From a virus: 64,000 bases of DNA. Position 1 is the first letter of the stretch, and every line of letters begins with the position of its first letter. Shown here one piece after another: positions 1 to 64,000 of the stretch. Where the stretch lies: the IMG/VR virus record IMGVR_UViG_3300021425_000005. One strand, 5' to 3'. The translations under genes and the position numbers were made by a program. The notes under the pieces are model-generated. The model was not told where the DNA came from. It did not search any database and saw only the letters and a program-made list of their open reading frames with translations.

Positions 1-227
1 ATCTTAGCATCCTCAACAGGAGTGGGTGCAGGATTGGAGGCAACAACCCTCAAACCAGCAGCTTCAACTGAATATTTATTGTGACCAACTTTGTGCTCAC
101 GGAAAAACCAATGCGGATACGAAACACCGATACGCTCGGCGAGACTTGCAATCTCAGGACGAGTAAAGATGGCTTGACTTTCACCAGCCAAGGCATCCAA
201 CAATTTTTGACGATTCAATTTAGACAT
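1..227 (-). CDS. Partial CDS (N-terminus, runs off window), probable CobS-like/MoxR AAA+ ATPase
   Basis: Hand-translated from ATG at 227: MSKLNRQKLLDALAGESQAIFTRPEIASLAERIGVSYPHWFFREHKVGHNKYSV..., open to the window edge, with a GAGG SD. Identity inferred from its position directly downstream of the CobT-like VWA gene; the ATPase motifs lie outside the window. Confidence 0.6.
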   Translation of the reverse strand, partial: MSKLNRQKLLDALAGESQAIFTRPEIASLAERIGVSYPHWFFREHKVGHNKYSVEAAGLRVVASNPAPTPVEDAK

Positions 228-257
228 AATAAAAACCTCTCTCTCAAGTTATACTCT

Positions 258-286
258 ATTCTCTCTTATCCTCAGACAAATGTCAA
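258..286 (-). promoter_or_regulatory. Sigma70-type (early/middle) promoter
   Basis: TTGACA-17bp-GAGAAT; shares TTGACATTTG with the promoter at 2498-2526. Confidence 0.5.
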
Positions 287-2472
287 GCAATTTTTTCAAT
301 AAATTTGGTAAGAAATTTGCGGGATGTCGTCTTAGATTTCTGGAATTTACGGAAGCCTTTGACGAGATCACCTTTCTTATCGCTGGCGACTTCCAGATCC
401 TCGACATTACCTAGATCTTTAGCACGAAGGACATAAGCATTGGCAAACCCATTCATACCATCCATCTGCATAAATCCATCTTTCAACCACTCATCTTTGT
501 ATTGTTTCTCAAATTCGTGTTCATTGTAACCATGCATATCCATCCAGCTATATTTCAGGTCACGCTTTTGCGGATTTGCCAAGAAGTAATTAATGGTGCG
601 CGAGCCAGTCGTCTTGTCAAAATGTTTCAGGACAGCCTCACAGACAACATCGCTCCAGCGTTTACTGTAAATTTTACCTTTCGCATTTGCGATAGTCGTG
701 ATTCCACCTTCAGTGATTACACAATGGTCACCGCAAAGACCGCCACGATAAGTTGGTAAATCACCAACAAGCAACTGACCAGTGTTGCCACCATCAGTCA
801 GGAACAAAGTGTTTAGAACTTCGATGTTATATTGATTACGGAAATCAATAGCACGGTCACGCAACAACAGGATAGTCTCAGCCAACGGAGTTCCGCCGAG
901 TTCCAGATGCATTGGAAGAGTCGTGCGCTTCACGTGAGGTTTGCCACTGTAACGATTAGAGTATGCTGATGCGAGAAGTAATAAATTAGCAAATGCTTTT
1001 TTGTATCCAGCAGAACTCATATCAGAACTGATCAGTTTATTGATACATAGACCAGCATCAGCAATTCGGATGTCAGACTCTTTCTGATTCTGCACGAGAT
1101 GTTTTTGATGGTCGCCCCAGTGACGATCTGTGAATGAGTAAACCTCAAATGGGATATTTACTTTTTTGCAGAACGATACTTGAACAAGCATCTGCTCGAT
1201 AGTCTCAGACATCTTATCATACATAGAACCAGAGAAGTCGATGACCATCAGCATACCGTGATTCTTACCATCGGGAACAACAGTGTTTGACAAGAAGACA
1301 TCTTCGGTCAGCTTCGTCGCCCATAGTTTATCAGCGTTCAATACACCAGTCTTGTTTTCGCGGGACTTGGCGAACTGAGCAGCTTTACGCTTGGCTTCGA
1401 ACTGCTGAACCATGAAGTTGATATACGCATTATTTTTAGCGCGGAAGTCTTTGGTGAATTGTTCAATCGCAACAGCACGATCAACCTTTTCTTCTTTATA
1501 TGACCAAGCATCTTCTTTTATATTGCGAATAATCTCAAGATGCTCTGAATTCTCAAACTCTTTCCAAGGATCCATCTTAACCCACTTCTTGTAATCAAGT
1601 TTAGGGAAGTTACCATAGAAGAAATTACCAGCACCATTATTGATCAACTGGTCTTCATTGTTACGGAAAGCATTGTCAGTAGCAGAGGCAGGGTCAAACT
1701 CAGACTCTTCAGTTGTCTCGTCAGAGGCAACAGTTTCTTCAGTAGTTTCATCAGACTCATCCTGACCTTCATCATTGTCGTCTGACTTATCACCTTTGTC
1801 ATCTTCTTTTTCTTCTTCACCAGAATCAGAGTTTTGCTCAGTGGTATCATTCTCTTCAAAGATCTCACCTTCGCCATCATCATCCATCATCAGATCGTCA
1901 GCCATATCAATCATGGCTTGTTCGTTTTTTGACAACTCATAGATCTCAGTGGCGACAGCGACAACATCTTCCCAAGTTTCACAGGCAGCGACTTTATCAA
2001 CATAGACCAGTTCAGCGTCTGTAAACTCGACAGCAGCAAACATGCCAACTTTGAAGTGGATATTGATGCGGTCAATCAAAGGATAATCATTGATGTTGCG
2101 ATCCTCCAGACCGAAGAAGTCGCGCTCATATAATTCTTTGTAACCTTTGAAGAAATTTTTGACAAGTCCAGGATAGCGGCGTTTGATGTCAGACTCAATC
2201 CGAGCATCCTCAACGACATTTAAGAAAGACTTGAATCCTTTGCCCTTGACACTAGCAGCATCGTGCCAGCCTTCAAGCGGCGTGTTCAATGCATGACTGA
2301 CCTCATGACCAATCAACAGGTCATAAAGGTCAGATGACATTTCATTAAAAATGGGGAGAACGACTTTTCGCTCTTTCAAATCAAAGTAAGCAGTCTTGAC
2401 TTTTTGATGCTCGACGCTGACATTCTCAGTAGCGAGCAACTTAGCTAATGTGCTTTTTTGGGTGATTTCCAT
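283..2472 (-). CDS. CobT-like protein: N-terminal HExxH metallopeptidase-like domain, acidic linker, C-terminal VWA domain
   Basis: GHEVSHAL and NVVEDARIE motifs; long D/E-rich linker; MIDAS motif DFSGSM...GGTPL...FLTDG. Confidence 0.85.
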   Translation of the reverse strand: MEITQKSTLAKLLATENVSVEHQKVKTAYFDLKERKVVLPIFNEMSSDLYDLLIGHEVSHALNTPLEGWHDAASVKGKGFKSFLNVVEDARIESDIKRRYPGLVKNFFKGYKELYERDFFGLEDRNINDYPLIDRINIHFKVGMFAAVEFTDAELVYVDKVAACETWEDVVAVATEIYELSKNEQAMIDMADDLMMDDDGEGEIFEENDTTEQNSDSGEEEKEDDKGDKSDDNDEGQDESDETTEETVASDETTEESEFDPASATDNAFRNNEDQLINNGAGNFFYGNFPKLDYKKWVKMDPWKEFENSEHLEIIRNIKEDAWSYKEEKVDRAVAIEQFTKDFRAKNNAYINFMVQQFEAKRKAAQFAKSRENKTGVLNADKLWATKLTEDVFLSNTVVPDGKNHGMLMVIDFSGSMYDKMSETIEQMLVQVSFCKKVNIPFEVYSFTDRHWGDHQKHLVQNQKESDIRIADAGLCINKLISSDMSSAGYKKAFANLLLLASAYSNRYSGKPHVKRTTLPMHLELGGTPLAETILLLRDRAIDFRNQYNIEVLNTLFLTDGGNTGQLLVGDLPTYRGGLCGDHCVITEGGITTIANAKGKIYSKRWSDVVCEAVLKHFDKTTGSRTINYFLANPQKRDLKYSWMDMHGYNEHEFEKQYKDEWLKDGFMQMDGMNGFANAYVLRAKDLGNVEDLEVASDKKGDLVKGFRKFQKSKTTSRKFLTKFIEKIA

Positions 2473-2497
2473 AACATACTCCTCAACTCTTAGTCTT

Positions 2498-2526
2498 AGA
2501 ATATCGCATTTTTACCCAAATGTCAA
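2498..2526 (-). promoter_or_regulatory. Sigma70-type promoter
   Basis: TTGACA-17bp-TATTCT upstream of the GAGGAG SD of the CobT-like gene. Confidence 0.7.
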
Positions 2527-2535
2527 CACCTAATA

Positions 2536-2907
2536 TTACATTTTATCAAAATATCTTGTAATTGCTTTGATTTTTTCAATCTGTCTATCAATAATAGCTG
2601 TTCTATTTGGCCATTTAATGATGTCTTTTTCAGGATTCTTTTTCAGATTGAGTAGGAGAGGCAGGATAAGATCCTCAACATCTCGGAGTTTAGTCGCCAC
2701 ATCTTGCTCCACCAATGCTCTATGGTCGTTAATCATATCGGAGTTATCAGCTGTGATGATACGAGCCTCAAGCTGTTCAAGTTTGTCCATAATAGTTTCA
2801 ATCTGATCAGAAGGAATCTCAGCCTGAACAAGTTGCGTTGATACAGGACTTACCTCAAGTTCGTCCTCGTCTACCATAGTGAAACCAAAATCGAAATCGT
2901 CAGACAT
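2536..2907 (-). CDS. Hypothetical protein (T4-like)
   Basis: Likely start MSDDFDFGFT at 2907, overlapping the def stop; C-terminal PLLLNLKKNPEKDIIKWPNR. Confidence 0.7.
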   Translation of the reverse strand: MSDDFDFGFTMVDEDELEVSPVSTQLVQAEIPSDQIETIMDKLEQLEARIITADNSDMINDHRALVEQDVATKLRDVEDLILPLLLNLKKNPEKDIIKWPNRTAIIDRQIEKIKAITRYFDKM

Positions 2908-3436
2908 TATTTGCCTCCAGTTGTTTGCGCACATCAGACCGAACTTTCTTAGTGACCTTCTTTTTCATCGCTTTGATGGCTCGGTCTAGTTTCAGCTTTG
3001 ACACACGCTGTGTAAAGTTTTGCCCAATCATATGGTCATACTCATGCAGAACAACTCTTGCGGCAAGATCTTTGAACTGCTCAACAACTTCATTACCTTC
3101 TGTATCTTGGTATTTTAATGTCACCTCAGTTGGTCTTTTGACCATAAGGAATACTCCAGGAAGTGACAAACAACCTTCTTTCATAGATACAGATTCATCG
3201 CCAATAGCAATAATAATAGGGTTGATAATATATCTCGTGAGTGCCTCACCATCACCGAACACAAAAACCTTCATGTCTAATCCAACTTGGTTTGCTGATA
3301 ATCCAATACCACCAAGTTCTTTCATGCGCTCAAAAAGTTTATCACAAACTTCTTTTGCGTTTTCGTTTTCAAATTCAAACTCTTTTGGCTCACGCTTCAA
3401 AAGTTCATCACTAAAATCCAAGAGTTCTAATTCCAT
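2900..3436 (-). CDS. def: Peptide deformylase
   Basis: All three PDF motifs present: GIGLSANQVG, EGCLS, HEYDH. Confidence 0.95.
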   Translation of the reverse strand: MELELLDFSDELLKREPKEFEFENENAKEVCDKLFERMKELGGIGLSANQVGLDMKVFVFGDGEALTRYIINPIIIAIGDESVSMKEGCLSLPGVFLMVKRPTEVTLKYQDTEGNEVVEQFKDLAARVVLHEYDHMIGQNFTQRVSKLKLDRAIKAMKKKVTKKVRSDVRKQLEANNV

Positions 3437-5106
3437 TATACCATCACCGAGTAGTTTTGCTTTTTCTCAAACTTAATCACAGATCTAAACTTGTCGAACA
3501 GCTGGTCGCCTTTATGAGAAATAACAAAAACATTTGTGTCCTCACCGATTGTGTTCAACAAAGTCATTACATAATCTGTGCCGTTATTATCTAGGGAACT
3601 ATCAAACACCTCATCGAGAATAAGAAGATTGGTGCTTGCACTATTCTTCATCTTGGCGATAGTTCTCCATGTAAACAACAGAGCCAAATCAATACGCTGT
3701 TTCTCACCTTCACTGAAACTTGCATAAGAAAACTTATCACGCCCACGAGATTTAATTGTCTCATTGAACTTCTCATCAAGGTTAAAGTTGACAAAGAAGT
3801 CCATAGCTGCTAAGTATTTATTCGCCAAAGAATTAATAGCTGGGAGATACTGCTTAATGATTCGGGTTTTGATGCCTGAATCTTTTAGCAATGCAGCTGC
3901 TGCATTCATATAATGCATCTCTTGATTCTTCTCAGAACGCAAACTATTTTTAGTCGTTACTTCTTTGGCGAGTTCTTTGAGTTTAGATTGTTCGGACTCA
4001 ATATCAGCCACACGCCCCCGAGCATCGCCCAACTCTGCATGTAAGCGTTGAAGATATCTTTGATTCGAGGTAATCTCATTATTTGTCTCTATAATTTCTG
4101 ATTGTATTTTTTTGTAATCTTCAATCAAGCTATCCAACTCTGAGAACTCAGAGTCCATCTGTTGATTTGCTTGTTCGATTTCTTTGATTTTATCCAAGCG
4201 TTCCTGTTGTATCTCTTCTTTAAATTCGTGTGGGATACCTTGTTTACAGGTTGGACAATCATCGTGCTCTTCATAAAATGAAAGTTCCTTGTTCAGCTTA
4301 TTTATCTGTGACTGAAATTTGTCTTGATATTTTTCAAGTTTTCTTCTTTTATCTTCGGGGTTGCCAAGTGTCTCCGCCTGTTCTGATTTTTTCTTAGCTT
4401 GTTCTTGTAAGTCTTCGATCGCTTTGTCCAACTCATTAATCTTCCCCTCAATTTCTGTGATTTTCTCAGCCTTGTTATTTTCTAATGTTTCAATATATCC
4501 TTTTTGAATCTCAGCTTTTTGTTTAGCAACCTCAACCTGTGCTTCGATTTCTCTAACTTCTCCTTGGATTCCAGTCAATTGTTCCTTTAACAATCCATTC
4601 ATGGTTGTGAAGATCTGGATATCCAAAATGTCTTCAATAACCTCGCGGCGAATATGAGCAGGAAGCTGCATAAATGGTGTGAATGATGCACTACCAAGAA
4701 TAACAATCTGTGTGAATGACTTATAATTTAGATTTAAGATAGACTCTTCAAGATACTTCTGTGTATCCCTCAGAGCAGCATCCTGATCAATCATTTCATC
4801 ATTGCGATAGATCTCAAAGAAGTTTGGCTTCACACCACGACGAACTTTGTATTGATGTTTGCCAGATCGAAACTCAACCTCTACTTCTAGATTTTTACCA
4901 TTGATAGAATTTACAAGTTGTGGTTTATTAATATTACGAAATGGTTTATTAAATAGCCCGAAACACAATGCATCTAAAAATGTAGACTTACCTGCACCAT
5001 TATCCCCAATAATAAGTGTGCTTGGTGAACGAGTAAAGTCAACTTCTGAGAAAGAATTACCAGTAGAAAGAAAGTTTTTCCACCTAAGTTTTTCAAAATA
5101 AATCAT
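3436..5106 (-). CDS. gp46: gp46 recombination endonuclease subunit (Rad50/SbcC-like ATPase)
   Basis: Walker A GDNGAGKS, CPTC zinc hook, FSEGEKQRID signature, LILDEVFD. Confidence 0.97.
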   Translation of the reverse strand: MIYFEKLRWKNFLSTGNSFSEVDFTRSPSTLIIGDNGAGKSTFLDALCFGLFNKPFRNINKPQLVNSINGKNLEVEVEFRSGKHQYKVRRGVKPNFFEIYRNDEMIDQDAALRDTQKYLEESILNLNYKSFTQIVILGSASFTPFMQLPAHIRREVIEDILDIQIFTTMNGLLKEQLTGIQGEVREIEAQVEVAKQKAEIQKGYIETLENNKAEKITEIEGKINELDKAIEDLQEQAKKKSEQAETLGNPEDKRRKLEKYQDKFQSQINKLNKELSFYEEHDDCPTCKQGIPHEFKEEIQQERLDKIKEIEQANQQMDSEFSELDSLIEDYKKIQSEIIETNNEITSNQRYLQRLHAELGDARGRVADIESEQSKLKELAKEVTTKNSLRSEKNQEMHYMNAAAALLKDSGIKTRIIKQYLPAINSLANKYLAAMDFFVNFNLDEKFNETIKSRGRDKFSYASFSEGEKQRIDLALLFTWRTIAKMKNSASTNLLILDEVFDSSLDNNGTDYVMTLLNTIGEDTNVFVISHKGDQLFDKFRSVIKFEKKQNYSVMV

Positions 5107-6167
5107 GCTAAGTTTCTTGCTTCTACATAAAGAGTTTTCATCACAGTCTTCAGCTTCTCTCTATCTAGGTCAGTCTGAATGTTATCAATATAATCATCTA
5201 GTAAAGTTATTGTGTCTTCTAAATTGAGATTATCAGCATCAATTGCGTCATCTTCAAACTCAGAAAAGTCTTCAATAATTTTAAGTTCAATTAAATTGCA
5301 GCTTTCAAGTTTGTCAATAAAATTATCGAACCTTGAGAAATCAGATTTATTTACAACAACAACCTTTACAGATCCGCCCTTAACACGATCAAAATCAATA
5401 GCATCGAGACTTGCTCGAGAAGCATCATCTGAGTCGTTGTAATAAAATTTGTGAAAGATGTTAAAGGGGTTTTGAACAAACTCAAGTTCATCTGTTTCTG
5501 TATCATAGATGTGAAAGCCTCTAGGGTCATCATAATCGCTCCAAGTAATTTCATAAGGATTACCAAGATAAGTAATGTTGCCATTGCTACTACGGTGGTG
5601 AAAATGACCAGAGCAAACAAGGGAAAACTTATCAAATATAGATGGATCCATTCCATGGTCATTCGCATGCCCTTTATACATCTGGAACCCAGCGAGTTCA
5701 TAGTGTCCAAAACATACTGTAGCGTCTGTTTCATTGATTGCCTCCATAGTCTGTTTGTAGTTGTCAGAGCAGATCCATGGTGTAAATAGAATGTTCTTTT
5801 TACCAAAAGACAACTCAGTTACTTCAGGATATATCTGAATATTATCATAATCTTTGAGCAACAATTCTGGAGAGTTTACCTCATTGGTGTTCTTAAAATA
5901 AGTATCATGATTTCCTGGAATCATATGCATATCAATCTGCATCTGTTCAGTTTTATCAAAGAAATACTCACGACATTTTTTATATGTGTTGAAGTTGATA
6001 AACTTACGTCGATCGAAAATATCACCCAAGTGAATGATAGTTTTGATTTGCCGTTTTTCAAGTTCTGGAAAAAATGTTTGAGAATAAAACTTTTCAAAAA
6101 AGTTATCAAATGGGATTGAGTCTGACCTCGCACCGAAGTGCGTATCAGTTATCAGTGCTATTTTCAT
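5103..6167 (-). CDS. gp47: gp47 recombination nuclease (Mre11/SbcD-like)
   Basis: MKIALITDTHFG, LGDIFD, GNHD and GHFH phosphoesterase motifs; start moved to ATG 6167. Confidence 0.96.
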   Translation of the reverse strand: MKIALITDTHFGARSDSIPFDNFFEKFYSQTFFPELEKRQIKTIIHLGDIFDRRKFINFNTYKKCREYFFDKTEQMQIDMHMIPGNHDTYFKNTNEVNSPELLLKDYDNIQIYPEVTELSFGKKNILFTPWICSDNYKQTMEAINETDATVCFGHYELAGFQMYKGHANDHGMDPSIFDKFSLVCSGHFHHRSSNGNITYLGNPYEITWSDYDDPRGFHIYDTETDELEFVQNPFNIFHKFYYNDSDDASRASLDAIDFDRVKGGSVKVVVVNKSDFSRFDNFIDKLESCNLIELKIIEDFSEFEDDAIDADNLNLEDTITLLDDYIDNIQTDLDREKLKTVMKTLYVEARNLA

Positions 6168-6507
6168 TACGAATATCCGTTGCGGAGATTGATTCAATCT
6201 CCTCTCCTAAATGCTCTTGTTCAATTATATATCCAACATCCCGACCATAAGTTATATGTGTGATGTTTGCTGAGCGCGATAATTCAAAATCTACACCATA
6301 AATATACCCTTCTGCCTCCAAAGAGTCAACAATATTTTTTGAGACAGTTTTCCAGTCGTATGGATTGTTTTCGTCTTTTGGCATGCGCCTCACTGTGATG
6401 AGGACTTGACCAGTTTTTTGAAGGGCTTTTTTAAATAGTTCTGTATGCCCTCGATGCCATGGCTGGTATCTTCCAAGGAGGAGCGTAGTTGGTTTAGTCC
6501 AATCCAT
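6145..6507 (-). CDS. Cytidylyltransferase-like (HxGH nucleotidyltransferase) protein
   Basis: GRYQPWHRGH and ISATDIR motifs. Confidence 0.85.
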   Translation of the reverse strand: MDWTKPTTLLLGRYQPWHRGHTELFKKALQKTGQVLITVRRMPKDENNPYDWKTVSKNIVDSLEAEGYIYGVDFELSRSANITHITYGRDVGYIIEQEHLGEEIESISATDIRNENSTDN

Positions 6508-6842
6508 TTTGTAATCCTAACATCATATTCGTTACGCTTTGGTCTTTCAAAAAGTTTATTTGTATCTTCGAATCTACCTTCTTTGATGGTGTCCATCCAT
6601 ATCACAAAGTGTGGGTCACAGATACTTCTTATTTGTTTAGTTGGAGCGATAAAATCTAAAATACCCCACTGATCGCGCATATACAATGCTTGCTCTATTC
6701 TTCCACCGCGACTAAAATCCCAATTGTCAGTATATTCTCGAACAACATCTGCATTATGGTATGGAACACGAAAATGAAATGCTAGTTCGCTGGCAAGAGT
6801 AGTCTTACCAGATCCTGGAAGTCCCATTATCAAAATTTTCAT
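6390..6842 (-). CDS. Adenylylsulfate kinase (CysC)-like P-loop kinase
   Basis: MGLPGSGKTT P-loop, NADVVR, DFSRGGRIEQ; substrate not certain. Confidence 0.75.
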   Translation of the reverse strand: MKILIMGLPGSGKTTLASELAFHFRVPYHNADVVREYTDNWDFSRGGRIEQALYMRDQWGILDFIAPTKQIRSICDPHFVIWMDTIKEGRFEDTNKLFERPKRNEYDVRITKWIGLNQLRSSLEDTSHGIEGIQNYLKKPFKKLVKSSSQ

Positions 6843-7378
6843 TAAGCAACCATAAATTCAGGGACATCACGTTTTGTATAACGAGCCATATCCATTTTGT
6901 AAGTGCGATAGTAATTACGATAAGCGTCAATAGAACTTTCCATCTTGACATCGTCGGGCATCGCTTGAGGCATTTTTGTCATTGGACCATCTTTAATATT
7001 ATGTGGTGGCATTGACAAAATATCTTCTAGTTTTTCCTGAGTCAAATGTTTTTTACCGTAACGATGAGTGTATTCCTTACAAAGTTCTAACCATAATGAA
7101 TACAACCAGAGATAATTGGTAAATGTTTCGCGTGTCCATACAGCTGACGGATGATTGATATGTGATGCTTTGTAAAGAACACCATCCATATTATCATTCG
7201 GATGACGCCAGCGTTTGATGCGACGCCCAGAGGAGTCATCGATATATTGATCACCATCGAGCATACGATGAGCAGTTGACATAAGTTGGGCATACTCGAT
7301 AATCATTTTGACCACATGTTTGTCAAGATGCATTTGGGCAGCTGTTTCAAAGTTTTCGTCAAGGTAAAAAATATTCAT
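6842..7378 (-). CDS. Pyrimidine-dimer DNA glycosylase (DenV/Pyr_excise-like)
   Basis: MNIFYLD...HLDKHVVKMIIEYAQLMSTAH, HINHPSAVW, EYTHRYGKKH, PQAMPD. Confidence 0.75.
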   Translation of the reverse strand: MNIFYLDENFETAAQMHLDKHVVKMIIEYAQLMSTAHRMLDGDQYIDDSSGRRIKRWRHPNDNMDGVLYKASHINHPSAVWTRETFTNYLWLYSLWLELCKEYTHRYGKKHLTQEKLEDILSMPPHNIKDGPMTKMPQAMPDDVKMESSIDAYRNYYRTYKMDMARYTKRDVPEFMVA

Positions 7379-7548
7379 CTCATTCTCCTAAAGACTTCAA
7401 TATAATGAATATACAATACTTCTCGAGCAATGTCAAGATCTTTTTTTACATCAGGATACGCAATAATCCCATTGTTATAATCTTTTTCATATTTTGTCAC
7501 TATCTCAATAGCGACCTTCAAGGGCATCTTTGATTTTTTGTCTGGCAT
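7375..7548 (-). CDS. Hypothetical protein
   Basis: Small ORF in the operon; likely start MPDKKSK at 7548 (ORF track extends to 7617). Confidence 0.45.
   Translation of the reverse strand: MPDKKSKMPLKVAIEIVTKYEKDYNNGIIAYPDVKKDLDIAREVLYIHYIEVFRRMR
7408..7436 (-). promoter_or_regulatory. Sigma70-type promoter for the DNA glycosylase gene
   Basis: TTGACA-17bp-TATATT, about 30 bp upstream of the ATG at 7378. Confidence 0.55.
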
Positions 7549-7777
7549 CTCTTTTACCCATGTCATAAACTTCTTGGATAAAATTATATAGGTCTGTTCC
7601 ATTGAAGTCAAGAACATTAATTATCTCTGGGTTTCCTCGCATATCTTTAATATGTATTTCAATTTTTTCTGGAGAACCTGGATCCCACTCAGCAAGGTTT
7701 AGTTGCATGGGAGGAGTTCCAGGAATATATCTGATATCAGTAATATGTCGTAAAAGTTTAGAATATGGATATGTCAT
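7505..7777 (-). CDS. Hypothetical protein
   Basis: 90-aa ORF whose start overlaps the upstream stop. Confidence 0.6.
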   Translation of the reverse strand: MTYPYSKLLRHITDIRYIPGTPPMQLNLAEWDPGSPEKIEIHIKDMRGNPEIINVLDFNGTDLYNFIQEVYDMGKRDARQKIKDALEGRY

Positions 7778-8337
7778 TATTGTGTTCCTCTGAGAATTTT
7801 AACAAGCGTGTTAGTTTGACTTATAGCATCGTCCAAGGCATTATGCCATTTACCGCCTTGATCGTTCTCAACCTGACGAATATGAGCGTTATTAACACCA
7901 AACAAATGTGTTACTGTCTTGTAACAATAACAATGCCAATACTTCCAAGGAACTGGAAGATTCAATTCATGGCAAGCTGACTCAATAATCCCGAGGTCAA
8001 ATTGTGCACTATTTCCCCACGTAGGTGTTGAAACACCATACCACCTTATAAAATCAGTAATGACTTTATCGAACTGCTCAACATCAACCATAAGAGACTT
8101 CAATGCCGCTGGGTCTTTTTTAGACCACCAATCAAGAGTTCCTTTATCAATATGCCGATTAAATTTCTTTGCTGTTGATGCATCTATATTTTGATAATAA
8201 GTATCGATAACACCGCTCTCAATATTAAATTTTACAGCACCAATTGACAAGATCGCAGCATTACTGCGATTACTGAGGGTCTCAATGTCAATCATCACTT
8301 GATATTTTTTAGGGTCTTCATAATCAAACTTATACAT
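7777..8337 (-). CDS. DEDDh 3'-5' exonuclease (RNase AS/DUF5051-like)
   Basis: VMIDIETL, WGNSAQFDLGI and HNALDDA motifs; start ATG 8337 coupled (TAATG) to the upstream stop. Confidence 0.85.
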   Translation of the reverse strand: MYKFDYEDPKKYQVMIDIETLSNRSNAAILSIGAVKFNIESGVIDTYYQNIDASTAKKFNRHIDKGTLDWWSKKDPAALKSLMVDVEQFDKVITDFIRWYGVSTPTWGNSAQFDLGIIESACHELNLPVPWKYWHCYCYKTVTHLFGVNNAHIRQVENDQGGKWHNALDDAISQTNTLVKILRGTQ

Positions 8338-10358
8338 TACCACTTACCATTTTGTTTCCAAGTATGTTCAAAGGAGAAATCCTCTGTCATATTGAGTAAC
8401 TGTGCTTCTTGCTCACCATCGAGCATGTCCTGATCAGAGCGGGGGTCATCAGCCTTTGCCAATCTCTTTGCTCGGTCAACGACTCGACCAGTTTGCCTAC
8501 TGAAATCAAAGAACTTCCAAGGATCTTCAACAGATTTATATGAGGCATCAAAGTCTGCTTCCCAATTACCATCGGCGTCAATCTCAAACTTATAAGTCGC
8601 TCTGTATTCACCATTACCAAACGAAATCCACTCACCTGTCCCAAACTCTTCAAAGTCAAGTTCTGGGCTGAAACGGTGCTCGAATTTGAACCCACCTCTA
8701 GTTCTCCAGAAAAATCTAAGAATTGGCCAAACTTCATTCATTAGGCTTTCGGCAAAAGGATTATCAGGAATTTTGATAATGTTCGTATCAAAATTTTCCC
8801 ACTCGATCTCTTTTATACATGATTCATCATGAAAAGTCAAGGAGTAATGTTTACTTTCTAATGCATCTCGTTTACTAACAGGAGTTCCCTTTGCATTCAT
8901 AGCAGGATTATAGACAGGATTTTGAACAATGAGTTTATCAACCATCATATAGATATTTTTAATTCTGGTTAGGACATGTGGTCCAGCAACTCTATAATCT
9001 TCAGTAATCCAATGACCATTATATGTATGTGGTAGGATATTGAACCTAGATAAATCTTGTCCCATGATTGAGTCAGGGCGAGGCATCAATCCATAACCGA
9101 GGCTGATACTATTTAAATTGTTCTCTCTGTTTCTCCACAAAAACTGCATTGTTTGATAGTGGTCATTCGGTTCTTCTGTTGGCCACCCAGAAATCCAGTT
9201 TGTCAACGCTACGATTCCAACTTCCTTGATGTCTCGAAAGTTTTGTTCCATGGCTTCAACTGTAACTTTCTTATCGATACTATCGAGGACTTTTTGACTT
9301 GCTGATTCGCAACCGAAGTTCATGGCAATGCATTTACCTGCAGCCAATTGTCTCAGATATTCTAAATCCATCCTGCCGTCATGACGAGCATATCCCAACC
9401 ACATAACGTCCAATTTATTTTCTTCAATAAGATTTGCAAACTCTTTTAATTCTTTTAGGTTTCCATTTACCAGACTATCTAAGAAGTAGAATACCTGTGA
9501 CCCCCTAGTTTCGTTGAAGTGTTTTACTTCAGAAAATGCATCTGTAAATTCTCTTTGTCTATATTTGTTAAAGTGAGTCTCGGAACAAAAGGTGCACTTA
9601 GCAACACAGCCCCTAGAAAACTCAGAGGATATTGCATTTGGAATAATATATTGATTAAAATCTAGACTGCAATAATCTGGTAAAGGCAAATTACTAATAT
9701 TCAATCTCTGATCAGAAACCTGACTTATAATAACAGGTTTTGGTTCCTCAATCCCCGCTTCGATTTTATTGAGGACACTTAGGATTGCATTTTCACCTTC
9801 ACCAGAAACAATATAATCATAAATTGTTTTCCCTGAATAATCATCTTGAATAGATTGAATGTTAGAACCTCCCACAATAAACTTTGTGTCTGGTAATTGC
9901 GAACGAATCCTATCAACAAACCAATGGGTGACACGTTCACTAAACACATACTCAGTAAATCCTATCACGTCAGGATTGTAATCGATTAAGACTTTAGCTT
10001 GGTCTTCCCAAAAACTTTCAAACCATGGTAATATAACATCATGAAAGTCTGCATCTTGCCAACGCCAACTACCAGTCGTCCATAGGTCGTCATCTATTTC
10101 ATTTTCTAATTGAGAGTAGTTATAAGAGGTTACATTAAAATCAAAAATATCAGTTTCATACCCAGCGGTTTTAGTCACCCCCGCAAGGCGAGCAAGGTTG
10201 TATGGTGGGAATTGAACCGACCACATAGGCATAACGACGAGCGCAAGTTTAGTATTTCTTGTAGCATAATCGATAACTACATCTGATGTTTTTTGTCTCA
10301 CCTTCTTACGATTGGGAGAAATAACATCAAGCATCGCTTGATCGCGTTCAACTGACAT
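8337..10358 (-). CDS. Cobalamin-binding (class B-type) radical SAM protein, copy 2
   Basis: N-terminal B12-binding-like domain (PPYNLARLAG, PDVIGF, IVGG, VSGEGE); SRGCVAKCTFC cluster motif; FGCES; likely start MSVERD at 10358. Confidence 0.9.
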   Translation of the reverse strand: MSVERDQAMLDVISPNRKKVRQKTSDVVIDYATRNTKLALVVMPMWSVQFPPYNLARLAGVTKTAGYETDIFDFNVTSYNYSQLENEIDDDLWTTGSWRWQDADFHDVILPWFESFWEDQAKVLIDYNPDVIGFTEYVFSERVTHWFVDRIRSQLPDTKFIVGGSNIQSIQDDYSGKTIYDYIVSGEGENAILSVLNKIEAGIEEPKPVIISQVSDQRLNISNLPLPDYCSLDFNQYIIPNAISSEFSRGCVAKCTFCSETHFNKYRQREFTDAFSEVKHFNETRGSQVFYFLDSLVNGNLKELKEFANLIEENKLDVMWLGYARHDGRMDLEYLRQLAAGKCIAMNFGCESASQKVLDSIDKKVTVEAMEQNFRDIKEVGIVALTNWISGWPTEEPNDHYQTMQFLWRNRENNLNSISLGYGLMPRPDSIMGQDLSRFNILPHTYNGHWITEDYRVAGPHVLTRIKNIYMMVDKLIVQNPVYNPAMNAKGTPVSKRDALESKHYSLTFHDESCIKEIEWENFDTNIIKIPDNPFAESLMNEVWPILRFFWRTRGGFKFEHRFSPELDFEEFGTGEWISFGNGEYRATYKFEIDADGNWEADFDASYKSVEDPWKFFDFSRQTGRVVDRAKRLAKADDPRSDQDMLDGEQEAQLLNMTEDFSFEHTWKQNGKW

Positions 10359-12337
10359 TATTTGCGCCATTGACCAGCACCTTCCCAATCTAATTTAAAA
10401 CTTAGATCTATCTCTTTATTATACCTATCCGCACGACTCTTCACTTCTGATATTTCATCTTCTGTCTGTTGACCCTTTGAGTGTATAGAAATTGCTTCAG
10501 TGATGTGACTTGGATTCAGGTCTAAATCGATGAATGAAAATGGCTCGTCTATTTGCTTGAAATCAAAATTTAATTTCATATCCCAATAACCCTCATCGTC
10601 TATATCAAATTTTATATTATAGGATAACTCGTTCTTACCGAAAGAGTCACCCAAAAACCCCTCATCAATCTTGGGGTCTGCTGTTATTTCTATGTTGAAT
10701 GCACCCTTCATTTTCCATAATATTCTAAGCAACGACCAGACTTCGTTTACCATAGTCTTAGCATACGGATTTAAATCCTCTTTGACCAGATGAAAATCCT
10801 CGAAATCATCAAACTCCTCAAACTCATTATCTAGATTTTTAAAGAATTTAAAGTTGTAGTGGTCTAATGGATTAGCCATAGATGAATTATTTTCAATCAT
10901 CATCCCTTCTGTATTTCTCAATTCCCGTATGAAGATGTTTGCCATCTTAGCACGAACCTTATTTGTATCTCCACCCTGAGAAAAATCATCTAAGATCCAG
11001 TGACCACCATAGGCTAAATTTGAATACTTTTTATAAAATTGTGAAGGGTTCAATCCAACCATGGCAGATGACATAACCCAATAATCTGGTGCAATAGCGA
11101 TTGATTTTAAATTTCTACAAGCTGATCTCCACAGCATCTCATATGTCTTATAGACTTCTGAGATTTGTTCTTCGGGGGATCCAAAAATAATCTGACTTTG
11201 TGCCCAGAGTTTAACCCTAGCAAATGAATCCATGTTGTCGTGAATAGTCTGGACATTCACCTTCTTGTTCATCTTATTCAGTGCACCTTGCGCACCAGTC
11301 TCGGTTCCAAAGTTCATACCCCACAATCCACCATCTTTTAGGATTTGCAGATACTCATCGGTCATCCTTTTGTCATGTCGAGCATAACCAAACCACCAGA
11401 TAGGAAGTTCCCTTTCTTTTACTTCTATGGCAAACTCCTTCAACTTTTTAAGGTCGCCATTGATGAGGCTGTCCGTAAACCAAAACATTTGGACGCCATG
11501 GGTTTCATATAATTCTTGCAATTCATCAACAAGAGTGGTTGATTCTTTTTGACGATATTTCCAGAAATGAGTTTCAGAACAGAAAGAACACTTAGCTACA
11601 CAACCACGTGAAAATTCAGTCAACATACAATTTGGCATATCATAGAGATTCAAATCCAAATCTGTGTAATCTGGTGTTGGAAGTTCATCTAGACTCAACC
11701 TTTGCCTTGATGATTCAAAAATTTTCACTTCATCATTTTTAATACCCATTTCAATTTCATTCAGTATAGGTAGGAATGTTTCCTCACCTTCACCAACTGA
11801 TACATAATCAATATCAAATTTATTTTGAGAATCTGCAGAGTCTGTAAGTGTATTTGGTCCACCGAGTATGATTTTAATATTCGGATTATGCTTCTTCATC
11901 ATATCAGTATATCTGTGAGTTGCGAACCTGTTATAAAAATAACAAGAGACACCAACGATATCTGGATTATAATTTTCTAACATTTCCTTCACAAGTCGAT
12001 CGACTGTGGGATAGAGAAGTTCTTCCATTGAAGATTCGTCATACCAACCACTCAGTAATGAATTGTTGTATTCACCTTTTGGTTTACCCAACGCATCATA
12101 TGCATGTTTAGCAGCAATATTAAAATCAAAAATTTTAGATTGATACCCTGCTCGTTTTGCCATTGCATTCAAGCGAGCAAGATTATATGGTGGGAATGTA
12201 GCCGCCCACACAGGTAATGTCAGTAGCGCAACCTTCGATTTACGCTGAATACTATATTCTTTTTTTACAGGTTGCGAATTGACTTTTTGTGAATGACCCT
12301 CAATCTGTTTGAGGATCTGCATATCACGATTAGACAT
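10358..12337 (-). CDS. Cobalamin-binding (class B-type) radical SAM protein, copy 1
   Basis: PPYNLARL, PDIVGVS, ILGGP, SVGEGE, SRGCVAKCSFC, FGTET; start coupled (TGATG) to the gp55 stop. Confidence 0.9.
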   Translation of the reverse strand: MSNRDMQILKQIEGHSQKVNSQPVKKEYSIQRKSKVALLTLPVWAATFPPYNLARLNAMAKRAGYQSKIFDFNIAAKHAYDALGKPKGEYNNSLLSGWYDESSMEELLYPTVDRLVKEMLENYNPDIVGVSCYFYNRFATHRYTDMMKKHNPNIKIILGGPNTLTDSADSQNKFDIDYVSVGEGEETFLPILNEIEMGIKNDEVKIFESSRQRLSLDELPTPDYTDLDLNLYDMPNCMLTEFSRGCVAKCSFCSETHFWKYRQKESTTLVDELQELYETHGVQMFWFTDSLINGDLKKLKEFAIEVKERELPIWWFGYARHDKRMTDEYLQILKDGGLWGMNFGTETGAQGALNKMNKKVNVQTIHDNMDSFARVKLWAQSQIIFGSPEEQISEVYKTYEMLWRSACRNLKSIAIAPDYWVMSSAMVGLNPSQFYKKYSNLAYGGHWILDDFSQGGDTNKVRAKMANIFIRELRNTEGMMIENNSSMANPLDHYNFKFFKNLDNEFEEFDDFEDFHLVKEDLNPYAKTMVNEVWSLLRILWKMKGAFNIEITADPKIDEGFLGDSFGKNELSYNIKFDIDDEGYWDMKLNFDFKQIDEPFSFIDLDLNPSHITEAISIHSKGQQTEDEISEVKSRADRYNKEIDLSFKLDWEGAGQWRK

Positions 12338-12936
12338 CAATCACCTTTCAAGGCAGGGATCTTCTTCTTCGCCATCTCCATGGCTTCTTTGTCATCTAGA
12401 TATTTAGGTCTACGCTTCTTAACATTAGCTTTCTGATCAGCATGTTTTTCTTCTAAGGTTGCTGCTTCATCTACTGCCTTGCGGATATAATCGAGATACT
12501 CAGCATTACCTTCATGACCATCAGCATCAGCAGACAATAACTCTTGCATATCTAAACTACCGATATACTTCTTTTTCGTATCCATCTGCTTTTTCTCTTT
12601 TTGAATACGACGGATAAACGCATAGTAAGTAATTTGAGTAAAATATGCAAAAGGATTCTTAGATTTCTCAGGATCGAAGTTATCAATATATGTAATGCAG
12701 TTTTCGATACCGTCAAGAATCATCTCATCGCGAAATGTATAGTTCACAAAGTTCGATTTATATGCCAAATGGTTTGCAATCTTCACCATACATTCACCGA
12801 GATACTCGGTAACTCGAGGCTTCTCTTCGCCAGCTTCTTTGGCTGCAATAACTCGCTCGCGATACTCGGAGATCGCTACTAAAAATTCTTTGTTGTCGAC
12901 ATAGTGCCGACTGTTGGGGTCTCTTCTTTTAGCCAT
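12337..12936 (-). CDS. gp55: gp55 late-transcription sigma factor
   Basis: HYVDNKEF, NFVNYTFRDEMILDGIENC, NPFAYFTQITYYAFIRRIQKEKKQ. Confidence 0.96.
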   Translation of the reverse strand: MAKRRDPNSRHYVDNKEFLVAISEYRERVIAAKEAGEEKPRVTEYLGECMVKIANHLAYKSNFVNYTFRDEMILDGIENCITYIDNFDPEKSKNPFAYFTQITYYAFIRRIQKEKKQMDTKKKYIGSLDMQELLSADADGHEGNAEYLDYIRKAVDEAATLEEKHADQKANVKKRRPKYLDDKEAMEMAKKKIPALKGD

Positions 12937-12945
12937 AATAAATCC

Positions 12946-12974
12946 ATATTATCTCATATTTTTTTGAATGTCAA
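12946..12974 (-). promoter_or_regulatory. Sigma70-type promoter of the gp55 operon
   Basis: TTGACA-17bp-TAATAT, 9 nt before the ATG. Confidence 0.75.
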
Positions 12975-12987
12975 TCATTTTTTTTGC

Positions 12988-13017
12988 TTGACTATTTACC
13001 AATTTTAGCCATATAAT
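12988..13017 (+). promoter_or_regulatory. Sigma70-type promoter pointing antisense into the uvsW operon
   Basis: TTGACT-18bp-TATAAT in the intergenic gap. Confidence 0.5.
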
Positions 13018-13040
13018 CAGCATGTGCTGGGGTGATAAGA

Positions 13041-13442
13041 TTAGTTTAATTTACCTTCGTCTTTAAGTTGTAAATATTCGAGTAAGTCTTCAGGAGTTAA
13101 TTCTTCCTCTTCTGGAGGATCCTGGAACTCGTCAGATCTGAAGAAAAGACGATTCACTACATTTTCATATCCAGCGACATACTCTTCTCTCAATACAGCA
13201 ATAGTCGTAATGTCACTTGTATTTAGGGTGAACATAACATCATCCGAGAGACCCATCCACGCTTTCAACATATACTGTTCTAGCATATGACTTCCGCCAT
13301 TTTCTTCCAAACCTTTAGAAACGATTTCAATTGGATATAAAATATTAATGAAATTTTGTTTTTGAAGATCGTCCAAACTTTCCACCATACACACAATCAT
13401 TGTCCCATCAGAGAAACGGATTATTCTTGTGTTATTTTCCAT
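13041..13442 (-). CDS. Hypothetical protein between uvsW and gp55
   Basis: 133-aa ORF at a typical T4-like synteny position. Confidence 0.75.
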   Translation of the reverse strand: MENNTRIIRFSDGTMIVCMVESLDDLQKQNFINILYPIEIVSKGLEENGGSHMLEQYMLKAWMGLSDDVMFTLNTSDITTIAVLREEYVAGYENVVNRLFFRSDEFQDPPEEEELTPEDLLEYLQLKDEGKLN

Positions 13443-14922
13443 CCTTGTTCACCTTAACAGTTTTATATTTGAAACCCTCTTCGTTGTATAATTTAATTCG
13501 CCCAATCAAATGTTCAAGGGTATAGTTTTTTCGAGACTTCCAAGAGAGATCGTCACCAATATCATAAAGATTACAGGCAACTTTATTTTCTCCGAGCCGC
13601 AAGCCTCGCCCAATAGATTGGAGGTTGCGTATTCTGCTCTTTGATGGCGAGGCGAACACTACATTATGTAGGTTCTTGATATTTATACCTGTGGAGAATG
13701 TGCCATACGAGGCAATGATAATCGCATTATTTGACTTCTCTGTAAGAGCGCGGATATTCTCACGCTGCTCTGTGTCTGTTCCGCCATATACAAAATACAC
13801 AGGACGGTTTGGTCCAGCTTTCCCTTTAATCATCTCAAATAAAACACTACCGTGTTTTTCTACAAACTGAAATAAGACGAGACTATTACCTTCACATCTC
13901 ATTGTAAGGTTACTGATGAAGTTATTTCGCCAATGGTCGCGAACAAGCCAGTCAACCTCGTCCTGATACTTCATCTTCTTCATTGCTTGTTTATCTTCAT
14001 CAGTGTGATTGAGAAGCAAACATGTAATATCAAGTTCAGCGACGCTACCCTTTTCCATCAGTTCTTTTGTAGTGATAACCTTAGTGACTGGACCAAAGCA
14101 ACCTTCTAATACGAGACGATGAGTCTTTGTTCCATCTAATGTTCCTGTCGTTCCAAACCGCCAATGAGCGTTTTGACATTTATTCATGATTGTGGAAAGG
14201 GACTTCGCTTTGAAAAGGTGTGCCTCATCTCCATACACCACATCAAACTTCTCGAACCATTTTTTAGGAAACTTATATATTGATTGCCATGTCGAGATTG
14301 TAACTGGATATTCATTCGATTTTTCTTTGCCGCCATAGATACGATGGCAGTTTTCACTTGCTTGCCAATCAACAGCACTAGCATAGTCTTGGAAGTCACC
14401 ATACATCTGCTCAACGAGTGATGTGGTCGGAACAATGATGAGTTGACGCTTATTTCTTTTCTGGAAATAACGCATGAGTGTGTAAATTATTAATGACTTA
14501 CCAGAGGCAGTGGGCGACAACAATAGAGACCTAGCACCCTGAATACCTTTACGGACTGCTTGAATTTGATAATCCCGAATCTCAATTGGTTTATCGTTGG
14601 AGTGTAGATTTAGTTCTTCAGCAAACTTCTTAACATACTCCGACGAGACAATATCTCCAAGAGATTCGATCTGATTATCAATAGTATATTCAAGCTGTTT
14701 GGCGAAGTCCTCGAGATACTTAATAAGACCAACTGGAAGTTCTTTGTTGAACATATTGAAAAGTCTAGCTTTACCATCCCACATACGAGATCGATAAGCA
14801 GGCATGAACCTTGCTCCTGGAACTTCGAAGGTGAAGAAATCATTTAATTCTTGTAGGATGCCAGTGTCACATTCAACGCTAAGATTGACAGCATCTTTAT
14901 ATGTGACAGTAATATCAGCCAT
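13432..14922 (-). CDS. uvsW: UvsW SF2 helicase
   Basis: SPTASGKS, DEAH, GTTGT and QSIGRGLR motifs. Confidence 0.96.
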   Translation of the reverse strand: MADITVTYKDAVNLSVECDTGILQELNDFFTFEVPGARFMPAYRSRMWDGKARLFNMFNKELPVGLIKYLEDFAKQLEYTIDNQIESLGDIVSSEYVKKFAEELNLHSNDKPIEIRDYQIQAVRKGIQGARSLLLSPTASGKSLIIYTLMRYFQKRNKRQLIIVPTTSLVEQMYGDFQDYASAVDWQASENCHRIYGGKEKSNEYPVTISTWQSIYKFPKKWFEKFDVVYGDEAHLFKAKSLSTIMNKCQNAHWRFGTTGTLDGTKTHRLVLEGCFGPVTKVITTKELMEKGSVAELDITCLLLNHTDEDKQAMKKMKYQDEVDWLVRDHWRNNFISNLTMRCEGNSLVLFQFVEKHGSVLFEMIKGKAGPNRPVYFVYGGTDTEQRENIRALTEKSNNAIIIASYGTFSTGINIKNLHNVVFASPSKSRIRNLQSIGRGLRLGENKVACNLYDIGDDLSWKSRKNYTLEHLIGRIKLYNEEGFKYKTVKVNKDGK

Positions 14923-15365
14923 TACATGAGACCGTTTGTAAATTTAGTCCATTCGATACCATTTTTGATATCCCAAGTGCGACTGTGTAAAGAACGCATA
15001 ACTCGGTCGAGGAAATCAACAACAGTGCGAATATATTCGACCTTATTCATTTGTTCTTGTAAATCATCATCGGATTCAATCATCTCTGACATGTCATTTT
15101 TCAGAGGTTTATTTCCGAGCCATTGATCCCAGCCAAGAGCATCAAGTTCTTGTTTTGAAAGTTCACCTCTCCAATATTGTTGTTTTACGCGGCGAAGTTT
15201 GTAGAATGCAGCTTCGGATTTACGCAACTGTAGTTTGAAGTTAGAAAGATGATTGAGATATTTTGAATGTAGTTCAGCTGTTTTGATTGTCGCTTTGCCG
15301 AGTTCTAACTCGTCAATTTTACAGTCTACAGCCCATTCGTCTTGGAGTTCTTTTAGAGTAATCAT
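14922..15365 (-). CDS. uvsY: UvsY recombination mediator
   Basis: LHSKYL...RTWDIKNGIEWTKF; synteny with uvsW. Confidence 0.92.
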   Translation of the reverse strand: MITLKELQDEWAVDCKIDELELGKATIKTAELHSKYLNHLSNFKLQLRKSEAAFYKLRRVKQQYWRGELSKQELDALGWDQWLGNKPLKNDMSEMIESDDDLQEQMNKVEYIRTVVDFLDRVMRSLHSRTWDIKNGIEWTKFTNGLM

Positions 15366-15371
15366 GTATCA

Positions 15372-15400
15372 ATAATAAAGTAGTTTCAAGAAAAAGTCAA
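15372..15400 (-). promoter_or_regulatory. Sigma70-type promoter of uvsY (leaderless)
   Basis: TTGACT-17bp-TATTAT, then 6 nt to the ATG; no SD. Confidence 0.7.
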
Positions 15401-15402
15401 GA

Positions 15403-15993
15403 TTAACTTACGGTTTCAATCTTGAACGTGCGGTATCTAAACCCAGCGATACCAACGAAATAATCGCCAGCACCCTGAGAAATGTCAAAGTCTAGACCTT
15501 CTAAACTGGTAGGGAAGGCATCAATAAATGTAATTTTAACATTAGGATTATTGTTTGAATCTAATACAAAAAGAGTTGCATCACTTACTTGTGCAATAGC
15601 CTCTTTTTTATTCTTAGAAGCAGTTGCTGTTCTATATTCCTGAGTCTTAATGAAGTCCGTGAATTGCGCATGGCTTTCTGGAAACCCTAAACCTGTGAGC
15701 CAGTTATACAACTCTACATAGTTAGCCATATCCTCTTGAATGAGGAATCTGATCATAAGTTCACCGAACTGAACCTTATCTCCTGGAAAGGGTATATTAG
15801 CCAGAGGTGTGCTTACTTCAGGTTGTCCAATAGACATCTGTGGTATATTAGCCGCCTGACAAAAGAAAGAAACATTAGGAATGTTTGCAATCTGAAATCG
15901 AAACCCATTTGGGCGCAGAAAGTCTAGTTCAGTAGGATTACTTCCTCCATCGAACTGTGCTTCTGATACATTTGTGATAGGATTATATGCCAT
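15403..15993 (-). CDS. gp3: gp3 tail completion/sheath stabilizer
   Basis: FLRPNGFRF...VSFFCQAANIP...PGDKVQFGEL; lies directly after gp23. Confidence 0.9.
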   Translation of the reverse strand: MAYNPITNVSEAQFDGGSNPTELDFLRPNGFRFQIANIPNVSFFCQAANIPQMSIGQPEVSTPLANIPFPGDKVQFGELMIRFLIQEDMANYVELYNWLTGLGFPESHAQFTDFIKTQEYRTATASKNKKEAIAQVSDATLFVLDSNNNPNVKITFIDAFPTSLEGLDFDISQGAGDYFVGIAGFRYRTFKIETVS

Positions 15994-15998
15994 AACAC

Positions 15999-16006
15999 TA
16001 TTTATA
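15999..16006 (-). promoter_or_regulatory. T4 late promoter (gp3)
   Basis: TATAAATA 5 nt before the ATG. Confidence 0.85.
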
Positions 16007-16019
16007 AGAGTTGCAATAT

Positions 16020-16053
16020 AAAAAAAGAGGCGACTCTTTTCGGAGCCGCCTCT
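16020..16053 (-). terminator. Rho-independent terminator after gp23
   Basis: GAGGCGGCTC-CGAAAA-GAGTCGCCTC stem-loop followed by a T-run; a second small hairpin (GTGAG-GCTAA-CTCAC) at about 16064-16078. Confidence 0.85.
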
Positions 16054-16087
16054 CTAATAAGTGGTGAGTTAGCCTCACTCTTATTGT

Positions 16088-17341
16088 TTACATCAGGTTT
16101 GAAACTTTTACTGAACGATAGTATTGGTTTCTGTCAGCTGTAAAGGTGTCAGCATCGGTTGTGCCGTCTGACTGTGTTACGAATGGGTTAGCGATCATGC
16201 CGTAACGAGTCTTAAAGCCGATTTTTGGCTGGAAGGTCGTTGGATCGATTGCGCGAACCTGCTGCAGCGGAACATATGGGCAGTAGAACAAGCCAGCGTC
16301 ATAAGCAGACGAGCCTTTGTAACCTACTACATAGAACTGAGAAGCAGCACCAGTGTTAGCTGAATATGGGTCGATGTATACACGATAGCGACCGTTCAGA
16401 ACACCAGCAAAAGTGTTACCTGTGTCATCGACGTTCAGGTCAGTGTTAAGAGCTGGAGCATAATCCAGAACACCAGCCATTGACAGAGCAGAAGCTACGT
16501 CAGATGAACATACGATGAAGTTACCTTTACCGCGACGGGTGTCTTGAGCGATTACGTTGGCATCACGTTCGATGTTGAACAGGAGACCTTTGAAACGCTC
16601 AACTGACCAGCGACCGTTTGAGTCAACGTCAAGGTCAAATGTGCCAGCAGTAGCAGTAGAAGCAGAACCAGTTTTAGCAACTTTGTAGATAGTTCTGATA
16701 ACTTCACGGTTGATTTCAGCCAGAATTTCCTGAGACAGGATGTTGCTCAATTCAGACTCGGCGTCCAGACCGTGAATTGCTTTCAGGTCTTGAGCCAGTT
16801 CGATTGAGTATTCGGCTTTCAGCGCACGAGTTTTAGCAGTAACAGTGGTTTTCTCGATTGAGAAAGCCATTTCAGCTGGGTCAACACCTTCACCAGTAGC
16901 AGTGGCCATGCCTGTGCCTGTGGTGTAAGAGCCATCAACTGGGTTAGAGCCAGCGTGAGTGCCTGTGCCAGCGAAGTCGGTGTCGGCTTCGTTGAACAGA
17001 GCTTCTGTGCCTGTTTGTGAAGTGTAGTGTGATTTCATCGCGAAGATGAGACCAGTTGGACCAGTCATTGGCTGAACGCCGCAGACATCATAAGCCATCA
17101 GGTTTGGAAGAGCACGACGAACCAGTGAAATCAATACTGGGTCATAGTTGTCAACCGAAGCACCTGTTGCGTTGGCTGGAGCAGCTTCGAAAAGAGCTTG
17201 TTTCTCTTCACGGATTGCTTTCTCTTGGTTTTCCAGAACGACAGCCGTAACATTACGACGGTGAGCGTCCTTGATTTCTGGAAGTTCTGGGTGATCCAAT
17301 ACTGGAGCCCATTTTTCCATTTGTGATTCTGAAAGATACAT
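16088..17341 (-). CDS. gp23: gp23 major capsid protein
   Basis: GVQPMTGPTGLIFAM, ELAQDLKAIHGLDAE, FQPKIGFKTRYG. Confidence 0.99.
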   Translation of the reverse strand: MYLSESQMEKWAPVLDHPELPEIKDAHRRNVTAVVLENQEKAIREEKQALFEAAPANATGASVDNYDPVLISLVRRALPNLMAYDVCGVQPMTGPTGLIFAMKSHYTSQTGTEALFNEADTDFAGTGTHAGSNPVDGSYTTGTGMATATGEGVDPAEMAFSIEKTTVTAKTRALKAEYSIELAQDLKAIHGLDAESELSNILSQEILAEINREVIRTIYKVAKTGSASTATAGTFDLDVDSNGRWSVERFKGLLFNIERDANVIAQDTRRGKGNFIVCSSDVASALSMAGVLDYAPALNTDLNVDDTGNTFAGVLNGRYRVYIDPYSANTGAASQFYVVGYKGSSAYDAGLFYCPYVPLQQVRAIDPTTFQPKIGFKTRYGMIANPFVTQSDGTTDADTFTADRNQYYRSVKVSNLM

Positions 17342-17376
17342 CTTTCGTCTCCTTGCTTAGTTGTTTTAACTGTTAT

Positions 17377-17384
17377 TATTTATA
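17377..17384 (-). promoter_or_regulatory. T4 late promoter (gp23)
   Basis: TATAAATA. Confidence 0.9.
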
Positions 17385-17389
17385 AAAAA

Positions 17390-18562
17390 TTATCTTTTTA
17401 CCGATTTCGAAATCGCTTGAGCGTAAATGCTCACAGGACTTGCTGAGTCGTCAGAAACAGAAATTGTTTCGTCATCAATCAGTTTGTCTTCATCAGATGC
17501 TTTTTGAGCAGGGAAATAGTTTTCCTTGATTACTGACAACTTTTCAGAGAAGTCACTATCAAACTCAACATCTTCAACGAGTTTCTCGAACTTTTCAGCT
17601 TCAGTTACTGTCAAGTCAGCAGTTGCTTCTTTGATAGCAGCAGTTTTTTCAAGTTCGATCTTTTTAGCAGCCAGAGAAATCTTCTCTTCAGTAGATTCGT
17701 CTAACTTGGCTTTGAGTGATTCAATTTCACTCTGCATTTCGCCCAGAACATCGTATTTCTCTTCAGGAACTTCGATGTAATGCTCGGCAAAAACTTCTTT
17801 CAAGGAACCGATGAATGATTCAGTAATCTCGTTGCGGAGACCACGCTCGATAGCGAGTTCGTTTTCTTTCATCCAGTTTTCGGCTACATAGTTCAAATAA
17901 CCATCGATTTTCTGAACCATTTCTTCCATGAATGTTTCTTGAGCTACTTGTGCCTCTTCAGTCAGCTCTTTTTGAATTTCTTCGATTTCAGCTGAAACAC
18001 GAGCTGTAACAACAGCTTCAAACAAGCCAGCAGCTTTTGTTTTAAATTCTTCTGACAAATGCTCTTCGTCAGCGAAAAGATTGTTAATGTCGTCTTCGAA
18101 AAGAGTTTCTTCTTCGATTTCTTCGACTTCTTCTTCTGATTCTTCGTCAAGCTCAACTTCAGCTTCAACTTCTTCATCAGTTACATCGTCAACAATTTCT
18201 TCTTCAGTTGTTTCTTCAAGAACTTCTTCGTCAGCTTCAGTATCTTCAGCTTTCATGCCAGTTTTTGATGAACCTTGAGTTGGTGCAGTTTGGTCACCAG
18301 ACTCAGATGAAGTAGCAGACTTGCTGCTGTCTTTTGATGCTTTAGCAGAAGCAGCTGATCCAGGATTGCCTTCAACATTATCGGTATTCAGAACTTCAAC
18401 GCTTGGGTTGGCTTCCGAAGAACCTTGAGCTGGGGCAGAAGAATCACCTTCTGATTTATCTGCAGGACGAGATGCAGCACCTTCGTCCAGTTCATTAACT
18501 TCTTCAGTAACCACTTCTGGCTTACCTTTAAGAAGCTCTCTGATTTTGCTTTCTACAGCCAT
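17390..18562 (-). CDS. gp22: gp22 prohead core scaffold protein
   Basis: LSEEFKTKAAGLFEAVV, YLNYVAENWMKENELAIERGLR; acidic; between gp21 and gp23. Confidence 0.95.
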   Translation of the reverse strand: MAVESKIRELLKGKPEVVTEEVNELDEGAASRPADKSEGDSSAPAQGSSEANPSVEVLNTDNVEGNPGSAASAKASKDSSKSATSSESGDQTAPTQGSSKTGMKAEDTEADEEVLEETTEEEIVDDVTDEEVEAEVELDEESEEEVEEIEEETLFEDDINNLFADEEHLSEEFKTKAAGLFEAVVTARVSAEIEEIQKELTEEAQVAQETFMEEMVQKIDGYLNYVAENWMKENELAIERGLRNEITESFIGSLKEVFAEHYIEVPEEKYDVLGEMQSEIESLKAKLDESTEEKISLAAKKIELEKTAAIKEATADLTVTEAEKFEKLVEDVEFDSDFSEKLSVIKENYFPAQKASDEDKLIDDETISVSDDSASPVSIYAQAISKSVKR

Positions 18563-18597
18563 TGTTTTCTCCTTGTAGAGTCTTATTTTGCTAGTTT

Positions 18598-18605
18598 TAT
18601 TTATA
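18598..18605 (-). promoter_or_regulatory. T4 late promoter (gp22)
   Basis: TATAAATA. Confidence 0.9.
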
Positions 18606-18610
18606 AAAAA

Positions 18611-19264
18611 TTAAATCTTTGACAGCTTATCCATGAATGAACTAAACACATTAAGTTTAGCTTCTTCTAGTTCATGCTTGGAAGAAGTTTTAATAACTTG
18701 TTGCGCTTCCTCAATTTCACGACCTTGCCATACGCCATCGACCATTACCCATTCGCGGCTCTCCATGATACCTTCAACGAAAGCATCTGGGGCAGATGGG
18801 TCAGATACGATATCAGCAGCTGTAGCAAGCATGAAATCATCTTGGACTTCACTAATACCTGAACGCTCTTTGATAGAGCCTAGTCCTCTAGAGCTAACTC
18901 CTAGTTGCGCACCTGCTTCGATTAGGTTTGCTGCAATTTTGCCCATCGGCGTTTCAAGGATTTTAGCTTTACCAATCCAGTTGTTACCATCTTCTTTTAG
19001 GGAAACAATCATGTGAGATACACGATCTAGATTTACTGTTGGACCATCAGGGTGTCCGAGTTCACCCAAGGCTCTGTTCTTGTCGATTTGCTCGGTTGTA
19101 TAGCGAGCAACTTCTTTAGCCATGACTTCTTTAGGATAGACACGACCATTGCGATTTTTTAAATTAGACTGCAGAAAAACACCCTCGATATACAGGTTCT
19201 TTTTGCCGTCTTTTTCTTCTTGGATGTATTGAACATCCTCAGTGATTTCTTTGATCAGTTTCAT
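18611..19264 (-). CDS. gp21: gp21 prohead protease
   Basis: NRNGRVYP, ALGELGHP, LGVSSRGLGS, DPSAPDAFV; likely start MKLIKE at 19264. Confidence 0.97.
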   Translation of the reverse strand: MKLIKEITEDVQYIQEEKDGKKNLYIEGVFLQSNLKNRNGRVYPKEVMAKEVARYTTEQIDKNRALGELGHPDGPTVNLDRVSHMIVSLKEDGNNWIGKAKILETPMGKIAANLIEAGAQLGVSSRGLGSIKERSGISEVQDDFMLATAADIVSDPSAPDAFVEGIMESREWVMVDGVWQGREIEEAQQVIKTSSKHELEEAKLNVFSSFMDKLSKI

Positions 19265-19653
19265 TAGCCTAGATCTCCATCTGCACCTTGGTGTTGTTGA
19301 GAACCATAACCAGAAACTTTGGCGCACTCAACAACAACTGTGCCGCCATTACCACCAGCGATAACGATTGCGATATCTTGGTCATTTTCATCGTCATCAG
19401 TAAACCCATAAAAATCCATACGACCTGTAACTTGAAGTTCGTATAAAACTTTAGAGTTCCTAACAACCTGTGCGCTTGCACCACTAGAAAGTGCCCACTG
19501 AATACCCTTGATATTAACAACTGGTGATGATTGTGTTTCGGTTGATTTCTTTAGCGTTGTAGCTAACGCGATTGTTCCAGTAGCGGCAGTCCCTCGGACA
19601 GCAACTACACCATGAGTTTGTGTCAATTTTAATGTGTCGACCGTGACTGCCAT
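19264..19653 (-). CDS. Hypothetical head-module virion protein
   Basis: 129-aa, beta-rich composition, coupled to gp21. Confidence 0.7.
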   Translation of the reverse strand: MAVTVDTLKLTQTHGVVAVRGTAATGTIALATTLKKSTETQSSPVVNIKGIQWALSSGASAQVVRNSKVLYELQVTGRMDFYGFTDDDENDQDIAIVIAGGNGGTVVVECAKVSGYGSQQHQGADGDLG

Positions 19654-19657
19654 TTAC

Positions 19658-20065
19658 TTATTCCTCTACTTTTTCGAGTTCCCAAACACTTACGCGCTTG
19701 AGTGATTCCTTGAACATAACCTCAGCAACAGCTTCAACGCCTTCGCCCATAGTGGCAAGAACATTACCTTCACCGAAAGCTGGATGAGATACTTTTTGAT
19801 TTAGTTCCATTTTGAAACCTTCAGTGTTCGAGCTACCCTGAGTTGGCGGAGTAATATCTCCTGGATTCCCTTTCTCAGCAGCACCGTGAAACGCTGTTGG
19901 TTCTTCAGCAGAAGGTTTATTAACATCATCAGAAGATACTTCTGGTGCTTCACCCTCTACTTTAGGATTTGCTTCTGCTGATGGTGATGCAGGAGGCGTT
20001 TGATCGCCATTACCTTCAGTCAATACTTTACGAATAGTTTCTTGAAGTTCTTTATACTGCTTCAT
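19658..20065 (-). CDS. Prohead core-like protein (gp68 position)
   Basis: Acidic and Pro-rich; shares motifs with the gp22 N-terminus; C-terminal VSHPAFGEG. Confidence 0.65.
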   Translation of the reverse strand: MKQYKELQETIRKVLTEGNGDQTPPASPSAEANPKVEGEAPEVSSDDVNKPSAEEPTAFHGAAEKGNPGDITPPTQGSSNTEGFKMELNQKVSHPAFGEGNVLATMGEGVEAVAEVMFKESLKRVSVWELEKVEE

Positions 20066-20363
20066 CTTCTGTTTCCGTTTCTACTTCTGCTTCAGGCTCT
20101 TCAGCCTCTGCAGTTTCTGGGACTTCAGGTGTTTCGAATTCTACTTCGCCTGCAGTCGGTTCTGGTAAGTCGATTTGACTGAACATATTTGTAGCAACTT
20201 CTTGTTTACGGTTCGCCACAAGTTCATCAGCTCGTTGATTCATCATATCATTAAATGTATCCTGAGCATCAGTCAGTTTACCATCACGCCATTGGTTCAT
20301 CATATCACGAACAGCGTCTGCACGCTCATTTTCGATTTCTCTTACTTCTGTATCATCACTCAT
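20052..20363 (-). CDS. Prohead core-like protein (gp67 position)
   Basis: Small acidic protein right after the portal gene. Confidence 0.65.
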   Translation of the reverse strand: MSDDTEVREIENERADAVRDMMNQWRDGKLTDAQDTFNDMMNQRADELVANRKQEVATNMFSQIDLPEPTAGEVEFETPEVPETAEAEEPEAEVETETEDEAV

Positions 20364-21877
20364 TGTTGTTCACCTTCTTCATATGGTTGCGGCTCGACTT
20401 CTTGCGCCTCACCTTCGATTTGTTGGTTGATGAGATCGATTTCATCATCTCCCATCTTAAGAATTTCTTTTTGGACATACTCCTTACTGAAATATTGTCC
20501 GACATAACCTGCCATACCATTAAGAACTTCGATTCTGCTTCTTAGAATCTCTTGTTCTTTTGATTCAGTATAGTAAGCATCAGAAGCAAACTTATATTGA
20601 ATCTGATCACGAATCATTGGCCAGTCATCCTCAGTAATGATACCTTTGAGGATAAGCTGAGTCTTCAGCAGGTCATCAAACATAGCTGAGAAACGACGAC
20701 GAAGTTTAGCAATAAACTTTGTAAACTTCAATTCATCACGACTAATCTCAGCACTACGCCCAAAGTTGATACCACTTTGTTGCGCTTCAAGACGAGACAT
20801 AGGAACATTCAGTGCTTGGTAGAGTTTCCGTTGGAAATACTCTACATCGCCAGTCTCACCAAGATTTTGACCTCCTGGAAGAGTCTGAATTTCTGTGCCC
20901 CTGCCACCTTCACGGCGTGGCATCCAGAAATCTTCAAGCATCGACATAAACTTCTTGTCGTCTCGAATCTCACCATTAGTGCCATCATAAACAAGTTTGT
21001 TACGATAGCGATTCATAACATCTTTGAGATACTGTTCAGCCTTCATTGTAGGCAGATTACCAGTATCTACATAGAATACTCTACGCTCTGGTGCACGAGT
21101 AATACGATAGATAACTACCGCATTTTCCATCATTCTCAGCTGGTTAGCTGGACGGATGGCTTTGTGCAAATATGAAAGGGGAATATTTTTGTCTTGATCG
21201 AGAAGACCTGATGATACATAAGTAACAGCATCTTTCGAAATCTTAAGAGCTTTATCGTTTGCGTTACCAGCTTTATACTGTCCTGGTTTACTGGCAATCC
21301 CCTTATCATCATAAACGAAGTATTCTTTAACTTCTTTAATCATATTGACGCCAGTTTTAGGATCTTTTTCCTTCTTGATATCACGCACTTTTTTGATTTT
21401 GCGTGGGTCAATATATCTGACATCATATAGACCTTTTTTCGGGTTGGCTTTATCTACAAGTTTATGAAAGTAGATTCGACCATCAATATACCAGCGTCTA
21501 TAATAATCTTGTGCTCGATTGTTAAAATCTAACAACGCCAATACATTAGTAAACTCGTCAGCAATAGCTTTCTTCACAGTAGCTGATACCTGAATACTAT
21601 CGGTGTCAACCTCAACTGGCTTTTCATCCTCGAGGTTAGAGATACTATCATTAACGATATCTTCAATGGCTGCATCAACATCAGCAAACATTGAGATATC
21701 TCTATATCTCTTAATGAGTTGCTCTTCAGTATTAGCAACTCCCTCGACATCAAAGTATGTGCCATAGTATCCACCACCTCGGATAGATTCAATGGCTCCA
21801 TCCTCGTCAGGAGCCACGAACGATTGTGCTGTTCGAGGCTCCCTCTTACGAGTAATTTCAAAACCAAATAATTCCAT
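20360..21877 (-). CDS. gp20: gp20 portal protein
   Basis: RWYIDGR, YRITRAPERRVFYVD, EDFWMPRREGGRGTEI. Confidence 0.98.
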   Translation of the reverse strand: MELFGFEITRKREPRTAQSFVAPDEDGAIESIRGGGYYGTYFDVEGVANTEEQLIKRYRDISMFADVDAAIEDIVNDSISNLEDEKPVEVDTDSIQVSATVKKAIADEFTNVLALLDFNNRAQDYYRRWYIDGRIYFHKLVDKANPKKGLYDVRYIDPRKIKKVRDIKKEKDPKTGVNMIKEVKEYFVYDDKGIASKPGQYKAGNANDKALKISKDAVTYVSSGLLDQDKNIPLSYLHKAIRPANQLRMMENAVVIYRITRAPERRVFYVDTGNLPTMKAEQYLKDVMNRYRNKLVYDGTNGEIRDDKKFMSMLEDFWMPRREGGRGTEIQTLPGGQNLGETGDVEYFQRKLYQALNVPMSRLEAQQSGINFGRSAEISRDELKFTKFIAKLRRRFSAMFDDLLKTQLILKGIITEDDWPMIRDQIQYKFASDAYYTESKEQEILRSRIEVLNGMAGYVGQYFSKEYVQKEILKMGDDEIDLINQQIEGEAQEVEPQPYEEGEQQ

Positions 21878-21908
21878 TATATTTTCCCTATACTAGATGT
21901 AAGACTAT

Positions 21909-22424
21909 TTATGCTACATCATAATGTGTATATTGGAAAGTCACCGTAAATTCTTCAAAGATATCGTTCTGTGCGTATTGCAGGGCAATTTCTGACATAT
22001 TGATTGGGAAGGCGTTACGAAGCGTATATTGCCCACCAGCCAATACTTCATCGTTGCGGTCAAGATGCTCAACAACAATATCAGCTTGATAATCACTTGG
22101 TGTGAGAACGCCTGTGTTATCTTCGCGATTATTAAGACCATTCATCCACTGTTCAAACGGTGTGCGGAGAGAGAAGTCAGAGTCATTCACGATTGTGATT
22201 GTGAATGGGTCAAAGATTCTTTCACCAGCAAGTTTAATCTCACGACCGCGATACTGGATAATGGCAGGGTTAACATTTGATGCTGGTAAAGCTGCACCTG
22301 TAACCAACAGGCTGTAGCTTGTGTCAACATTTGGCACATAACTTGGGAAGGCGAGACTCACTCTAAACTGGTTAGGGCGAGCACCACCTGCGCCTAGTCT
22401 AGCCTTAAATTCTTCAATATTCAT
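21909..22424 (-). CDS. gp19: gp19 tail tube protein
   Basis: GGARPNQFRV, YRGREIKLAGER, EEFTVTFQY. Confidence 0.95.
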   Translation of the reverse strand: MNIEEFKARLGAGGARPNQFRVSLAFPSYVPNVDTSYSLLVTGAALPASNVNPAIIQYRGREIKLAGERIFDPFTITIVNDSDFSLRTPFEQWMNGLNNREDNTGVLTPSDYQADIVVEHLDRNDEVLAGGQYTLRNAFPINMSEIALQYAQNDIFEEFTVTFQYTHYDVA

Positions 22425-22448
22425 TGCGTTTTCTCCTTAAATACTAGA

Positions 22449-24401
22449 TTAGGCTCCAAGCTCTTCGAACGAGATACCTGTTCGCGTCGCTACGAATGTC
22501 AGTGTGATGAAGTTAATTGATTTCGCTGGCTTGATGAAAATATCAGCACGGAACTCATTAGAGTCAATCACTTGACCAGTGTTATTTGTTTCGTCGCATA
22601 CAACGCGGAAGTCATATACACCACGACGACCTTGGACATCGCGCAAGAATGGCTCAACCAATGAGCGGAACTGGGCGCGAGTAAAGGCGTCGTTGAATTC
22701 AAACAACTGGAACTTAGCAGCCGTTGCGATTGCCTTTTCAATCACAATAAACAGACGACGAACATTGATGCGATTAAAAGCACTTGATTTATTCAACAAT
22801 GTTTTATCACCGAACAATACAACACCTTGTGCTGCAGACTGAACGATTGGGTTTACACCAGCCGAGTAGAGCGTGTCGCGGTCAGATTTCTTAGGATTGA
22901 AAGCCAACTTAACGGCGTTCTTGATTTGACCACGATTTACACCAGCGGGTGAGAACCATGGATCTGCTTCAAGGTCTGTCGTTACGCAAGTGCCAGCTGT
23001 GTCACCATTACATGGAACCCAAGCATACACATCATTGTAGCGGTCATACATATACTTCCAGCCACTATCCATGACAGCGAATGAAGAGCGAGTATAAGAG
23101 GCTAACTCAGCTACGATGTCAGTTACCTCTGAGCCAGAATTGTTAACAACGCTTGCTCTTTGTGGTGACACGAATACTAAGCAGTCTTTACGGATATCAG
23201 CAACATTATCGATGATATAATCACCAACAGTTGCGCTATGTTGACCAGCAACAATCAGACTTACATCAGTTTCTTCATCGTTTGCGAAGAGGATGTAAGA
23301 GTTTTGAAGGTCAGCATCAGCTGGAGATGCGTCAACACCACCAGTAAGCGACCAAGCATCAGTGTCAACACCATCGATGATAACCTTGTATACGCTATTA
23401 GCCGCAGCTTGAACTGTTGCCAAGGCTGTTCCCCAATCTTGACCAATTGTAGATGAGGTAGTATCGACTTGATCCATGAACCAGATATATTGTGATTGAT
23501 TATTGATTACATCTTTGTAATAGTTTGATTCATTTTGATCGTTTTTTGAGCCTGGAATTTTAGATACGCCTGAGAATTTCTCAAGGATAGTCCCAGCAAC
23601 ACCAGTAAATGCGCCATCTTCATCGATAACAATAACATGGACTTCATCATAGTTTATGTTATTATTAGCAGCATAAGTAGTTGTCGTTGGTGTAAAGTCA
23701 AAGTTTGAAGCGTATGTCCAAGCTGTTGACAATGTGGCTGTCGCGGTAGCACCTGAGCCACCGCCACCTGAGATAGTGACTGTTGGGGCTGATGTGTAAC
23801 CGATTCCTGGGAAGGTTATTGTAATCGAATCAACAGCAGAACCGCCCGCAAGGTCAGCTGTTCCCGTCGCACTAACACCGCCAGCAGGGGCAGCTGCAAA
23901 TGTTACTGTAGGGGCTGAAGTATAACCAGAGCCACCGTCAGTCACTGTGACCGATGCAACTGAAGAAGCAGTAAAGTTACCCAAGTCAGCAACTGAAACT
24001 TTAATTGAATTGCCTAATGAGCCTGCCCATTTAGCAGCAAATGGACCAACAGAACCTTCACCAGCAGAATATGATGATTCATACTCGTCTTCGTTTCTGA
24101 TCAGAACAGCTGTTCCTGATGATACAGCGTTTCTAGCAGCCGAACCAACTTCTCGTGAAACGAGCAGGCTGGAACCATATGCTAAGAACGAAGCAGCAGT
24201 CAGGAAGTCAACATTAGTGCTTGAGGCAGGTTTGCCGAAGCGAGCAACGAGTTCATTTTCGCTGCTGATTGATGTGAGTTCACGCGCTGGACCCCATGCG
24301 AAGTCACCAACGAAACCGCCAGTTGTAGTGCCAACTCCTGGAACTACACTTGATGCGTCCTGTTCGCGAACGAGAACTCCTGGACTTAGTTGAAATGCCA
24401 T
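22449..24401 (-). CDS. gp18: gp18 tail sheath protein
   Basis: MAFQLSPGV, PWFSPAGVNRG, RINVRRLF, IKPAKSINFI. Confidence 0.98.
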   Translation of the reverse strand: MAFQLSPGVLVREQDASSVVPGVGTTTGGFVGDFAWGPARELTSISSENELVARFGKPASSTNVDFLTAASFLAYGSSLLVSREVGSAARNAVSSGTAVLIRNEDEYESSYSAGEGSVGPFAAKWAGSLGNSIKVSVADLGNFTASSVASVTVTDGGSGYTSAPTVTFAAAPAGGVSATGTADLAGGSAVDSITITFPGIGYTSAPTVTISGGGGSGATATATLSTAWTYASNFDFTPTTTTYAANNNINYDEVHVIVIDEDGAFTGVAGTILEKFSGVSKIPGSKNDQNESNYYKDVINNQSQYIWFMDQVDTTSSTIGQDWGTALATVQAAANSVYKVIIDGVDTDAWSLTGGVDASPADADLQNSYILFANDEETDVSLIVAGQHSATVGDYIIDNVADIRKDCLVFVSPQRASVVNNSGSEVTDIVAELASYTRSSFAVMDSGWKYMYDRYNDVYAWVPCNGDTAGTCVTTDLEADPWFSPAGVNRGQIKNAVKLAFNPKKSDRDTLYSAGVNPIVQSAAQGVVLFGDKTLLNKSSAFNRINVRRLFIVIEKAIATAAKFQLFEFNDAFTRAQFRSLVEPFLRDVQGRRGVYDFRVVCDETNNTGQVIDSNEFRADIFIKPAKSINFITLTFVATRTGISFEELGA

Positions 24402-24453
24402 GTTTTATCTCCTCGATATTATGGATTATCGTTTATTGTTTTATCACTGAAAT

Positions 24454-24461
24454 TATTTATA
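24454..24461 (-). promoter_or_regulatory. T4 late promoter (gp18)
   Basis: TATAAATA overlapping the gp17 stop. Confidence 0.85.
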
Positions 24462-26097
24462 AAAAAGGAGTTTTCTCTTTACCATCCAACGAAAACCACA
24501 AATCTCCGCCCATTACTTCAGCTTCAGGCTCCGAACCATCAACAATTTCACCAAAAGGTGTTAGATCGTTCTCAATCATACGCATTTCAGCGTTAAAAAG
24601 ACCCTCTCTGACATTCACATTTGTTAAGTCTGTGAAGAAAGAATTGGTTGTAACCCACCCAAATAACACTAAACTCATGGCGAGGTCATCATTATAACCT
24701 TCATCGGCTTGAAATGTTTGACCCTTTTCCGTAAAAACAGACAATTCACCGATAACATCAGAGTCGTGGATGAGTAATTTTTTATCTTCAATCAAAGATT
24801 TTATAGCAAAACAACCCTGTCGTTTTACTGCCTTCGATGTTGTAACACCCAATTTAGCAGATCTACCAAATCCTGGAGTTAAATATTGTTTCCCATTTTC
24901 TGTGAGAGAGGTAAATACATTCTCATATTCTTCCTCTTGATGAAGAATATCAAGGACTTGTTGCCCAATATCATTAGACTCAACAAGAACATAAGCATTA
25001 TTGAAGTCCCTCGCAACCTTTGAAATAACACTAGGGTAAAGCATTGGGGATATCTTATTGTGTTTATATTTACCAACTAGACGATATGGCATTTCTGTAA
25101 CATCAATAAGAGTGAAGGCAGAGTAGTCGCCACCAACACCCCTCGCTACATCTGCTGTGATAACATAATAGTGTTCTGGTTGTGGGTCTTCATATAGATC
25201 CAAACCATCTTTTGAATATTCTGGATGTTTCGCACTCATAACAGATAAAGTTTTGCCATTAATAAGTGTATTTGTTGACCCAAGGAACTCACAAAGCACC
25301 TCTTGATTGAATTTCAATTCACCAAGAAGTTTAAGTTGTTCGTCTGCCCAAGCCTCATCTCTTCCAGGAATCTCGCTGTAATGAATAAACATTCGTTTAA
25401 ATCCATTTGCACCCGTTTCAGCTTCATTCCAGAACTTCCAGAAATGATTGTAGCCAAGTGGAGTTGATGTGAGTAGGATCTTAGTCGTTTCACCAGCAGA
25501 AATGGTAGGATACACAGCTGTAAAAAACTCTTCAGCAATATTATTCGGGATGATCGCCGCCTCGTCAATATAGAGCCAGTTCACTGATTTACCACGAATA
25601 CCAGAAGATGTTGTTGCTGAAGTAAATACGACCGACCCATTTTCGAGGTCGACGTTACCTTTGTTCCAAGTTTTCACACCTTGCTGCATCCAGATAGGCA
25701 ACCCTTCATACATAATTTGATAACGAGCCAGAACTTCGCGAGCTGCTGTAGTTTTGTTAGCGAGAATAGCAACAGTCTTGTTTTCATTAAAGATTGTGTA
25801 ATGAAGGATACAAGCTGCAGCTGTAACAGTCTTACCTTGCTGACGACCTTCCATCAAAATCGTTTGTCGATTGTTCATAATAAAATCGACTTTACGCTTT
25901 TGACACTCATATAATAAGAAAGGTTGTAAGCCTTTGTCAAGAGTAACAATCTGACAATAGTTTTCAATAAAATATATTGGATCTTCTTTACACTTGATCA
26001 ACTCACGGATTTGTTCTTTAGTAAAATCGTGTTGATAAGCAATAGGTTTTAAATTAGGATTGCCGTGATAGCTAGTTTCTTCAGTCGGAACTGCCAT
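24457..26097 (-). CDS. gp17: gp17 terminase large subunit
   Basis: GRQQGKT, YIDEAA, TSTPLG, ADVARGVGGDYSAF, NDDLAM. Confidence 0.98.
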   Translation of the reverse strand: MAVPTEETSYHGNPNLKPIAYQHDFTKEQIRELIKCKEDPIYFIENYCQIVTLDKGLQPFLLYECQKRKVDFIMNNRQTILMEGRQQGKTVTAAACILHYTIFNENKTVAILANKTTAAREVLARYQIMYEGLPIWMQQGVKTWNKGNVDLENGSVVFTSATTSSGIRGKSVNWLYIDEAAIIPNNIAEEFFTAVYPTISAGETTKILLTSTPLGYNHFWKFWNEAETGANGFKRMFIHYSEIPGRDEAWADEQLKLLGELKFNQEVLCEFLGSTNTLINGKTLSVMSAKHPEYSKDGLDLYEDPQPEHYYVITADVARGVGGDYSAFTLIDVTEMPYRLVGKYKHNKISPMLYPSVISKVARDFNNAYVLVESNDIGQQVLDILHQEEEYENVFTSLTENGKQYLTPGFGRSAKLGVTTSKAVKRQGCFAIKSLIEDKKLLIHDSDVIGELSVFTEKGQTFQADEGYNDDLAMSLVLFGWVTTNSFFTDLTNVNVREGLFNAEMRMIENDLTPFGEIVDGSEPEAEVMGGDLWFSLDGKEKTPFL

Positions 26098-26530
26098 TTA
26101 TGTCACCTTCGATGATAGGAGCATCATCTTCTTTCAACGCTTTCATCAAGTCTGATGTGCTTCCATTAAATAAAACATTGGTCTGATGACCAATCTTGGC
26201 TACAGACGGTTTACCATCCGTCTCGTCTATTTTCTTTTTCTTAGCTTGGATATCCATCATATCCTTTGCTTGGTCGCCAAGAGCTTTGATGAGCTGACCA
26301 GCAACCTCATATGCTCGTGGATTGTCGCTATTCGTGGCGACATTCATAATACCTTGGATTGCTTCTTCGCCATAAACCATAGCTCGCTTCAGTGCATCGC
26401 GAGCTTCTTGAAAATCAGAATCTAAACCATCATTGATTGCTTTTTCGATAACAGGTTTAGCGGTTTCAAGTTCTTTGGTTGTAGTCTCAAATGTTTTATC
26501 TAATGCATCAAAAACTTTATTCTTAGTCAT
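26081..26530 (-). CDS. gp16: gp16 terminase small subunit
   Basis: PRAYEVAGQLIK, FNGSTSDL; likely start MTKNK at 26530. Confidence 0.92.
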   Translation of the reverse strand: MTKNKVFDALDKTFETTTKELETAKPVIEKAINDGLDSDFQEARDALKRAMVYGEEAIQGIMNVATNSDNPRAYEVAGQLIKALGDQAKDMMDIQAKKKKIDETDGKPSVAKIGHQTNVLFNGSTSDLMKALKEDDAPIIEGDINGSSD

Positions 26531-27533
26531 AACTCTGATCAAACTCCTCAAGGAATCGATATGTGTCATCTACTCCCTGATTTCCATCATCTGGTGCTTC
26601 AAATGTAACAGTCGGTGCTTCTACATACCCACTGCCAGCGTCATCAATAACAACGCTTGCGACCCTATACTTACCACTATTTAGCGGATCTACTTCCATA
26701 ACTGCATGCGCTCTACCATTCCCTGACAGAGTAATATTTGGTCCAGCTTCAGAATATCCTTCACCTTTATATGTTACAGCGATAGAATCAATAGCATCAC
26801 CACTTAAAGTAGCGACAGCCGTTGCAGTTGCTGCTGTAACTGTATATTTTTGTTCTGTGTATTCACCAACAAGATTAGGATTCTGATAAGTTTGAACGAT
26901 TGCTTTACGGATAATATCTTGATTGCCAACATAACCATAAAAGTTTAGCTTCATTGTAAATGTTAAAGTCCAAACAATACTTTGCCTCTCAGCAAACGAG
27001 CCTTGTGTATTATCCTCATACCCAATACTTTCGAGAAGGATTTTAATATCGCGTTTAATGCCAAGTTCAGGTAAATCATTTACTGTTATATTGAAGTCAG
27101 GATTAAAGTATGGTAAAATCTGCTCAATGATACGCAATCCATCTTCCTGATTTTTAGCAAAAAGATATAAGTTTAATGTCAAATCATATGGCGTCGAAAC
27201 AAAGGTCTTCGCCACTGATGTCGCCACATTTGTTGCTTTTTTGTGGACTTGAATAGGAGAGATTTTTCTTTGAGCATCATATTGTAATGCTGAAATTTCA
27301 AACCCCATGCGAGGAAGAACGATAGCTGTTTCTCCACGAGACTCTACTGTAGGAATCTGCTCAATACGCGACAAAAACTTTTGCTTTGTTGAATATGCAA
27401 GTGGAACTCTCAATGTTTGAACAATATCACCATCAGCATTTTTTCGTTCAATGTTGATATTATTGAAGACTGTTCCGAAAGCAATAATTGCTTTACGAAT
27501 ATGCTCGTTATAAAATGTCTTACCTTTAAACAT
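26523..27533 (-). CDS. gp15: gp15 tail sheath stabilizer with a C-terminal beta-rich extension
   Basis: FGTVFNNI, VPLAYSTKQKF, LPRMGFE, EQILPYFNP. Confidence 0.93.
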   Translation of the reverse strand: MFKGKTFYNEHIRKAIIAFGTVFNNINIERKNADGDIVQTLRVPLAYSTKQKFLSRIEQIPTVESRGETAIVLPRMGFEISALQYDAQRKISPIQVHKKATNVATSVAKTFVSTPYDLTLNLYLFAKNQEDGLRIIEQILPYFNPDFNITVNDLPELGIKRDIKILLESIGYEDNTQGSFAERQSIVWTLTFTMKLNFYGYVGNQDIIRKAIVQTYQNPNLVGEYTEQKYTVTAATATAVATLSGDAIDSIAVTYKGEGYSEAGPNITLSGNGRAHAVMEVDPLNSGKYRVASVVIDDAGSGYVEAPTVTFEAPDDGNQGVDDTYRFLEEFDQSYD

Positions 27534-28276
27534 TATAACTCTCCAAACGGATTAGATTCAGTAAAATCAAGAATATTACTTGCAACTTCTTCTGTATCGA
27601 AATCAGAGTTATCACCCTGAACAGAAGGTTTGATAGAGTAATCTTCTTTGATTAATGAACCGCCATCTTCAAGTTTAAGCATACCTGAACCATCTTCAAG
27701 GATAAGTTCGAACAACAACTGATCAACAGTGTTATCATCTTCGAGTTGGTCAATATCACTATAACCAGTTTCGATTTCTTCAGAGCTGTATTCAAACAGC
27801 TCACACTGCATACGGAAAACATAGATTTGACCGAGTTGATAGAATGGATCCTGAAACTCAACAAACTTTATTTCAAACAACGAGCGTGTTTTGGGGAAAT
27901 AAAGTAAGTCACCCTCAGAAGGTCTGTCATCTAATGTGAATGTTCCACCGCTCGTATCAACAAGTTGTTGCCAGCGTCTGCGAGAAAGAACGAAAGTTGC
28001 TTGGTCACGAACTTCTAAACCGAATCTTTGAAATAACTCACCATCTCCACCGAAACCGTCAACATTTTCCATATACATTTCGAGCGGATATGCTTGTTCA
28101 AACTTTGACAATTCATCTTCATCGAAAATAGTATCTCTGTTTACAAGAGTTCTTGGCATGTAATAAATGTCATGCCCATAAATTTTCAACGATTCAATGA
28201 TGAGATCCTCTACTAGACGCTGTTCGCTAGTAGTTCCAGATGTATCTCCGCTTTGAAAATAGAAATTAGTTGCCAT
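27533..28276 (-). CDS. gp14: gp14 neck protein
   Basis: EQRLVEDLIIESLKIYG, PSEGDLLYFP, DFTESNPFGE. Confidence 0.95.
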   Translation of the reverse strand: MATNFYFQSGDTSGTTSEQRLVEDLIIESLKIYGHDIYYMPRTLVNRDTIFDEDELSKFEQAYPLEMYMENVDGFGGDGELFQRFGLEVRDQATFVLSRRRWQQLVDTSGGTFTLDDRPSEGDLLYFPKTRSLFEIKFVEFQDPFYQLGQIYVFRMQCELFEYSSEEIETGYSDIDQLEDDNTVDQLLFELILEDGSGMLKLEDGGSLIKEDYSIKPSVQGDNSDFDTEEVASNILDFTESNPFGEL

Positions 28277-28278
28277 GA

Positions 28279-29241
28279 TTACCCTGTCATAAAGGTTGGT
28301 GGTAATTCATATCTAATTTGCATTTCCTCTTCGATTGTTGCGATTTCTTGAACAGCCTCACCATAAATTTGATCGCCATTGAGTGTAACACCTCCAGGAA
28401 GTTGGATGCCACCAAACTTCTTCATGTTCTCACCCCATTGGCGTTTGATCAAAGCTGTAGCATATTTCTTCAGCCACATATCATCATAAACTTCAGTGTA
28501 ATCAGTTCCGCTGACAAGAGCATAACCCTCAGCAATTACATAATCTCCGACATCAAATGTTTTATCCATGTCTGTGTCGATATATAATCTGTTGGTCTTA
28601 CGATTGAACCGAACTTGACGATCGGTGACAAACAAACTTTCTAAGACATTCATATGAGTTTTAACCATAGAAAAATATGTCACATCTGCACTTAGAAGAT
28701 TATACATATCATTCAAAGAGAATTGATAATCAACATCAAACAGACCATCTGATTTTGCACCAGCTGTTGCGCCAAATTTGAACATCTTTGTAATACCAAG
28801 AATATTGTCACCAATAGGAACATATCCGTTTTCAAGATCTCCAGGAGTAAAGGCATCAACAGCAGAAGAAGAAGCACTATAACCTGATTCTGCGCCAGTT
28901 AAAGTTTCTGATTCTTGAAAAGTTCCTTTTACATCATCAACAGTAAGAACTGAACCTGATGCTGCTTGTATTTTAGCAGTAGCACCAGATGTCCCACCTG
29001 TAACCTTTTCCCCAACTGTAAAGTTTGAAGCAAAGTTTGCTGAAAGATTCAATGACGAACCTGTGAGTTGGCGTTTAATGTAAACCCTTTCGACACCATC
29101 AAAGTGATACTCTTGCCACATTTGTAATGCGTCATCGATACGATCGCTTATCTGGTCATCGTCTACATTGATTTCGATTACAGGAAATCCCAATCTTCTT
29201 AGGCAGTAATCTATCAAATCTTGTCTAGAGGCTAATGCCAT
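28279..29241 (-). CDS. gp13: gp13 neck protein
   Basis: YCLRRLGFPVIEINVDDDQ, KRQWGENMKKFGGIQLPGGVTLNG. Confidence 0.95.
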   Translation of the reverse strand: MALASRQDLIDYCLRRLGFPVIEINVDDDQISDRIDDALQMWQEYHFDGVERVYIKRQLTGSSLNLSANFASNFTVGEKVTGGTSGATAKIQAASGSVLTVDDVKGTFQESETLTGAESGYSASSSAVDAFTPGDLENGYVPIGDNILGITKMFKFGATAGAKSDGLFDVDYQFSLNDMYNLLSADVTYFSMVKTHMNVLESLFVTDRQVRFNRKTNRLYIDTDMDKTFDVGDYVIAEGYALVSGTDYTEVYDDMWLKKYATALIKRQWGENMKKFGGIQLPGGVTLNGDQIYGEAVQEIATIEEEMQIRYELPPTFMTG

Positions 29242-29250
29242 AGTTTACTC

Positions 29251-29859
29251 CTATGATTGGTCATAAGCATACAACAGAGCTTTCAGTGCAGTAATTTCTT
29301 GTTGAACAAAAGCTGTTGTTGCGATTTGTGTTGTATTTGTTCCTGTTGAAGCTGTAGGTGCGGTTGGCGTTCCTGTTAATGATGCGCTTGCGAGTGGAGC
29401 TTTCGTTGCAAGGCTATTTGTAATTGTTGTCGAAAAGTTTGCATCATCGCCCAAAGCAGCTGCCAACTCATTGAGAGTATTAAGCGCATCTGGAGCGGAA
29501 TCAATTGTCAATGCAATTTGATCGTTAACATAAGTTCTGGTAGCAATAACAGAGGTATCAACGGCAATAGAACCACTTCCTGCCAATGTAATACCAGTTC
29601 CTGCTGATAAGTAGGAGTCTATTTCTGCATCAACCCTTGCGTTTGTATAATAAAGGTTGGTAGAGCCTTCAGTTACTTGATCAGTGTCACCTGTAGCATT
29701 ACTTAGGTCAGCCTTTGCTTGTTCGTGACCACCAGCGGTTGTGCCGTCGTGAATTCGGAGAGTATAATCAGTTGTGCTAATAGTAAGTTCACCAGCAGCA
29801 CCAGTGAAATTATCGTTTTGAGTCTCCGTTCCTCTTCTAAATTGAACCTGTGTTGGCAT
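29251..29859 (-). CDS. Short fibre protein (Mtd-N-like N-terminus plus tail-fibre repeat)
   Basis: MPTQVQFRRGT...GELT...HDGTTAGG; APDALNTLNELAAALGDD...TGTPTAPT...QIATTAFV. Confidence 0.75.
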   Translation of the reverse strand: MPTQVQFRRGTETQNDNFTGAAGELTISTTDYTLRIHDGTTAGGHEQAKADLSNATGDTDQVTEGSTNLYYTNARVDAEIDSYLSAGTGITLAGSGSIAVDTSVIATRTYVNDQIALTIDSAPDALNTLNELAAALGDDANFSTTITNSLATKAPLASASLTGTPTAPTASTGTNTTQIATTAFVQQEITALKALLYAYDQS

Positions 29860-29874
29860 CTTTTTATCCTATTT

Positions 29875-30195
29875 TTACGTCAATACGCCTAAATCTGTAG
29901 AAGAAACTGAACCTTGTGGTGTAGTTGAGCAATCAAATGACTGTGATGTAGGGACACCGAAAGCATCCTGAGTCGCACCTGTCAAATCACCGTAATCTCC
30001 TGTAGGAAAAGTTGTATTACTTTGTCCCTCAGATGGTTCTAGATAATTAGCAAGAGTTGTAATATTACCGTTTGAATCGCGCACATAAATGACTTTATCA
30101 GGAACATTGATAGCGATTTCACCAATCGCCAAGTCTGATGTGGATGGCGCAGATAGGGCAGTATTACTTCGTTTTGGCTTTATTACCGTTGCCAT
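29875..30195 (-). CDS. Small fibre/adapter protein
   Basis: IKPKRS...GEIAIN N-terminus; C-terminal GDYGDL and DLG motifs. Confidence 0.65.
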   Translation of the reverse strand: MATVIKPKRSNTALSAPSTSDLAIGEIAINVPDKVIYVRDSNGNITTLANYLEPSEGQSNTTFPTGDYGDLTGATQDAFGVPTSQSFDCSTTPQGSVSSTDLGVLT

Positions 30196-30349
30196 AATTA
30201 TCTTCTAAATCCTCTTGCTCCACATTTAGAGCATTAATCTTATCTTGTGCCACAGCTAACTTTGCTTTGAGTAGGATATTCTCCTGATTCAGTTCATTCA
30301 CTTTACTGGCAAGCACATTTATATATTTATTTATCAGTTCTTCATCCAT
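30164..30349 (-). CDS. Small coiled-coil hypothetical protein
   Basis: MDEELINKYINVLASKVNELNQENILLKAKL with a GGAG SD. Confidence 0.65.
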   Translation of the reverse strand: MDEELINKYINVLASKVNELNQENILLKAKLAVAQDKINALNVEQEDLEDNYGNGNKAKTK

Positions 30350-30369
30350 AATATTCTCCATCATAAAGT

Positions 30370-30391
30370 TGGGGGGAGAGTTACTCCCCCC
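30370..30391. terminator. Strong G/C hairpin (terminator or stabiliser)
   Basis: GGGGGGAG-agtta-CTCCCCCC inverted repeat in an intergenic gap; weak U-tract. Confidence 0.5.
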
Positions 30392-30398
30392 TTATTTA

Positions 30399-32051
30399 TT
30401 AGTATGTTCCACCATCAATCGTAGCAGCTGCCAGACGAGTGTCAAATGCTGAGTTGAAACGAGAGTCAGTGTAGTAGAGGTTTGTTGAACCTTCAGACAA
30501 ATCATCAGTGTCATGGTTTGACAATGATGAAACTGTGCCAGTTACGTTACCAGTGACATTACCTTCAATATTGGCGACCAAAGTAGCAACAGAATAACCT
30601 GTAGCACCTGTGTCAACTGTTGTAGTTGGAACTGTTTGTGAATCTTTAAAGAGTTTCCATTTACCGCTATCTGAAGCATCGCGGAAGAAACCAGAATAAA
30701 GATCCTGAGAACCAGTCGTATCATACAAGCCATAGAAACCAATATCAACTGAGTCAGCTGCACCGTTTCCAGAAGCAAGTGAGAACAATGGGTCAGTAAC
30801 TTCCAAGTTTGTTGTGGCAACAGTAGTAGTTGTGCCGTTAACAGTCAAGTTACCAGCGATTGTAACATCGTCTGGAAGACCAACTGTTACAGTGTTACCA
30901 GAAACTGCTGTAGTTACTTCGTTTGCTGTTCCAGAGATTGTAAGCGTTTCACCACCAGCAACAGCATTTGTTGTGCCACTATCAGCAGCAATATCAAAAG
31001 ATGTTGAGATAGAGTTTGTTGAAACAGCAGTTACACGACCCTTTGAATCGACTGTGATAGAAGGAACAGCAGAAGATGAACCATAAGAACCAGCGGTTAC
31101 GCCAGAATCAGCAAGAGTAGCTGAGATAGTTGCGTTAGCCGAACCATCAAAGTTTGCTGAACCAGTCGCGTCACCTGAAAGTGCGATACTACGAGCAGTC
31201 TCGAGAGAAGTAGCAGTTGCGGCATTACCAGATGTATCCTGATTACCAGCAGCGTTCACACCTGGAAGATTAATATTCGCTGAACCATCAAACGATACGC
31301 CGCCGATTGTGCGAGCAGTTTCAAGAGCAGTAGCTGTGTCAGCATTACCAGTTACATCACCAGTCAAGTCTGCAGTAACAGAAGCGAATGTTACATTAGC
31401 ATTTGTTGCGACATCCTGACCGATCGCGATATCGTCAGCATTTACTGTAACACCAGTGCCAGCACCGATATTCAATGTTACATCACCTGAAGTTCCGCCA
31501 CCTGTAAGACCGTTACCAGCCGTTACAGACTCAATATCGCCAGCTTCTGCAGCAATATCAAACTCACCAGTTGAAGAATTATATGTGAGGCGTGAACCAT
31601 CGGCAACACCAACAGCACCGCGAGCGCGAGTATTAGTGAAGTATTGGTTGGTTGAACCTTCGCTTACTGAATCAGTATCGAATGAGATATTTGCTGTGCC
31701 GTCAAAGCTAACACCGTTGATTGTGCGAGCAGTTTCAAGGGCAGTGGCAGATGATGCAGTTCCTGTCAAATCAGCAGTAATAGTTCCTGCTGTGAAGTTA
31801 CCTGAACCATCGCGCTTTACGATAGCAGATGCAGTATTTGCATTTGTAGCAGCATCTACAAGGTCTGTATAGTATTTACCACCGATCGCGTGAATAGCAG
31901 CAGAACCGCCTTCAGTAGATTCGATATAAAGTTTAGCGGATGCACCATTATTAGAGTCATCCATTGCATAAGCAAGTTCAGCAAGCGCAAGATCCGAAGT
32001 AGTTGGAGCTGTTGCAGCTGTCGAGCGTTTAATTTGAATGGTTGTAGCCAT
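30399..32051 (-). CDS. Fibre protein (neck/collar region)
   Basis: IQIKRS N-terminus; three ATxLETARxI..FDGxANI repeats; two DTDxxSEGSTNxYxT repeats; C-terminal IDGGTY. Confidence 0.8.
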   Translation of the reverse strand: MATTIQIKRSTAATAPTTSDLALAELAYAMDDSNNGASAKLYIESTEGGSAAIHAIGGKYYTDLVDAATNANTASAIVKRDGSGNFTAGTITADLTGTASSATALETARTINGVSFDGTANISFDTDSVSEGSTNQYFTNTRARGAVGVADGSRLTYNSSTGEFDIAAEAGDIESVTAGNGLTGGGTSGDVTLNIGAGTGVTVNADDIAIGQDVATNANVTFASVTADLTGDVTGNADTATALETARTIGGVSFDGSANINLPGVNAAGNQDTSGNAATATSLETARSIALSGDATGSANFDGSANATISATLADSGVTAGSYGSSSAVPSITVDSKGRVTAVSTNSISTSFDIAADSGTTNAVAGGETLTISGTANEVTTAVSGNTVTVGLPDDVTIAGNLTVNGTTTTVATTNLEVTDPLFSLASGNGAADSVDIGFYGLYDTTGSQDLYSGFFRDASDSGKWKLFKDSQTVPTTTVDTGATGYSVATLVANIEGNVTGNVTGTVSSLSNHDTDDLSEGSTNLYYTDSRFNSAFDTRLAAATIDGGTY

Positions 32052-32082
32052 TATTCTCTCCTAGTTTTTTATTTTTAATTCT

Positions 32083-32397
32083 TTAAAATGAGCCACCGTC
32101 AAAAGTAATATCGCCCTCTCTTAGAGCTTCACTTAGTGCATCGTCAATTTGTGTGTCAACAGCTTCTGAAACTTTAGTATCGAGTGAAACAGCGTTCCAT
32201 TTTTCTGTCGTAGCATCATATACGAGTGTTTCGCCAGTAGCAAGACCATCATCACCAACTTCCAAGTTACCGACATTATCTTCAAGTTTGCCGATTTTAA
32301 TCTTAGAAGAAGCTGAAACAGTCGCAACAGATTGAGCCCTTGCGCTAACAACTGTTTTTGCTTTATTACTCGCGTTTGAGTTTACCTTAATCTTCAT
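32083..32397 (-). CDS. Small virion adapter protein
   Basis: TLVYDATTEKW; C-terminal FDGGSF. Confidence 0.65.
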   Translation of the reverse strand: MKIKVNSNASNKAKTVVSARAQSVATVSASSKIKIGKLEDNVGNLEVGDDGLATGETLVYDATTEKWNAVSLDTKVSEAVDTQIDDALSEALREGDITFDGGSF

Positions 32398-32723
32398 TAT
32401 TTCGTTACCTGTGGTGTTACAGTTACAATTCCTTCAACCACACGAAGCGTCTCATCGTTAGAGGCTGCTTCACAATCATACACATAACGACCTGCTTTCA
32501 GAGCACCAGTCTCTGTAGCAGTTAAAGATAATGTTATCTCACCGTCTTCATCCACAGTTGCAACTGTAAAATTGGTTGCTGATGAGCTATAATAGCTCTT
32601 TCTCAGCTGGGCTGTCACTGTATAATCTGTTAAATCTTTCGCGGATCCATCTGCATTAGTCATTGTAATGTCTAGTGAAAATGTTGTTCCTTGATCGATA
32701 ACAATGTTGTTTATGGTAGCCAT
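32397..32723 (-). CDS. Small virion structural protein (Ig-like)
   Basis: IDQGTTF...AQLRKSY...LKAGRYVYD...RVVEGIVTVTP. Confidence 0.75.
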   Translation of the reverse strand: MATINNIVIDQGTTFSLDITMTNADGSAKDLTDYTVTAQLRKSYYSSSATNFTVATVDEDGEITLSLTATETGALKAGRYVYDCEAASNDETLRVVEGIVTVTPQVTK

Positions 32724-32746
32724 TTTTTCTTTCCCAGATTATAAAC

Positions 32747-32754
32747 TATTTATA
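32747..32754 (-). promoter_or_regulatory. T4 late promoter (neck-fibre to gp13 operon)
   Basis: TATAAATA. Confidence 0.85.
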
Positions 32755-32769
32755 AAATAAAGAAACTTC

Positions 32770-32798
32770 TTGACATTGAGCTCAATCATAGGTAATAT
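32770..32798 (+). promoter_or_regulatory. Sigma70-type promoter of the glycosyltransferase operon
   Basis: TTGACA-17bp-TAATAT, 7 nt before ATG 32806. Confidence 0.75.
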
Positions 32799-32805
32799 AT
32801 AGGTT

Positions 32806-33495
32806 ATGAAGACTATAATGATGTTGTTATATGGTGACAAATACGATTATGATGATGTAAATCGTGTGGTTGCAGCAACTACATGTGAATCAACAAGATA
32901 TAATTATCTCCTTTACACAGATAAACCGAAAATGGAGGGTCTATACCCTGAGATTCAGCGTGTCGGAGTAAATTCTGACTGGGGAACTTTCAATAAAGTC
33001 AAGATGTTCGAGCGTTATGACTTGGGTCAATGCTTGTATTTAGATCTAGACATTATCATACAACATCCGAATATTGATTCTTTTTTTGACTGGGGATATA
33101 AAAAACCTGCCATCTGTAAAACTTACTGGAAACCTGAAGGATTTGAGGCTGAACACGGCGGCGGTGATTTCAATTCAAGCGTTATGAGTTGGAATATGTT
33201 CGGTGCTGATGAGATCTACCAACACTTTATGTCTGACCCTGAATATTGGATAACTAAATACAAAGGTCAAGATGACAAATATTTATTTCACGAACATAAA
33301 GATAAGTTTACAACCTACCCTAAAGGGAAGATTTATTCTTATATGTTTGGTATTAACCATGAAACTGATGAGAGTCCACGCGGAAGAAAGTATCGTCCAG
33401 CTTCATCTATCTGTTTATTAAATGGTCAACAACATTTTGATTATGATTTGAGGACTGATTACTATACTCACTTTTCTAACAATAAAATGGGGTGA
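32806..33495 (+). CDS. GT-A-fold glycosyltransferase-like protein
   Basis: YGDKY, LYLDLDIII (DxD), FNSSVMSW, GQDDKYL. Confidence 0.75.
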   Translation: MKTIMMLLYGDKYDYDDVNRVVAATTCESTRYNYLLYTDKPKMEGLYPEIQRVGVNSDWGTFNKVKMFERYDLGQCLYLDLDIIIQHPNIDSFFDWGYKKPAICKTYWKPEGFEAEHGGGDFNSSVMSWNMFGADEIYQHFMSDPEYWITKYKGQDDKYLFHEHKDKFTTYPKGKIYSYMFGINHETDESPRGRKYRPASSICLLNGQQHFDYDLRTDYYTHFSNNKMG

Positions 33496-34852
33496 AAAAT
33501 ACTCTGCCGATTATGTGAATAATCTTTATGGTATGATTGATGCGAACTATGTCAATCAGTTTCGTATGGTATGTTTTACTGACGAGCCAGAAGGTATTCG
33601 CGAACAAGTAGAGATTCACCCTATCCCTGATGTTGAACCGCTGCATCCAAAGTATTGGTTTGGCGAGGAGAACTATTGCTGGGATCGTAGTAAGTTTCTT
33701 TTGTTCAATGCCCAAAAGTGGTTATCCACCGATGGTCCATTTTGTTACTTTGATTTAGACATTGTCATCCAGAATAGCATTGATGAGTTTTATGAACTGG
33801 CATTTCAACCACATATTCTTTATTCGCATTGGCAACCAGAAGGTCAGTTGAAAGAAAGAAGGTTTAGAGATCTCAGGGGAACTTACTTCAACTCTAGTTG
33901 TATGCTTTGGTGGGCAGACCAACCGATAAAAATATACAATGATGTCGTTAATAATCCTGATATTTTCAAAGTGTTCTATAAAGGCTCAGACAACTATCAT
34001 CAATGGCGACGCCCAGCAGGTGGAGAGTTCTGGAACTTTTTACCAAATGACTGGTATTACAGTCACAATTACCAAGAAACTAATTACGATGCTAAACTCG
34101 CCCTCTTTAATCAAAATATGATTGAAGGCGAAGATACGGTTAGTCTTGATGAATGTGAAGATGCCGCTATACTGAATCATTGGTATGGTAAGTATGACAT
34201 GTATAAAGAATTACCGACTCGAGTTGTATTAGAACTCACAAACAAGAGTAATGATACTGACAATAAGTTTAATGATATATTTGTTGAAGATGATGAGTTG
34301 ACATTAGAAGATGTAAAGCGCATATTCAAAGATTACAAACTGGAATATGTTACACTATTAAGAACACTAACCAGCCCTGCTCGTTGCAAGGACTATTATA
34401 AGATTGTAGACTGGTTTGCTGATCGGGGTGCAGAAGTAATAATGCCTTCATTGGAAATCACTGAAGAAAGATATATTGAAGAATTATCAATAGAAGAACC
34501 TTCTCATGACATAACAAGAGAAAACATTGAAACATTCAAACAAACATTTGAATATCGTAACACAGAAAAAGAACAGAAATGGATTATTGATTGTGAGGCA
34601 AGAAATGATAACAGCATATATGTTAATGCTAAAGGACAAGTGTTTCCCTGTTCATATGTTGCTCGGGATGTATTAGAAAACAGATTATATCCTTTGCACC
34701 CGATCGATTACCCCTACAATCCTAAATACAATAACGCTAAGTCTTTTTCATTGAAAGACATTGTATATAATGATGACTTCGAACATTATAATGAAAGTCT
34801 GAAGAAAGACCATTTGAAAATTTGTAAAGTGAAGTGTGGAAGATGCGTGTAA
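33464..34852 (+). CDS. Glycosyltransferase-like domain fused to a degenerate radical-SAM and SPASM/twitch-like domain
   Basis: KWGEKY, FDLDIVI, FNSSCM; LELTNKSND (Cys-less); IDCEA...IYVNAKGQVFPCSY...CKVKCGRC. The conserved N-terminus extends upstream of GTG 33515, implying a non-canonical start near 33464. Confidence 0.7.
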   Translation: MLTFLTIKWGEKYSADYVNNLYGMIDANYVNQFRMVCFTDEPEGIREQVEIHPIPDVEPLHPKYWFGEENYCWDRSKFLLFNAQKWLSTDGPFCYFDLDIVIQNSIDEFYELAFQPHILYSHWQPEGQLKERRFRDLRGTYFNSSCMLWWADQPIKIYNDVVNNPDIFKVFYKGSDNYHQWRRPAGGEFWNFLPNDWYYSHNYQETNYDAKLALFNQNMIEGEDTVSLDECEDAAILNHWYGKYDMYKELPTRVVLELTNKSNDTDNKFNDIFVEDDELTLEDVKRIFKDYKLEYVTLLRTLTSPARCKDYYKIVDWFADRGAEVIMPSLEITEERYIEELSIEEPSHDITRENIETFKQTFEYRNTEKEQKWIIDCEARNDNSIYVNAKGQVFPCSYVARDVLENRLYPLHPIDYPYNPKYNNAKSFSLKDIVYNDDFEHYNESLKKDHLKICKVKCGRCV

Positions 34853-35643
34853 ATTTTGTATGTGCTAAGTGGGGCACGAAATATGGACCACATTTTGTCA
34901 ATCGGTTATGTAACATGGCTCGCCGCCATTGCCCTGATCAGTTTGACTTTCACTTCTATTGTTACACTGACAATAGTGATGGTCTTCAATCTGATATTAA
35001 AGTTATCTCCTTTCCAGATATTCCGAACATTCATCCTAAGTATTGGTTTGGCTTGGATGATTTTAAATACGGAATGGCTCGTTGTTGGGATCGCCCAAAA
35101 ACTTTCGTATTCAACACACATAATTTCGCAGAAGATAAACCTACTGGGCGTTTCGTTTTTCTAGACTTAGACGTTATTATTCAGAACGATCTAACTCCTA
35201 TCATTACATATAATATGGAACAACCTACTAAGATGCGATCTTGGTGGCAGGATCCTGCTCCTATGAATACTCGTCGCTTCAAAGTTTCGCACGGCGCATT
35301 TACCAATGGAAGTTGTCAGGTATGGAGTGATGACCAATGCGAGCCTATCTGGGAAGATGTGTTAAAGTATCAGGATAAGATCTGGTTCACTTATACGGAT
35401 GGCACTGATAATTATCACAGTTGGAGATGGCGTGAGTTGTGGGATTATTTTCCGAGCTGGATGGCATATTCCTACAATCGTGGTCGCTCATGGGACGAAG
35501 ATGATTTGAACGTGGGTATCTATCGAGAGAACTGTATCCTTTGTGTATTTAATGTTGACTTATTGCCCTTTGAAGATGGTTCAAGGGGTAGCACCAAGCA
35601 AGATGATTTAGTCGATCCGAAACTGTTGGAGCATTGGCAATGA
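34843..35643 (+). CDS. GT-A-fold glycosyltransferase-like protein
   Basis: CAKWGTKY, CYTD, FLDLDVII, GTDNY. Confidence 0.75.
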   Translation: MRVNFVCAKWGTKYGPHFVNRLCNMARRHCPDQFDFHFYCYTDNSDGLQSDIKVISFPDIPNIHPKYWFGLDDFKYGMARCWDRPKTFVFNTHNFAEDKPTGRFVFLDLDVIIQNDLTPIITYNMEQPTKMRSWWQDPAPMNTRRFKVSHGAFTNGSCQVWSDDQCEPIWEDVLKYQDKIWFTYTDGTDNYHSWRWRELWDYFPSWMAYSYNRGRSWDEDDLNVGIYRENCILCVFNVDLLPFEDGSRGSTKQDDLVDPKLLEHWQ

Positions 35644-36314
35644 ACATTTACACAGTAAAGTGGGGAACAAAGTATAGTTCAGAATATGTGAATAAGATTG
35701 CATATGATATTGCTGCTGATTTTCCTGAAGCTGACCGCCAAGTATATTGTATCACTGACGATCCTACGGGGTTAGCTGACTTCGTTACACCGATTTTAAT
35801 ACCTGAAGATAATGACCTTGAGAAATGGTGGAACAAAATGTATCTGTTCTCACCACTGGTTGAACAGGAAGGAGAAAAACTTTTCTTTGACCTTGATATT
35901 CTTATTCAACACGACATCACAGCATTTGAAAACTTCGATCCTGAAAACTGTTTGGGTATTGTAAAAACTTGGTGGCACGATCTCGAGCGCATGCGCGAAG
36001 AAACCAAGCATGTTCCGCATAAGTTCAGTGATATTAATTCTAGCGTATTGCGTTGGAATGATTCCTTTGATGGTGCAGAGTTGTGGGAATACTTTACTAA
36101 ATATAAGAAGCAGATTATGTGGCACTATAGAGGAATTGATAACTTCCTCTGCGACAAGCATGTAATACCAATGAAGATATTTCCTCTCGGCTGGGTTTAC
36201 AGTTTCAACCAAGGTTATATCTATCCGCAAGACACCGAGAAGCATGTTTATCGCGAGCTTCCTTATATTTGTTTATTCGACTCTATGGGAAAAGAAGAAG
36301 ATGTTAAAATTTAA
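35640..36314 (+). CDS. GT-A-fold glycosyltransferase-like protein
   Basis: TVKWGTKY, CITDD, WWNKMYLF, FFDLDILI, INSSVLRW, GIDNFL. Confidence 0.78.
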   Translation: MNIYTVKWGTKYSSEYVNKIAYDIAADFPEADRQVYCITDDPTGLADFVTPILIPEDNDLEKWWNKMYLFSPLVEQEGEKLFFDLDILIQHDITAFENFDPENCLGIVKTWWHDLERMREETKHVPHKFSDINSSVLRWNDSFDGAELWEYFTKYKKQIMWHYRGIDNFLCDKHVIPMKIFPLGWVYSFNQGYIYPQDTEKHVYRELPYICLFDSMGKEEDVKI

Positions 36315-37005
36315 TCAAGCCTTAATGACACTAGGTCAGATGATGATGATTCCAGCTTTTTGGTTTTTGCTTACACACGAACACAATTTGTATGGTCTTA
36401 TAAGTGCATTTGTATTGAGCTATCTATTTGGCGGTATCGGATTTGCTGTGAGTGCTCACCGATACTTTACACATAGATCGTTTAAAGTATCACCTATGAA
36501 AGAGAAGATTTTATCAGTGTTTACTGTCCTCGGGACTTGGCTAAGTCCAGCCGAATGGGCGTTTACTCATTGGCATCACCATAAACATTCAGACACAGAA
36601 CAAGATGTGCACAGTTCTAAACATCTAGGTATAAAGAATTGGTTTTTTTATTTCCATAGAACAGATGGTGTTGAACCAACACACACGGTAGCCAGATTAA
36701 TGACAAAAAAATGGCATAAGTTCTTGTATGCATATAAGCATGTTATTATACTTACATACGCTGCAATTACATTTATGTTGGGATATCAATGGTTCTTCTA
36801 CTTGTTTATTATACCGACTGCATATTCTTTTTTCTCACAAATTGTAACAGTAAATAATCATGTAAATGGTGAGCCAAAAGATAGTTGGATACAAAACATT
36901 TTAACATTCGGTGAGGGTTATCATGCACATCACCACAAATACCCTAAAGATTATGAGAAAGGCTTTTTCATAAAAGCTGCAGTGGATATTATAAAAGATG
37001 CTTAA
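36301..37005 (+). CDS. Membrane fatty-acid desaturase (delta-9-like)
   Basis: His boxes HRYFTH, HWHHHKHSD and GEGYHAHHH; hydrophobic segments; likely start MLKFNQ at 36301. Confidence 0.88.
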   Translation: MLKFNQALMTLGQMMMIPAFWFLLTHEHNLYGLISAFVLSYLFGGIGFAVSAHRYFTHRSFKVSPMKEKILSVFTVLGTWLSPAEWAFTHWHHHKHSDTEQDVHSSKHLGIKNWFFYFHRTDGVEPTHTVARLMTKKWHKFLYAYKHVIILTYAAITFMLGYQWFFYLFIIPTAYSFFSQIVTVNNHVNGEPKDSWIQNILTFGEGYHAHHHKYPKDYEKGFFIKAAVDIIKDA

Positions 37006-37666
37006 ATCAAATTTTCTAAAAAACTACAAGTTTTGGGGCGAGGCTCTCTATTTTATTGAGAAAAAAGCACCCCATAAACTCTCAGATTTAAGACAATGTT
37101 TTGAAGCTAATCACGTAGAAGCAGCTGAATGGCTTGTTACTGAATTGCAAAAGAATATTGATAATTGCGCAAGACAAGAGAAGTTAAAAGTTCTTGTTCT
37201 CAACTCTTGGCTTGGTATCCCACTTGTCCCTCTGTTGTCCGAGAACATCGATATTGGAGAAATTCATTTAGTCGATCTTGACAAAGAGTCATTGGATTTA
37301 TCCAAACTTTTTCACAAACACTATTCTCAAGAAAGATTTATCAAGATGAGGCATCATTGTCTTGATATACCATTCGCATTCGAAGAATTAAATAAGATTG
37401 ACGCCGATATTGTAATCGCAATTAACACTGAACAAATGTATCCATTGGCTGAGTTAGAAACTCGTAACCCAATGGCATTATTCGCTTGTCAGAATAGTAA
37501 TGTAATTGAAGAAATGTATGGTATTAACTGTGTTAATTCGATCGAAGATCTTAAAAAACAGATAGGTTTAGATGAAACATATTATGAGGGTCAGATTGAA
37601 CAAACTTATTACTCTTGGGATGGTCAAAAGAAATACGATCGTTATATGGTAATCGGATCTAAGTAA
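36998..37666 (+). CDS. Class I SAM-dependent methyltransferase-like protein (degenerate motif I)
   Basis: KVLVLNSWLG, IHLVDLD, INTEQM, RYMVIG. Confidence 0.55.
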   Translation: MLKSNFLKNYKFWGEALYFIEKKAPHKLSDLRQCFEANHVEAAEWLVTELQKNIDNCARQEKLKVLVLNSWLGIPLVPLLSENIDIGEIHLVDLDKESLDLSKLFHKHYSQERFIKMRHHCLDIPFAFEELNKIDADIVIAINTEQMYPLAELETRNPMALFACQNSNVIEEMYGINCVNSIEDLKKQIGLDETYYEGQIEQTYYSWDGQKKYDRYMVIGSK

Positions 37667-38267
37667 TATCCTCAATCATCATTTTCCACATATCTTCGTC
37701 TGGAATAACAAACCCCAATGTAATTCTTGGACCACCACCAGCACAATGCCAATATGGATTATCTTGTCCGCCATAGTAACCAACTTTGGCTGACCAACCC
37801 TTCCAATCTGGTAATGTTGTAATTATTTCTCCGTCCCAATATTGAAAATACCCATCCCCTGTATTATAATTCAAAAGAATATTATATCCAGGAACATCCC
37901 AGTTATTGTGCCAACCCATGTATCCATCTTCAGGATAATACACATGAACAGCACTTTGTCTTGCACCAAGAAACTTTACTAACTCATCATTGAATCTAGC
38001 CGACTCATCTTTAAACTTTTGTGGACATCTGCTTCCTGGACCAAAGTGAGCATTCCTAATAACTTCAGGTGGACCAGCGTGTTCACCTTCTTTTCTTCCC
38101 ATAGGTTTAGTGAGCATCTCTTGTAGATAGCCATATGACTGCGAGTGTTCTCTATCAGAATCACCGCGCTGATCAATATACAGCTCAGACAAATCTTGAT
38201 CAAAAAACCAATCACTATGTTGGTTTAGAATTTCAAGAATCTCATCATTTAGATCGATAAATCTCAC
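37659..38267 (-). CDS. 2OG-Fe(II) oxygenase-like (cupin/DSBH) protein
   Basis: YYPEDGYMGWHNN...WHCAG...RITLGF (HxN...H...R). Confidence 0.6.
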   Translation of the reverse strand: MRFIDLNDEILEILNQHSDWFFDQDLSELYIDQRGDSDREHSQSYGYLQEMLTKPMGRKEGEHAGPPEVIRNAHFGPGSRCPQKFKDESARFNDELVKFLGARQSAVHVYYPEDGYMGWHNNWDVPGYNILLNYNTGDGYFQYWDGEIITTLPDWKGWSAKVGYYGGQDNPYWHCAGGGPRITLGFVIPDEDMWKMMIEDIT

Positions 38268-38961
38268 TTACTCTTACTTTCTCTTTTGGTATTGTATAGT
38301 GAAAAACTACAGTTTCTGTATCTTGAAGTTCATCGCTTTTATAACCACAAACAAAGTTCCACCTTGCGTCAGGTTGCGGGAATTCCCCAACCTTTAAATC
38401 AAAGTTACCATTATTTAGTAGGTTCCACATAGTAAATGTATCCCATTTGCGAACCTCCTCGGGATATGGAGTCGGATCCCAAGAAGGTGATTGTTGCTCA
38501 ATATACCAATCATACCAACTATCCATGAGTTGTTTGGTTGTAGAGGTTTTATATAGGAACAATCCACAATGATAAATCATTTCTTCAGTTTCTGATAGCT
38601 TTGTTATTTTTGCATTATAGGGGCGGTTTCTTGTGAACAAGATATCGTTGTCCCCCAGCAAATCAAAAACAGTTGAAATATCTTCATGTTCTATCATTGT
38701 GTCGCAATCGAGATACAAAGTCACATCATACGGTGACTTCGATAATGCCCAGAGTTTGGCTCTTATATGAATGGGAACATCATCTGTTATAATATTCTCA
38801 AAAATATCCCGAGCATCATCATCAACCCAATCATCATGAGTAAACAAAGTTATTTTTGCTTCGGGATAAAAGTCCAGTAGAGACTGTGCTGATGTTTTGG
38901 CTGCTTCAAAAAATGCTTTATTTACTGAAGCAACATAAACATAACCATTATTCTGTGTCAT
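38245..38961 (-). CDS. GT8-like nucleotide-diphospho-sugar transferase
   Basis: GYVYVA, SPYDVTLYLDCDT, WDTFTMW, VFHYT. Confidence 0.75.
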   Translation of the reverse strand: MTQNNGYVYVASVNKAFFEAAKTSAQSLLDFYPEAKITLFTHDDWVDDDARDIFENIITDDVPIHIRAKLWALSKSPYDVTLYLDCDTMIEHEDISTVFDLLGDNDILFTRNRPYNAKITKLSETEEMIYHCGLFLYKTSTTKQLMDSWYDWYIEQQSPSWDPTPYPEEVRKWDTFTMWNLLNNGNFDLKVGEFPQPDARWNFVCGYKSDELQDTETVVFHYTIPKEKVRVSEIYRSK

Positions 38962-39385
38962 CTGCCAATGCTTCCTGAATTAGCAGGGTTGCATAGGCAT
39001 GAACTTCGATCGGCGTTTTAGATTTTCTCAAACGCTTTTTAAGTTCTCTGTTTTGTGATTGTTTGATTTCTTCGATCTCAAAGGCTTCGAGTTTCATATT
39101 AAAAAGGATTTCTTGTTTATGTCTAGCTTGATCAGCTAAAGCTCTTTCCTTATCAATCTTTTCTTGTTCAGCTCGTTCAGCTTTGTGTTCTTCAGTTAGG
39201 CGATTAATTTCTTCTTCGCCATACATTTCTAACACAGCATCAAAATCAGGGTTGACACCATCGGCTGCTACAATATGCGCTACAGCATATTCTCCGTTAC
39301 CTTGAAGCATACGGCAAACAATATGATTATTAGACTTATCCTGCCAAATCGGATCTTTGTATTTCGGAAGGGTTTCTTCGGACAT
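38948..39385 (-). CDS. Hypothetical protein, possible fibre-assembly chaperone
   Basis: 145 aa with a charged coiled-coil C-half, directly after the fibre genes; the function is inferred. Confidence 0.6.
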   Translation of the reverse strand: MSEETLPKYKDPIWQDKSNNHIVCRMLQGNGEYAVAHIVAADGVNPDFDAVLEMYGEEEINRLTEEHKAERAEQEKIDKERALADQARHKQEILFNMKLEAFEIEEIKQSQNRELKKRLRKSKTPIEVHAYATLLIQEALADDTE

Positions 39386-39421
39386 TATATAAACTCCATA
39401 ATATAAAATAATGTATAGTAT

Positions 39422-40501
39422 TTAGGCGATACGAACGAACAGTTTTTTCGACTCTTGTGTTGAAGATGTTGAGATGACAGTCACGCCATTATAATAACCA
39501 ACATAGCTACCAGAATATGAACCAGTATAGTTACCAGTATAAGATCCAGAATATGTGCCAGAATAGTTACCAGTGTAAGATGGTCCAAGAAAACCAGAAT
39601 ATGATGGACGATATGTCCCTGCATATGTCCCAGTATAGTTACCAGTATAAGAACCTGCATATGTCCCAGAATAAGAACCTGTGTATGTTCCAGCGTAGGC
39701 ATATGTGGCTGTATTTTTAAGCTGATCAGTGAGTGTTTCACCCATCTGTTGCCAAGTGCCAGTTCCAGGAGCAGCTGTATCAACAACATATTTGCCGATA
39801 TTGTTGGCAGCAATACGGTTGCGGAAACGACCTTCTAAATCTTCAATAAACGCATCCGTATATTCTTTAAAAGAAGTGAAATTAGCAGTATTAACAAGTG
39901 TTCTGTTTGTTGTAGTTGAGGGAACAGTTGTTGCAGCTGTCTTTTGCCAAAGAGTTTTAGTCACATCTGTGCCATCAACCTGCGTATCTGTAATAGTTCC
40001 TCTTGCTGTCCAAGTTCCACCTGAGGGTGCTGAACCAGAAAGATAGTATTGACCACAAGTATTTGCATCTTGATCAACCATTGCTTTAATACAAGGATCA
40101 ATTACTTCTGAATCAATTTGAGCATCAGTTGATTCACTTAAATCACTATCAACTGATCCAGTGCTAGCAGTTCTAACTGGGCGAACAGTTTTACCATCAG
40201 TAGCAGTAGCAGTTCCTTGTGAGAATGTATAAACTGTGGATGAAAAATCATTAGGGTCTACTGGGTGTGTTCCCACAGCATTATTCATTTCACGGTTTGT
40301 AAATGTGCCGATTGATGTGAAGTTTGCTGGTGCACCAGATGTTCCAACTTGTAAAGAACCAACAGAAGTTGTTTGTGCAAATTTAGTTGTAAGTTTATTT
40401 GCAGTGTAATTTTTAATTTCTGCATCTGTAAGCTCTTGAAGACCAACAGCACCATTGGCAAGTGTTTCGCTTGGAGCTTTAATTTTTACTGGACCAGCCA
40501 T
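39422..40501 (-). CDS. Putative virion fibre-module protein with a C-terminal (Y-x-G-x)n repeat
   Basis: Thr/Ser/Gly-rich; in the late baseplate-fibre operon; 18 period-4 units near the C-terminus. Confidence 0.75.
   Translation of the reverse strand: MAGPVKIKAPSETLANGAVGLQELTDAEIKNYTANKLTTKFAQTTSVGSLQVGTSGAPANFTSIGTFTNREMNNAVGTHPVDPNDFSSTVYTFSQGTATATDGKTVRPVRTASTGSVDSDLSESTDAQIDSEVIDPCIKAMVDQDANTCGQYYLSGSAPSGGTWTARGTITDTQVDGTDVTKTLWQKTAATTVPSTTTNRTLVNTANFTSFKEYTDAFIEDLEGRFRNRIAANNIGKYVVDTAAPGTGTWQQMGETLTDQLKNTATYAYAGTYTGSYSGTYAGSYTGNYTGTYAGTYRPSYSGFLGPSYTGNYSGTYSGSYTGNYTGSYSGSYVGYYNGVTVISTSSTQESKKLFVRIA
39486..39704 (-). repeat. Degenerate 12-bp tandem repeat encoding YxGx tetrapeptides
   Basis: Plus-strand units such as accagtatagtt, accagtataaga and tccagaatatgt. 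Confidence 0.9.
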
Positions 40502-40512
40502 GTATTTTCACC

Positions 40513-41556
40513 TTAATTGAGTAGAGTGCCACTTGAATTGTATATTGCGATCGGACGTTGGATTTCCCAGTCAGTAGAATTTGAACATACTAGAATCATT
40601 GATGAACGAGCAGCCAATGTTTTCGCGGCGTTAGCTGAACCACCATCAATTGTATCAGAAGTATTTGGATATACTTTAATATTGGCTGAAGTGTTATTGT
40701 AAATTTCAACTTTAAGACCAGCAACAGCAGATTTCAGTTTAACACCTTGGTTAGAGGAGGCAGTTGTCACTACATTGACAGTTTCAGTAAGAGCAACGGC
40801 GTCGCCTTGTGTCGAACCAGCAGCTGTAATTGAAGCAGTAATGCCATATTTCAGATCGCCTGAAAGTGTTGTGGTTCCAGTAACGCTCAAGTCACCAGCA
40901 GTGGTAATGTCACCGTCAGTTCCAACTGTGAAATTTGAACCATTCACATCAATACCACCATCAAGAGAAGAGAGGCTATCTACAGTTAATGTTCCAGAAG
41001 TGTCGATATTACCTGAAGTGTTAGCGACAGTAAATGCACCATCAACATCAATACCGCCATCAAGGGAAGCAAGACCAGATGCGTCAATAGTTGTAGCAAC
41101 TACGGCATCGCCTTCGTCAGTTGATTGCCACTGAGTAGCAGACACAGCAACGAAGTCACGACCCTTTTCTGGACCAAGCGACAAAGCAGCATTGGCACTA
41201 AGGTCATTGATTGATTCGTTGGTGTATGGATAAATTTTAATCGTAGCAGTCGTTGAGTTAAAGATTGTAACCCTTGTGCCAGCCGAAGCGTCAGGGAGTT
41301 GAACACCTTGGTTTGTTGTAGCAGTATTTACGATATTGTAAGTTTTTGTGAGGACTGTAGCAGTTCCTTGCGTAGTGCCAGCAGCAGTAACAGAGGCATC
41401 AACACCAACGATAAAACGACCCGATACCGTAATATCATCAACGGTGATGTCATCTCCACTCTCAAACTTATCTGTATTGAGGTTTGTGAAGTTTGTGTCC
41501 ACCTCAGTGTTAGTGAGTGGAGAGCCTTTACCTGAACGAGTTGTAAGTGTTGACAT
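40513..41556 (-). CDS. Tail fibre protein with a duplicated domain
   Basis: N-terminal RSGKGSPLTNTEVDTNFTNLN anchor; two copies of AAGxTQG...NQGVxL...IKxYP; two SLDGGIDV repeats. Confidence 0.8.
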   Translation of the reverse strand: MSTLTTRSGKGSPLTNTEVDTNFTNLNTDKFESGDDITVDDITVSGRFIVGVDASVTAAGTTQGTATVLTKTYNIVNTATTNQGVQLPDASAGTRVTIFNSTTATIKIYPYTNESINDLSANAALSLGPEKGRDFVAVSATQWQSTDEGDAVVATTIDASGLASLDGGIDVDGAFTVANTSGNIDTSGTLTVDSLSSLDGGIDVNGSNFTVGTDGDITTAGDLSVTGTTTLSGDLKYGITASITAAGSTQGDAVALTETVNVVTTASSNQGVKLKSAVAGLKVEIYNNTSANIKVYPNTSDTIDGGSANAAKTLAARSSMILVCSNSTDWEIQRPIAIYNSSGTLLN

Positions 41557-41561
41557 TTTTC

Positions 41562-41765
41562 TTACCTATTCTTTAGAATTACTTGCAGGGCTTCTTTTAT
41601 ATCAGCCAAGTCTTGTTTTAAACTATTTATATCATCACAAACTTCATCAATCTTTCTGGATTGATTTTTTTTCGCTTTATATGCTGCTAAACCAGAATAA
41701 TCAGTGCTGATCAGTGCATTCGTAGCATCATCTCTTTTATATTTATCTGTAAAAAACTCACTCAT
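41562..41765 (-). CDS. Small hypothetical protein
   Basis: 67 aa with a coiled-coil C-terminus, after the DUF4815-like gene; contains a TATAAATA at 41624-41631. Confidence 0.7.
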   Translation of the reverse strand: MSEFFTDKYKRDDATNALISTDYSGLAAYKAKKNQSRKIDEVCDDINSLKQDLADIKEALQVILKNR

Positions 41766-41766
41766 T

Positions 41767-44700
41767 TTAGACCTGCAGTGCGATTGCCCTCAAGTTTTTC
41801 AAACGAGGAACATTAGATGTGTTTTCAGTTAACATCACGATTTTAACGGCAAACTCTTTAAATTCGGTGTAAGTTGTTGCACCGAGAGTTGCAGTAGCAG
41901 TGGCACTAGAACCACCGCCGCCTGTGATCGTAATCGTAGGAGCAGCCGAACCAGTTTCATATCTTCCTGGATCAGTAATTACGATCTCACTCACTGCACC
42001 AGCACTCAAAACTGCATAGCCTTTTGCTTGACGGATAGCTGTCCCACCAGTAAATGTTACTGTTGGAGCAGAAGTATAACCAGAACCCCCAGCTGTCACG
42101 GAAGTTGCATCAACTCTATCAACACTGTATGAGAGGACATCATCGCCATTAAGGTTAGCATTAGCTATTTGATATTCGTATTCAATGAATTTAGTTTGGC
42201 TCAACCCAGAATTATCAGGTGTGCTGACAAGAGATAATTCAAACCAGTCAAGTTCGTTACGGAAGTCAGCATCATCTTCAGCAGCAAGAAACTTACCATA
42301 AACCTTAACCTCTGAACCAATAGGAGTTTGTTGATCGAGATAAACTCTCAAATCTTGTGATTCTTGTCCATCAGCAAGTTTCACACGCTTAGAAATATAT
42401 TTTGAAAGCGCATTACCACTATTTTGTGAATCTTCATTAGTTGAATCATTATTCACATTATTTTTAGTTGTGATGAAACCACAGCGAGATAAATCAATCA
42501 CAGGACTGATAAACTCAGAAGTTGAAGATAGAGTCGCCTGATTATTAAAAGATTTGTCACTACTTAGATCAGCATCTTCGTTAGATTTAGAATAAACAGC
42601 ATATTCCTTAGTTGTTATTTGCTTCTCACCTTTTACAAGTTTGCGACTTGTTGTTCCTTTAGAAGAAACGCCAGTTGATTGCGTTCCATCATATTGATGA
42701 GAAATGGTTGTTTTAGGTAAGACCAATTCACCAAAGTTAAGGAGGATTGAGTTATAGATTTTATTTTCGATGGCTGACAAAGTTCCTTGTGTCGTCCCAT
42801 TTGAAATGATATCAGAAACATCAAAATCTGATTTTGTCAACTGTGTTCTAGCAACATCAAACAGTTTGGAATAGCGTTCAATAGATCCTGTTTTAGTGAC
42901 GATATCAAAAGTAGCACTTGTGCCAGCACCTGTTGTTGCTGATTGTGTGATTGCAGTTCCATCTGCTGTGTAACCAGAACCCATGCTGTCAATTTCAAAA
43001 CCAGTAATAACTCCAGATGATTCAGTTGTTACTTTTACCTTCAAGCCAGTTCCATTACCGAAACCAGTAAGAGTAATAATATCATTTACAGCGTGACCAG
43101 AACCACCGCTATTAATTGTGATGTCAAAGGCATGGAGGGAATCACCAGCTTTAAACGCACCAGAAGTAAAGTCAGTCATCTTAAGATAATCAATTGGTCC
43201 ATTAGTGAATTTAGCAATGCCATTAGTTCCTGTTGTAAATCTACAACGATAGATTCTATGCATCAAGTCTTCAGCTTGGAAAGCATTCCAAGTTCTGTTA
43301 TTAGCAGAAATAAACAGGATACCAGATGATACATCCTCAGCAACGATACGCTCAGTTGTTCCGACTTTGTTCTTACCGAGTTCAGAAACCCAAACTTCAT
43401 AGTCAGGACTGTTGGCTTGTGGAAGAGTTACAATACAATACTCACGACCACCCTCAAGGAATAATGGTGAATCAAAGGTAACTTGCGTCGCTGCAAAAGT
43501 TACTGTTCCGTCGCCAGCCTCTGTTGAAACATTCACATCAGATGGTGAAAGATATTTGCTGCCGTAAGGGACAATCCGAGATCCTGGATACCCATTGACA
43601 ACTTCACGGATTTGAATCGTGATGCCATCAGTCGATGATTTCTTGCGGAAATAAAGATCAATAGCAGGGCAGAACATACCATCTTCTTGAGTAATCAAGA
43701 ATGTTTGCGCGACTGGGTCATATGTTGTAGCTTCGAAGTCAACATTAACATTTGATGTAATATCTTCAACACGAACATCCGTAACAAGGTTAGCAATTGT
43801 TTGTGGATCGCCCTGAATAGTGTCAGTCGCGAATGACGGAACTTGTGTAGAAGTTATAACACCTTGTGAGACAGCATCAAGACCGAAAGAAGTGAAGGTT
43901 GCATCACAAGAAGATGTAGTGAAATCATCTCTATTCAAGCTATCATCAGTGAGGCGAAGAACCTTTTCGCCAATACGGAAAGTTGATTCTGGGATACGGA
44001 ACTGAGCAGCTAAACGACCTTCAGAGTCAGTTACCAGTGCATCACCATAATCATTAGTCGTTTCATTGAAATCTGACCAGAAGTTAGCAACCCCTGATGA
44101 AAGAGCAGAGGTAAATGTAGAATAAGTCAATGGACGAGTGTGTTCTGCAACATCATCACCATCGAAATATGCATACATTCTTGTATTTGGCTTCAAGCGA
44201 GTAGCATGGAATGTTACATTTTGACTTCTCATGAAAGGAGAAAACCCAATGTCAATAATACGGTCGCCAAAGTTTTCAGTAACAACATCATTGCCAGTAG
44301 ATTCAATTGTTAACACATCAACTGCTTGTTGTAAATCATCAGATTCTACTGTTTGTTCAAAAGATGCATCGAACTGGACGCCACCAGTGAATTCAACTTG
44401 ACCCCTAATACCGCCCATATCTTGGAATGTATCTGAACCGCCAAATGCCACATCTTGTGGGTCATTAGAAGGAGTCCCTGTCATAGATGTTTCAATACCA
44501 TTTACGATACCAGCATTATTCAAGTTATCAGCAAATTGCTCTAGTGCCTGACCAATAGCATTCTGTTCAACAACAATATCGCCGCCATCTTCCATCGCAA
44601 CAAAGTTATCAGATTGTGGATAGAGCTCAAGGTCTCCTTTATAATTAAATAACAACGCACCAATACAGTTACGAGATTTAGAAGCGTTGATGTTTCTTTG

Positions 44701-47700
44701 ATTGTCTACCAAAGTATAAGGTAATGTTAAGAGATTGCCTGTTTTCTGAACACCAGTAGAGTTTACACTGTCATAAATCACATCGATCTGTTCTTCATAG
44801 AAGTTAGTCGTCAAGTATTTGCGTTGTGTATCTACAGCAGCATTAAAGTCTGGATCTCTAAGATTACTTAGCTTGTGATCAGCGAAGTTGTTGATGAAAA
44901 TACCATTCTTAAATCTATCAAGACCACTAGCATCGGTAATAGTTAAGTTAGCAGTATCTTTCTCAAGCATATTGAGTGATGTGTAATATTCAAGGCGATT
45001 AATTCTTTTTTCAATCGCGCCAATATCAGCCATTGTAAAGCGTTTATTTTGTCTCAAAGATACATTACAGGAATAATCTTTTCTGTTACTGATGCGACCA
45101 ATATATGGAGACAAAGAAGGATATGGAGGGATATTAATTGTAGCCAATTCCATAACTGTTACAGGTGTTACAGGAGCGCGTGGTCCAATTCTTGAAGCAC
45201 CTTGCAATACTTCGATATTACCCTTCTCTGATAAAACAACTTTGTCAATTCTTGGGAGATAGTATTCTGCATCAGTCGTATATGATTCAGTTGGAATAGG
45301 CATCTCATACCCACCTGAAATAGATTTCAATTGGAATGTTTCAAGTGGGTTTTCTGAAGCACCAGCCATAGTCGTCGCGCTTGTAGCAGTATTTTCTACA
45401 TAAGGACGGAAGTCGATACAGTCTCTCAGGTCGAAAGAACCGAGTTTTTGAGAACGATAAACTGGGATTTGATATGTATAAATGCCAGAAGCACCAGTGT
45501 CATCAACAGGATATGAGTCAACCGCAAAATAAGAACCAACTGAACCACCATAGTTAGGATCAAAATGAGACAATTTAACAACAATATATTTGGATGTTGT
45601 AGAAATAGTGGCACTTGGTTTCTTTATGAGTTTAGAGTGACCATAGAAGTTATCTGTTTGACCGTTATCAAGAATAAACTGTGATTTGTAGTCAGTTCCA
45701 GATTCCGAATATGCAGAACCATCAACATAAACTGCTTCAATTTCATAAACATCTGTGAGACCCAAATTCCATGGACCAACAGCACCTTCTTCATTTGTAG
45801 ATGTATCAATTTTTACATAACGAGAGTTCAAAGCGTTTTTAGGTGTTGGAGTGACATCAGTCTGTTTGACTTTTACTTTAATTGTAGCATCAGTTGCAGC
45901 ACTGAGAGTTGTGCCGACATCAATATTAACAGCTGTATTACTGATAGAAGTAATCATTGCTGAGGTCAGGCGGAATGGCTCACCAGCTTTATAGGTTGTA
46001 GCATCGATGGTAACATCAGCATGCCAAACCATATAAAACTCTGTGTCCAACTGTGTTTGAGTTGGAGTAGAAGAATATGGGAAGGTTTCAGTTCCAGTAA
46101 CAGTAAGTGTTGATGTGCCAGAGGTTGTAAATTCTACTGTGAAATCTTTTTGATAGGTGTAGTTATTATCATATGTGCCACCTGTATCCGTTGCCAAAGT
46201 TTTTGCAGCACGGTATGGTGAACGAAAAACAAGAGTGTTTTGTTTTGCTTCTTTGAGAACAGCTTTACTGCTTTCCAATACTGGATCTGCAAAGCCGTTA
46301 ATATTCGAGTCATTATGATAAATTGTTCTAATATTAGCAAACTCACCAGCAGTCATACGAATGTCATAGAGATACAGACGATATTGACAAGCTGCGTCAC
46401 CGATTGTTCCACTATCGTAGCGAACCTGACGAACACGAGCTTGACCGATAATGGTTGATGGAGCAGCATGAATAGAATATGTTCCATCTGTGGCGGCGTC
46501 TGATGCTGTATCGCCAAACTTAACAACTGCACCCTCCTTCAAATTCCAATTACCAGCAACTTCGTCAACAAGAACATAGTTACCATAAGATGTCGATGTA
46601 GTGAAACCTTCTTCGATAACTGTATCATTCGCTTTTTCAACTTTTACATAAGTTGGTGACAAAAACTCGCGACGATAACCATTCACATAAGCAAGACCGC
46701 GACCAACGCCGACAGCGATATGATCAGCAGAACCTCCATTAGCAGAAGTCAAATAACCTCTATTTTCTGCTGTTTTCAGGTGTTCGCGGACTGTGACCTC
46801 GAAGTTACGAATTACATAATTACCGCTTTCTTCTTTAGTTCTTGAAGCTAGTGTAGCACCGAGTTTGTTATAAAAATCTAGATCGCCAACATCGTCACCG
46901 CGTGAAAGCCTGCCATCTTCAACTGTATAAAGAGAAACAAAATCAGAATTATTTGTTTCTGTGAGACCAAGTTTCGCAATGGTTGTTGAAACTTTATAAC
47001 GATCAGCTCCTGGAGCATTGAAGTTAAATGTTCCTGTTGCTGGGTCGTTGAGTGTTGAGTCATCGTCAGCAGTAACCTTAGAATCAGTAAAAGTAACACC
47101 GACATAAGCGTTAGCTGTCAACTTATATTTCTCAAGTGTGATTTCTTGTTGGTCGTGATAAACAAAGTAACCATTGATATAAAGGATACCATCTTCAATC
47201 ACAAAGTCAAGACCTTTACCGAAATAATTACGAGTAGGGTCATTAGCGTCAACACCATTATCAACAACAAATGTATCGCCATTACGACCTGAATCTGTTG
47301 ATGTCACTGTCAGAGTTTCGCCAGCCTCAAAGTGCAGATAAGCTCCTGTAGAACTACCTTGAATATAGTCGAGATAAAGAGTTTTCTTATCAACGGCATC
47401 AGTATCGAGACCAGTAGCGGTTTTAGAAATTTTAGCTGTTAAACCTGAAGTTCCGCCTGTAACTGTATCACCAATATAATTTTCAAGGGTATCATTAGAA
47501 ACTGTAGCTGAAGCAGCGTCCAAGTCGTTAATTTTAATGAAATCGCGCTTGAGAATAGTGCCGTTTGCACCCTTAACTCTCGCGCCGTCCTTAAACATGT
47601 GATCAGCAAAGTTTTCAATACTATCCTGCAGCATTGTTTGCAGCTGTGTTAGCTCTCTGGCTTGAACAGCAACTCCTGGTTTAAACAGGATACGAGCAAA

Positions 47701-47757
47701 CTTTTTTGCTTCATCAAAGTTATCGAAATATGGACTTGTGTTTAGATTGAGAGCCAT
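41767..47757 (-). CDS. Large baseplate/virion structural protein (DUF4815/VrlC-like)
   Basis: LNTSPYFDNFD...ILFKPGVAVQARELTQLQ; RLEYYTSL; DRFKNG; DPVAQTF; PRLKNLRAIAL. Confidence 0.88.
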   Translation of the reverse strand: MALNLNTSPYFDNFDEAKKFARILFKPGVAVQARELTQLQTMLQDSIENFADHMFKDGARVKGANGTILKRDFIKINDLDAASATVSNDTLENYIGDTVTGGTSGLTAKISKTATGLDTDAVDKKTLYLDYIQGSSTGAYLHFEAGETLTVTSTDSGRNGDTFVVDNGVDANDPTRNYFGKGLDFVIEDGILYINGYFVYHDQQEITLEKYKLTANAYVGVTFTDSKVTADDDSTLNDPATGTFNFNAPGADRYKVSTTIAKLGLTETNNSDFVSLYTVEDGRLSRGDDVGDLDFYNKLGATLASRTKEESGNYVIRNFEVTVREHLKTAENRGYLTSANGGSADHIAVGVGRGLAYVNGYRREFLSPTYVKVEKANDTVIEEGFTTSTSYGNYVLVDEVAGNWNLKEGAVVKFGDTASDAATDGTYSIHAAPSTIIGQARVRQVRYDSGTIGDAACQYRLYLYDIRMTAGEFANIRTIYHNDSNINGFADPVLESSKAVLKEAKQNTLVFRSPYRAAKTLATDTGGTYDNNYTYQKDFTVEFTTSGTSTLTVTGTETFPYSSTPTQTQLDTEFYMVWHADVTIDATTYKAGEPFRLTSAMITSISNTAVNIDVGTTLSAATDATIKVKVKQTDVTPTPKNALNSRYVKIDTSTNEEGAVGPWNLGLTDVYEIEAVYVDGSAYSESGTDYKSQFILDNGQTDNFYGHSKLIKKPSATISTTSKYIVVKLSHFDPNYGGSVGSYFAVDSYPVDDTGASGIYTYQIPVYRSQKLGSFDLRDCIDFRPYVENTATSATTMAGASENPLETFQLKSISGGYEMPIPTESYTTDAEYYLPRIDKVVLSEKGNIEVLQGASRIGPRAPVTPVTVMELATINIPPYPSLSPYIGRISNRKDYSCNVSLRQNKRFTMADIGAIEKRINRLEYYTSLNMLEKDTANLTITDASGLDRFKNGIFINNFADHKLSNLRDPDFNAAVDTQRKYLTTNFYEEQIDVIYDSVNSTGVQKTGNLLTLPYTLVDNQRNINASKSRNCIGALLFNYKGDLELYPQSDNFVAMEDGGDIVVEQNAIGQALEQFADNLNNAGIVNGIETSMTGTPSNDPQDVAFGGSDTFQDMGGIRGQVEFTGGVQFDASFEQTVESDDLQQAVDVLTIESTGNDVVTENFGDRIIDIGFSPFMRSQNVTFHATRLKPNTRMYAYFDGDDVAEHTRPLTYSTFTSALSSGVANFWSDFNETTNDYGDALVTDSEGRLAAQFRIPESTFRIGEKVLRLTDDSLNRDDFTTSSCDATFTSFGLDAVSQGVITSTQVPSFATDTIQGDPQTIANLVTDVRVEDITSNVNVDFEATTYDPVAQTFLITQEDGMFCPAIDLYFRKKSSTDGITIQIREVVNGYPGSRIVPYGSKYLSPSDVNVSTEAGDGTVTFAATQVTFDSPLFLEGGREYCIVTLPQANSPDYEVWVSELGKNKVGTTERIVAEDVSSGILFISANNRTWNAFQAEDLMHRIYRCRFTTGTNGIAKFTNGPIDYLKMTDFTSGAFKAGDSLHAFDITINSGGSGHAVNDIITLTGFGNGTGLKVKVTTESSGVITGFEIDSMGSGYTADGTAITQSATTGAGTSATFDIVTKTGSIERYSKLFDVARTQLTKSDFDVSDIISNGTTQGTLSAIENKIYNSILLNFGELVLPKTTISHQYDGTQSTGVSSKGTTSRKLVKGEKQITTKEYAVYSKSNEDADLSSDKSFNNQATLSSTSEFISPVIDLSRCGFITTKNNVNNDSTNEDSQNSGNALSKYISKRVKLADGQESQDLRVYLDQQTPIGSEVKVYGKFLAAEDDADFRNELDWFELSLVSTPDNSGLSQTKFIEYEYQIANANLNGDDVLSYSVDRVDATSVTAGGSGYTSAPTVTFTGGTAIRQAKGYAVLSAGAVSEIVITDPGRYETGSAAPTITITGGGGSSATATATLGATTYTEFKEFAVKIVMLTENTSNVPRLKNLRAIALQV

Positions 47758-47766
47758 CTCTTTACC

Positions 47767-49371
47767 TTAAAAATTGAATACCACTTTGAGAGTTTCTACC
47801 TGATTTTCATCCCGCGTAATAGGTCGGCGGTTGTCAATATATAAAATCTCACCAGAGTGATTGCTTATTTCTGGATCTGTTACTGTATTTATAGTGATTC
47901 CTGTGTCGCCTGTCGTAACATTTGTAAAAGTTGACGAAACATTGATTCCTGGAAACTTCTCAAGTAAATATACTGTATCTATATTTCCGTCACCAGAAGC
48001 GTCAATCTTCTGAATTACCGAGAACTCTCCGCCGTCATCAGTTGTCAACTTATCATCAAGATTAAACTTAGATGCATCAGCTGTATCGATTGTCACGACA
48101 TGACATGGAGTTCCAACAGCACTTGTGAAAGTTGCAGACTCATCATATGTATGCATATTCTTGATGAATCCAACTTGTCTGAACTCGTTACCAACAATGA
48201 CATCTGCATCATCACTTGTAAACGATACTGTAACACCAACATTTTTAGCGAATAGTTCTCTTGGAGGATTACCGCCGTGACCCGAAACAGGAGAAACAAC
48301 AGGTCTCAATACAGCACCAGTTCCGTTACCAACAGTTTGTTGTATTTCTAGTTCAACAAATGTATAACCTTGACCTGGATCTGTAACTTGAATGTCAGTA
48401 ATTGTGCCAGCTTCGTTTACAGTAGCTGAAGCTGTGGCGTTGGTTCCGTCGCCCTTCACATTGATGACAATGTCTCCTTCAACATAGTCAACACCTCCTG
48501 ATGTAACAACAATTCTATCTAGAGTTCCACTCACCGCCGCTGCTTCAACAGCAGACTGGAGACTAGGAGTTTCAGTAGAACCCAAAGAGGCTGTAGCTGT
48601 AGCACCTGAACCGCCACCGCCTGTTAATTTAACAAAAGCGAATGAATATCCACGACCTTCGCTGGTGATTGTTATAGAATCGACTTCTCCAGCTGTAACA
48701 GAGGCAGTAGCGACAGCACCAGTTCCATCACCTTCGATAACTACGGTAGGTGCTGATGTATATCCAGAACCACCTGCTGTAACAGTAATAGAGTCTAATT
48801 CACCATTAACATCAAAGGCTGGATTACCAGCACCAGCAACTTTTCTTACAGGAATAAAATCATCATTCAGAAACTTAGTTCTGTCAGCCGAGCCAACTTG
48901 AAACATAAACTTCCAAATATAACCATCATCAAGTTCAAAGGTATCTGTAGCAGTTGAAGTTGGTTTGATAGTGCTTTGAGAGTTATTATTATTATCTAAG
49001 CATTTATAGACATTAAACTCATCAGTAATCACATAAAACTTTGCGTCTGCTAGATTAGTAGCACCAGAAAATGCAGGATGATTATCGGCGTATTCATCAT
49101 CATACTGATCATAAACAGTTCCTGATTCCCAATCATATCTTGGTGCAAGTGTAACGACATCAGAAGCCTGAATACGCTTCACAAAAAGCATATCGTGACG
49201 ATATTGTGCTTGATAATATTGTGAATCTCGTGGGGTTTCAGGTGTAGTGTCATCTTCCCATGCGCGTGCACGGGATGCGAAGACATAAAAGAAATCATTC
49301 TCATTATAGATGTCTCTATAAAAAGAACGAGCGTTTTCTACTCTAGCAGCTTCTCTTAGTAGCAAAGTCAT
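47767..49371 (-). CDS. gp8: gp8 baseplate wedge subunit (extended)
   Basis: RYDWESGTVYDQY, FYVITDEFNVYKCLDN, DGYIWKFM, SGEILYIDNR. Confidence 0.9.
   Translation of the reverse strand: MTLLLREAARVENARSFYRDIYNENDFFYVFASRARAWEDDTTPETPRDSQYYQAQYRHDMLFVKRIQASDVVTLAPRYDWESGTVYDQYDDEYADNHPAFSGATNLADAKFYVITDEFNVYKCLDNNNNSQSTIKPTSTATDTFELDDGYIWKFMFQVGSADRTKFLNDDFIPVRKVAGAGNPAFDVNGELDSITVTAGGSGYTSAPTVVIEGDGTGAVATASVTAGEVDSITITSEGRGYSFAFVKLTGGGGSGATATASLGSTETPSLQSAVEAAAVSGTLDRIVVTSGGVDYVEGDIVINVKGDGTNATASATVNEAGTITDIQVTDPGQGYTFVELEIQQTVGNGTGAVLRPVVSPVSGHGGNPPRELFAKNVGVTVSFTSDDADVIVGNEFRQVGFIKNMHTYDESATFTSAVGTPCHVVTIDTADASKFNLDDKLTTDDGGEFSVIQKIDASGDGNIDTVYLLEKFPGINVSSTFTNVTTGDTGITINTVTDPEISNHSGEILYIDNRRPITRDENQVETLKVVFNF
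47886..47893 (-). promoter_or_regulatory. T4 late promoter inside the gp8 3' end
   Basis: TATAAATA about 130 bp upstream of the DUF4815-like gene. Confidence 0.55.
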
Positions 49372-49392
49372 TTCTAACTCCTAGTTTAAGGT

Positions 49393-49854
49393 TTAGGAGT
49401 CAGAAACTGTAAGCGTCCAAGTGATTTTTAGTGTATCAGCAGCACCTTTGTTCACAACTGAGAAAGTTGTGCGGCAAAGCATAGTTCCAGATGAAGAAGC
49501 GTTAAACACGCCAGCTTCAGTAACAGCACCTGTGCCTGTGCCTGCTGGGAAGTCACCTACATATTCAACAGTATTAGTTGAAACAGTTTGTGATGTAAGA
49601 GCAACACGAGAGGAAGCAATAGCTGTTTCCAAAGCAGTGTCGCCAGCGGCTGGAGCAGTTGTGCCTGTGCCAACTTCCATGTGTGACATACGAGTTGCAG
49701 GTGAAGATGCGCCGAGACGGTCAGCAATATGCTCGAGACCATCATCAACAACAAGGTTCTTCACTTTTCTTTCTTCTTTGAGTTCACCGTTTGGACCAAA
49801 CACTTGAATGTGCACACGTCCAGCGGCTCTCATTTTTTCAGCGTCAAAAAACAT
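49393..49854 (-). CDS. Virion structural protein (tail-fibre N-terminal-like)
   Basis: NLVVDDG, GTGTTAP..GDTAL, VTEAGVFNASSSGTML, LKITWTLT. Confidence 0.75.
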   Translation of the reverse strand: MFFDAEKMRAAGRVHIQVFGPNGELKEERKVKNLVVDDGLEHIADRLGASSPATRMSHMEVGTGTTAPAAGDTALETAIASSRVALTSQTVSTNTVEYVGDFPAGTGTGAVTEAGVFNASSSGTMLCRTTFSVVNKGAADTLKITWTLTVSDS

Positions 49855-49887
49855 TTAATTCTCCTAGTTTTATGCTAAATTGTTTTT

Positions 49888-49907
49888 TATTTATAACGAT
49901 ATTTATA
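49888..49907 (-). promoter_or_regulatory. Tandem T4 late promoters
   Basis: Two TATAAATA copies at 49888-49895 and 49900-49907. Confidence 0.8.
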
Positions 49908-49909
49908 AG

Positions 49910-52900
49910 TTATGAGATGTTTCTGGCTTCACCAACATAATCTTCAGCAAAGTAATCACCAGCATAGTTTTGTGCGATAATTTGTCCAGACTCACCGAAA
50001 GAGGCTGTATCCGTTCTTGCACTACCGAACAACAATACATCGCTTTCGTCAACAGTTGGGCTTTCAGTTTTACCTAATCCTGGCTCTTTATTGGTAATAA
50101 CATCTTGCCAGTCTACACTATCTTCCTTAACTAATCCTGGCTCCAAAGAAGGAGCATCACTAATATCTATACTGTCAGTTTTAAACAAGTTTGGACTAAT
50201 AACAACAGCTTCTGACCAATCTATGGATTCGGTTGGTGTTCTGAAGATAAACTTCAATGTAACAACGACCTCAGACCAATCTACACTGTCGGTAACATTA
50301 TTCTTATTGAAATCTTTTCCAACAGCCTCTGACCAGTCAACAGAATCTTCTTTGCCCATTGTAACATCGAACTTATCTACTGCATCGTCGAAAGAAGGGG
50401 TTTCAAACTTACCAAGATTTGGGAACAACAGAATTGTATCATCTGATGCACCTGTTCTCTGATCAGACCAATCAACGCTATCAGTAATAGCTGGTTTGTG
50501 GAAGAATAACACTGGGGCGTCATCAACAGAAGGTGTCTCAATTTCAGCAAACAGACGGAATACAATTACATCTGGTGTCGCATTATATCCTGCGCCCATA
50601 TTAACAGTTTGCTTAATCTGTAAGTCTGTCCAAGCAATCATACCTGCTGGGTGAGCGATACGATCTAGAAGTTCGCCCCACTCAGTTTTAGGTCTTGCTG
50701 CACGAATTTGATATGAGAAGTTTTGATAGACAGCGTTGTCTTGAAGTTTATTTGCGTCAGAAACAAACCCTTGCGAGTTTTTAAAAGATCCAGGATATGA
50801 ATGAGAGAAACCTGTTTTACATGTAATCGTGGCAGTCTCATCATTACTTGACCTCAATATGAAATCAAAGGTCGAACGCTGAAAGCCTGTGCCAGTCGAA
50901 ACAACTTCAACAATTGTTGGATAGTTGTCTTCGTCAATCGCTTTAACTCGGACTAATGCGTTGTTCTCAATACCTGTAAGGGTATAATCTTCGGCGAAAT
51001 AGTCAATAGCATAAACACCAAGAATATCACCTGTTTCCTGGACTGCGAAAGTATCGCCAATAGAAAATCCACCATCAGATGTTCCAGTATTCGTTTTTAG
51101 AGTAGCAGAGTTCAACACTCTGGTCAAAAATGCTGTTTTATTGGAAATATTATCACTGACGCCTTCAAGTCCAATCCAAGATCTCACAGAATCTGTATTT
51201 AAAACAAGGTCAGGAACATTGTTATATCCGACGCCCTGAACATTATTTACAAAAACTGTGCTTGTAATAACGCCGCTTGTCAATCTTGTGTCAATAACAG
51301 CATCAGTTGTTGGAGTATCGCCACCAGTTGGTAGGATAACTACAGAAGGGTTAGCAGAGTAACCTGCACCACCGTCATCAATAGTGACAGAGAAAATTTT
51401 ACCTTCAGTAATTGTAGCAACATCAAATGTTAGGTCAGCACCACCGCCGCCGCCAAGAAGCGAATCAGGAATAGTTATAGTTTCATCAGGGGCGTAATCG
51501 TCGCCCACTGTATCAACAGTAACTGTGGCAGCTCCTGATCCATCCACAACGATAGTGAATTCAGCCCCTGTTCCATTTCCATCTGTTGTAAAACCGCTGT
51601 CAATATCATATGTTCCTGAAGTCCTCAGAACATCAGCAGCTCCGATATTATCAACTGTTGCGATTTTACCGCCGATAACAGCTGTGAGTTGACCTTCAAC
51701 TCCTGGACCAGGAATAACAGTCCCTGAAGGAATGTCAACAGTCAACTCATATGCAGCTGGGTTTGTGTAAGCAACTTTACGAGCACGTGTGACTGATGTA
51801 TTGATTATTTTTCTTGCTGTGATTGAGGCGACTGATTCATAATAATGAATATCAACTCGGCGACCCCTTAAATCAAATGGGTCTGAGACTGGAGTAATCT
51901 CATCATTCGCATATACTTTAATTGTAACTTCAGTTTGCCAAATACCATCAGAAGGTTTGAGGATAAACTCTGAAGGAAGAAATACTTCTACATCTTCATT
52001 ATACATGAGTTTGAAGAACTCTTCAACGCCCCTCCTAGAACCCTTCGCCCCAAAAAACTGACGAATATTTTTAATAAGGAGACGCTTGTCAACCTCAGCA
52101 GTAGCTGGGAAGTCGAGAGCATATGTTTCCAAGAATGGGTCAAGAAAACTACCATCATAATGGTCAAGATTAAGTTTATCGATAAGTTCTTGGAGGAGAT
52201 AGTTCGGACTTTGATTGTAATCATTATCTTCAATTCCCAGATCTGCATAACCATCATCACCAAGATCCATAAAAGTATAATAATCTTTTAAGAATTTCGC
52301 AAATGCTGGATAATCGTCTCTGATGAATTCAGGAATCTGAGAATCGACAATGTAATTCATATTCTCATGAAAATAGTTCGGAATCCGAGCGATAGTTTGT
52401 AGAACTGGTGTGAATAATGCCCCTGTGCCACCACCTTTTAGTTGGGCGACCGTGAATGTCATATCAGCAGCACCATTTGTGCCACCGATTGCGTTATCAG
52501 TAATCGTTACAGTTTCGCCTTCCATATAATGAAGACCAGATGTTGTAACATTTACTGATGTTACATCACCGCTAGAATCAACAACAACTGTAGCAATGGC
52601 ATTAATACCATCTTTCATAGAAGTTACTGCTACGCCTGTATATGTTCCCTCATCGCGGCGAGAATCTGCAGAACCAGTAAATGTTAGAGAAGAAGTTCCT
52701 GTTTGAATACCTGATTGAACATAAATTTCTGGTATATCACCATAACCGTCTCCTGGTTCTGTGATATTTACTGCAGCAATATGACCATTTTGAATATCTA
52801 ATGTTGCCGTGGCACGAACCTGATCAGATTCAGGTGAGCCAGAAGGTTCACTGATGAAGAGAGTAACTTCGCCTGGAATAGACGAATAGTTTGCGCCTGC

Positions 52901-52957
52901 ATTATCAATGGTAATGCTTTCAATAAATCTTCTAAACTTTGGTGCAGAACGAGCCAT
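49910..52957 (-). CDS. gp7: gp7-like baseplate wedge initiator
   Basis: QIPEFIRDDYP, LLIKNIRQFFGAKGS, ILKPSDGIW, LQDNAVYQNFSY, HPAG; follows gp6. Confidence 0.8.
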   Translation of the reverse strand: MARSAPKFRRFIESITIDNAGANYSSIPGEVTLFISEPSGSPESDQVRATATLDIQNGHIAAVNITEPGDGYGDIPEIYVQSGIQTGTSSLTFTGSADSRRDEGTYTGVAVTSMKDGINAIATVVVDSSGDVTSVNVTTSGLHYMEGETVTITDNAIGGTNGAADMTFTVAQLKGGGTGALFTPVLQTIARIPNYFHENMNYIVDSQIPEFIRDDYPAFAKFLKDYYTFMDLGDDGYADLGIEDNDYNQSPNYLLQELIDKLNLDHYDGSFLDPFLETYALDFPATAEVDKRLLIKNIRQFFGAKGSRRGVEEFFKLMYNEDVEVFLPSEFILKPSDGIWQTEVTIKVYANDEITPVSDPFDLRGRRVDIHYYESVASITARKIINTSVTRARKVAYTNPAAYELTVDIPSGTVIPGPGVEGQLTAVIGGKIATVDNIGAADVLRTSGTYDIDSGFTTDGNGTGAEFTIVVDGSGAATVTVDTVGDDYAPDETITIPDSLLGGGGGADLTFDVATITEGKIFSVTIDDGGAGYSANPSVVILPTGGDTPTTDAVIDTRLTSGVITSTVFVNNVQGVGYNNVPDLVLNTDSVRSWIGLEGVSDNISNKTAFLTRVLNSATLKTNTGTSDGGFSIGDTFAVQETGDILGVYAIDYFAEDYTLTGIENNALVRVKAIDEDNYPTIVEVVSTGTGFQRSTFDFILRSSNDETATITCKTGFSHSYPGSFKNSQGFVSDANKLQDNAVYQNFSYQIRAARPKTEWGELLDRIAHPAGMIAWTDLQIKQTVNMGAGYNATPDVIVFRLFAEIETPSVDDAPVLFFHKPAITDSVDWSDQRTGASDDTILLFPNLGKFETPSFDDAVDKFDVTMGKEDSVDWSEAVGKDFNKNNVTDSVDWSEVVVTLKFIFRTPTESIDWSEAVVISPNLFKTDSIDISDAPSLEPGLVKEDSVDWQDVITNKEPGLGKTESPTVDESDVLLFGSARTDTASFGESGQIIAQNYAGDYFAEDYVGEARNIS

Positions 52958-54880
52958 TTAAATATCCGAAATTTTAGCTTCCATTGTTACAGTAGTTCCT
53001 GCTCTGATATTATTTGGAATATCGGCAGTAGTTTTGTCTTGAACCAAAATATAGTTTTTAGAAGCAGTAGGAACAACAGCTGAATCTGATGTAGCTGCAG
53101 TTCTTCTCAAAACATCAGTTTTAATATCTCGGGCACTTTCATGGGGTTGGACTGAAAGGAGCAACTTTGTTTGCGATCCCGAGATAGAAACAATATCTAA
53201 GTTATTTAAAGTGATAAGTCCTGTATCATAATCGATCTCACCAGCATTAGCATCAATAATAACATTTTTATCCGATGTCTTCAGCTGAATAACACCTTTA
53301 CCGTTATATGCAGGGGCAACAACATCATCATTAGGTTTATCTGAAATATATACTGAATATGTGGCATTATTGATTCTAGCAGTGAAAAACCCACTACTAA
53401 CTGATGATGGCTGAAGTTTGTTATTATAAGGAACTGTATATTTAACAATTGTATTCAACGATGGTGTAATTTCTTTTGTTAGTCGCATTTCTAGATTAAC
53501 AGCGATAAAAGATTTAGAACGCCCAACGATTCTAGAAGAAAGAACAGAATAATAAAAGTTTTTATCCAAACTATTCAGTTCGTTTAAGAAATAGTTGTCA
53601 ATTTCAGTTGTGACAATTTGAGACAAAGCACCAGCTGTTTGAGTTGTTTTCTTAGAGTCATATGTAACCTTAACACCAAGACCAATATGAGTGTATTCAG
53701 GGTCAACGAACTCCGATGTTATTGAAACAGGCTGACGTGGCTCAATTGTCTCGCGCAACAAAGTATCTTTATCATCTTGCGTGATAATCAGACCATCTTT
53801 TGGCTGCAAGGATATAAAGACCTTACCGTAAATTGGTGGATCATTATCTTCGCCGCCCCAAACAGCCACTGACTTAACATTAGGGTTGGCAGAGAGAATA
53901 AGTGCTTGGTAATCGTTAGTTGTAACAGCACGGTTTTTAGTTGCATTGAAACGAGGGGCGTTAAAACGAATGCTATCAACAGATTCCTGAGCCGAGCCGC
54001 CAGAAGATTCTGATACAGTTGTTAGAGAAACAGTTTCACCAGAACCTGTGAGAACTGAGGGAGCAGTAAATGTTTTTACACCATTAGCAACTTCACCATT
54101 TGTTGCTATGTATTGTAATCTAACAATATTACCAGCATTGAGTTTCTTACCGAGAACGCCATCGCCAAACCTAACTTCATAGAAACCATTAGAGGCTTCT
54201 TCAATATAAAACACAGTTGATGATGATTTCACATCAAGAATATTGTCTGAGAAAGTAAATGTGGTCAAATTGGTGTCAGAAATACTATCTTGAATAGAAC
54301 ATGTAACTGTCGTTGTGTCAACATCAGGGTTAGCCATCAACACTGGACCAGATAAGGTGTTCACATCTACAATCTCAGAATTGTCAACCAATGAACCCTC
54401 TTTTATATTAACATTTGTGAAATAGAAGCCATCTACTTCTACGCCACCGATAGTTTTTTTGGTTTTGTTTACTGTATAATCTTTATCTGGGAAAAACTTA
54501 AATGTTTTACCATTAACCGCTGCAGTAAATGCCTTTGATTTCGTGAGGGTGAAAGAACCTTGTGTATATGTAGATGATGGGATAACATCAATATTAATAA
54601 CAGCAGTTGATGCTCTTGCAGAACGAGCTGTATAACCCATGGTTTTTGCAATCGAAGCAATAGAGTTTCTCTTGACAGCTGAATCTAAGAATGCTTCATT
54701 AGCCACCATATGTGCGAGATAAGCATTATATTGAGTGTTGTAGGCAAGCAAATCAATCAGAACTGAAAGACCTGATGCTTCAAAATCATAATCTGCATAT
54801 GTGTCTTGATCAGACAAATATGCTTTTAAATTTGCCTTGATTTTATCAAACTCAAGTTCTGTAAATTTTCTTACTGCCAT
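52958..54880 (-). CDS. gp6: gp6 baseplate wedge subunit
   Basis: LEFDKIKANLK, DLLAYNTQYNA, FGDGVLG, RAVTTNDY, WGGEDNDPPIYGKV. Confidence 0.96.
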   Translation of the reverse strand: MAVRKFTELEFDKIKANLKAYLSDQDTYADYDFEASGLSVLIDLLAYNTQYNAYLAHMVANEAFLDSAVKRNSIASIAKTMGYTARSARASTAVINIDVIPSSTYTQGSFTLTKSKAFTAAVNGKTFKFFPDKDYTVNKTKKTIGGVEVDGFYFTNVNIKEGSLVDNSEIVDVNTLSGPVLMANPDVDTTTVTCSIQDSISDTNLTTFTFSDNILDVKSSSTVFYIEEASNGFYEVRFGDGVLGKKLNAGNIVRLQYIATNGEVANGVKTFTAPSVLTGSGETVSLTTVSESSGGSAQESVDSIRFNAPRFNATKNRAVTTNDYQALILSANPNVKSVAVWGGEDNDPPIYGKVFISLQPKDGLIITQDDKDTLLRETIEPRQPVSITSEFVDPEYTHIGLGVKVTYDSKKTTQTAGALSQIVTTEIDNYFLNELNSLDKNFYYSVLSSRIVGRSKSFIAVNLEMRLTKEITPSLNTIVKYTVPYNNKLQPSSVSSGFFTARINNATYSVYISDKPNDDVVAPAYNGKGVIQLKTSDKNVIIDANAGEIDYDTGLITLNNLDIVSISGSQTKLLLSVQPHESARDIKTDVLRRTAATSDSAVVPTASKNYILVQDKTTADIPNNIRAGTTVTMEAKISDI

Positions 54881-54905
54881 TTTTGACTCTTTTTACTTTT
54901 ATTTA

Positions 54906-55193
54906 TTAGGCTCCGATTTGAACCGTCGCGTTAAATGTTGTTGTTACTGGACCACCGCAAGCGGCGACTGATCCGCTGTAAGCAACTCCCTTTCCGTTTA
55001 TTCTCACTGTCGCTGAACCTGTAGCAATAGCATTTGCTGGGTGTGTTGTTGAACCACTTGAGTGAGTGGAAACCACATCCCCAATCAATAATATAGGAGA
55101 ACCACCGCTAGTAACTGTCGCATTAGAAGGTGTGATGACACCTGTTCCTGCTGCATCAACCACTGTTCCTGGAGCAATCGCAACACTTGGCAT
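54906..55193 (-). CDS. PAAR-like spike tip (gp5.4-like)
   Basis: GDVVSTH...H...IATGSATVRINGKGVA...C pattern. Confidence 0.8.
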   Translation of the reverse strand: MPSVAIAPGTVVDAAGTGVITPSNATVTSGGSPILLIGDVVSTHSSGSTTHPANAIATGSATVRINGKGVAYSGSVAACGGPVTTTFNATVQIGA

Positions 55194-55597
55194 TACCGAA
55201 GCCTTTCTAGAATAGTTGTATAAACTTGTGGTTCTCTGACACCAATAATATAAAAATCTAATCTAATTTGATACTCATTAGCATCTGGGTCAGAAGAAAC
55301 TGTTACATTCTCAACACGAACTCTTGGTTCATAGTTTTTTATCATAAATTCTATTTCTTTTTCAATAATAGAGCCAGTGAGATAGTCAACAGGTTCAAAT
55401 AGTAATCCTCTAATACCTGAACCAAAATTAGGTTGAAATTTCTTTTCCCCTCTCTGATACATGAAAAGGTTTCCCAAAGATTGTTTTACGGCACTGACAT
55501 CAATTTTGCGCCCAACATCTTTTGTGATTGGGTTTATAGCAAAATTTAAGTCAATATCTTTATATAATCTTGCTGGAGTTTTTCTTTTTGTAGCCAT
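55193..55597 (-). CDS. gp25: gp25 baseplate wedge subunit
   Basis: YKDIDLNF, GEKKFQPNFGS, YEPRV. Confidence 0.93.
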   Translation of the reverse strand: MATKRKTPARLYKDIDLNFAINPITKDVGRKIDVSAVKQSLGNLFMYQRGEKKFQPNFGSGIRGLLFEPVDYLTGSIIEKEIEFMIKNYEPRVRVENVTVSSDPDANEYQIRLDFYIIGVREPQVYTTILERLR

Positions 55598-55601
55598 ATC
55601 C

Positions 55602-55609
55602 TATTTATA
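55602..55609 (-). promoter_or_regulatory. T4 late promoter (gp25)
   Basis: TATAAATA 4 nt before the ATG. Confidence 0.8.
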
Positions 55610-55610
55610 C

Positions 55611-56591
55611 TTACCATTCCTGATATTTTCTTTTTTCTAATGTGCTTCTTCCAGGAAATCCAGTTCCTCTCTGTGTCTTAGAATAAGGAATCGCAGCAAG
55701 TGCAGCAGCTTGTGTTCTTTTCGTGGCTGCCAGATATCTGTCGGTAATTTTCCCTGATTCCTCAAGACTTGCACCAGATAAAGATTTACCAAAATTTTTT
55801 GCCTGCTGTTTATCAAATGCTTCTTTAGCAGCCTTATATTCAACTTCAGATTCTTCTAATTCGGCAAAAGCAGCATCTTGTTTCTCATACCAAACCTTTT
55901 CATCTTTTGCTCTTGCTTCTCTATATCTTTCTTTTTCTTCGTTGGAAACCTTAACTTCTTTTTTATTTTTACCAAATATCAATTCAGAAAATCCGCCTAC
56001 AGAATCATCCTCTGCAACTGCATCTTTTGCTGATTTAGCCTTATCTAGTGCACCCGAATAAACATCCTCATATCTTTTTTGTATTGCAAACTTTACTTGT
56101 TTTACAGGGTTTTTGGGTCTTTTAAGAGTCCCTGAAACCTGTTTACCTTTTTCAACGAACTCACCATATCTTGTTTGAATGTTTGGAATAATCTCACAGA
56201 GTTTAGTTAAGTCACCACCAAGATCGTTAATAGCACCAAGAAGTTCTTCTGGGTCACCATAGTCTACATTACCATATTTCTCTGCTAAACCTTCGACAAA
56301 TTCAACCTTTTCCAAAGTTTCGCCAACAAGTCTATTACCAGCTTCAATATATTGTTGAAACTCTAACGGCAATGATGGTATTAAATGTTCAATCAAAGCC
56401 AATGGATCGTCAAGAAGTTCTTTTAGGAGTTGCAGGTCTTGATAAACCTGAACAGCGAGCTGCACTTCAGCGTATCCAGGAATTGTTGCAATTTTCTTGG
56501 GAAGAGCAGAAATTGCCAACTCAGCCTGATCAACGACATTATTGATTCCATCAACTAACTGTTGAACTGATTCTGCTGGTCCACAACTCAT
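55611..56591 (-). CDS. Hypothetical helical protein downstream of gp5
   Basis: 326-aa ORF with no recognised motif. Confidence 0.65.
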   Translation of the reverse strand: MSCGPAESVQQLVDGINNVVDQAELAISALPKKIATIPGYAEVQLAVQVYQDLQLLKELLDDPLALIEHLIPSLPLEFQQYIEAGNRLVGETLEKVEFVEGLAEKYGNVDYGDPEELLGAINDLGGDLTKLCEIIPNIQTRYGEFVEKGKQVSGTLKRPKNPVKQVKFAIQKRYEDVYSGALDKAKSAKDAVAEDDSVGGFSELIFGKNKKEVKVSNEEKERYREARAKDEKVWYEKQDAAFAELEESEVEYKAAKEAFDKQQAKNFGKSLSGASLEESGKITDRYLAATKRTQAAALAAIPYSKTQRGTGFPGRSTLEKRKYQEW

Positions 56592-56602
56592 TTCTTATCC
56601 CC

Positions 56603-58075
56603 CTAATTCAGCGTAATCAGCGGTGCTGTTACAGTATAATTTCCACCAGCTGTAACTGTATAAACTGCAGTTGTTTGAGTCATCGCGGCTGTTGTAAACG
56701 ATGTCGCCGCATGAGTATATGTAGCAGCTGCAGAAGTAACAGCCATCGCACCAATTGTGGTCATTGTCAATATACCGCCTGTGTCGATATTTGTATTCAG
56801 AGTCGCAGCCAAGTTTATTTGACCAGCAGTGGCACTGAATGCACCGAGTGTGCCAGCTGACATATTAATATCTTTCAGGGTAATTACTTCCATCGAACCA
56901 AGACTACTGAAGAACTTGAGACCACCAACTGATGACAATGCATATTTACCACCAACAGTTTCATTTTTACGACCGCCGATCTGCGTCGCAACACCACCTT
57001 TGACAGTAAGATGATCTTTACCTGCTGGAACAATACCACCAATAAATGGTATGGTGATTGGCGGCTGATCAGTCATACATCCGATCACTGTATATCTTGA
57101 GCCATCAACACTGATTTTCTGATCAGAAATAACTTCAAGCGCATCTGTTCCCTGAACTTTAACGAATCGACCACCACGAATAGTTTGGTAGAGATCACCG
57201 CCGATTTCTTCAATACGATTACCATCGACTTTCATATTAACATCACCCTTGATTGAAAGAGTCAAATCTCCCTCAACATAAAGAGTTTTATCTTTATAGA
57301 TTATTTCAAAATCATCACCGACAATTTTTTGAACATACGAACCATCAGGCTGATACTCTTCATGAGAACCTGAAGTGTGAAATGTATGGATTCTTTCAAA
57401 TCCAGGAGTATCATCAACTTCAAATACATGACCGCTCTCAGTTTCTCTTACTTTATTAAACGGATACGCAGATCCAGAAATACCATTACCTTGTGGATCT
57501 GGTTCGTCCCAAGCAGGAACTTCTTCCCCATCATCATCTTCAATTTCGGCAAGGCTAGAGTTTTTTATCGAAGGTGCAGCATCGTTAATACCCTCAAATT
57601 CAGATGGTCTGGCTTTCGGAACACCAACAATTCTTAAATCTCTTCTTGAAATTAATGATGGATGTGTTTCTGCAACTTCATCACCCCTAGCAAGACGCGA
57701 TAAAGAAGATTCATCAATCAAAGCCTCTTTCGGGTATTGACCATTCGGGTCTGAGAATCCTGAATTTGGGTCTGGGAGAACAGTGTCAACACCGCCTAAT
57801 GAACCCATAATAATGGGGAGCTGGCAATCTTCATCTGTAAAAAATCCAACAACAGTAGAACCTGTGACAAGTCCTGTCCCATCGTGTCCAACACCAGAAA
57901 CTGCAGCAGAGCCAACAGGTTGTATGGTCATCGCCCATGGTAATTCTTCAGTTGGAAGAACAGATTTGTCTCCTGTGTGATAGCCTTGTATACGAACTCT
58001 ATATCGCCCAACTTTCATTGGATCGTTTCGATCTTCTACAACACCAATCCACCAGTTAAAAGGAACATTCTGCAT
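56603..58075 (-). CDS. gp5: gp5 baseplate hub/spike (no lysozyme domain evident)
   Basis: WWIGVVEDRNDP..GRYRVRI OB fold; YPFNKVRETESGHVFEVDDTPG; beta-helix C-terminus. Confidence 0.93.
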   Translation of the reverse strand: MQNVPFNWWIGVVEDRNDPMKVGRYRVRIQGYHTGDKSVLPTEELPWAMTIQPVGSAAVSGVGHDGTGLVTGSTVVGFFTDEDCQLPIIMGSLGGVDTVLPDPNSGFSDPNGQYPKEALIDESSLSRLARGDEVAETHPSLISRRDLRIVGVPKARPSEFEGINDAAPSIKNSSLAEIEDDDGEEVPAWDEPDPQGNGISGSAYPFNKVRETESGHVFEVDDTPGFERIHTFHTSGSHEEYQPDGSYVQKIVGDDFEIIYKDKTLYVEGDLTLSIKGDVNMKVDGNRIEEIGGDLYQTIRGGRFVKVQGTDALEVISDQKISVDGSRYTVIGCMTDQPPITIPFIGGIVPAGKDHLTVKGGVATQIGGRKNETVGGKYALSSVGGLKFFSSLGSMEVITLKDINMSAGTLGAFSATAGQINLAATLNTNIDTGGILTMTTIGAMAVTSAAATYTHAATSFTTAAMTQTTAVYTVTAGGNYTVTAPLITLN

Positions 58076-58076
58076 T

Positions 58077-59456
58077 CTAACCTCCCAAGCTATCGCGCAT
58101 CAAACGCAATACCATTTCATGATTATTAGGTTGAATCTTGTGTCGAATACCGACAATCATATAAAGACCAGAAACAAAAGGATCTTCTAAATCATCTTTA
58201 TCTGGTTCTGTAGTTTTATCTTCAGTTTTTGGAAAAATTAACCTAACCATTAGACCCAAATCTATGTCTGATTTTCCTGGAACAACAATCTCAATTACAT
58301 TATTTTCGATTTCAGCCATAGAATAACTTCTGATTAGCTCATTACGAACTTGTTGAACACCTCTGCTATATGATGATGCATACGGTGATGTAGCCATCGG
58401 AGTGAATTTTCTAACTGCTAATGGATTACTCAAAACACCTTCATTTATGGTATTAAATTCTCCCATAACAGTAAAATCTTCAAAAGACTCTTTAATATAT
58501 TTTCTATCTTCTTCCGCTATATCTTTAGACTCTGGTCTATTATCATATTTCATTGTCAGTAAAGTTTTTGTTACGAAATCGTATGAATTCACCGCTTGTG
58601 AATGAAATCCTGTTAGGTTATTTAAAATCAAACTTTTGAACTTCTCATAACGCATAGTTTTGATTGTATGATAACGACTATTTAAATATTTCGTTTGATA
58701 CTTATACTTTCCGCTTCTGATATCATCATAGATTGGATCTTCTTGACTTTCAACTTTCGTATATTCATCATAAATTGAATTGGCGTCTTTTTGAGATTTC
58801 ACCATAGATTCCAAAGAACCGAAATAATATGAGTCTTTTCTTTCAAAAAACAAAAAGTTTGTTTTATTGAGCGTATTACCGCGACTTCTCGAAGCTACAA
58901 AGTTCAAACATTCAAATGGAGACCAGTGATTAGCAATAAATTCGAAATTATTAGAGGAATGTGGAACATCAGCTATTTCCATTTCACTTTTACCGCTTGA
59001 CTTTCCATTCGCGGATTCAATTCTCTTAATTTTTATGTCATTGAAGATCTGTGCTGCGATTTCGTCTGTCGAACCTTTATATTTACCAGTCAAAATTGAT
59101 GCAGTGTTTGTATAAGATTCTGGAGATATACATTCAAGAGTATATCTTTGTTCTCTGTCTCTAACAAGACTCCTATTTGTTACAGAGTGTATCAAAAAGG
59201 TTCTATGAAAACTCTCATCAATGTTTGGAGTTTTAAATTTTATTGTAAGACTTTCTTGACCTGTGATCGGGATAGCTGTTATAAGACCGATAGCATCTGA
59301 AATTTGAAAATATGAAGTCATAGAGTTAGATAATACATCCAAGTAAATATCAAACTCCATAATAAAGTTTTTTATATCTGTAGAACCGCTAATATTCGAA
59401 GAGATATATGCCTCTTCGATGATCACATCACCAGCACTGGAATTTATTTCTGACAT
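58077..59456 (-). CDS. Baseplate hub protein (gp27-like)
   Basis: PITGQESL, FLFFE, VPGKSDI, SGLYMIVGIRH; between gp53 and gp5. Confidence 0.7.
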   Translation of the reverse strand: MSEINSSAGDVIIEEAYISSNISGSTDIKNFIMEFDIYLDVLSNSMTSYFQISDAIGLITAIPITGQESLTIKFKTPNIDESFHRTFLIHSVTNRSLVRDREQRYTLECISPESYTNTASILTGKYKGSTDEIAAQIFNDIKIKRIESANGKSSGKSEMEIADVPHSSNNFEFIANHWSPFECLNFVASRSRGNTLNKTNFLFFERKDSYYFGSLESMVKSQKDANSIYDEYTKVESQEDPIYDDIRSGKYKYQTKYLNSRYHTIKTMRYEKFKSLILNNLTGFHSQAVNSYDFVTKTLLTMKYDNRPESKDIAEEDRKYIKESFEDFTVMGEFNTINEGVLSNPLAVRKFTPMATSPYASSYSRGVQQVRNELIRSYSMAEIENNVIEIVVPGKSDIDLGLMVRLIFPKTEDKTTEPDKDDLEDPFVSGLYMIVGIRHKIQPNNHEMVLRLMRDSLGG

Positions 59457-59458
59457 AA

Positions 59459-59962
59459 TTATTCATTCATTAGTTGATAATATTCATTCACAAAGTCTTT
59501 AATATACCTATTCGAGACAACTTTTATATTTTGCCTGTTGTCATTTTCAATTTCTTCGTGGCGTAGATGAGAAACTTCTTCGATTTCACCATTAGCTAGT
59601 TTGGCTCTGTCATATTCTACACAAATTTCTGGTCTTTCTGGGAGAATCCAGTGATGTGTATTACCGCTATTGCCGACACCGTATTTCTGATCAACAAAAT
59701 TTCTCAGAACTTCATCTGACATATACCATTCATTATATGGATCTATAATATTATTAACAAGCAATATTGTCCAATATAGTTTTGGATCCCTATAAAGTTT
59801 GTATGCAACATCTTCTGGCTGCTCGCCGCTTTGAATTTCATAATATTCTAAAATGAATTCGTTTGTTGCAGCATCAATCGGAGCAACACGGCGTAGAATG
59901 TCAGTTACAGTAACGAAACTTCCATTGAAAATATACCCAATCTTTGGTATTTCTTTAAACAT
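59459..59962 (-). CDS. gp53: gp53 baseplate wedge subunit
   Basis: GEQPEDVAYKLY...YWTILLVNNIIDPYNEW. Confidence 0.9.
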   Translation of the reverse strand: MFKEIPKIGYIFNGSFVTVTDILRRVAPIDAATNEFILEYYEIQSGEQPEDVAYKLYRDPKLYWTILLVNNIIDPYNEWYMSDEVLRNFVDQKYGVGNSGNTHHWILPERPEICVEYDRAKLANGEIEEVSHLRHEEIENDNRQNIKVVSNRYIKDFVNEYYQLMNE

Positions 59963-61179
59963 TAATAACCTGTTCCTGTTCCATTTGTAAGTTGACCACT
60001 ACCACTAGGATCTTTGGTGAGCAAAGAAATCTCTCTAAACTGTAGAGCAACAGTTATTTCTGACGGTGCACCAGAAGTTCCTCTAAATGTTGTGAAGACT
60101 CCTTCTGAACCATAGTCAACACTCATATCGGTTAAAACTGATGTGGCAATTTTATTGACAAATGTATTTCTAGATTCTTTGTATCTGTATTCTAAATCAA
60201 AAACTGATGGAAACACAAAGAAAGCTCCTGAAGGGTCTTTTTCTGGATGCATGTGAAATTTCAACAAATCAATAATACTCATGACTGTAGCAAATTCCGA
60301 CGAGTTTCTTGGAGCAAACTTATATTGAAACGCAAAGTTTCTGAAGTTCATTGTTTTAAAAATCTGCTCCTGATACGGATTGCGAACCTTTTTACTTGTG
60401 GCTCTTGAAAGTGCACCGAAGTCAGCCTGACCCAAACCAAGTTCTTTAGGTATTGTTGCTGCTTCAGCCATTGTTCGCACAATTACATCAGTTCCTGTTC
60501 CACTGGCTGCTTCTTCTAGCATAGCACCAATACTGGCTTCACCGCCAAGTGCCCCCAACAAGGTTCCGATAGCTTCATTCTCATATGTTGCACCATATTT
60601 TGCTTGCGGAGATTGAGCGATATGAAGTTGAATGACATCTTTTATTCTGAGAGCTGGTGCAGTTTGGACTGTCGATGCATTTTGCGCTAACTTTGCACCA
60701 ACACCGCCACCTATTGCGCCACCTCCAAATTTGCCTATTAAATTACCAATTTTACCTAAACCTTCCGTCGCCTTACCAGCAACATATGCACCAGCAGCTG
60801 CTGATGCAATAGAAACCCCAGCTTCAACCGATTTAGCATATCTTTCAGAGTTTTCAGCTGTGACCTCGTTGCCAGTTCTTGCTGACGGAACAGCACCAAT
60901 CTTTTCTGATAACGCTGCATTAGCACTATTATTACCATCAATTATTTGTTGTTTAGTCGCTCCTGGAACATATTGGCTGATAAAAATATTCAGAGAATGT
61001 GGTTGTTCGTCATTACCCAGATTTCCTGGATACTTATAGATTGATGCAGGTCTATTAGATTCACGAGAAGTTAAATCGATTGCTCGTTGAGCTGTTCCTT
61101 CTCTTTGTCCTGGATTTGATTTCGCTTGAGCAGCTGCTGTTGCTTCTGCTCTACTTTGAATTTCGGTAGTATCTGCCAT
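59962..61179 (-). CDS. gp48: gp48 baseplate tail-tube cap
   Basis: NPYQEQIFKTMNFRNFAFQYKFAPRN, FHMHPE, LTDMSVDYG. Confidence 0.9.
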   Translation of the reverse strand: MADTTEIQSRAEATAAAQAKSNPGQREGTAQRAIDLTSRESNRPASIYKYPGNLGNDEQPHSLNIFISQYVPGATKQQIIDGNNSANAALSEKIGAVPSARTGNEVTAENSERYAKSVEAGVSIASAAAGAYVAGKATEGLGKIGNLIGKFGGGAIGGGVGAKLAQNASTVQTAPALRIKDVIQLHIAQSPQAKYGATYENEAIGTLLGALGGEASIGAMLEEAASGTGTDVIVRTMAEAATIPKELGLGQADFGALSRATSKKVRNPYQEQIFKTMNFRNFAFQYKFAPRNSSEFATVMSIIDLLKFHMHPEKDPSGAFFVFPSVFDLEYRYKESRNTFVNKIATSVLTDMSVDYGSEGVFTTFRGTSGAPSEITVALQFREISLLTKDPSGSGQLTNGTGTGY

Positions 61180-61188
61180 TGAAAACTC

Positions 61189-61225
61189 TATAAATAGTTT
61201 TTATTCTTATTCAATCTTATTTATA
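61189..61225. promoter_or_regulatory. Face-to-face T4 late promoters for gp4 (+) and gp48 (-)
   Basis: TATAAATA on + at 61189-61196 and on - at 61218-61225. Confidence 0.8.
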
Positions 61226-61669
61226 ATGCCATATTCAAAGAATCTTCATCAAGGAAAATTTAATCCCCAAAATCCGCAGAAATATCGCGGAGATAGGACA
61301 AAGATTGTTTATCGCTCATCATATGAGCTGAAGTTTATGAAATGGTGCGATCTCAATGATAATATTAAAGAATGGGGTTCTGAAGAAATTGCCATTCCAT
61401 ATCGCTCCCCGATTGACGGAAGAATTCATAGATACTTCCCCGACTTTTATATGAAGCTCAACAATAAGAAGTATCTTATCGAAATAAAGCCAGAGCGTTT
61501 CACCAAAGAGCCGAACATACCCAAACGAAAAACCAAACGCTTTATTGAAGAAGTCAAACAATATGGCACTAATATCGCAAAATGGGAAAGTGCCACAGAG
61601 TTTTGTCTTGATCAGGGTTGGGAATTTAAGATATTAACCGAGAAAGAATTAGGCATTTCGTATAAATAG
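61226..61669 (+). CDS. gp4: gp4 head completion protein
   Basis: YRSSYELKFMKWCD, WGSEE, HRYFPDF, IEIKP, FKILTEKEL. Confidence 0.93.
   Translation: MPYSKNLHQGKFNPQNPQKYRGDRTKIVYRSSYELKFMKWCDLNDNIKEWGSEEIAIPYRSPIDGRIHRYFPDFYMKLNNKKYLIEIKPERFTKEPNIPKRKTKRFIEEVKQYGTNIAKWESATEFCLDQGWEFKILTEKELGISYK
61661..61668 (+). promoter_or_regulatory. T4 late promoter (gp2)
   Basis: TATAAATA 5 nt before the ATG. Confidence 0.8.
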
Positions 61670-61673
61670 GGTT

Positions 61674-62240
61674 ATGGCTAATCCTTTTGAACAAATACGA
61701 GCAAACTCGGACAATCAACGAAAAAGTTTTCAGTGGTATCAGAGGCAAGTTCGGCAACTAGCGAGTAACATCAACTCGCCTGCAGATGCTATGCGAAATG
61801 ATGTTTTTGAGACAGTTGGTAATATTGAAGTCGGAAGTATGTATCTTTATCGATACGATCCAAAAACAAAAGACAAACTTCCATATTATGACACATTTCC
61901 TCTTGTTCTTCCTTATGAACCAGCAGCTGGTGGATTCTATGGTTTGAACCTTCATTATCTGCCTTATATGCTTCGCGCAAAGGTTTTGGGCGAACTTATG
62001 GAAACAGCCAACAGCAAAACGATAAGCACAGATACTAAAATGAGATATAACTGGTCATTGTTAAAGGGTGTCGGTAACGAAATCCGCCCTTGTGTTAAAA
62101 GATATCTCTTGAGTAATGTAGTAACAAGATTCTATAAAGTAAATCCAGAAGACTGGAAGGCGGCGATTTTCTTACCTATTGAGAACTTCCAAGGCGCGAC
62201 GAAAGATAAAGTCTTCAGAGATTCAAGGGCAATGATCTAA
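61674..62240 (+). CDS. gp2: gp2 DNA end protector
   Basis: YDPKTKDKLPYYDTFPLV, GLNLHYLP, CVKRYL, AIFLPIENF. Confidence 0.92.
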   Translation: MANPFEQIRANSDNQRKSFQWYQRQVRQLASNINSPADAMRNDVFETVGNIEVGSMYLYRYDPKTKDKLPYYDTFPLVLPYEPAAGGFYGLNLHYLPYMLRAKVLGELMETANSKTISTDTKMRYNWSLLKGVGNEIRPCVKRYLLSNVVTRFYKVNPEDWKAAIFLPIENFQGATKDKVFRDSRAMI

Positions 62241-62857
62241 TGGCTAGAGCAACTTTCAACCTAAACGATTTTCTATCAAATATCAGGAGTCAAGACCTAG
62301 CAAGAGCAAGTAGATTTGAGATCGTTATGTCAAGCGCATCAAATCGTGGAAGTAACAGAGAAATATCTTTGCTTTGTGAAGAAGCAGCAATTCCTGGACT
62401 CATCTCAACCTTCGCTCCCACCAAGATAGGTAACTGGACTGAGTATCGCGCACATGGTGTTGAATTTTTTGGCGACAATGCAACGCTGACTTTCTACTGT
62501 AACACTGATTGGAATGTGAGAGAATACTTTGAATCTTGGATGGGAACTACAGCCAATATGACATCCAAGGAAGTTGGTTTTTATGACGATTATGTTGGAG
62601 AAGTAGACATCTATACCCTTGATAGAAATGACAAAAGAACAGGTAAATGGCAACTGAAAGAATGTTGGCCACGACTAATCAACTTAACACCTGTCAGCCA
62701 AGCATCAGATGCGCCAGTTCGTGTTACAGTTACATTTACCTATCGTTATTGGACTTCTGATACTTTAGACGATAGCCCGATCGGGAATATTAAAAGATTC
62801 GTAAACATTCTAAAAGATGGCGATTTCGATGAGATCGCTGATAAACTAGGATTTTAA
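62240..62857 (+). CDS. gp54: gp54-like baseplate tail-tube initiator
   Basis: LARASRFEI, LCEEAAIPG, YFESW, VTFTYRYW (tube fold). Confidence 0.75.
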   Translation: MARATFNLNDFLSNIRSQDLARASRFEIVMSSASNRGSNREISLLCEEAAIPGLISTFAPTKIGNWTEYRAHGVEFFGDNATLTFYCNTDWNVREYFESWMGTTANMTSKEVGFYDDYVGEVDIYTLDRNDKRTGKWQLKECWPRLINLTPVSQASDAPVRVTVTFTYRYWTSDTLDDSPIGNIKRFVNILKDGDFDEIADKLGF

Positions 62858-62875
62858 CAAAGGTGAAATAAAATT

Positions 62876-63577
62876 ATGGCTTTACCGCAAATTGATGTGC
62901 AAACATTCAAGTTGAATATAAGTTCTTTAAATAAAGAGTATAAATTCAGACCATTTCTTGTGAAAGAAGAAAAACTCTTGGTTATGGCTAACGAGTCATC
63001 AGACTCAAGAGATATGCTTACTGCAGCGCAACAAATTATTACTAATTGCTCATTCGGAAAAGTGAATGGTGAAAAATTACCTCTTTTCGATGTCCAAAAA
63101 GTGTTCCTCGATATTCGCTCGCAATCGGTTGGTAGCGTTATTGAATTGAATGCTAATTGTGGTGAATGTGATGCGAAAGCGGATGTTTTTCTAGACCTTG
63201 AAGCTGTTGAAGTGAAAACTGTTGAAGGACATAAATCAACCTTCAATATAACTGATAAGATTGCAGTAGAAATGCAATATCCCACTGTTGAAGAAGTCCA
63301 CGACTTGGTTCACGCGACAGAAGAAACAGATGTTTATATTGTTGCAGCAAACAATATCAAAACAGTTTTCACTGAAGATGAGACAATTGACTTTTTATCC
63401 AATGCTCCTGACGAAAGGGTCGAATGGATTGAAAATTTGACACCAGAGCAATTCAAAAATATAAAAGAATTTTTTGAAACTATGCCACAATTATATCATA
63501 CATTAGATTTTAAATGTAAGGAGTGTGGGAAGGACAATTACCTTGTGATTGACGGATACCAAAATTTTTTCGTCTAA
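62876..63577 (+). CDS. gp26: gp26-like baseplate hub assembly protein
   Basis: MALPQI, RPFLVKEEKLL, IRSQSVG, two CxxC, FFETMP; ends NFFV. Confidence 0.85.
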   Translation: MALPQIDVQTFKLNISSLNKEYKFRPFLVKEEKLLVMANESSDSRDMLTAAQQIITNCSFGKVNGEKLPLFDVQKVFLDIRSQSVGSVIELNANCGECDAKADVFLDLEAVEVKTVEGHKSTFNITDKIAVEMQYPTVEEVHDLVHATEETDVYIVAANNIKTVFTEDETIDFLSNAPDERVEWIENLTPEQFKNIKEFFETMPQLYHTLDFKCKECGKDNYLVIDGYQNFFV

Positions 63578-63597
63578 CTCTCTCTCATGAATCGCTC

Positions 63598-63750
63598 ATG
63601 AACCTGTTTAAGACAAACTTTCTAATGATGCAGGAATATGGGTATTCGTTGACCGAACTAGAAAAGATGGTTCCATGGGAGAGAGAAGTTTATGTTAGTA
63701 TGTTGTTAGAACACCTAAAGAAGAAAAACGAAGCAGCGAAAAAGAGATAA
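63598..63750 (+). CDS. gp51: gp51-like baseplate hub assembly protein (possibly made as a -1 frameshift fusion with gp26)
   Basis: Hand-translated MNLFKTNFLMMQEYGYSLTELEKMVPWEREVYVSMLLEHLKKKNEAAKKR; not in the ORF track. Confidence 0.8.
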   Translation: MNLFKTNFLMMQEYGYSLTELEKMVPWEREVYVSMLLEHLKKKNEAAKKR

Positions 63751-63753
63751 CAA

Positions 63754-64000
63754 ATGGCTTTACCTTTATTAGCATTAGGCGCAAGAATGACAGCATCACA
63801 AGGTGTGAGGGCTGGAGCAACACAAGCTGTCCGAAGAGGCGCAACCCAACGAGCTGCTGCAGCTGGCGGTGGTCGCAGAGGCGGCGGTATTGGATTCATG
63901 GACATGATGGATATGAAAGGCGTTGCTAATAATGTCATCGATTTTAAAACAGGCAAGGCTGCAACAAGAAGTAATGGAATGTCTATGGGTGGTTCTGCAC
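63754..64000 (+). CDS. Partial CDS, probable tape-measure (gp29-like) N-terminus
   Basis: MALPLLALGARMTASQGVRAGATQAVRRG..., open to the window end; position directly after gp51. Confidence 0.55.
   Translation, partial: MALPLLALGARMTASQGVRAGATQAVRRGATQRAAAAGGGRRGGGIGFMDMMDMKGVANNVIDFKTGKAATRSNGMSMGGSA

Follow-up and report, generated by a model that had tools for sequence, protein, structure and literature searches.

Results

Two convergent operons between the baseplate and neck genes

The window, the whole 64,000-nucleotide stretch of viral DNA that we analysed, has a T4-like structural context, with a gp8-like wedge gene at 47767-49371, a neck protein gene at 28279-29241, and a major capsid protein (MCP) 67% identical to that of HTVC008M. 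The two convergent operons that the earlier note had described in this region are real: the open reading frames lie where it had placed them, and the plus- and minus-strand operons overlap tail-to-tail by 8 bp (37659-37666). A transmembrane-like segment was found among the island proteins only in the desaturase, and the GT, MT and Oxy proteins described below have none.

There are 14 copies of the T4 late promoter motif TATAAATA, where 3.8 would be expected, and none of them lies on the island's plus strand. One copy at 32747-32754 (minus strand) is located 24 nt 5' of a 108-aa gene (32397-32723), and most relatives possessing the two flanking genes keep the motif at this position. Another T4-type late motif at 41624-41631 (minus strand) precedes the fib347, YxGx, p145, GT8-like and Oxy genes. 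The sigma70 promoter previously assigned to the plus-strand operon was recovered as a match at 32770-32798 (plus strand; TTGACA, 17 nt, TAATAT; 10/12 matches), 7 nt 5' of the GTa start codon ATG. Its position is conserved in near relatives only: TTGAC[AT] and a -10 box are present at the equivalent site in loci L002, L009/11, L014, and L021/28, and distant loci, in which the spacer is only 17-55 bp, have no sigma70-like match upstream of GTa.

The late unit encodes a YxGx-repeat protein, p145, a GT8-like protein and Oxy

The late transcription unit opens with fib347 (40513-41556, minus strand), which encodes a fibre-like protein of 347 aa with an internal duplication and a weak match to the Bactofilin beta-helix and is syntenic in all clade-1 loci. 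It is followed by the gene for the YxGx protein (39422-40501, minus strand), whose repeats span residues ~265-340. The earlier note had called this protein a fibre, but AlphaFold2 (AF2) models it as an MABP-type beta-prism with a long Tyr/Gly beta-hairpin whose length varies, and this is no recognisable classical fibre fold (mean pLDDT 84; 62-67 in the hairpin, residues 257-297 and 309-357). In VIA-align, the model matched the Plu-MACPF C-terminal domain (Z 8.2), Mp2Ba1 (8.1), the MVB12B MABP domain (6.8), and perforin-2 P2 (6.0), values that are borderline for this aligner, at sequence identities of 4-12%, with the next unrelated row at Z 3.3. Over its N-terminal 260 residues, the protein thus shares its fold with MABP beta-prisms (MVB12B, Photorhabdus Plu-MACPF, Mp2Ba1, and perforin-2/MPEG1 P2), whereas the YxGx hairpin of about 2 x 40 residues with its strict [YF]xGx period, the location in a tail module, and the absence of a MACPF domain set the YxGx protein apart. 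Membrane binding is a property of MABP-type domains, and an extended beta-hairpin likewise projects from perforin-2 P2. The fast-evolving YxGx hairpin most likely serves, on the baseplate or fibre apparatus, as an exposed point of contact with the host. The family is large (971 matches), and its repeat number varies about tenfold.

Between the YxGx and GT8 genes lies the gene for the coiled-coil-rich p145 (38948-39385, minus strand). Family searches with p145 returned no match, although C48C1 encodes a homolog with 45% identity across the C-terminal 100 residues. We regard p145 as a candidate for a chaperone of the YxGx protein, or for a factor in its assembly.

The GT8 and Oxy genes overlap in series with p145 behind the late promoter. 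The GT8-like protein (238 aa; 38245-38961, minus strand) has an invariant D85-x-D87 and appears to be a GT-A glycosyltransferase. Among 30 orthologs, 15 match PF01501 (best E 5.6e-6), 13 match DUF1647, and 9 match Nucleotid_trans; this weak but consistent support, together with the invariant DxD, bears out the transferase label that the gene had been given. Oxy (202 aa; 37659-38267, minus strand) is a probable double-stranded beta-helix (DSBH) protein with the pattern H120-x-N122...H174...R181 invariant over 62 diverse homologs. The previous '2OG-Fe(II)-like' label was not borne out by sequence searches: the protein has an H-x-N...H pattern, and Pfam, PDB, and hhalign gave no support, with neither PF05118 nor PF13640 matched. 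Its Atlas matches were viral clusters named Asp/Asn beta-hydroxylase (0.92) and 2OG-FeII_Oxy_3 (0.88-0.90). The missing acidic ligand recalls the two-His iron site of the Asp/Asn beta-hydroxylase AspH. In loci L105, L107, and L111, Oxy is encoded on the cassette strand, which links the two operons.

The plus-strand cassette encodes four GT-A paralogs and a methyltransferase-like protein

Four paralogs at 32806-36314 (plus strand) share a KWGxKY motif and an invariant D-L-D in their alignment. None had a Pfam or PDB sequence match; their GT-A fold, as predicted by AF2 and matched by Foldseek, together with the invariant DxD, upholds their earlier description as GT-like and indicates that they form a new GT-A glycosyltransferase family at the level of the models. 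GTc (269 aa; 34834-35643), which is better conserved than any other gene of the module, yielded a confident model (pLDDT 86.5, pTM 0.88) whose Foldseek matches were alpha-1,3-GalT, LgtC, UGGT, LARGE1, and glycogenin (E 1e-7 to 1e-5), the best being to the retaining families GT6/GT8/GT24 (E about 1e-7). The fold and DxD motif are those of the CAZy GT6/GT8/GT24 enzymes (alpha-1,3-GalT, LgtC, glycogenin, and the UGGT catalytic domain), but identity is 7-14%, the TM-score is about 0.5, and the N-terminal KWGxKY is specific to the cassette paralogs. Glycogenin and UGGT use protein substrates.

GTc orthologs are 73-95% identical (medians 76-91%), compared with 87-92% for MCP, while the baseplate protein gp8 falls to 54%. 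That GTc is conserved about as well as the capsid protein, and gp8 less so, argues for a conserved rather than a strain-variable acceptor. The least conserved paralog, GTa (229 aa; 32806-33495), has orthologs 23-79% identical and matches PHROG 1962 'glycosyltransferase' (E 5e-7); a weak homolog is found in Pelagibacter phage Mosig, inside a non-structural GT/MT/sulfotransferase cluster. The fourth paralog, GTd (226 aa), is encoded at 35634-36314.

GTb (33464-34852) combines the GT-A domain with a radical-SAM-like segment without cysteines and a SPASM-like Cys cluster. Since its KWGEKY motif lies 5' of the GTG at 33515 at which the open reading frame had been listed to start, we moved the start upstream to a non-canonical codon, probably the ATA at 33464; distant relatives have ATG ATG where the window has ATA/ATT. 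The Fe-S domain formerly ascribed to one of the GTs was partly borne out: the SPASM-like Cys cluster is present, but its match (E 4.7e-4, 20.8 bits) falls just below the Pfam cut-off of 21.5, and the radical-SAM CxxxCxxC motif is missing from GTb. A 912-aa version with additional helical repeats occurs in distant relatives.

Downstream, MT (222 aa; 36998-37666) resembles class-I SAM-methyltransferase-fold proteins. Its PDB sequence search gave no match; 25 of 27 orthologs match Spermine_synth (best E 6e-4) and 14 match Methyltransf_12, weak but consistent support for the methyltransferase-like call made before. Between GTd and MT lies a gene that was rightly called a desaturase, an FA_desaturase-family membrane protein (36244-37005, probable start 36301; PF00487 E 2e-11, 44.6 bits vs a cut-off of 29.7). 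This gene is a sporadic insertion, confined to the window and the four loci L002, L006, L009, and L011. Unrelated auxiliary genes such as PTOX and 2OG-FeII_Oxy_5 also occupy island junctions, and the cassette sits at a hot spot for auxiliary genes.

A fixed late quartet and a clade-restricted cassette

The co-occurrence of YxGx, GT8, and Oxy raised by the earlier note was seen in every one of about 150 distinct loci, which belong to two divergent clades. YxGx is upstream of GT8 in 105/105 clade-1 and 47/47 clade-2 loci, with p145 between them in 103/105 and 47/47, and Oxy is downstream of GT8 in 124/124 and 57/57 loci, respectively. Loci retrieved with a GTc or C48C1 GT8 query provide unbiased tests for YxGx presence. 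Between the clades, GT8 is 37% and Oxy 26% identical. Because co-occurrence is confounded by vertical inheritance, these counts amount to two independent lineages.

The four-GT and MT cassette was present in all 67 loci of the window's clade and in none of 46 in the sister clade, which retains YxGx, p145, GT8, and Oxy. The locus thus comprises two units, a fixed late quartet and a clade-restricted cassette, rather than the single convergent-operon system proposed before. Of that overall interpretation, most of the enzyme classes stand (five soluble GT-A proteins, a SAM-MTase-fold protein, and a desaturase), while the indivisible system does not.

At the x positions of the repeat, Ser and Thr make up 56% and charged residues 3% in the clade with the cassette, compared with 11% Ser and Thr in the clade without it, a contrast with n = 2. 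In the sister clade, Asn/Asp dominate one repeat position and the aromatic position is Phe in 47% of units, so the Tyr hydroxyl is not a conserved feature. In L012 and L014, YxGx identity is only 41-42%, whereas that of flanking genes is 70-95%; such allele exchange without a matching jump of the enzymes gives no co-evolution signal. Using tblastn, we found no GTc or YxGx homologs in cultured pelagi- or cyanophages, except for YxGx in C48C1, which was seen only by local search without low-complexity filtering.

Discussion

The best reading of the region, to which we give slightly less than an even chance, is that its enzymes modify a virion protein, and the case is stronger for the late GT8/Oxy pair than it is for the cassette. 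We infer that the YxGx protein belongs to the virion. The late unit (fib347, YxGx, p145, GT8-like, and Oxy) would be transcribed as one; p145 would chaperone the YxGx protein, and the soluble GT8-like protein and hydroxylase-like Oxy would modify it, or an adjacent fibre, late in infection in the cytoplasm before assembly. The cassette, from its early-type promoter, would supply four GT-A paralogs and the SAM-MTase-fold protein that extend and methylate the same glycan. No flippase, polymerase, or polyprenyl-phosphate transferase was found at the island, so this building would proceed stepwise, directly on the acceptor.

A precedent that counts for virion-protein modification comes from mycobacteriophages Che8, Corndog, and Myrna, in which mass spectrometry is reported to have revealed glycans on proteins of the capsid and tail tube; soluble GTs encoded by these phages are proposed to act in the cytoplasm on the phage's own, still unassembled structural proteins (Freeman et al. 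2023, Cell Host Microbe; cited in PMC11256854). Those are phages of Actinobacteria, whereas ours is an uncultured marine T4-like myovirus in which a tail-region hairpin protein is the candidate target, the GT-A family is undescribed, and hydroxylase-like and MTase-like proteins are attached. A DSBH-like protein and a GT-A enzyme encoded beside a repeat protein also recall collagen LH3/PLOD3 and mimivirus L230, although the YxGx repeat contains neither Lys nor Pro, and for Oxy both the DSBH fold and the activity as an oxygenase are putative. Tyr/Ser/Gly-rich surfaces bind well unmodified, and the Oxy family, with 964 representative clusters, is large and has a member in the C48C1 replication region; both observations weigh against virion modification.

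Rather unlikely, in our estimation, is that the soluble GT-As, chiefly those of the cassette, instead glycosylate the host's LPS/LOS core, or some other glycan of its envelope, on the cytoplasmic side, which would block superinfection or keep progeny from adsorbing to debris. Zaragoza-Solas et al. (2020, PMC7029224) favoured O-chain modification for the GT8-rich sets flanked by VrlC and gp14 in the pelagimyophage 'host recognition cluster', which, like the cyanomyophage cluster, shares with the island a baseplate (VrlC/gp8 side)-to-neck location and GT8-like genes among fibre genes. In addition, LgtC-type LOS transferases are among the top fold matches; and the early-type promoter of the cassette, the lipid desaturase and PTOX-type genes adjoining it, and the non-structural setting of the distant GTa relative in Mosig all point towards the envelope. 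These last features, with the dispensability of the cassette in the sister clade and the gathering of host-directed auxiliary genes (desaturase, PTOX, and 2OG-FeII_Oxy_5) at its junctions, also count against virion modification. However, the host recognition cluster is described as hypervariable (PMC7029224), whereas our block keeps strict synteny across about 190 distinct loci and is tied to one specific protein family. Moreover, the capsid-like conservation of GTc contrasts with the surface glycans of marine hosts, which vary between strains, GT8 and Oxy show translational coupling with late structural genes and follow YxGx in two clades, and Gtr-type and Wzx/Wzy-type membrane components are absent.

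It seems improbable that p145, the GT8-like protein, and Oxy perform no chemistry on YxGx and serve as chaperones, lectin-like assembly factors, or minor virion components with affinity for host glycans, with gene adjacency reflecting assembly order rather than modification. Dedicated chaperone genes commonly come after phage fibre genes, Oxy lacks a canonical HxD/E triad, and the window's GT8-like and Oxy proteins fall below every Pfam cut-off. Against such a role stand the invariant DxD and many invariant polar residues in 30 GT8-like orthologs and the invariant His, Asn, His, and Arg in 62 diverse Oxy homologs, patterns that point to active sites. We are equally doubtful that the cassette glycosylates and methylates another cytoplasmic acceptor, such as a small molecule, lipid, or peptide, with the dead radical-SAM/SPASM segment of GTb as a recognition domain. 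The fusion of a GT to a SPASM-like module, the 912-aa form with helical repeats, and the occasional desaturase insertion would fit such an acceptor, but the block lacks conserved precursor-peptide, lipid-synthesis, or export genes and holds a fixed position within the structural module.

DNA glycosylation is also unlikely. In phage TET-type systems, 5mC is converted to 5hmC and then to glycosyl-5hmC, and T4 carries glucosyl-hmC; the combination of MT, an oxygenase-like protein, and GTs resembles TET-type hypermodification clusters, and the early-type promoter would suit hypermodification too. Nevertheless, we consider it highly improbable that these proteins make glycosylated bases on phage DNA, since no thymidylate-synthase-family hydroxymethylase was found in three relatives (83-91% complete), MT has no C5-MTase motifs on inspection and is nearest to spermidine synthase and Methyltransf_12 models, and Oxy, at about 200 aa with H-x-N, is unlike TET/JBP. 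In addition, GT8 and Oxy are late genes amid fibre genes, and the T4 DNA glucosyltransferases are GT-B rather than GT-A enzymes.

If the YxGx protein or a neighbouring fibre is indeed the acceptor, a marine T4-like phage would be using enzymes of its own to coat its tail with sugar.

Two converging arms lie between the baseplate and neck genes

The phage is a marine T4-like myovirus. Its major capsid protein is encoded on the minus strand (16088-17341) and shares 67% identity with the homolog in Pelagibacter phage HTVC008M and 62-64% with those of cyanomyoviruses. The enzyme island is flanked by genes for portal, sheath, terminase, neck and baseplate proteins and is placed between the baseplate (VrlC side) and neck genes, as is the pelagimyophage host recognition cluster (HRC), the closest described genomic setting (PMC7029224). 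In contrast with the HRC, described as hypervariable and non-syntenic, the island block keeps strict synteny and is linked to a single protein family.

Every ORF that the earlier note had reported at the island is present, and the two arms do meet tail-to-tail with an overlap of 8 bp (37659-37666). The plus-strand arm carries four glycosyltransferase (GT)-like paralogs, GTa-GTd (32806-36314), a desaturase-family gene (36244-37005, with a probable start, MLKFN, at 36301) and MT, a methyltransferase-like gene of 222 aa (36998-37666, starting with MLKSN at 36998); GTa-GTd and MT together are called the cassette. From the convergence point outward, the minus-strand arm comprises the oxygenase-like Oxy (37659-38267, 202 aa), the GT8-like gene (38245-38961, 238 aa), p145 (38948-39385, 145 aa), the YxGx-repeat protein, YxGx (39422-40501), and the fibre-like fib347 (40513-41556, 347 aa). 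The first four of these form the late quartet. Among the island enzymes, the desaturase alone has a TM-like segment (one segment), and comparison of the whole island with 50,697 phage records by megablast and blastn gave no match.

The T4 late motif TATAAATA occurs 14 times in the whole window against 3.8 copies expected. Of these, 12 fall on the minus (structural) strand, where they stand directly 5' of genes (for example at 15999, 17377, 18598, 24454, 49888/49900 and 55602), a distribution that fits T4-type late promoters. A single copy (41624-41631) lies 5' of fib347, YxGx, p145, GT8-like and Oxy, which follow it as serially overlapping genes, and none was found on the plus strand of the island. 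The sigma70 promoter claimed for the plus-strand operon was recovered as a match, TTGACA-17-TAATAT, 7 nt 5' of the GTa start codon. Sigma70-type boxes recur at the same place in nearer relatives, with differing spacers, while distant relatives have too little intergenic room to hold such boxes.

The late quartet is kept in two clades and the cassette in one

Five IMG/VR scans, using YxGx, a YxGx alignment, the GT family, the GT8 homolog of Phage C48C1 and a long YxGx variant as queries, yielded ~310 loci, and genomic contexts were drawn from these IMG/VR loci (L-numbers below). In the window's own clade (clade 1), one strand reads gp8, a 1996-aa protein, p67, fib347, YxGx, p145, GT8 and Oxy, and the converging strand reads MT, GTd, GTc, GTb and GTa, followed by a 108-aa gene (32397-32723 in the window) and the next fibre. 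This order is identical wherever a contig reaches far enough, with small inserts alone varying. The sister clade (clade 2) was sampled through Phage C48C1 (OQ984149.1, Kyanoviridae) and 59 distinct IMG/VR loci. When loci with distinct GT8 sequences were counted, YxGx lay upstream of GT8 in 105/105 clade 1 and 47/47 clade 2 loci, p145 was present in 103 of 105 and in all 47, and Oxy followed GT8 in 124/124 and 57/57, respectively. MT with the four-GT cassette was found in 67/67 loci of clade 1 and in none of the 46 of clade 2.

In C48C1, a giant protein of 3,347 aa (L167:3415-13458) combines numerous [YF]xGx hairpin arrays, set apart from one another, with the C-terminal strand seen in YxGx; it surfaced as a YxGx relative only when a local search was run with low-complexity filtering off. 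After it come homologs of p145 (45% identity), GT8 (37%), Oxy (26%) and the 108-aa gene (40%). Comparable upstream runs, with 1-13 YxGx-type tblastn matches spanning up to ~8.5 kb, are seen in clade 2 loci L168-L247.

The YxGx gene had been expected to co-occur with the entire enzyme set. Across the two lineages that make up the co-occurrence evidence, this held for GT8 and Oxy, which are present in both clades, but not for the four GTs and MT, which are absent from clade 2. Since clade 2 keeps the quartet without the cassette, gene content identifies the late quartet as the conserved unit and the cassette as a one-clade insertion between Oxy and the 108-aa gene.

Within the distant half of clade 1, median identities were 76% for GTc, 56% for GT8, 55% for MT, 54% for gp8, 44% for Oxy, 42% for YxGx and 37% for GTa, with the capsid protein at 87% in the same genomes. 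Oxy lies on the cassette strand in three loci (L105, L107 and L111). Judged by their inserts, two sites are insertion hot spots, namely the convergence point and the gap between GTd and GTc: in L043-45, a PTOX-type alternative oxidase (PF01786, E 2e-72) and a 2OG-FeII_Oxy_5 gene follow Oxy (L043:12781-13967), and the GTd/GTc gap holds the same 2OG-FeII_Oxy_5 gene or a DUF6071 gene in L050, L051, L056, L058, L062, L067, L068, L070, L072 and L073.

GTa-GTd are predicted to form a new GT-A family

The proposal of four GT-like genes was borne out by the structure predicted for GTc, which has a GT-A fold by AF2 and Foldseek, and by the D-L-D motif found in all four paralogs. GTa-GTd are 24-34% identical to one another and have an N-terminal KWGxKY and the invariant D-L-D in common; D111-L112-D113 is invariant across 52 sequences, DxD being a metal/nucleotide-sugar-binding motif. 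The GTc model, built with 52 homologs (pLDDT 86.5, pTM 0.88), is a single Rossmann-like alpha/beta/alpha nucleotide-sugar-binding domain. Foldseek returned 271 PDB matches at E <= 1e-3, and the best 50 of the 271 were all GT-A enzymes; matches to retaining GT-A enzymes included alpha-1,3-galactosyltransferase, LgtC, the UGGT catalytic domain, LARGE1 and glycogenin (E 1e-7 to 1e-5, TM ~0.5).

None of the four paralogs matched Pfam, NCBIfam or PDB sequences, a profile search of PDB sequences with the four-paralog alignment gave nothing usable, and tblastn of GTc against the 50,697 phage records gave no match at 1e-5. The single family match among them was that of GTa to PHROG 1962, and their 106 database relatives are all nameless metagenomic proteins. 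Since the fold matches GT-A enzymes without a sequence match, the paralogs form a new GT-A family, GT8-like in fold but not GT8 (PF01501) members by sequence. An intron or insertion in GTc, considered on account of some long tblastn matches, was rejected, the extra length being the adjacent paralog GTb.

One GT had been noted as carrying an Fe-S domain. The C-terminal half of GTb matches PF13186 (SPASM) just below the cut-off (E 4.7e-4, 20.8 bits, cut-off 21.5), with the SPASM-like Cys pattern kept in relatives, but the radical-SAM CxxxCxxC was not found in GTb, the corresponding segment being cysteine-free both in the window copy and in a 912-aa relative. This half is best described as a putative radical-SAM relic. 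In the distant half of clade 1, GTb is 912 aa long (L043:16774-19512, minus strand; orthologs in L045, L046, L051, L053, L059, L061, L066, L067, L070, L073 and L082) and consists of the GT-A domain, a duplicated ~200-residue helical module, the cysteine-less radical-SAM-like segment and the SPASM-like Cys cluster, in that order; this long form gave no Pfam match.

The conserved N-terminus of GTb lacks a canonical start codon in the window (33449-33517), its beta-1 strand and KWGEKY being encoded 5' of the listed GTG (33515) and overlapping the end of GTa. At the homologous start, distant relatives have ATG ATG and the window's subclade has ACT ATA or ACT ATT; the ATA of the window is at 33464, 9 nt after GAGGA, and ATG, GTG and TTG are all absent from this stretch in 5/9 near relatives. 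These codons suggest that GTb is initiated at AUA/AUU. A non-canonical start is a likelier account than a +1 frameshift fusing GTa to GTb at a TTT-T site, since the upstream beta-1 strand stays in the GTb frame and aligns codon-for-codon with the ATG-started relatives.

Family matches of the remaining enzymes

The window copy of the GT8-like gene scores 16.3 bits against PF01501 (cut-off 24.3), while 15/30 orthologs match this model (best E 5.6e-6), with other GT-A models besides. D85-x-D87 is invariant among the 30 orthologs, and a profile search against PDB sequences gave nothing usable. MT orthologs match class-I SAM-fold models weakly yet consistently, namely Spermine_synth (25/27, best 6e-4) and Methyltransf_12 (14/27); motif I reads LNSWLG rather than GxGxG, and the MT profile had no match among PDB sequences.

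The desaturase was confirmed, with 44.6 bits against PF00487 (cut-off 29.7) and the His boxes HxxxxH, HxxHH and HxxHH in its translation; an NCBIfam search of the island gave a weak desaturase match only. Among cultured phages, its sole relative is in Pelagibacter phage Mosig, at 25% identity. The desaturase gene occurs sporadically, inserted between GTd and MT in the window and in L002, L006, L009 and L011 only; it overlaps both neighbours, and its start, MLKFN, mimics the MLKSN of MT.

Oxy could be placed in no family, and the 2OG-Fe(II)-like label is tentative for it. Across 62 diverse homologs, Y111, W119, H120, N122, W158, H174 and R181 are invariant, so that the HxD/E...H facial triad is replaced by H120-x-N122...H174; R181, 7 residues past H174, is followed by a nearly invariant T183. 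In 2OG oxygenases, a basic residue (RxS/T) ~10 residues past the distal His serves the 2OG C5 carboxylate. The pattern reads like the H-x-D...H...R-x-S/T of a double-stranded beta-helix oxygenase, with Asn replacing the acidic ligand. Profile searches of Pfam and PDB with Oxy gave no match, and hhalign against a small 2OG-FeII_Oxy_5 alignment gave a probability of 0.1; the PF13640 and PF05118 genes in relatives were too few for reference alignments. Atlas leads, which are feature-based only, were viral clusters named Asp/Asn beta-hydroxylase (0.92) and 2OG-FeII_Oxy_3 (0.88-0.90). The Oxy family comprises 964 representative clusters and is not confined to the fibre context, because C48C1 has further matches outside its structural module (L083:14980-15654 and L083:27053-27592): one flanked by the replicative helicase and a NifU-like gene (E 9e-16) and a second, marginal one (E 0.18) further along the same stretch.

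YxGx is modelled as a beta-prism bearing a long hairpin

The YxGx family has 971 database matches and consists of an N-terminal part of ~260 residues and a C-terminal strand, both conserved, on either side of a [YF]xGx array that differs ~tenfold in length; tblastn of YxGx against the 50,697 phage records gave no match at 1e-5. AF2 predicts a well-defined beta-rich domain (mean pLDDT 84), with the repeat as one long antiparallel hairpin (residues 257-297 with 309-357) around a Pro/Gly-containing centre, at moderate confidence (pLDDT 62-67). An exhaustive VIA-align search placed the C-terminal domain of Photorhabdus Plu-MACPF first (Z 8.2, rmsd 3.1, 113 aligned), followed by Mp2Ba1 (Z 8.1), the MVB12B MABP domain (6.8) and perforin-2 P2 (6.0), with the next unrelated row at 3.3. 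These matches are membrane-binding beta-prisms. Residues ~46-260 plus the C-terminal strand are thus a borderline candidate for an MABP-type beta-prism, borderline because Foldseek found no match to the model in PDB or BFVD at E <= 1e-3. YxGx had been called a fibre protein; the AF2 and VIA-align results describe it better as a prism with a needle. From its gene position, we infer that it is a host-contact part of the virion.

The repeat differs in composition between the clades. In clade 1, 56% of the x positions are Ser or Thr and 3% are charged, and 85% of the aromatic residues are Tyr; in clade 2, Ser and Thr account for 11% of the x positions, Val/Ala and Asn/Asp dominate, and 47% of the aromatics are Phe. 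In L012 and L014, YxGx is only 41-42% identical to that of the window amid flanking genes at 70-95%, which points to allele replacement by recombination, independent of the neighbours, as expected of a host-range determinant. No jumps in enzyme identity accompanied the swapped alleles in these two loci. Two or three tandem YxGx-family genes lie 5' of p145 in L139, L145-L148, L154, L162 and L163, a hairpin-protein paralog expansion in some sublineages.

Possible substrates of the island enzymes

That the island modifies a virion protein is the reading we favour, at close to even likelihood. GT8 and Oxy would act on, or assemble with, the hairpin protein YxGx, since the quartet is tight, late, translationally coupled and kept in two lineages whose enzymes are 26-37% identical; p145 would be a chaperone. 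The cassette may act on the same glycoprotein, a role favoured by its position, by the capsid-like conservation of GTc, by the lack of lipid-carrier machinery, by the Ser/Thr-rich repeat face found only in the cassette clade and by the mobility of Oxy between strands. A fully specified pathway is a more tentative proposal: multi-step O-glycosylation of a virion host-contact protein, whose long beta-hairpin needle would receive, on its Ser/Thr/Tyr (or hydroxy-Asn) face, a methylated oligosaccharide made by an AspH-like hydroxylase, a GT8-like initiator, four GTs of the new family and a sugar methyltransferase.

Other facts about the cassette favour a host-directed auxiliary that modifies the host envelope, a role published for pelagimyophages (PMC7029224). 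The cassette has an early-type promoter, is missing from the sister clade and has auxiliary genes inserted beside it, and a weak relative occurs in phage Mosig within a non-structural cluster of GT, MT and sulfotransferase genes. We consider this reading rather unlikely, though worth keeping in view. A non-catalytic assembly role appears improbable, and action on another cytoplasmic acceptor equally so. DNA glycosylation is very improbable because three relatives of 83-91% completeness lack PF00303 (the thymidylate synthase family, which includes dCMP/dUMP hydroxymethylase), because GT8 and Oxy are late genes and because the GTs have a GT-A fold.

For virion-protein modification, the closest established system, as cited in PMC11256854, is the glycosylation of mycobacteriophage virions (Freeman et al. 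2023). Pfam, PHROGs, NCBIfam and the literature searched held no description of the GT-A family, the prism-plus-hairpin protein or the fixed quartet, and the cassette-less sister clade, the YxGx fold and the contrast in repeat composition are new.

Virion glycosylation is known from mycobacteriophages and giant viruses. For the tail-region GT sets of abundant marine T4-like phages, the reading to date has been modification of the host surface; if this module decorates the phage's own host-contact protein, virion glycosylation would reach a widespread marine phage group. Were the O-glycosylation pathway correct, T4-like phages infecting marine Gram-negative hosts would have their first virion glycosylation system, and the sister clade would provide a natural 'minimal' version consisting of GT8 and Oxy only. 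Whatever the substrate, the island holds a predicted new GT-A family without Pfam or CAZy assignment, a new phage structural protein family modelled as an MABP-like prism with a Tyr/Gly hairpin, and a clean natural contrast between a clade with and a clade without the four-GT cassette, which makes the question testable without phage culture. If true, decoration of the host-contact protein would matter for adsorption, host range and particle stability, and also for grazing or immune-like recognition in marine waters.
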